In this document: piece after piece, positions 1-20,000 of the stretch
How the letters are laid out: each line of letters starts with the position of its first letter
Numbering within the stretch: the stretch's first letter is position 1
Virus record (IMG/VR): IMGVR_UViG_3300028925_010764
DNA: 20,000 nucleotides
DNA from: an uncultured virus (IMG/VR IMGVR_UViG_3300028925_010764)
Taxonomy: Duplodnaviria; Heunggongvirae; Uroviricota; Caudoviricetes
Direction: 5' to 3' (one strand)
Made by a program: the position numbers and the translations under genes
The notes under the pieces: generated by a model
The model's input: only the letters and a program-made list of their open reading frames with translations
Databases searched by the model: none
Told to the model about the DNA's origin: nothing

Positions 1-3000
1 TGAATGCCCTCCTCTTGGAGAGCCAGCACGATTTCATCGACTTGATCATCTGTCCATTTAGAAGCCGTTCCCTGCCCCCTCTTTTTCGAGGTGCTGATCT
101 TGAATTGGATCTGCTTCGCTTGCGTGATAGTGCGGTTCACCTTGCCCTTCACGGACCCGATGTCTCTCGGCTCAACCCCTTCAGGGATCTTGCCCTTAAA
201 GGATGATAGCCTGGCGAATGGGATGCGGGGATCCTTCGTCGTCTTCACTCCGACCTGACGCTTACCAGTCCTTCGGTATGCGTCCAGTCGTTCCTGATTG
301 ATCACTGAGGCTGCGCCGATCAGATCAGCCCCGCCAAAGTCGGCGAAGCTCTTAGAGAATGCATCGATTGCATCCTTGGCGGTCTTGAAATTCGTAAGGA
401 TGAACGTGCCAACGAAGGGCGCATTCTCCATACCGCTAATAGATTCTGTCCCACCCTCCAAGCTGACATTCTGCGTGTCCCTGAGATCAATCATCACCAC
501 CACGTCTGACCGTGGGTTCGGACCCTCCAGTGTCATGTCGGCAAATTCTGCCAGAATCGCGGCTTCCGCCTGCTCCTCAAGAGCCTTCGTGTCTGCCGGG
601 TCGACCACTTCTGACAGCTTACGCCGTCCGAGTGCATCCTTCTCGGTTTTCTGCCGGCCCGCAAGGTGCTTGAGGCGGCGCTTCCACTTCTGCATCGTCT
701 TCGCAGATTGCTGCTTCTCTGATGCTTCACCGTGTGTTTTAGTTCCGGGTGTTCCCTCGTTCTCAGCTACGACATTGCCTTCATCGAATAGCCCAGCCCC
801 GAATATGCCTGACCCTTCAGCGCTCTCCTCGTTCTGGGCTGTAACGACTGCTTCTTGAACCAGTCGTTGCTGCTCGAGATCTGCCTCCTCTTCGGTGAGT
901 GGGTAAGTGACGGGGTTGTCTAGTTGCTGTCCAGTGACACCGTCTTCCTCTAGTCTGGATGACCTGGTCGCCGGCGCCACTGCTCCAACACCTTGACCTG
1001 GTCGAGCCCGAGCTTCGTCCCGGTTCGCCGGTTGCGATCCCAAGGAGAGATCCACCCCTTCTGCAGAGATGGTCGCCCTTTGGTCTGGGATTCTTCCGAG
1101 AGCATTACCGAGATCCACCTCACTCACTCCCAACTGCCTGTTGATTGCAGATGCTGTGTGATCAAGCGGGACAGTGAAAGGCGCGGCTGGATCTGCTGGA
1201 GCCTGCGGCGTGGCGTCAACGGGAGCGGACAATGATCCGTCTGGGTTGCGCGTTTGGACGAGCACTGGACGTGGCTGTCCGAGTGGACGGTCGGGATCGA
1301 AGTTCTCTCCAAGCTCTACGTTCCGCTGATCCTCCCTGCCCTCACGAACATCCTGAATCTGCGATGGCGTAACTTCACCGCGGCGCTGAAGATCATCAAG
1401 GACTCGATCTGACGACTCTTCCGGAACGGACGTTTGGCCGAGGATCTCCAGAACTCGCCTTGCCAAATCTGGATTTGCAGAAGCAGCTTCGTTTGCCCTG
1501 GCTATCTGCGCCAACTGCTGCACACGAAGGGCCTTGAGCCTGCTCACTTCTTGCTTGTTGCCTCTCCCTTCCGCGGTTTTGATCGCCGCAATCAGAGATT
1601 CCTCATTATCGTCAAGCCCTTCGGCTTTGGCTTCCTGCTCCTCCTGCTTCAGTTCTCCCAGACTGGAATCACGAGTGAGGTCGATCTCGCCCGACTTCAT
1701 CCGTCTCTCGATCGCTATGCGAAACAACTGGAAGGCAGGGATTGATCCTTCTGGGATTGCCTGAATCTTGGACTGTGTTCCAAGTGTCACGCCACCCATT
1801 GATTTCTCCACGAACTCGTCGTTCGCTAACTGTTGGAGTTCTTCTGCGCGGAGCCGCGGGATCTTGTCTCCGTGCTTGCCGGTCTTCTGCATCCGGTCTG
1901 CCTTGTCCCTGTCCTCCTTCTCTTGCTCGGGGCTCAGCAGCTTGTTGAAAGTGTATGCGCCGACGCCAGCCAGGCCACCGCCGACAGCGCCGAGCGCGCC
2001 GGCGTTCTTCAGGCGTGACACATCCTCTTCCGTCAGCGGGTTCCGTGAAGGGTCCATCGCATTGATGCCGCCTTGCTCAAAGCGAAGGGACATGATGCTG
2101 ACCAGCTCTTGGAAGGATTCGGTCGCCGCCTCCGCTCCCACGGCTGCGGGTAAAACGGCCCAGTGTCCAAGCACTCTCTGGATGAAGGGCTTCTTCAAGC
2201 CTGGCGGCACGCCACCAGTGAAGGAGTTGATGATAAACCAAGGGAGAGCCGAGTCAGGAGCGGCTCCGACAAAACCACCTAAAACAGCAGTGTTGAGAGC
2301 CTCGTCTGGGGCGATGCCGTTATTTGTCAGCTCGTTGAATACCTCGCCTGATTGAAGGGCGTGCGAGTTCAGCATGACCGCGGTGTTGGCTCCCCATCGC
2401 CGCCGTGTCGACCGCATCTCTTTGCTCAGTAGTTCTTTGACTGTGTCAGAAGCCTCGTCAGCCACCATCTTGCCGGCCGCGATCTTTTTCAACTGGCCCT
2501 CCACTGAATCCACGGTCGCCTTCCCTACCTCGCGCTGCGCCCGCTCCTCTAATATCTCCTTGACCTCCTTCTTGATAAGGTTCTTGGCAGCCTTCTTGCC
2601 CACGATGCCGGCCATGAATCCGCCGACGGTTCCTACTGGGCCGCCAGTCGCAGTTCCGGCCACACCACCGGCAACAGCAGTGCCTATCGCCTCTATGAGT
2701 GAGGGTGTCACCTCACCGATGCCGCCCGACACCCAACGGATGAAGTCGGACGCGGATTGAATATCCTCAACTCTGCGGATCGTGCCGCCGTATTCGGCTG
2801 CTGCCTCACTATGTTCTTTCGAGCGCTCAAGGAGTTGGTCGCTTGCCTCGTCGGCGAAATCTCCCGGGAGGGCTCGCAATCCTAAAGCTGCGCCTCCCTT
2901 CAGTGTTCCGAGGAGTCCCTCCATGCCTCGCCCGAGGCCGAGGTTCATCTCCTGAAGGAGGCTAGGGGCATTCTCCCTGCGCTCAGCTAGATCCGCTGCC

Positions 3001-3155
3001 TGCTGGTCACCTTTGATCCTTTGAATATCTGCCGTGAAATCAGAATAACCGTCAAACTTACCAGGGAAATTACCCGCCAAGAAACTCGTGATCTCATCGT
3101 CTGACCTCGGGTCTGATGGGAACTTCGTTCTGAATCTTGTGACGACATCATTCAT
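1..3155 (-). CDS. Large internal virion / DNA-ejection protein (gp16-like position; polyvalent-type), 3'-truncated, >1050 aa
   Basis: Absent from the ORF track because it has no stop in the window. The ATG at 3155 overlaps the TGA of the upstream gene (ATGA). Reads MNDVVTRFRTKFPSDPRSDDEITSFL...; no stop was found in the large parts translated by hand (about 1440-1830 not read codon by codon). Contains Gly/Ala hydrophobic stretches (AIGTAVAGGVAGTATGGPVGTVGGFMAGIVG; AGALGAVGGGLAGVGA) and an EAATESFQE motif of the kind seen in large phage internal proteins. Confidence 0.8.
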   Translation of the reverse strand, partial: MNDVVTRFRTKFPSDPRSDDEITSFLAGNFPGKFDGYSDFTADIQRIKGDQQAADLAERRENAPSLLQEMNLGLGRGMEGLLGTLKGGAALGLRALPGDFADEASDQLLERSKEHSEAAAEYGGTIRRVEDIQSASDFIRWVSGGIGEVTPSLIEAIGTAVAGGVAGTATGGPVGTVGGFMAGIVGKKAAKNLIKKEVKEILEERAQREVGKATVDSVEGQLKKIAAGKMVADEASDTVKELLSKEMRSTRRRWGANTAVMLNSHALQSGEVFNELTNNGIAPDEALNTAVLGGFVGAAPDSALPWFIINSFTGGVPPGLKKPFIQRVLGHWAVLPAAVGAEAATESFQELVSIMSLRFEQGGINAMDPSRNPLTEEDVSRLKNAGALGAVGGGLAGVGAYTFNKLLSPEQEKEDRDKADRMQKTGKHGDKIPRLRAEELQQLANDEFVEKSMGGVTLGTQSKIQAIPEGSIPAFQLFRIAIERRMKSGEIDLTRDSSLGELKQEEQEAKAEGLDDNEESLIAAIKTAEGRGNKQEVSRLKALRVQQLAQIARANEAASANPDLARRVLEILGQTSVPEESSDRVLDDLQRRGEVTPSQIQDVREGREDQRNVELGENFDPDRPLGQPRPVLVQTRNPDGSLSAPVDATPQAPADPAAPFTVPLDHTASAINRQLGVSEVDLGNALGRIPDQRATISAEGVDLSLGSQPANRDEARARPGQGVGAVAPATRSSRLEEDGVTGQQLDNPVTYPLTEEEADLEQQRLVQEAVVTAQNEESAEGSGIFGAGLFDEGNVVAENEGTPGTKTHGEASEKQQSAKTMQKWKRRLKHLAGRQKTEKDALGRRKLSEVVDPADTKALEEQAEAAILAEFADMTLEGPNPRSDVVVMIDLRDTQNVSLEGGTESISGMENAPFVGTFILTNFKTAKDAIDAFSKSFADFGGADLIGAASVINQERLDAYRRTGKRQVGVKTTKDPRIPFARLSSFKGKIPEGVEPRDIGSVKGKVNRTITQAKQIQFKISTSKKRGQGTASKWTDDQVDEIVLALQEEGI

Positions 3156-5032
3156 TTCCTTAACGCTTTCCTATCGACTGCAAGGCGTCGTTTCGCCTCC
3201 GCTTCAAGGCGTCGTTTCTCCTCCGCTTCAAGGCGTTTGTGCTCTGCCCTTATCTCGTCTACGGATTCTGATTCTGGCATGTTTTTGATCTTGGCTTGGA
3301 TCTCTTTCCGTAACTTTGCAAGCCTGCGAAACTCAATTCTCAGTTCAATGACTTCCATCTCCGTCATCGGCACTACTTTTTCCGTGAACATATCCGCTGA
3401 GCTCCCGAATGGATCGGATGGATCCTGCACTTTGTTGCGGACGGGAACCTTCCTGAACTTCACCGGGTTCTCAATCTTAGCCATGATCTCATGCAACTGC
3501 TTCTCGACACCCCGCTGCTCGTCACGCATTTTAGCGATCTTAGGGAGCTCAGGTGTCGTGCTTTGCTGATCTCCAGCTAATCCAAACGGGATGCGTTCAT
3601 GGCCGGAGTCTGTGAGCTCGCGACCGCGCATCCTCGCGTCTCTTCGGGCCAGCCCGAGGGCTGATGCGTCATCAACACCCTGCTCAATAGCTGCGTTTGG
3701 ATTAAAGGTTTTCTGTTCCTCTTCCACAAAGCTCGCCGCGTCCTCGGCTGTCGTTTCCCCGCCACCTCCGGCTCCGCTGCCTGCTAGCTCCTCGTCCGTC
3801 AGGCCCATCTCGTTGCCGGGATCCACAGTCTTGAACGAGTGTTCGTTCACGCCGGCGTTGATGCCCACGTCAGCCAGCATGGTGCTGTTCTGTGCCGACG
3901 CCGGGGTGACTATCGATTCCATCGCTTTGTTGTACTCGTCCTCCAGTAAAGCGTTCCTCAATGGATGATACTTCTTCAGGGCCATTGACTGCTCGTTCAG
4001 TTTCTCAAGGTCTGTAAGGGCTTGCTTCAGGAAAATTACTTCCGCTGAAAGCACCTGTTTGTTCGTTTTGTCCATCCCTTCAGTTTGAAGGTTGATGTTC
4101 TGGATCAGCTTCTTGTAAATCTCACGTTGGTCTTCGTGCTTTGCTGTTCCGAACCATGCGCCTCCCTTCTTTGAGAGCGCGATGGACTGCAAGACGTTTG
4201 CGTTCCGGATCATCCCCGGCTTGGTTATCTTGCCAGTCTTACTGTCGATCTCCGCTGGAGGTGTATCCAATCCCAGCCGAATACCATCCAACATCAGGGT
4301 GGCCTGCTGGGCCCCTAGCCACTTCACGAGTAAAGCCTCTGTCGCAGAGTCAGCGTAGGTGTTTTGAACCCCAAGCCTACGAGCTTCCATTATCTGCGGG
4401 TCAACCACCGTCCTGTCCGTGCTTCCTTTCTCGAACGCAATTATTTGCATGACTTTGCGGTTTCGTTCCTTCTCAAGAAGCATAACCTTCTCCGTGCCGT
4501 CCTCCGAAATGCGAGCCGCCATTCTGCGAGCCGTGTCAGGCGGGTAATTGCCTTCTTCGTCCTTGAGTGACTCAAGGAAAGCCATAGACGTTCCGGTTAC
4601 CTTCGCTTCTGCCACGATGCTGTCCATGGTCATCTTGTCGTAGGACATTTTCAGCAGTGACCTCTCCTTGGCGATGCGGTCCTTCCTTTCGGTTTCAGCA
4701 GCGATCTTCTCCGTTTCACGATTGTCTGTATTGCGTTCCGTGCGAAGCCTGTCGTCGCGCTCCGTCGCCCAGATGTGCTGGTCGTCCGCGTGCTTCGTCC
4801 GAAACTCTCGATCATCCTTAGCCAGAGAACGCTGGGACTCCGACAGGTTCTTAGCCGTCAGCAGTTTGAAGTCTCTCTCGTCCTTGACAAGACCCGCGTT
4901 GAGGGCTTGCCTTTCATCTTGGGCGTCCTTCTCAAGTTTGTATTTACCAACGGCGAACATGCCGTCCCCGATACCGCTCATGGTATCCTTGAACTGGCCG
5001 ATGAAATCTGGGATTTGGATGTTGTTTGGCAT
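3152..5032 (-). CDS. Putative DNA-ejection / internal virion protein (second of three), 626 aa
   Basis: Long, charged, helical/coiled-coil-like ORF, coupled to both neighbours (TAATG, ATGA). Occupies the middle ejection-gene position of P22/T7-like phages. Confidence 0.65.
   Translation of the reverse strand: MPNNIQIPDFIGQFKDTMSGIGDGMFAVGKYKLEKDAQDERQALNAGLVKDERDFKLLTAKNLSESQRSLAKDDREFRTKHADDQHIWATERDDRLRTERNTDNRETEKIAAETERKDRIAKERSLLKMSYDKMTMDSIVAEAKVTGTSMAFLESLKDEEGNYPPDTARRMAARISEDGTEKVMLLEKERNRKVMQIIAFEKGSTDRTVVDPQIMEARRLGVQNTYADSATEALLVKWLGAQQATLMLDGIRLGLDTPPAEIDSKTGKITKPGMIRNANVLQSIALSKKGGAWFGTAKHEDQREIYKKLIQNINLQTEGMDKTNKQVLSAEVIFLKQALTDLEKLNEQSMALKKYHPLRNALLEDEYNKAMESIVTPASAQNSTMLADVGINAGVNEHSFKTVDPGNEMGLTDEELAGSGAGGGGETTAEDAASFVEEEQKTFNPNAAIEQGVDDASALGLARRDARMRGRELTDSGHERIPFGLAGDQQSTTPELPKIAKMRDEQRGVEKQLHEIMAKIENPVKFRKVPVRNKVQDPSDPFGSSADMFTEKVVPMTEMEVIELRIEFRRLAKLRKEIQAKIKNMPESESVDEIRAEHKRLEAEEKRRLEAEAKRRLAVDRKALRK
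3181..3236. repeat. 24-bp tandem repeat, 2.3 copies, in coding sequence
   Basis: caaggcgtcgtttc(g/t)cctccgctt twice (23/24 identical) plus caaggcgt. Encodes RLEAEEKR RLEAEAKR RL near the C-terminus of the 626-aa protein. Confidence 0.95.
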
Positions 5033-6084
5033 TATAGAACCCTTCCATACTTTGCTTCACCTTGGGCTTGGTAGGCTTGGTTTCTTGCCCTGTTCGCCTC
5101 ACCGGCGCTCGTGCTACCACCCCCGTTAACCTCGCTCATTCCGTAGAGCGTGGCGCCCTTAGTCACTGCACTCCCGAGGCCGGCTAGTGCGGTTCCGAAG
5201 ATGGCTCCGTTGCCTGCGATCGGCTGAACCGTGGGCAGCGGGGTCGGATTGTAGACACCAGGCTGATCAAACATAAATCGATTGAAACCGGACGACGCTT
5301 GCTCCTGCTCCCGCATGAGGCCGCGAGACGCTGCGCTCTCAGCCGCGATGGTCGACTCCATTAGCTGGTTCGGGGCATTGACGCTGGCGAGTCGGCGTGC
5401 CACCCCGGTATTTTTAATGGCCGCGTCCCCTTGCTCATTCTGGATCTTCGCGCGGGCCTCGACCAGAGCGGCGTTTGTGCCGATATTTCTGCGTGCGTCG
5501 AACTCGAGCTGGTTCTTCGCCAGTGAGTCCCCCGAGAACCCCCGGCTTCGCTGGCCGGCGTTGATGCTATTGAGCTGTTCTTCGAGGGCTTCCTTGCCTG
5601 ACTGCCTGACGACTTCGGCTTCACCCAGACGGGCTGCCTTGAGCCCCTCCATGTTCGTGAGCTCCTCCTGTGTCATCGTGCCATCGAACACTGCTCCGAT
5701 GGCATCGCCGGCTGCCTGCCGGTCGACATCGAACAATGAGGCCACACCCTCCAGTTGCGCGAGGCGCTCCTCGGGCGGCATCTTGGTGAGCGCGTCGTAA
5801 TTCTTCAGCGCATACTGGAACATCTGACTCTCGACGGAGTTCTTGTGTTCCTCCGAAAACCCGGACGTATCACGCACGGCGTAGAACGGCAGCTTGGCAA
5901 ATCCCTCGGCGCCGCGGGACTGGAGGAAGATCGCCTTCTCCAGATCCCTTTGGTTGCTTGCGTTCTCAAGGTTCGCGGCCTGAGCGCGTCTCGCCGCCTT
6001 CTGCTGGCTCTTCGCTGTGATAGCGCCGCCGACAGTTGATACGACGGCGCCGACCCCAAGTGCGATTGAAGTGAATAGTGCCAT
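5032..6084 (-). CDS. Putative DNA-ejection protein (P22 gp7 / T7 gp14-like position), 350 aa
   Basis: N-terminal hydrophobic Gly/Ala segment then Ala/Gln/Lys run (MALFTSIALGVGAVVSTVGGAITAKSQQKAARRAQAA) and a second Gly-rich hydrophobic segment near the C-terminus. Lies directly after the GNAT gene. Confidence 0.72.
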   Translation of the reverse strand: MALFTSIALGVGAVVSTVGGAITAKSQQKAARRAQAANLENASNQRDLEKAIFLQSRGAEGFAKLPFYAVRDTSGFSEEHKNSVESQMFQYALKNYDALTKMPPEERLAQLEGVASLFDVDRQAAGDAIGAVFDGTMTQEELTNMEGLKAARLGEAEVVRQSGKEALEEQLNSINAGQRSRGFSGDSLAKNQLEFDARRNIGTNAALVEARAKIQNEQGDAAIKNTGVARRLASVNAPNQLMESTIAAESAASRGLMREQEQASSGFNRFMFDQPGVYNPTPLPTVQPIAGNGAIFGTALAGLGSAVTKGATLYGMSEVNGGGSTSAGEANRARNQAYQAQGEAKYGRVL

Positions 6085-6539
6085 TAAATATCCTTTATGT
6101 AGTTGATTTCAAACTCACGTAAACCACGCCGCCCGTAGAGATCTTCGAGCTTCTCGTCGTTCATCCCGCAGATCCTCGTCATTGCAAGCCTGGCGCATCC
6201 TCGGCGTTTAGCTTCACTCTCAAGCGAGTCCAGCAATTTGATCGACGATAGCGAGCCCCGGTTCTCGGGCTTCACGAACCAGAACATCTCCGTGCACACA
6301 CTGTCTCCCGTCGTCACGTCCGGATATATGATTCCCGCGATGGTGCCGTCAATCGTGACGCCGTCCTCGTTCATCACCACGAAGCAGATCCACTTGCCGC
6401 CATCGAACAGCGCTACAAGAGTCCCCACGAACGCGTCCGCATTAAATACGCCAGGTAGGCTTGCCTCCGCGGAGAACATTCTCGCGCAGGGAACAAGGCC
6501 CGGAATCTCGTGGCGTTCAATTTTCCTTATTCCACCCAT
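6084..6539 (-). CDS. GNAT-fold acetyltransferase-like protein, 151 aa
   Basis: EMFWFVKPENRG..SIKLLDSLESEAKRRG (motif A-like) and LEDLYGRRG (motif B-like). Position before the ejection genes is usual in podoviruses. Confidence 0.85.
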   Translation of the reverse strand: MGGIRKIERHEIPGLVPCARMFSAEASLPGVFNADAFVGTLVALFDGGKWICFVVMNEDGVTIDGTIAGIIYPDVTTGDSVCTEMFWFVKPENRGSLSSIKLLDSLESEAKRRGCARLAMTRICGMNDEKLEDLYGRRGLREFEINYIKDI

Positions 6540-8377
6540 GGTGTGCGTGTGACGTGGCCTGAGTTGGAACCTCCGTGAGTTTCCCTTGATGTCCAGATTG
6601 CGATCTCCTCACCTGTGTTGAGATTCCACTCGACGGAAAACTTATTGTGATATTCAGGGCTGGCGAGCATGGGAACAGGTGGAAGAATCAAGGTCTTCTC
6701 GTAGGTCAGCATCGCCTCCCTTGAACCTGCAATCCACCACTGCGAAATGTCATTGTTGGTATGACCTGTAACAGGGTCTGCAATGTTGAAAATACTGATC
6801 GAAAATGTGTTTCTCTCCCACACGTAGATCCTTCGCTTGCTATCGTGAGGATTGTATTGGACTTGAAAAACGTAAGGGTTAGCGCCGACAACATCAGTGA
6901 ACGCATCGACGTTGACGATGCTTGCATCTTGGAGGTTTAACGCTGATCCGTGCTGAGATCCTTGGTAGATGGTTCCGTTCCACACCATTTTCCGCATCTC
7001 TATTGCTTGAACACGGGATCCCCAAAGACCTCCTTCCAATGCGTAGGTGTCAGGGTTTGCGGTTACTCCTGTTCCTCCCTCATCCAGCCAAGCAGGTCGG
7101 TAATTCCAATTTGCTCCCACGCCAACAAGCTTCGTGGTCCAGGGAGCAGCAAGAAGAACCTGATACCAACCGATGTTGTCGTTCACCAAGAGCCAGTCCG
7201 TCCCGTCAGCTTTCCGCCACACGGTTCCAGACTGGTAAACTCTCCTAACGGCGTCCATGTCCACCCCTGTCGAAAGAGGAAGCTTTATCCTGAGTATGTT
7301 TCGCGTCTTGAGGTTCACCTCGTAGAAGCGTTCAATGTTCCCATCGTGATTCCAGTTCCATCCGTAGAACTTGTCGTTGTACCCGAATGCGATTCCCCCG
7401 AAACCGAACTGTAAATCTGGGAACGGGATAGTGGCGACCGATTTGTTGACCCATGCTTTAGCGTAGAGCATCCAGCTTCCCAATGTGATCGCGTCAAGTG
7501 TCCCGTCCGTTCGGTGAATGATGTTAGGAATGTTTGCAAGCTCCTCGACTGCGATATTCGTATCGTTCCACTGAACCGAGAATGAACGGAGGGTGCCGTC
7601 CCAAAACTGCTCGACGGGAATGCGGTCGCCTACCGAATATCCTGCGTCGTCCGCGACACATTCGAGGTACACCTGGATGTGAGAAGGAGTGCCAGCAAGA
7701 TAGTGGAAAAAGTTGTGATTTGTTCCCGGCCCTGCCAACTCCGTGCCTTGAGGACTCGAATACTCCGTGAGCCCTGTGAAGTTTATGTCGGTGTTCGCTG
7801 ACGTTGCTGGCGTGCTTCCAGCCCCGCCAATCAACCGAAACGTGGACGACGTGGGTTCGTAGACGAGGCATACCAACTCGTCGGCCTTTATGTCAGCCGG
7901 CAGCAACCCTGTGTTGTCGCGCTTCGTAATCAGGATATTGTCATGATGAACGCTATCGCCCTTCTCGATCTTGATATACGAAGGGCCGGTGTTCTGACGC
8001 TTGGAATACATCCAGATCAATATGGACTTCCCGCTGGTGATTGACGGCAACTCTGCAAGTCTGAGATCGCTTCCTCCCGCCCCCCCAAGCTTGATTAGGT
8101 AGATATTGTCCTCGGTGCCAGCGTCCTCGTAGAAGTTTAGCGCGGACAAATCAAGGTGATCCGCAGTGATGATTCGATTGACTATGACGGCGGCGTCTGA
8201 AACAGCGCCGTCCTTGAACGTCCCATCATCATCGACCAATCCCTCAATCCACTCGGCCATCATGTTCGAGAAGTCTCGAAGCTTCTTCAGGTTGCTGTCG
8301 CCCTCCGCGTGCGTGACCTCCCGGCCCACGTCAAGCCTGAGAGTGAGCGCGCCTACTTGGGTTATCGGATCTGCCAT
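6527..8377 (-). CDS. Tail fibre / receptor-binding protein, 616 aa
   Basis: N-terminal LTLRLDVGREVTHAEGDSNLKKL resembles fibre attachment segments. NTGPSYIKI...ITKRDNTGLLPADIKADELVCLVYE and HYLAGTPSHIQVYLECVADDAGYSVGD resemble modules of phage fibres. The C-terminal half is aromatic and beta-rich. Confidence 0.75.
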   Translation of the reverse strand: MADPITQVGALTLRLDVGREVTHAEGDSNLKKLRDFSNMMAEWIEGLVDDDGTFKDGAVSDAAVIVNRIITADHLDLSALNFYEDAGTEDNIYLIKLGGAGGSDLRLAELPSITSGKSILIWMYSKRQNTGPSYIKIEKGDSVHHDNILITKRDNTGLLPADIKADELVCLVYEPTSSTFRLIGGAGSTPATSANTDINFTGLTEYSSPQGTELAGPGTNHNFFHYLAGTPSHIQVYLECVADDAGYSVGDRIPVEQFWDGTLRSFSVQWNDTNIAVEELANIPNIIHRTDGTLDAITLGSWMLYAKAWVNKSVATIPFPDLQFGFGGIAFGYNDKFYGWNWNHDGNIERFYEVNLKTRNILRIKLPLSTGVDMDAVRRVYQSGTVWRKADGTDWLLVNDNIGWYQVLLAAPWTTKLVGVGANWNYRPAWLDEGGTGVTANPDTYALEGGLWGSRVQAIEMRKMVWNGTIYQGSQHGSALNLQDASIVNVDAFTDVVGANPYVFQVQYNPHDSKRRIYVWERNTFSISIFNIADPVTGHTNNDISQWWIAGSREAMLTYEKTLILPPVPMLASPEYHNKFSVEWNLNTGEEIAIWTSRETHGGSNSGHVTRTPWVE

Positions 8378-8386
8378 AGTGTCACC

Positions 8387-8599
8387 TTATGTTCCTGATT
8401 CCAGCTCTGCGATTCTTTTCTCAAGTTCTGCAATCCTCTTATTCCACAGATCCTGTGTCCTTCGCTGCCACTCGGACATCGACTCGTTAAACCCTTGAGT
8501 GTCTACAATGTTGCGAGCTCCAGAACTCAGAACGGGGATCGCCGGCCAATCCGTATCCGTCAAACGTGGGGATTCCGATTGTCTTTTAGGTCCGCTCAT
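8387..8599 (-). CDS. Small coiled-coil virion protein (position after the nozzle), 70 aa
   Basis: ATGA overlap with the nozzle gene. C-terminal heptad duplication KRIAELE-KRIAELE (8399-8440). Confidence 0.7.
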   Translation of the reverse strand: MSGPKRQSESPRLTDTDWPAIPVLSSGARNIVDTQGFNESMSEWQRRTQDLWNKRIAELEKRIAELESGT

Positions 8600-11500
8600 T
8601 GCGTGAATCCTTTCGTGTCGATCACCTTGGTCCTGAATACGCGACCGACCAATGATACCGGGTTATTCTTGCCTGACACGACGATCTTATCACCCCAGAA
8701 ATGCCGGGTAAGCTGACAGTTTCTTCGGGTGTTGGAGAGATCGGTCATTGAAATCACTTTGACCGCGGACTCGGCCAGGTCTTCCTTCGCTCCCATCAGG
8801 CTGACGGTCGCCGACATGCCATTCGTGCGCCGGCCGAGTCGGAGTTGATACCGCTCAAGCAGGACCGAGTTGAACCCCTTTCCGTTCCATGAGTCCAGGC
8901 CCGAACGGAGGGTCGAGTCGTATGACGCTCCCATCCTGTGCCAGATTGCCGGGATCACCGTCGCCGTTGTGGAGACAATGGTCGCCGACGTGTCCACTGT
9001 GACCTGTGTCGATGAGATGTATGCTGTGATCGCGTAGACCGTGTCGTCTGCCCACCTGATCGACCGGCCGACGTGCTCTGCGTCGAACGCCCCGGCTGTC
9101 GCTGTCACCGTGGTTGCGGTCTGGCTGGCAGTCACGGGAACCTCTTCGGCCGCGACGATCCCGTTTCGGATCAACGTCCCATCTGCGAGCCCCATGATGA
9201 ACCACTCCTCCGATGAGTTCGGGCGCCGTACCATTGCTCCTGACCTGGCCGGCATCACGCTCCTCGAAACCGTGTTGTATCGGTAGTCGTATCGAATGCA
9301 GTTCCCGCCCGGGAAGAACAGGATGATTTCCTTGGTGATCGTGTTGTCGCGCGCGAACACCTGGTGAGGGAGGGACTTGTCCACCTCCTTGAAGAAGCTC
9401 TCCTCCATGAATTGGAAGAACTCGATCTCGCGCGGGTGCTGGGACGTGGCGTCGAATCGATACAGCGCATTCTGCCCGATGAACAGATGCCACTCGCCCA
9501 TGACCTCGATGATTGATTCCGAATAGAGAGGGGTGTTCGGACCTTCGTAGACCTGTTCAAATCGGAACGGGGCTGCCGGCCGGCCCGTGTAGTTGCAGAT
9601 GAATATAGATCCCTTTCCGTCGAGCATCTCCTTGTAGATGATGAGCCGGTTTCGATCGAGCGGGACTGCCTTCAGGATTGCCCGTCCATCCTGATTCAAC
9701 TCGTCGAACCCAACGATGTTCCCGATCTGCGCCGTGCTCTGGATTAGGGTTTCGTCGAGCGAATGAACCGGAATCTCTGAAATTCTGATAACGGTGTTTC
9801 CGTGCGACACGGACTGAATGTCGGCTGTCAGGTTCCCCTGATTGATTCCGACCCCGGTGATGGTGATGCTGCAACCGCATTCGATCCACTTGACTGGGGA
9901 GTCCAAGACTATCGTGCGGGATCCTGCAACCACCTTCACCTTTGCGGTTGCTGCGAAATTGTGAGGCTCATCGATCGCGGACCAGAATGCCCGGTAGCTG
10001 AATCGATCGACATCTTCGGCCGTAGTCACTGCTGAGTAGTGATTGACGTTTGTGACCCTGAAACCCGTCGTTGGGATTCCCTCGTCCTTGTTCACTGTCA
10101 CCGTCTGCGTGTCGACGAAGGCGATGATCTTCCGCTCCTCGCCGGAGTCGAAGAGGATTGATTCTCCCACCATGGCCGCGGTGAACACCGGGCCCGTTGC
10201 CACCACATGGAAGTTGGTTGCCACGTCGTCGCGCAAAGTGAAGTCACGCGCAGGGTATATGAAGTCGGTCGTGTCCAGCGTTGCCACCTCTGGGCTGCCA
10301 CCTGAAAGTGATACAATCTTCCCTTGAACCCCGTTCTCGAACTCAACGATCTTCCCGACTGCCAACAGGGTGGCGCCTGCGTTCTTCGTCGAGGTCATCA
10401 GAGTCCCCTTGAGATACTTCGTCACTGCCTGATTCGGACGCTCGTCATCCGTCAGGACGGTGACGTTTGAGGTGTCCGTGAATGCTTCGACAAGATCTCG
10501 AAATCCTCTTCCCCCTTCGCTCCACACCACGACTGCCTCTTGGTTCGCGTCTGCCGCTGCGAAGATCGCCGTCGTCGCGGTGATCTTCTTCATCTTCTTC
10601 TCAGCGAAGGCGGAAACAGGAGCGCCATCGTGAAGCTCTGCAAACTCGCACTCGTTCGTATCATTTCCGGGTTCGGCGCCGTTGTATCGCGTCCGGTAGT
10701 ATCTCCAAATCTTCACGGCCTCGTCATCCGTCAGGACCTCCTTCGACATCATGACTTGGGTGGTGTATCCGCTGAATCCCCAACCCGCGACAGAGGGTGC
10801 AGTACGGAAGGAGTCTGCGGTGATCGACTGCCTGAACACGACGTTATCCGAAAGATCTCGAACCTCGATGTGCGAGACAGTGTCGTGCGTCAATGGGAAT
10901 GGGGTTGCATCATCCTCGGTCCCGGTGTCCGAGATGTGCATACGAGCGACGTACCATTTCTCTTTCACGATCCCCGTTATCTCTTGTTCTGCCGGGGGAA
11001 CCTGCTGACCCGTGCCCGACCAGACAAGCTTGTCTCCGGACATTGTTATGAATCCGCAGTTGCTTCGAATGATGTAGAGTCCACCAATCGTCACGTCCTT
11101 GAGCTGGAACATCACCCAGATTTCATGGTAATCAATAGTTCTGGGTTCCCCAACATGCGAGGCGTATGTGCCATCCCCTCCGTCCAGGGCTAAGATCGGT
11201 CCACCTTCTTCGACGGGAGGGACTACTGCGACGAGATCCTGATAGAGAACGCCTTCTTTATTAATGTCCATGTCTCCGATTCGGTCACGGAGAAACCATC
11301 CCGACCCGCCGTATTCAAGGCTACCCACATCCCAACTGTGATTGATCTTGGATACGATCAGAGACGGGTTGCTCGGAGTATTGTTACGGAAGATCTTCCA
11401 CCACTCGCATACAGGGTTTGAAGGCTGGTATCCCGAGATGGCCTGCATCGCTGTGACGCCATCGAACACAAGCGGATCACGGATGTCAGCGAGCGGCACT

Positions 11501-12114
11501 TCCTTGATTTGGTAGATGTCGAAGCACATCAACACGTCGTTCAGCTTCGCGATGGTGCCGACGCGCGCGACCCCGTTGTCTCGCAACTCGTAGATCGGTT
11601 TGACGACACTCTCCTCGAATCGATGCGTGACCGGGAGGTCGATCCCGTTGTTCATCACGAGCTGCGAGTTGATCGTGACCGCCTCCCACCTGGTGGTGTT
11701 CGCGCTGAACCCTGTCCCGATGGCCTTCCAGTGTCCGGTCAGAGATTCAAAGTATCCCGCGTCGTAATAGGGGATGGCATCAGGAACAAAGTATTCGTTG
11801 TTGTCGTAGGAGATGTATCGGTAGATGTCGGTGGCAGTGGCGCAGATGAACGCCCGGTCGCCGTTGGCTCTGTTCAGAGTTCCAACGAAGATGATAGGGG
11901 ATGCGAGGCCGGGGAAATTCTGAACGCCGAGAGCTTCAGTCGTCTTCGGGTAGAACTCGTCGTAACCCTCAGTGCGGTCCTCGGTGCTCTTGCCGCGGCG
12001 CCAGTCGGTCTTCTCAATCCAGGATGAAGCTCTAACCTGTGTCGGCAAGCGACTCGTGATCAACCGACCGCCTGAATCCGTGTTGACAAGTACCTCTTTG
12101 AATTTGTTTGGCAT
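8596..12114 (-). CDS. Tail nozzle / stabilisation protein (P22 gp10 / T7 gp12-like) with internal inserted domains, 1172 aa
   Basis: Beta-strand-rich N- and C-terminal parts with WEAVTINSQLVMNNGID, AFWSAIDEPHNF, HLFIGQNALYRFD, KEIILFFP...CIRYDY and STLRSG segments, typical of propeller-like nozzle proteins. Lies between the adaptor and the ejection genes. Confidence 0.75.
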   Translation of the reverse strand: MPNKFKEVLVNTDSGGRLITSRLPTQVRASSWIEKTDWRRGKSTEDRTEGYDEFYPKTTEALGVQNFPGLASPIIFVGTLNRANGDRAFICATATDIYRYISYDNNEYFVPDAIPYYDAGYFESLTGHWKAIGTGFSANTTRWEAVTINSQLVMNNGIDLPVTHRFEESVVKPIYELRDNGVARVGTIAKLNDVLMCFDIYQIKEVPLADIRDPLVFDGVTAMQAISGYQPSNPVCEWWKIFRNNTPSNPSLIVSKINHSWDVGSLEYGGSGWFLRDRIGDMDINKEGVLYQDLVAVVPPVEEGGPILALDGGDGTYASHVGEPRTIDYHEIWVMFQLKDVTIGGLYIIRSNCGFITMSGDKLVWSGTGQQVPPAEQEITGIVKEKWYVARMHISDTGTEDDATPFPLTHDTVSHIEVRDLSDNVVFRQSITADSFRTAPSVAGWGFSGYTTQVMMSKEVLTDDEAVKIWRYYRTRYNGAEPGNDTNECEFAELHDGAPVSAFAEKKMKKITATTAIFAAADANQEAVVVWSEGGRGFRDLVEAFTDTSNVTVLTDDERPNQAVTKYLKGTLMTSTKNAGATLLAVGKIVEFENGVQGKIVSLSGGSPEVATLDTTDFIYPARDFTLRDDVATNFHVVATGPVFTAAMVGESILFDSGEERKIIAFVDTQTVTVNKDEGIPTTGFRVTNVNHYSAVTTAEDVDRFSYRAFWSAIDEPHNFAATAKVKVVAGSRTIVLDSPVKWIECGCSITITGVGINQGNLTADIQSVSHGNTVIRISEIPVHSLDETLIQSTAQIGNIVGFDELNQDGRAILKAVPLDRNRLIIYKEMLDGKGSIFICNYTGRPAAPFRFEQVYEGPNTPLYSESIIEVMGEWHLFIGQNALYRFDATSQHPREIEFFQFMEESFFKEVDKSLPHQVFARDNTITKEIILFFPGGNCIRYDYRYNTVSRSVMPARSGAMVRRPNSSEEWFIMGLADGTLIRNGIVAAEEVPVTASQTATTVTATAGAFDAEHVGRSIRWADDTVYAITAYISSTQVTVDTSATIVSTTATVIPAIWHRMGASYDSTLRSGLDSWNGKGFNSVLLERYQLRLGRRTNGMSATVSLMGAKEDLAESAVKVISMTDLSNTRRNCQLTRHFWGDKIVVSGKNNPVSLVGRVFRTKVIDTKGFTQ
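10441..10737. repeat. Exact 18-bp direct repeat, copies 279 bp apart and in frame
   Basis: ctcgtcatccgtcaggac at 10441-10458 and 10720-10737; both encode VLTDDE. Confidence 0.9.
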
Positions 12115-12117
12115 GAC

Positions 12118-13908
12118 TCATAAACCCTGCGCTTGTGCTGTCACCTTGCAGGCCCAGTCGATTGTCGTTGCTGCAACGCCTGTGACTCTGACTCGGATGT
12201 TCGTTGTGCTGACATCCAGTGTGCAAGCGTAGGCTGCCACGTCTTCCGCGACCATCGTTGCGATCACCGAGTCAATCGTCACTGTTCCGGACTTGGTCGT
12301 CACCATGGCCCGCAAGATGTAGACTGCTCCATCATCCGCAGTCCCCGCTGCGCCTCCAGTTCTTCGAGCAGTAACGGTCGCTTCGATAAAGTAGGTTCGG
12401 TCGGCCGTGATCGGAACGGTATGAAGCGTGGTAACGGTGGCATCGGTCGTCTCTGCGCGGGACATATAGGTGGTTTCAGCGATGTCGCCGAGTCCACCAC
12501 CTGACTCCCCTTCGAGGCGCATGACAGCATCCCCATTCGCTGATGTTATTACGTGCAGTCGACCATCGGAAACATCTCCACCTCCATTAGAACCCACGAC
12601 AAGTCCTTCACCAGTCGCATTGAGTGGCATGAATATGTTGTCCACATTCGCCCCCGTTCGCGGAACGTACAGCACATGGGACGTTGTTGCCTCATTGTCA
12701 CTGGTGGCGCTTAAAACAAACGTGCCGGCAGCAACAGCCAATTGCCATTTCTCCCCATCGACACCCTGGTCTTCTTCCTCAAGAAATAGATAAGGATTCC
12801 CTCCTCCTGCATCGCTTGTGATGTAATTCCTCGTGCTCCCTGAATCAGTCCATAAAGCCCAAGGGATTTCTCCATTAAGTCCTATCCCAATGTCACCAGT
12901 GCCAATGCGATAAAACCCGTGCGACGTGGAGGATGAAAACGTGAGTGCTGGATTCGTAGCGGTGCCGTCATCAAGTTTCACTTGCTCAACGAAAATGTCA
13001 CGGACTTGCTTCGCTGAAGTGCCAATGTCGTAGGTGACATCAATGAATGGAACGTAGTGCCCGCTCGCGTCCCATTCCCACTTCTGCACTCCTCCTGTTG
13101 CCAGCTTAATGACATTCGCGGTGTCTCGAAAGAATCCAGTGTCCGTGTCTGGCCCCCAACTGAAACCCGGTGCGGCCGCGAAACCACCTTGCGCGAGGTG
13201 GACGTCCCCGTAAATGCTTGACCAATATCTCCCAGAACTTCCGAGTTCAATCGCGCTATCCGTATAAGGCCATAGACCCGTCGAGTCCCAATTTCCAAGC
13301 CCTGCCCCACCGGCTCCGAATCCTATCGTATCCGGAGTCTCAGTGAAAAAACCTGTGTTTGAATCTGCCGCGAACGCGAGTGACGGTGTGGCCGCAGCAC
13401 CACTCCCGAACGTAGTGATCAACTTGAGACTCAGGTTGGTGAATGCGGCCGAGTCCTTCACCCCGATGTGAGCAGCCCTAATGTCGAACTGAGTCGACTC
13501 GAAGACGTTGGTCCCGGCCGGCCTCGTGGTGACGCCCGACAGGAGCGCAAGCTCTGCCAGGCTTGTCGCCGAGCTGATGATCTTCTTGCTCGAGTCCGAC
13601 ACCATAGCCATCGACGCAGTCAGTGAATCGTTGGTCATCGCCGCCTTGACGACCAGGTTCGACATAGTCGGCCCGTTCTTCATGTGCACGTCGCTCGTTT
13701 CAGTGATGGTGAACTGGCCTGTATCGAACGTGTAGATGTTGGTTCCCGTGACCCCAAGAGTGGTTCGCATGGCAGCGGCAGTGGTGTCGTCGAGGATGGT
13801 TCTCGAGAACGGCGTGCTGATCACTGGGCCCCGGATGGTCTGGGCGACACAGATGGTGGCGACTATGGCGAGGAGGAATCCGAGGAGTAGTGGTCGTGTG
13901 CGTTTCAT
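12118..13908 (-). CDS. Tail-fibre-like protein with N-terminal Sec-type signal peptide, 596 aa
   Basis: MKRTRP-LLLGFLLAIVATI-CVA|Q, then the fibre motif TPFSRTILDDTTAAAMRTTLG. Three fibre-type repeats follow (AATPSLAFAADSNTGFF, AAAPGFSWGPDTDTGFF, ATNPALTFSSSTSHGFY), then a C-terminal beta-sandwich-like domain. Confidence 0.75.
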   Translation of the reverse strand: MKRTRPLLLGFLLAIVATICVAQTIRGPVISTPFSRTILDDTTAAAMRTTLGVTGTNIYTFDTGQFTITETSDVHMKNGPTMSNLVVKAAMTNDSLTASMAMVSDSSKKIISSATSLAELALLSGVTTRPAGTNVFESTQFDIRAAHIGVKDSAAFTNLSLKLITTFGSGAAATPSLAFAADSNTGFFTETPDTIGFGAGGAGLGNWDSTGLWPYTDSAIELGSSGRYWSSIYGDVHLAQGGFAAAPGFSWGPDTDTGFFRDTANVIKLATGGVQKWEWDASGHYVPFIDVTYDIGTSAKQVRDIFVEQVKLDDGTATNPALTFSSSTSHGFYRIGTGDIGIGLNGEIPWALWTDSGSTRNYITSDAGGGNPYLFLEEEDQGVDGEKWQLAVAAGTFVLSATSDNEATTSHVLYVPRTGANVDNIFMPLNATGEGLVVGSNGGGDVSDGRLHVITSANGDAVMRLEGESGGGLGDIAETTYMSRAETTDATVTTLHTVPITADRTYFIEATVTARRTGGAAGTADDGAVYILRAMVTTKSGTVTIDSVIATMVAEDVAAYACTLDVSTTNIRVRVTGVAATTIDWACKVTAQAQGL

Positions 13909-14228
13909 TTCTTGAATGTTTGAATAGGGTTTCTTCTCTTTCCTGATAGCGTTTTAGCACTCATGGCATATGCCTTCTCTTTCCTGATGGCGTTTTCCTT
14001 CCTTTTGGCTAACTTCGCCGACTTCTTCTTGTAGGCTGCATCTGACTTAGCCCTCTCTGCCTTCCTCTTGGCTTTCTGGGCGTCCGCTATTTTCTTGGCG
14101 GCAGCCAGTTTTGCAGTATGGGTGTGCGGGGACGCATCCAGACGCGCTTCTGATTGGGCTACTGTTTCACCGGGGCGGTTAATTCCTGGACTCCTCCGTG
14201 TGCGAACTCTTCGTTTTATTGCAGCCAT
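13905..14228 (-). CDS. Highly basic Lys/Arg/Ala-rich protein, 107 aa
   Basis: Fills the gap in the operon and overlaps the next gene by ATGA. Sequence such as AAAKKIADAQKAKRKAERAKSDAAYKKKSAKLAKRK. Confidence 0.7.
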   Translation of the reverse strand: MAAIKRRVRTRRSPGINRPGETVAQSEARLDASPHTHTAKLAAAKKIADAQKAKRKAERAKSDAAYKKKSAKLAKRKENAIRKEKAYAMSAKTLSGKRRNPIQTFKK

Positions 14229-14230
14229 GA

Positions 14231-14370
14231 TTAGAATGTGGGTTCAGTATTTCCTTACAGCCTTCTTGGCTTTCTTGGCTTTCTTGTTCACAGCCTTACC
14301 GACCTTCTTGATGGTCTTCGGAGTGGATTTGCTTTTCTTGTGCATATCAGAATGTGGGCTCAGCATTGCC
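14231..14370. repeat. 24-bp imperfect direct repeat (duplicated 3' end of the 121-aa gene)
   Basis: 14231-14254 ttagaatgtgggttcagtatttcc versus 14347-14370 tcagaatgtgggctcagcattgcc, 20/24 identical. On the minus strand they read GNTEPTF* and GNAEPTF*. Confidence 0.9.
14244..14345 (-). CDS. Lys-rich micro-protein, 33 aa (histone H1 tail / protamine-like composition)
   Basis: Below the ORF-track size range. ATG lies 1 nt after the upstream TGA. Reads MHKKSKSTPKTIKKVGKAVNKKAKKAKKAVRKY*: 14 Lys, 1 Arg, no acidic residue. Fills an otherwise empty gap in a gapless operon. Confidence 0.75.
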   Translation of the reverse strand: MHKKSKSTPKTIKKVGKAVNKKAKKAKKAVRKY

Positions 14371-14712
14371 GCCAGTGTTGTGCCATTTCTGCCCGTCCCA
14401 CTCAAGGATAAGCGAGGTCGAGTAGGTGTCGAATTTGAATCCCGCGATGGGCGTGATGAACGAGCCCGTCAGTGTCCACGATGCCGTGGTTGAAACCAGA
14501 TCCCCGCGGACTTGGATCCGCTTGACTTGGCCCTCGTAGGTTCCAGATGGAATCGTGATCGCGTGTGGCCCTCCGGAGGCGGTGGCGAGGTAGGTGACAG
14601 CCACTCCAAGTGAAGCGGCGCCGGCGACAGTGAGAGTTTGCATGATGTTCCCGGCCGTCTCCCGGTAGAACGGGGGCGTCGGCGATTGAGCGATTACGTT
14701 TGCGTCAGACAT
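14347..14712 (-). CDS. Small virion structural protein, fibre/spike-like beta domain, 121 aa
   Basis: TAATG coupling to the adaptor gene. AITIPSGTYEGQVKRI...SLILEWDGQKW resembles a domain common in phage head and tail fibres. Confidence 0.65.
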   Translation of the reverse strand: MSDANVIAQSPTPPFYRETAGNIMQTLTVAGAASLGVAVTYLATASGGPHAITIPSGTYEGQVKRIQVRGDLVSTTASWTLTGSFITPIAGFKFDTYSTSLILEWDGQKWHNTGGNAEPTF

Positions 14713-15386
14713 TAGACTTTTTCCTGTTGCAGCCGGTGGATGGCCAATCTTTTCCTACGGTAGCTCCCGAGATATGAATTGAAAAGGCCGATCTCCTCCT
14801 CGTTCCCGCGCCTCATCTCGGCCCGGACGAAGAAAGCAACAGCCTCGGCGACCATTCGGGTGTAAGGAACCTGATCCCCGCCAGCGTAATCGGATTTGAC
14901 CCCGTTCCACCAGACGTGAACCATCATGTCCGCATCGATCGAAGGGTAGACCCACGCCGTGTAGCGCTCCGGATCCACGCAGACGTAGCCGTTTCCGTGG
15001 GAGACATCGAGCTGTCCATGCCGCATCTTGTCGAGATCCTCGAAGGGTAGGACGGTCGTGGCGTGCCTGGCCTCAGTTATCGTCAGGCCGTCGTCCTTCA
15101 TCTCCGCGCGAATGATCTTGATGCCAGTCACGGAGCCGGGAGGGAGAACGAAGCGGCTGCAGAGCCCGTCGATCGCGAGGTCGTTGGCCTGGTAGATGGT
15201 CTGGTGGCCGACACGCAGGACGGGCAGGAGCTCCTGCATCTCCGTCAAGCAGGACTTCGCCCACGCCAACTTCTCGTTGCCCTCGGTCAGTCGGTCAGCA
15301 TCGACGCTCAGATTGTCGTCGACCACCGTGAGGAAGGTCGTCCACGTCAGGGTCTGGTCTGTTGCAGTGGCAGCCGGCGCGCTCAT
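14712..15386 (-). CDS. Putative head-tail adaptor (tail tubular protein A-like), 224 aa
   Basis: Helical N-terminus, central beta region (FVLPPG...AWVYPSID...VHVWW), then VPYTRMVAEAVAFFVRAE helix. Size and position fit podovirus adaptors. Confidence 0.7.
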   Translation of the reverse strand: MSAPAATATDQTLTWTTFLTVVDDNLSVDADRLTEGNEKLAWAKSCLTEMQELLPVLRVGHQTIYQANDLAIDGLCSRFVLPPGSVTGIKIIRAEMKDDGLTITEARHATTVLPFEDLDKMRHGQLDVSHGNGYVCVDPERYTAWVYPSIDADMMVHVWWNGVKSDYAGGDQVPYTRMVAEAVAFFVRAEMRRGNEEEIGLFNSYLGSYRRKRLAIHRLQQEKV

Positions 15387-15736
15387 ACTGGGATGGGTCG
15401 GACGGTGAGAGCTTCAGCGATTGTCTCGGGGAGCTCGTAGGCGGGACGGGTGTCACCTCCCACAACCACCGCAGCCTGATCCCTTTTTAGGGACAGATGA
15501 GATCGACTTGCGAAGGCTTTTGTTTGCTGACTCGGATCGCTGAGTCGATGCTTTTTTTTTAAAAACGTCCCTTCGTCGATCTCTTCGACAGCCTGGTCTA
15601 CGGCGAGCATGGCTGCCAGCACTGGTTCTTCCGTAGAGAAAACACCAGTGATCCCGCCAGCGTGAGTGCCGGCCGGAAGGAATTGAACCCCAGCAAAGAG
15701 CCGGTTCCCAATTGACTTTGCAAAGAAATATCTCAT
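15383..15736 (-). CDS. Hypothetical protein, 117 aa (0-frame), with possible 94-aa -1 frameshift isoform
   Basis: First ORF after the terminator, ATGA-coupled to the adaptor gene. Contains in-frame TTT TTA AAA AAA AAG at codons 58-62. Confidence 0.75.
   Translation of the reverse strand: MRYFFAKSIGNRLFAGVQFLPAGTHAGGITGVFSTEEPVLAAMLAVDQAVEEIDEGTFLKKKHRLSDPSQQTKAFASRSHLSLKRDQAAVVVGGDTRPAYELPETIAEALTVRPIPV
15551..15572 (-). promoter_or_regulatory. Candidate programmed -1 frameshift / slippage signal
   Basis: Correctly phased A AAA AAG heptamer (15551-15557) inside T5A9G. SD-like AGGGA (15568-15572) lies 10 nt upstream and a GACTC/GAGTC stem starts 4 nt downstream. Confidence 0.65.
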
Positions 15737-15759
15737 TTCACTGATTAGTCCAACCTGAT

Positions 15760-15794
15760 AAAAAAAACAGGGTGCCCCTTGCGAGGCACCCCGT
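15760..15794 (-). terminator. Rho-independent terminator after the capsid/decoration genes
   Basis: Minus strand ACGGGGTGCCTC-GCAA-GGGGCACCCTG-T8: GC-rich stem with two G-U pairs, GNRA tetraloop, U tract. Confidence 0.9.
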
Positions 15795-15836
15795 CAACCT
15801 TTCACCACTCGATGGTCAACGAACCAAGGAGAGATC

Positions 15837-16661
15837 TTAATCGAGTGCCCGGCTGACTTCGATGAACCCAATATCGATGGCCATCTGAACCGTGCTCGTG
15901 GCTTCGATCCCGACATGGACAATAAGCGTCTGAGAGGCCGTCTGGGCTGAAAAGTCGGTAGTGGCCCCAGCGAGAACGTCGTTTATCCAGACTTCCGGAA
16001 TGAGCTCGGCGTTCCACTTGATCTTGAAATCGTAGACCTCGTCAACATTCACCGGGACGGAGGTCGCCGTGTAGAGTTCCGCTCCAGCGATGACCTGGAC
16101 GATGATCCAGTTCGCGTGCTGGGCCGTCGTGAGGCCCGTGGTCATCGACTCCGTTGGGTCGAACATCAGGAACACGCCGTCGCCGACCTCATCGGTAGGC
16201 AGTCCGGCCGTCACAGTCTCACGCATACCAGCAACCGCAACGATTGTGGTTATCGACGGCAGGCTCACGGAGCAGTGGAAGTGGACGTTCGTGGTTGCGT
16301 TTACGAGACACGCGAACCCGGTGCCTGCGTTTCCGCGAAGCATGGCGTCATTCGTGGCGATAGTGGTGGCATCAGTGCTAAGGTTGCACCCTCCCTTTAC
16401 GGATCGAGCGACAACTTCAGTGTCCGTGCCGAGGGCCACGACGAGTTTCGCCGAGTCTGCCGCGACGGTTGTGAGCGCCGGCAAGAGCTCGAAGTTCTCC
16501 AGTGCAGCGAGCCAGCGATGGCCGAAACCCATACCGGCCGGGCCGAAGGCGATCTCGCCATACGGTTCGACGTTAACTTTGTCTCGGAATGCGTCGGCGG
16601 AATCCGAGGAGGCGGATCCGTAGACCCGTCCTTTTCTGCGAAGGTCAACTTGAGTGCTCAT
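15837..16661 (-). CDS. Putative capsid decoration / structural protein, possible ConA-like beta-sandwich, 274 aa
   Basis: Thr/Ala/Val-rich all-beta pattern (VYDFKIKWNAELIPEVWINDVLAG; AIDIGFIEVSR). Lies in the capsid transcription unit before the terminator. Confidence 0.6.
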   Translation of the reverse strand: MSTQVDLRRKGRVYGSASSDSADAFRDKVNVEPYGEIAFGPAGMGFGHRWLAALENFELLPALTTVAADSAKLVVALGTDTEVVARSVKGGCNLSTDATTIATNDAMLRGNAGTGFACLVNATTNVHFHCSVSLPSITTIVAVAGMRETVTAGLPTDEVGDGVFLMFDPTESMTTGLTTAQHANWIIVQVIAGAELYTATSVPVNVDEVYDFKIKWNAELIPEVWINDVLAGATTDFSAQTASQTLIVHVGIEATSTVQMAIDIGFIEVSRALD

Positions 16662-16683
16662 GATTTTGGTTCTGGCTTGAAGA

Positions 16684-17187
16684 TTACAGGTTTCCGCGGG
16701 AGCTGATGGCGACGGCCGGCATACGGACGAGGGTGACAGTCATGGTGATGTCAGATCCAGCGTCGAGCGCGGGTTTGTCGTAGGCAATGTAGCCGTATCG
16801 AGCCCGGGGCCGGATCGGGGCAGTTAGGCCGAGGGCGTCGTCGACCACTGTCTTCGATGCCGTGTTGACGACAGCGTAGGCGTTCGTGGTCACGTCACCA
16901 GCTAAGGCCAGTGCGATCGCGTCGATGTCCGCGCTGGTGTCCAGCTCAGTCTTCGTCGATTTCGTGGTGCCGAGAGTGGTGTCAATCCTCTCGTTGCTCC
17001 AAAAGATATTGAACGTGATGTTGTTCGCGCCTGGCGCTGTTCCGTTGCACACCGTCTTGACCTTCAGAGCGAACTCGCGCAAGGCGAAGTCCGAGTTGAA
17101 GTCAATGATGTGCATCTTCTCGTCGGCGTTGGCCGTTTCTTCCCCGACGTTTACGGCGTTGAAGATGGTGGTAGTTTTAAATCCCAT
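16684..17187 (-). CDS. Putative capsid cement / decoration protein, 167 aa
   Basis: Directly follows the capsid gene. Beta-rich, with C-terminal PRARYGYIAY...ITMTVTLV, reminiscent of jelly-roll cement proteins. Confidence 0.6.
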   Translation of the reverse strand: MGFKTTTIFNAVNVGEETANADEKMHIIDFNSDFALREFALKVKTVCNGTAPGANNITFNIFWSNERIDTTLGTTKSTKTELDTSADIDAIALALAGDVTTNAYAVVNTASKTVVDDALGLTAPIRPRARYGYIAYDKPALDAGSDITMTVTLVRMPAVAISSRGNL

Positions 17188-17223
17188 GGTGCTTGTCGAT
17201 TAAGAGTTGCGGTTTCAGTCAGC

Positions 17224-18888
17224 TTACACAGTGCAGCCAGCGACCGTTAGGACCGGGCAGTCATCGTTGAAATTGTCGATGCCGTGATGCCGGTTCATGT
17301 CCTCCATGCAGACCGACCACTTGGTCGAGTTGAGCTGGTAGTGGTGCACGTTGGCCTTGATAATCGTGTTGTAAATATCGTCGGCGATGTTCGTCTGGCG
17401 AGTGGCGCTGGACGTCGCGGCGATACCAACCTGGACGTCGGACCAGTCAATGGCCCAGAGCGTTCGGCCACGGTTGCGGTCGGCGGCAGCGAAGGCGAGT
17501 AACCGGTCATCGAAATACTCGTGATGGAACACGCACAACTCGTAGGTGCCAAGGTCGGGCGGCAACTGGTAGACGTTGTAGTTGAAGATAATCTGGCTCT
17601 CGTGCTGCAGCTTGCCAGTCTCCGAGTAGTTGCGGACATCCTGGGTGCCATACTTGGCAGCGTAGAAGCCTGAGAACATCTGGAGAATCTTGCCGGCCGT
17701 CTCGCGGTCGGTCATCACGTCGATGCGATCCACGCTGCCGCCGTCAGCCTGGCGGGCTCGCTTCACGTTCTGCAGCGTGGAGATCAGAGTCTCGACGGAG
17801 AGCGGGTTGCCTTGGTGATCGAGCCACCGGCCGCAGTCCTGCATCTGAGTCTTGATGCCCTTAGCGTTGGCCTTGAACTCGAACGTGCAGCTCGGGTTGA
17901 CCGGATCAACGACAGTCGGCAGCGACCGGTAAGTCTCGTCAGCTTGGAACTCATTGATGCGTTGGCCGTAGAACAGGGAATGCTGCCACGATTTCAGGTG
18001 GCGAGCGTGCTGCTGGCGCTTCTGCTCGGCGAGCGGGAGCTGGGTGAAGTTCTTCCAGAACCCCGACATTAGGCCGGCGTCCAGAGCTTCGAGATACTCG
18101 TCATTGTATTCGTGCGTCTCCCGGCTGGTCTGCAACCAGAAGGTCAGAAGATCGTTGGGATTGTCGTGAGCATCGTTGAACGCGTGAGACTCGTAATCGG
18201 AGACACTGTTGGCGAGAATGAGGATATTGCCACTGGCCGTTCCCCAGTCGGTCTTCTCGCCAGCCGTTAACGCGGTGTATCCGGCTCCGGTCAGGTTCGG
18301 CTCGACGGTGATCTTAGCCGACTCGGTCCCTCCCGAGGTCGAGTTGGCAGTCGCGATGATCTTGAACTGCAGGGAAAGTGAGTCGCCGCTCGTGTCCAGA
18401 CATTCGACGAGGAGGTATTTGCCGGGCTGGAAGTAGCGTTCGAGATCCACGAGCGCCGTAGAGTAGGTGCTCGGGTTGTTCTCGATGGTGATGTCCCGCA
18501 TACCAGGGTGGACAGCGCCCACTCCAGCACCAGGTGTCGCAGTGCTGGCAGTCAGCAACCACGAGTTCGCATTGATGTTATGCTTCTGGCGCCGGTAGAA
18601 ATACGGCAGGATCACTGACCCTTGGCCGGGGATGGAGACTGGGTTGATTGCGCCCTTGATCGGAGCAATGGCGCCCATTAGAAGCATGTCGATGGGCGTT
18701 TCGATGTAGCCCGCGGCCCGCGCTTCCTGAGCGTTCGCGATGATGTCGTCCATCTTAACCTCGTCGCTGCCTTGGTCGGCAAACATTTGAGGCGTCATGC
18801 CGTTGATGTCGGCCCTTGTCAATGTGCAGCCGGTGGATTGTCCAACGGAGACGATTCGGGGTGTGCAAGAACCATTAAATTCAGCCAT
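17224..18888 (-). CDS. Major capsid protein (HK97-fold expected), 554 aa
   Basis: Strong C/G-ending codon bias. FWLQTSRETHEY, HSLFYGQR, KGIKTQM and LWAIDWSDV segments are ordered like SU10/DUF5309-type capsid motifs, by recall. Position is after a scaffold-like gene and before decoration genes and a terminator. Confidence 0.78.
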   Translation of the reverse strand: MAEFNGSCTPRIVSVGQSTGCTLTRADINGMTPQMFADQGSDEVKMDDIIANAQEARAAGYIETPIDMLLMGAIAPIKGAINPVSIPGQGSVILPYFYRRQKHNINANSWLLTASTATPGAGVGAVHPGMRDITIENNPSTYSTALVDLERYFQPGKYLLVECLDTSGDSLSLQFKIIATANSTSGGTESAKITVEPNLTGAGYTALTAGEKTDWGTASGNILILANSVSDYESHAFNDAHDNPNDLLTFWLQTSRETHEYNDEYLEALDAGLMSGFWKNFTQLPLAEQKRQQHARHLKSWQHSLFYGQRINEFQADETYRSLPTVVDPVNPSCTFEFKANAKGIKTQMQDCGRWLDHQGNPLSVETLISTLQNVKRARQADGGSVDRIDVMTDRETAGKILQMFSGFYAAKYGTQDVRNYSETGKLQHESQIIFNYNVYQLPPDLGTYELCVFHHEYFDDRLLAFAAADRNRGRTLWAIDWSDVQVGIAATSSATRQTNIADDIYNTIIKANVHHYQLNSTKWSVCMEDMNRHHGIDNFNDDCPVLTVAGCTV

Positions 18889-18936
18889 GTTTCGGTAGGG
18901 TTATTTGATCAATTGAACGCTTTTGTTCACAACCCA

Positions 18937-18964
18937 AAACTACCAGACGGATTCACGTACGCAA
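18937..18964 (-). promoter_or_regulatory. Possible sigma70-type promoter for the capsid unit
   Basis: Minus strand TTGCGT-N16-TAGTTT with TGG just before the -10 (extended -10). The -35 overlaps the U tract of the upstream terminator. Confidence 0.4.
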
Positions 18965-19000
18965 AAAAGCGGGGCAGTTTGTTTAAAAAACATGCCCCGC
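18963..19000 (-). terminator. Rho-independent terminator between scaffold-like gene and capsid gene
   Basis: Minus strand GCGGGGCA-TGTTT-TTT-AAACA-AAC-TGCCCCGC-T6: perfect 8-bp GC stem with an inner 5-bp extension, then a U tract. Confidence 0.8.
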
Positions 19001-19017
19001 GTGTGGTTTTTCTTTTT

Positions 19018-20000
19018 TTATCCGGAAGAGGGTAAACCTATCTTGCCTCGGATGTGCTTCATAAGAGGGTGCGGCTCCGGTGGAGCGGACGGCGAATCGC
19101 TAGGCTGGGACGGGATTATACCCACCTTAGGACTCTCAGCTTTCGGGCTTGGCGGGCTCTGATCTGATGCCGGTGGCGCCGGTTTTGGTACAACTTCCTT
19201 ATCCGGATCAGGATACACATAGCCCGCCGTCCTGATGCGATCATGCTCATTGAGCAGAAGAATCTGAGAATTTGTGATTAACATCTTGCTAACGTGGTCA
19301 AACTCGAAACACCAAACACCTTCCGCTGTGCCGGCGCGGGCGTGATCCATGTACACTGCTCGCGTCACCCAGTTCTTTCCGTTGCGAACTCCGTCTTGCT
19401 GGGCGAAGTCGTTCTCCATCCTGCCGAGGAACGAAAGGAGGAATCTGTGCGTCGGGTTCGCGCTGTCGAACTTCGCAAGGTCGTTCGTCACGTCCAAGAA
19501 AAACTTAGCTGCCTTCCAGTGCTCAGCCCAGATAGGCCCCTCGATAGGGTGCTTCGCAATGAGCGCGGATTCGTTTGTGTCCTCGTTGAATTGCAGGACT
19601 TCCGGCTTGAACACTGGGAGCTTGACCCCGTTGCCAACATCGGTCGACTGCATGGTTGCAACGCTGTCCGTCCATGCTTGGAAAGATTTCGCGACAATGG
19701 GCGTCGACCGGAGGCGGGCCTGTTCTCTCCGGAGCTCGTCCATGTCGGCGGCCGATTCATCCCGCGCGCTCTTGGTGGCCTGCTCAACGACCATCTTTCG
19801 GTAGAGCTTGTTTTTGTCACCTTGCCGGAATGTGGGCCGGTTCCTCCGGATGAACTGCTTGAACTCATCTCCGTCCGGTTCCTCGTCGGGGTTTTCGTCC
19901 GACCAGCGGTCGACCTTCTGAACGAACGCCATGTATTTATCGGACTGGCCGGCGTATTCCTGCGGGTCTGACTTCTCCGCGAACACCATGAGCTCGTATT
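19018..20000 (-). CDS. Putative scaffolding / head-assembly protein, 5'-truncated (>323 aa)
   Basis: The frame stays open upstream of the ATG at 19989 (..Y E L M) to the window edge. Acidic and helical, with a Pro-rich linker and short basic C-terminus. Lies directly upstream of the capsid gene. Confidence 0.55.
   Translation of the reverse strand, partial: YELMVFAEKSDPQEYAGQSDKYMAFVQKVDRWSDENPDEEPDGDEFKQFIRRNRPTFRQGDKNKLYRKMVVEQATKSARDESAADMDELRREQARLRSTPIVAKSFQAWTDSVATMQSTDVGNGVKLPVFKPEVLQFNEDTNESALIAKHPIEGPIWAEHWKAAKFFLDVTNDLAKFDSANPTHRFLLSFLGRMENDFAQQDGVRNGKNWVTRAVYMDHARAGTAEGVWCFEFDHVSKMLITNSQILLLNEHDRIRTAGYVYPDPDKEVVPKPAPPASDQSPPSPKAESPKVGIIPSQPSDSPSAPPEPHPLMKHIRGKIGLPSSG

Follow-up and report, generated by a model that had tools for sequence, protein, structure and literature searches.

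A run of nine adenines (A9) within a small gene of an uncultured marine phage is, on comparison with related genes, moderately likely to be a conserved programmed recoding site at which the shift occurs mainly by RNA-polymerase slippage during transcription. Standard decoding would yield a long isoform of 117 aa, comprising an N-terminal domain (N-domain) and a Pro/Ala-rich tail with a conserved end, whereas a shift of one base to the -1 frame at A9 would yield a short isoform of 94 aa with the same N-domain and a tail made up of a predicted helix, basic residues and, at the C-terminus, G-C-x-x-C-G. Slippage of RNA polymerase on the nine-base homopolymer would leave some of the mRNAs with one extra A, in the style of Thermus dnaX, and the ribosome may contribute further by slipping to -1 on the in-phase A AAA AAG. 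This mechanism, like the ratio of the two products, is something that I infer. Both isoforms would be proteins of the virion module, and the Cys pair of the short one may bind metal or form disulfides between copies.

The A9 run and its two reading frames

The window, meaning the whole stretch of 20,000 nucleotides that was analysed, carries the gene on its minus strand (15736..15383; P0001), where it reads GAA GGG ACG TTT TTA AAA AAA AAG CAT across the site. The relevant features are as follows.

15383..15736, minus strand: long isoform, the 0-frame ORF of 117 aa, from translation and homologues
15552..15560, minus strand: A9 run, proposed slip site, read TT[A AAA AAA AA]G = L59 K60 K61 K62
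15551..15557, minus strand: in-phase heptamer A AAA AAG, possible site of a ribosomal -1 shift
15561..15565, minus strand: T5 preceding A9, specific to the window
15568..15572, minus strand: SD-like AGGGA, ending 10 nt 5' of the last heptamer
15453..15560, minus strand: -1-frame tail and stop, putative C-terminus of the short isoform, KKK + ASTQRSESANKSLRKSISSVPKKGSGCGGCGR and stop
15462..15473, minus strand: CGGC codons TGC GGT GGT TGT in the -1 frame, overlapping 0-frame GCT GCG GTG GTT GTG (AAVVV)
15383..15386, minus strand: ATGA overlap of the 117-aa ORF stop and the start of the next gene

The long isoform is laid out as an N-domain of ~60 aa (modelled with pLDDT 83-92 over residues 1-60), KKK, and a tail with an AAVVVGG motif that ends in ...ETIAEALTVRPIPV; the 0-frame C-terminus of the ORF reads ...PAYELPETIAEALTVRPIPV. 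The bases around the site are T5A9G, with T5 at 15565-15561, A9 at 15560-15552 and G at 15551. From K62 the -1 frame runs for 32 codons to ...GSGCGGCGR and a TGA at 15455-15453, giving 62+32 = 94 aa. An earlier sequence-only reading of this DNA had described much of this correctly: the three in-phase heptamers that it named are all present, with A AAA AAG as the last, the AGGGA does lie 10 nt before that heptamer, the 94-aa -1 product with its CGGC tail reads as stated, and the 0-frame stop overlaps the start of the downstream gene in ATGA. The AGGGA itself is probably a pair of Glu-Gly codons and no more.

The run is the sole A/T run of at least nine within the window, and it exceeds chance expectation. 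The 16 long ORFs of the window use AAG for Lys 227 times and AAA 84 times, and the probability of at least nine As given the protein is 0.021. The 117-aa protein has homologues at 98% (P0002) and 78% (P0003) identity, and an HMM search gave 9 proteins. P0002, encoded by 4 contigs, maintains the 0 frame through the run, and an independent, ~96% identical contig from sequencing run X8 has, as assembled, no indel across A9. This same relative has 0 listed differences at 15429-15571 versus 5 across the following 106 nt. The contigs from X2, X6 and X9 span scraps of the stretch only.

Conservation of the run and of both frames

Related loci were gathered through the adjoining ConA-like gene or by protein homology, so that the run itself played no part in their selection. 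This gave eight distinct complete homologous genes with DNA (the window, L001, L002, L003, L005, L006, L007 and L010). Exactly A9 stands at the end of the N-domain in six of the eight (the window, L002, L003, L005, L007 and L010), and these tracts are the sole runs of at least nine in 122 kb. By codon phase, the run begins on the third position in three lineages (the window, L003, L010), on the first in two (L005, L007) and on the second in L002. In the phase-3 lineages the preceding codon, which is Leu, Arg or Ala, has A as its third base in every case. None of the five other lineages has a T run in place of the T5; their contexts there end in G, G, G, C and C.

All six A9 lineages retain a conserved 0-frame tail; motifs conserved in this tail are G.GAVVV and DAL.V, and F.ARTRR in other clusters. 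In all six, too, the -1 frame stays open for 32-46 codons once past the Lys codons, and 0-7 residues separate its terminal Cys pair (CxxC in 5/6, CC in 1/6) from the stop. Furthermore, in four of them a -1-frame stop sits 2-7 codons ahead of the run, and the -1 frame can therefore be entered at the run alone. Independent initiation of the -1 ORF was rejected, as in several lineages this stop lies 2-3 codons before the run with no intervening start codon. Of the two lineages that lack the run, L001 has a -1 frame that closes after 14 codons and L006 one that stays open. The earlier reading had looked to homologues for a check on its proposal that one small gene makes two proteins. With the run, the -1 Cys-pair tail and the 0-frame tail all kept in distant relatives, that proposal is very probably right.

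A scan of IMG/VR (2.9 million viral contigs) with the signature alone, namely A9, a gap and GGN-TGY-N6-TGY-GG, returned 115 loci, 34 of which (29 unique DNAs, 20 clusters) have the same N-domain just upstream. N-domain scores are E<1e-3 for these 34 family loci and E of at least 0.9 for the remaining 81. Because the set was chosen by A9 and CxxC, its value as evidence is limited to the frame relation, the phase and the N-domain found upstream. The Cys frame is the -1 frame in 33/34 family loci, while among the non-family loci it is -1, the same or +1 in 35, 29 and 17. The run is in phase 3 in 15 clusters, phase 2 in 3 and phase 1 in 2, and it is A10 in 4/20 clusters; thus a length of nine is not absolute. 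L131, which was recovered by the N-domain alone, has A9 and PCGACGRH followed by a stop in the -1 frame. Searches for relatives' DNA with the 117-aa protein or a 3-sequence alignment gave no match in viral, metagenome or genome contigs, alignment A4 gave none in viral or genome contigs, and alignment A8 gave no match.

Two relatives carry the Cys tail in frame. P0014 (94 aa; a protein sequence only, from a single 2.5-kb contig) ends in ...KKSGCGGCGN, and L026 (A10; a single 5.4-kb contig) has an in-frame CxxC tail together with a +1 frame that is open for 80 aa and homologous to the long tail of L016. Either could be an assembly error or a recent mutant.

These data bear on whether there is any recoding at all. 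Without it, the run would be plain Lys codons, the -1 Cys ORF would follow incidentally from the 0-frame G-x-G-A-V-V-V, and the gene would have the 117-aa protein as its one product. The CxxC codons do overlap conserved Ala/Val codons (TGC from xxT GCx, TGT from xxT GTx), the overlap with 0-frame A-x-x-V recurs in L007, L003, L005 and L010, and the conservation of one motif is therefore possibly, in part, a by-product of that of the other. However, synonymous recoding, in which codon usage is held fixed, takes the 0-frame protein into account. A -1 frame open for at least 30 codons with CxxC in the last 12 residues has a probability of 0.0014-0.0124 per lineage (0.0053 for the window), appearing in just 0.1-1.2% of trials. 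P(A>=9) is 0.008-0.08 per lineage (0.8-8% of trials), with a product of 4e-10, although products of this kind overstate independence because the lineages are related. The absence of recoding would also have to accommodate AAG as the preferred Lys codon, the retrieval of the family from millions of viral contigs by its signature alone, and the tails that P0014 and L026 encode in frame, and I consider it very unlikely. By these comparisons, both frames downstream of the shift site, and the run, are under selection.

Length variation at the level of DNA is a further alternative, in which replication slippage would produce mixed A9 and A10 genomes, each making one isoform, much like a contingency locus. 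Homopolymers slip in replication too (accessible text of PMC3711429), and L026 and P0014 do carry the short isoform in frame. Against this, the assemblies agree on length and frame in 6/6 unbiased lineages and 33/34 loci of the signature set, and the X8 contig has no indel. At nine bases, a run would mutate far too seldom in each round of replication to furnish a single burst with both structural proteins. I consider this alternative very unlikely.

Transcriptional or ribosomal slippage as possible mechanisms

Tracts of nine A or T are efficient slip sites in vivo, and in Thermus dnaX such a tract (there 9 Ts) leads to ~50% full-length product (PMC5009743, in the portions at hand). The length criterion for transcriptional realignment is an A/T homopolymer of at least 8, according to the accessible sections of PMC3711429. 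In the present family A9 lies inside an ORF at the frame junction, and its length does not depend on phase: across the six lineages it occurs in phases 3, 3, 3, 1, 1 and 2, so that the run is nine even in phases where the heptamer requires just 7 or 8. For this reason, and given the two relatives with in-frame CxxC, RNA-polymerase slippage on A9, which the sequence-only reading had kept as a fallback, fits better than the dnaX-like cassette that it had preferred.

The direction of the shift points both ways. Mixed direction among orthologues is a criterion for transcriptional realignment, and uniform -1 direction a sign of ribosomal shifting (PMC3711429, section 10 and other accessible text). 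The A10 of L026, with its in-frame CxxC and open +1 frame, would make the direction mixed. On the other hand, the direction is -1 in 6/6 unbiased and 33/34 signature genes, which counts against transcription. The heptamer alone cannot separate the mechanisms, since every A9, in any phase, includes an in-phase A AAA AAN.

The same two proteins would result from programmed -1 frameshifting of the ribosome on A AAA AAG, with help from AGGGA or free of stimulators. I regard this as a possible but rather doubtful explanation of the shift. It draws on the near-uniform direction and on the presence of the in-phase heptamer in the window and all A9 lineages. Furthermore, GAGG or AGGGA lies ~10 nt before the last heptamer in 5/6 of the first lineages. 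This is the spacing of the SD stimulator of E. coli dnaX, and lambda G/GT undergoes a low-level -1 shift without stimulators. However, an SD-like 4-mer is found upstream in just 3/20 family clusters, and the GAGG motifs may be mere protein sequence, as they coincide with Glu-Asp, Glu-Glu, Glu-Ala or Glu-Gly codon pairs. None of 15 genes in the window has GGAG or GAGG upstream; their leaders are A/C-rich, which suggests that the host uses SD pairing little.

RNA structure offers the ribosomal explanation no consistent stimulator either, 5' or 3'. In the window there is only a 5-bp local stem 3' of the heptamer, with a 60-nt MFE of -11.7 kcal/mol and a z of -0.95. No conserved 3' structure was seen across the six lineages (z from -2.5 to +0.95) or 20 representatives (mean z 0.00, 2/20 below -2). 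Rfam models applied to 15300-15850 with E<=10 gave no frameshift element; the only two matches, ctRNA_pGA1 and SprD, are at chance level and fall within the terminator region. The dnaX-like cassette of the earlier reading is thus not borne out as a family feature: the SD-like motif and the 3' stem are not shared, and only the window has the T5 and the first heptamer, while its genes mostly lack an SD. It is on account of the missing SD-like motif and 3' stem that RNA-polymerase slippage is favoured over such a cassette. Ribosomal shifting also leaves unexplained the fixed length of the run and the in-frame variants L026 and P0014.

The site can be compared with several known systems. Like the dnaX of Thermus thermophilus, whose tau and gamma share an N-terminus, it has a homopolymer of nine inside an ORF, and a fixed codon phase and an RNA stimulator are dispensable (accessible parts of PMC5009743 and PMC3711429). 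Unlike that system, where slippage is established, it is predicted here, and the proteins are unrelated. In addition, both alternative frames of Thermus dnaX stop at once to give the truncated gamma, whereas here a -1 tail of 32-46 aa is conserved. With E. coli dnaX the site shares the same in-phase heptamer and, in the window, the AGGGA 10 nt upstream. However, of that cassette (A AAA AAG, upstream SD, 3' stem-loop) the SD-like motif and stem are not conserved in the family, and the downstream fold of the window is weak and without an Rfam match. The E. coli run is six As long, versus nine here.

Among phages, T7/T3 10A/10B, the head and tail proteins of Lactobacillus phage A2 and the Listeria PSA/A118 cases likewise make a major and a minor virion form with a common N-terminus. 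As described in the literature at hand, their shifts take place on Pro codons or on heptamers of other kinds, and what is extended is a protein of the capsid or tail tube, which often gains an Ig-like domain. Here the protein is small and is not a capsid protein; it exchanges one tail for another, and its shifted form is the shorter. No relation in sequence or fold to those proteins was found. Lambda G/GT is similar in that a small gene for phage morphogenesis has a conserved -1 shift and no strong stimulator is required (in the portions of the literature consulted). There the gene is flanked by those for the tail tube and the tape measure, and its shift extends G into T. A tail-chaperone reading of this type was rejected, as the A9 gene follows the capsid and ConA-like genes and its -1 product is shorter (94 aa < 117 aa). 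Also unlike the G/GT extension, the next gene is read in the 0-frame register with the ATGA overlap. Finally, productive RNA-polymerase slippage on A/T runs in ORFs is described for Shigella spa13 (also spa33 and mxiA) and IS630-type transposases, among whose orthologues the required direction can differ. Those are cellular or IS genes in which slippage fuses or extends ORFs, and none of the cases in the accessible text belongs to a phage virion module.

Gene neighbourhood and family

The surroundings of the gene contain the following features.

14712..15386, minus strand: downstream gene, 224 aa, syntenic, with 29% identity (E 1e-30) to that of L007 and E 3e-12 to that of L003
15760..15795, minus strand: intrinsic-terminator-like hairpin (13 pairs, 8 GC) and T8, past the 274-aa gene and ahead of the recoded gene
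15837..16661, minus strand: upstream gene, 274 aa, ConA-like (SO2946-like) beta-sandwich, AlphaFold pLDDT 81.5
17224..18888, minus strand: putative major capsid protein, 554 aa, crAss/SU10-like, from ESM Atlas

In ESM Atlas the 554-aa protein has a feature score of 0.98 to Crass_capsid/SU10_MCP clusters and a structure TM of 0.55-0.71, and in L128 the protein encoded immediately before the A9 gene is 25% identical to it (E 2e-41). The order of portal-sized gene, capsid gene and A9 gene is shared with L127-L129. L003, L006 and L007 encode a terminase large subunit, and the sole cultured-phage match of the L007 terminase is Gordonia phage GMA1, at 24.5% identity. The model of the 274-aa protein has 2a5z as its top Foldseek match in PDB (E 5.6e-7), followed by legume lectins, and its BFVD matches are SO2946-like and ConA-like phage proteins. 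This gene is not a constant partner, since a search of five further family contigs did not detect it. The 224-aa downstream protein had no Pfam or PHROG match, and the earlier reading's labels, adaptor gene for this one and head-tail gene for the recoded one, are guesses that none of the searches bore out. Taken together, gene order and homology place the recoded gene, to all appearances, in the virion (head/tail) module, and its family in dark phages that appear related to those with crAss/SU10 capsids.

With more hesitation, I suggest that this may be a widespread, unannotated family of small capsid-adjacent proteins in which an A9/A10 transcriptional-slippage switch sets the ratio of two C-terminal modules. 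If so, it would be the first case of RNA-polymerase slippage put to productive use in the virion genes of tailed phages; a non-exhaustive search of the literature, in the portions accessible, turned up no case in such genes. The basic G-C-x-x-C-G end of the short isoform would then pair copies through Zn or a disulfide to give a minor particle element, and the genotype could flip between A9 and A10, because both would still give both proteins. If the short isoform does exist, its conserved C-terminal Cys pair suggests a component linked by metal or disulfide in the vicinity of a crAss/SU10-like capsid.

Recoding sites are among the few features of dark-phage genes that are both readable from sequence and directly testable, and gene callers annotate only one of the two products. 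A9 in three phases, along with the A10 variants, forms a natural series for separating RNA-polymerase from ribosomal slippage, and the simple DNA signature serves to find further members of the family. The family spans at least 25 distinct uncultured phage lineages and lacks both a cultured representative and any relative in Pfam, PHROG or PDB: Pfam and PHROG gave no match for the gene or 20 relatives, a PDB sequence search gave none, and tblastn against 50,697 phage records gave none in cultured phages. The N-domain fold matched only generic small alpha/beta proteins (RRM/ferredoxin-like, Z<=5.8), with no usable ESM Atlas feature match. Its best BFVD match is an unnamed 101-aa protein (E 1e-3), and the domain shows weak echoes of FluMu_N and YqbF-like proteins.

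A nine-adenine run and the frames around it

Every long ORF of the window is carried by the minus strand, and in the A-run gene P0001 the codons at the run read ACG TTT TTA AAA AAA AAG CAT. All of the elements listed by a sequence-only reading of this gene lie where it placed them, and its observation of the site and of an alternative frame is confirmed in the sequence.

Features of the A-run gene
15736..15383, minus: A-run gene P0001, 117 aa
15565-15561, minus: T5
15560-15552, minus: A9
15551, minus: G after A9
15455-15453, minus: stop of the -1-frame tail, which is KKK plus 32 open codons, ASTQRSESANKSLRKSISSVPKKGSGCGGCGR
15386-15383, minus: ATGA, the 0-frame stop overlapping the next gene's ATG

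Past the run, the +1 frame is closed after about 20 codons. Lysine codons in the window favour AAG (227 vs 84 AAA). On the plus strand (15528-15547), a stem just 3' of the slip site, then T9, scores as terminator-like in the antisense direction (8 pairs, 4 nt between stem and T run), and is probably incidental.

Run length was judged from assembled contigs only. A contig from sequencing run X8, about 96% identical to the window, spans the run without an indel; its listed differences number zero in 15429-15571, five in 15572-15677, and 24 (25 in the piece table) in 14700-15421. The difference-free stretch hints weakly at added constraint on the overlap, weakly because the listing omits differences closer than about 30 nt to a contig end. 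The homologue P0002 (98% identical, four contigs) keeps the 0 frame.

Conservation of the run and of both frames

Comparison lends strong support to the proposal that this one gene has two products, one with a conserved Cys-pair tail, since the run and both frames are conserved. A word-indexed protein search returned two close relatives (98% and 78% identity) and an exhaustive HMM search nine proteins; P0016 (1482 aa) was dropped from the HMM set, being matched by repeated low-complexity stretches only. In the ten-protein alignment K61 and K62 never vary and K60 almost never does, and one member, P0014 (94 aa), follows FLKKK with ASSGLSERQIASLQSSITPVPAKKSGCGGCGN, an in-frame version of the window's -1 tail. 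DNA of relatives was reached through the ConA-like neighbour (8 loci, one also in IMG/VR) and through protein homology (L010, the same as L011). With an N-domain HMM, I identified the small gene beside the ConA-like gene in L002, L003, L005 and L007, upstream of it in L006, as a weak match next to it in L001, and cut off at the contig end in L004; the HMM does not detect it in L008. Eight distinct complete genes with DNA form a sample chosen without using the run, and six of them have exactly A9 at the end of the N-domain. No other A or T run of at least nine occurs in the 122,164 nt of window and loci.

The run and the -1-frame tail end in six lineages (codons at the run; codon position of the first A; last residues before the -1-frame stop)
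Window: TTA AAA AAA AAG; 3; GSGCGGCGR
L003: CGA AAA AAA AAG; 3; GDCRTCGKSRT
L010: GCA AAA AAA AAG; 3; GNGCPSCGRGPVPAAS
L007: AAA AAA AAA CGC; 1; GSGCRSC
L005: AAA AAA AAA CGG; 1; ACGHCRGQQS
L002: CAA AAA AAA ATC; 2; GKRCCGRS

After the Lys codons the -1 frame stays open for 32-46 codons and has a Cys pair at its end in all six A9 lineages. A -1-frame stop 2-7 codons upstream of the run in L007, L003, L002 and L010 means that this frame can be entered only at the run. The 0-frame tails keep motifs of their own (..KG.GAVVV.. and ..DAL.V..V), and the CxxC codons overlap 0-frame Ala/Val codons (TGC from xxT GCx, TGT from xxT GTx), so that the cysteines depend on 0-frame wobble bases. Where the run is missing, the -1 frame closes after 14 codons (L001) or is open for 31 and ends RRCGSKACNP (L006). 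In L006/L009 (8804-10582) the small gene has no A run, and downstream of it is the gene for an N-terminally extended ConA-like protein of 384 aa.

As a control, each 0-frame tail was given random synonymous codons at the usage of its own locus, in 20,000 trials per lineage. A -1 ORF of at least 30 codons with CxxC in its last 12 residues arose in only 0.14-1.24% of trials per lineage (2.3% in L002 under a looser C..C pattern), and a run of at least nine A in 0.8-8.1%; the product is 4e-10, and products of per-lineage probabilities overstate independence because the lineages share ancestry. Identity between their proteins is, however, only about 30-45%, and the nucleotides flanking the run are not the same.

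A signature-only scan of IMG/VR (A9, 60-90 nt, GGN TGY N6 TGY GG) gave 115 exact matches. Of these, 34 (29 unique DNAs; 20 clusters at 60% N-part identity) have an upstream ORF, open into the run, that falls in the same N-domain family with E<1e-3 after HMM iteration; the remaining 81 all have E>=0.9 for the family. The search pattern itself dictates A9 and CxxC in this set but leaves both the upstream N-domain homology and the relation between the frames free. Read against the N-domain frame, the Cys frame is -1 in 33 of the 34, and among the 81 non-family matches it is -1 in 35, the same frame in 29 and +1 in 17. The long 0-frame tails of the family clusters are Pro/Ala-rich, several with a basic F.ARTRR-like end, and L131, retrieved by an N-domain pattern alone, has both A9 and a -1 frame ending ...PCGACGRH. 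None of the 20 cluster representatives has a PHROG match. The site would be recoding of a known kind, in a new and fairly widespread example from a phage protein family without any annotation. Among the 81, near-identical contexts recur (L045, L070, L071, L100 and others), with A9 and then an in-frame G-C-x-x-C-G about 25 codons on; these may be other families with a similar layout of Lys run and Cys pair.

Polymerase or ribosome

On balance, the sequences lean towards slippage by RNA polymerase, a better reading than the dnaX-like cassette of the sequence-only reading but an unproven one. The run keeps its nine A's even in codon phases in which seven or eight would suffice for a heptamer, and the Leu, Arg or Ala codon that precedes has A as its last base in each of the three phase-3 lineages. 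PMC3711429 gives homopolymers of eight or more as the usual sites of transcriptional realignment, and PMC5009743 describes efficient slippage in vivo on runs of nine, with productive use in Thermus dnaX, whose run of nine the A-run gene shares. A genotype one A longer would still yield both proteins if polymerase made mixed run lengths, but could not if a -1 ribosomal slip acted alone. L026, a family contig, has A10 with the CxxC tail in frame, and its +1 frame, open for 80 aa, is homologous to L016's long tail (TTEA.PP.EPLL). P0014 seems to be a variant of this sort, and both are weighed modestly because they are two single short contigs. DNA-level variation and absence of recoding are, even jointly, improbable.

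Ribosomal -1 shifting, under which any contribution from ribosomes sliding on poly(A) is counted, is a possible though less probable source of the short product. An in-phase A AAA AAN heptamer lies inside each run, GAGG or AGGGA stands about 10 nt ahead of the last heptamer in 5 of the first six lineages, and the direction is nearly always -1, which PMC3711429 gives as the criterion for ribosomal shifting. As a family feature, however, the dnaX-like cassette lacks support. Its Shine-Dalgarno-like motif coincides with Glu-X codons and is present in just 3 of 20 clusters, T5 is specific to the window, an Rfam search finds no frameshift element, and the downstream RNA is no more structured than shuffles (z -2.5 to +0.95 in six lineages; mean z 0.00 in 20 representatives). 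The leaders of 15 of the window's own genes are A/C-rich; none has GGAG or GAGG, and six have only a weak AGGA or AAGG. Shine-Dalgarno pairing may be little used by the host, despite the 56% G+C of the window.

Predicted proteins and genomic setting

In the P0014 model, residues 1-60 form a small alpha/beta N-domain predicted with confidence (pLDDT 83-92 in most blocks of 10 residues); a helix spans the Lys residues as far as about residue 77, and confidence is low at the end. Fold searches with the N-domain gave only generic RRM/ferredoxin-like matches (Z<=5.8) and an unnamed phage protein. Both forms could be anchored in the particle by the N-domain; the long tail would add a flexible, Pro-rich arm whose end is conserved, and the short tail a helix, a basic stretch and a two-cysteine half-site that would need a second copy for metal binding or disulfides.

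Pfam and PHROGs gave almost no matches for the window's proteins, no tRNA genes were found in it, and tblastn against phage records found no relatives among cultured phages. Marine or seawater metagenomes are the recorded source of runs with its DNA. In the ESM Atlas, the 554-aa protein encoded two genes upstream of the A-run gene (17224-18888, minus), which has no Pfam or PHROG match, is similar to major capsid proteins of the crAss/SU10 type (feature score 0.98 to clusters with Crass_capsid or SU10_MCP; structure TM 0.55-0.71), and in L128 its homologue is directly upstream of the A-run gene. Related loci encode a terminase large subunit and share one gene order: portal-sized gene, capsid candidate, 0-2 small genes, A-run gene, tail-like genes. 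The 224-aa gene downstream keeps its synteny in relatives and has no family match in Pfam or PHROGs, so the label "adaptor" once given to it is a guess.

Directly upstream of the A-run gene, a 274-aa protein (15837-16661, minus) has a predicted ConA-like, SO2946-like beta sandwich fold (pLDDT 81.5), and its gene is followed by a strong terminator-like hairpin and T8. Of the 8 loci fetched through this gene, 7 have it conserved beside the A-run gene, but it was not found in five other family contigs where it was sought. The small gene is better conserved than its neighbour: in a comparison of the window with the contig that carries P0003 and P0007, identity is 78% for the small protein and only 56% for the ConA-like protein. 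Elsewhere in the window, a GNAT-type acetyltransferase (6084-6539, minus; PHROG 1249, E 1e-11) lies among very large unannotated genes (616, 626, 1051+ and 1172 aa). In L127, the gene at 7094-8650 (minus), next after the A-run gene, has a 518-aa product that includes a calcineurin-like phosphoesterase domain (Pfam E 1.3e-10).
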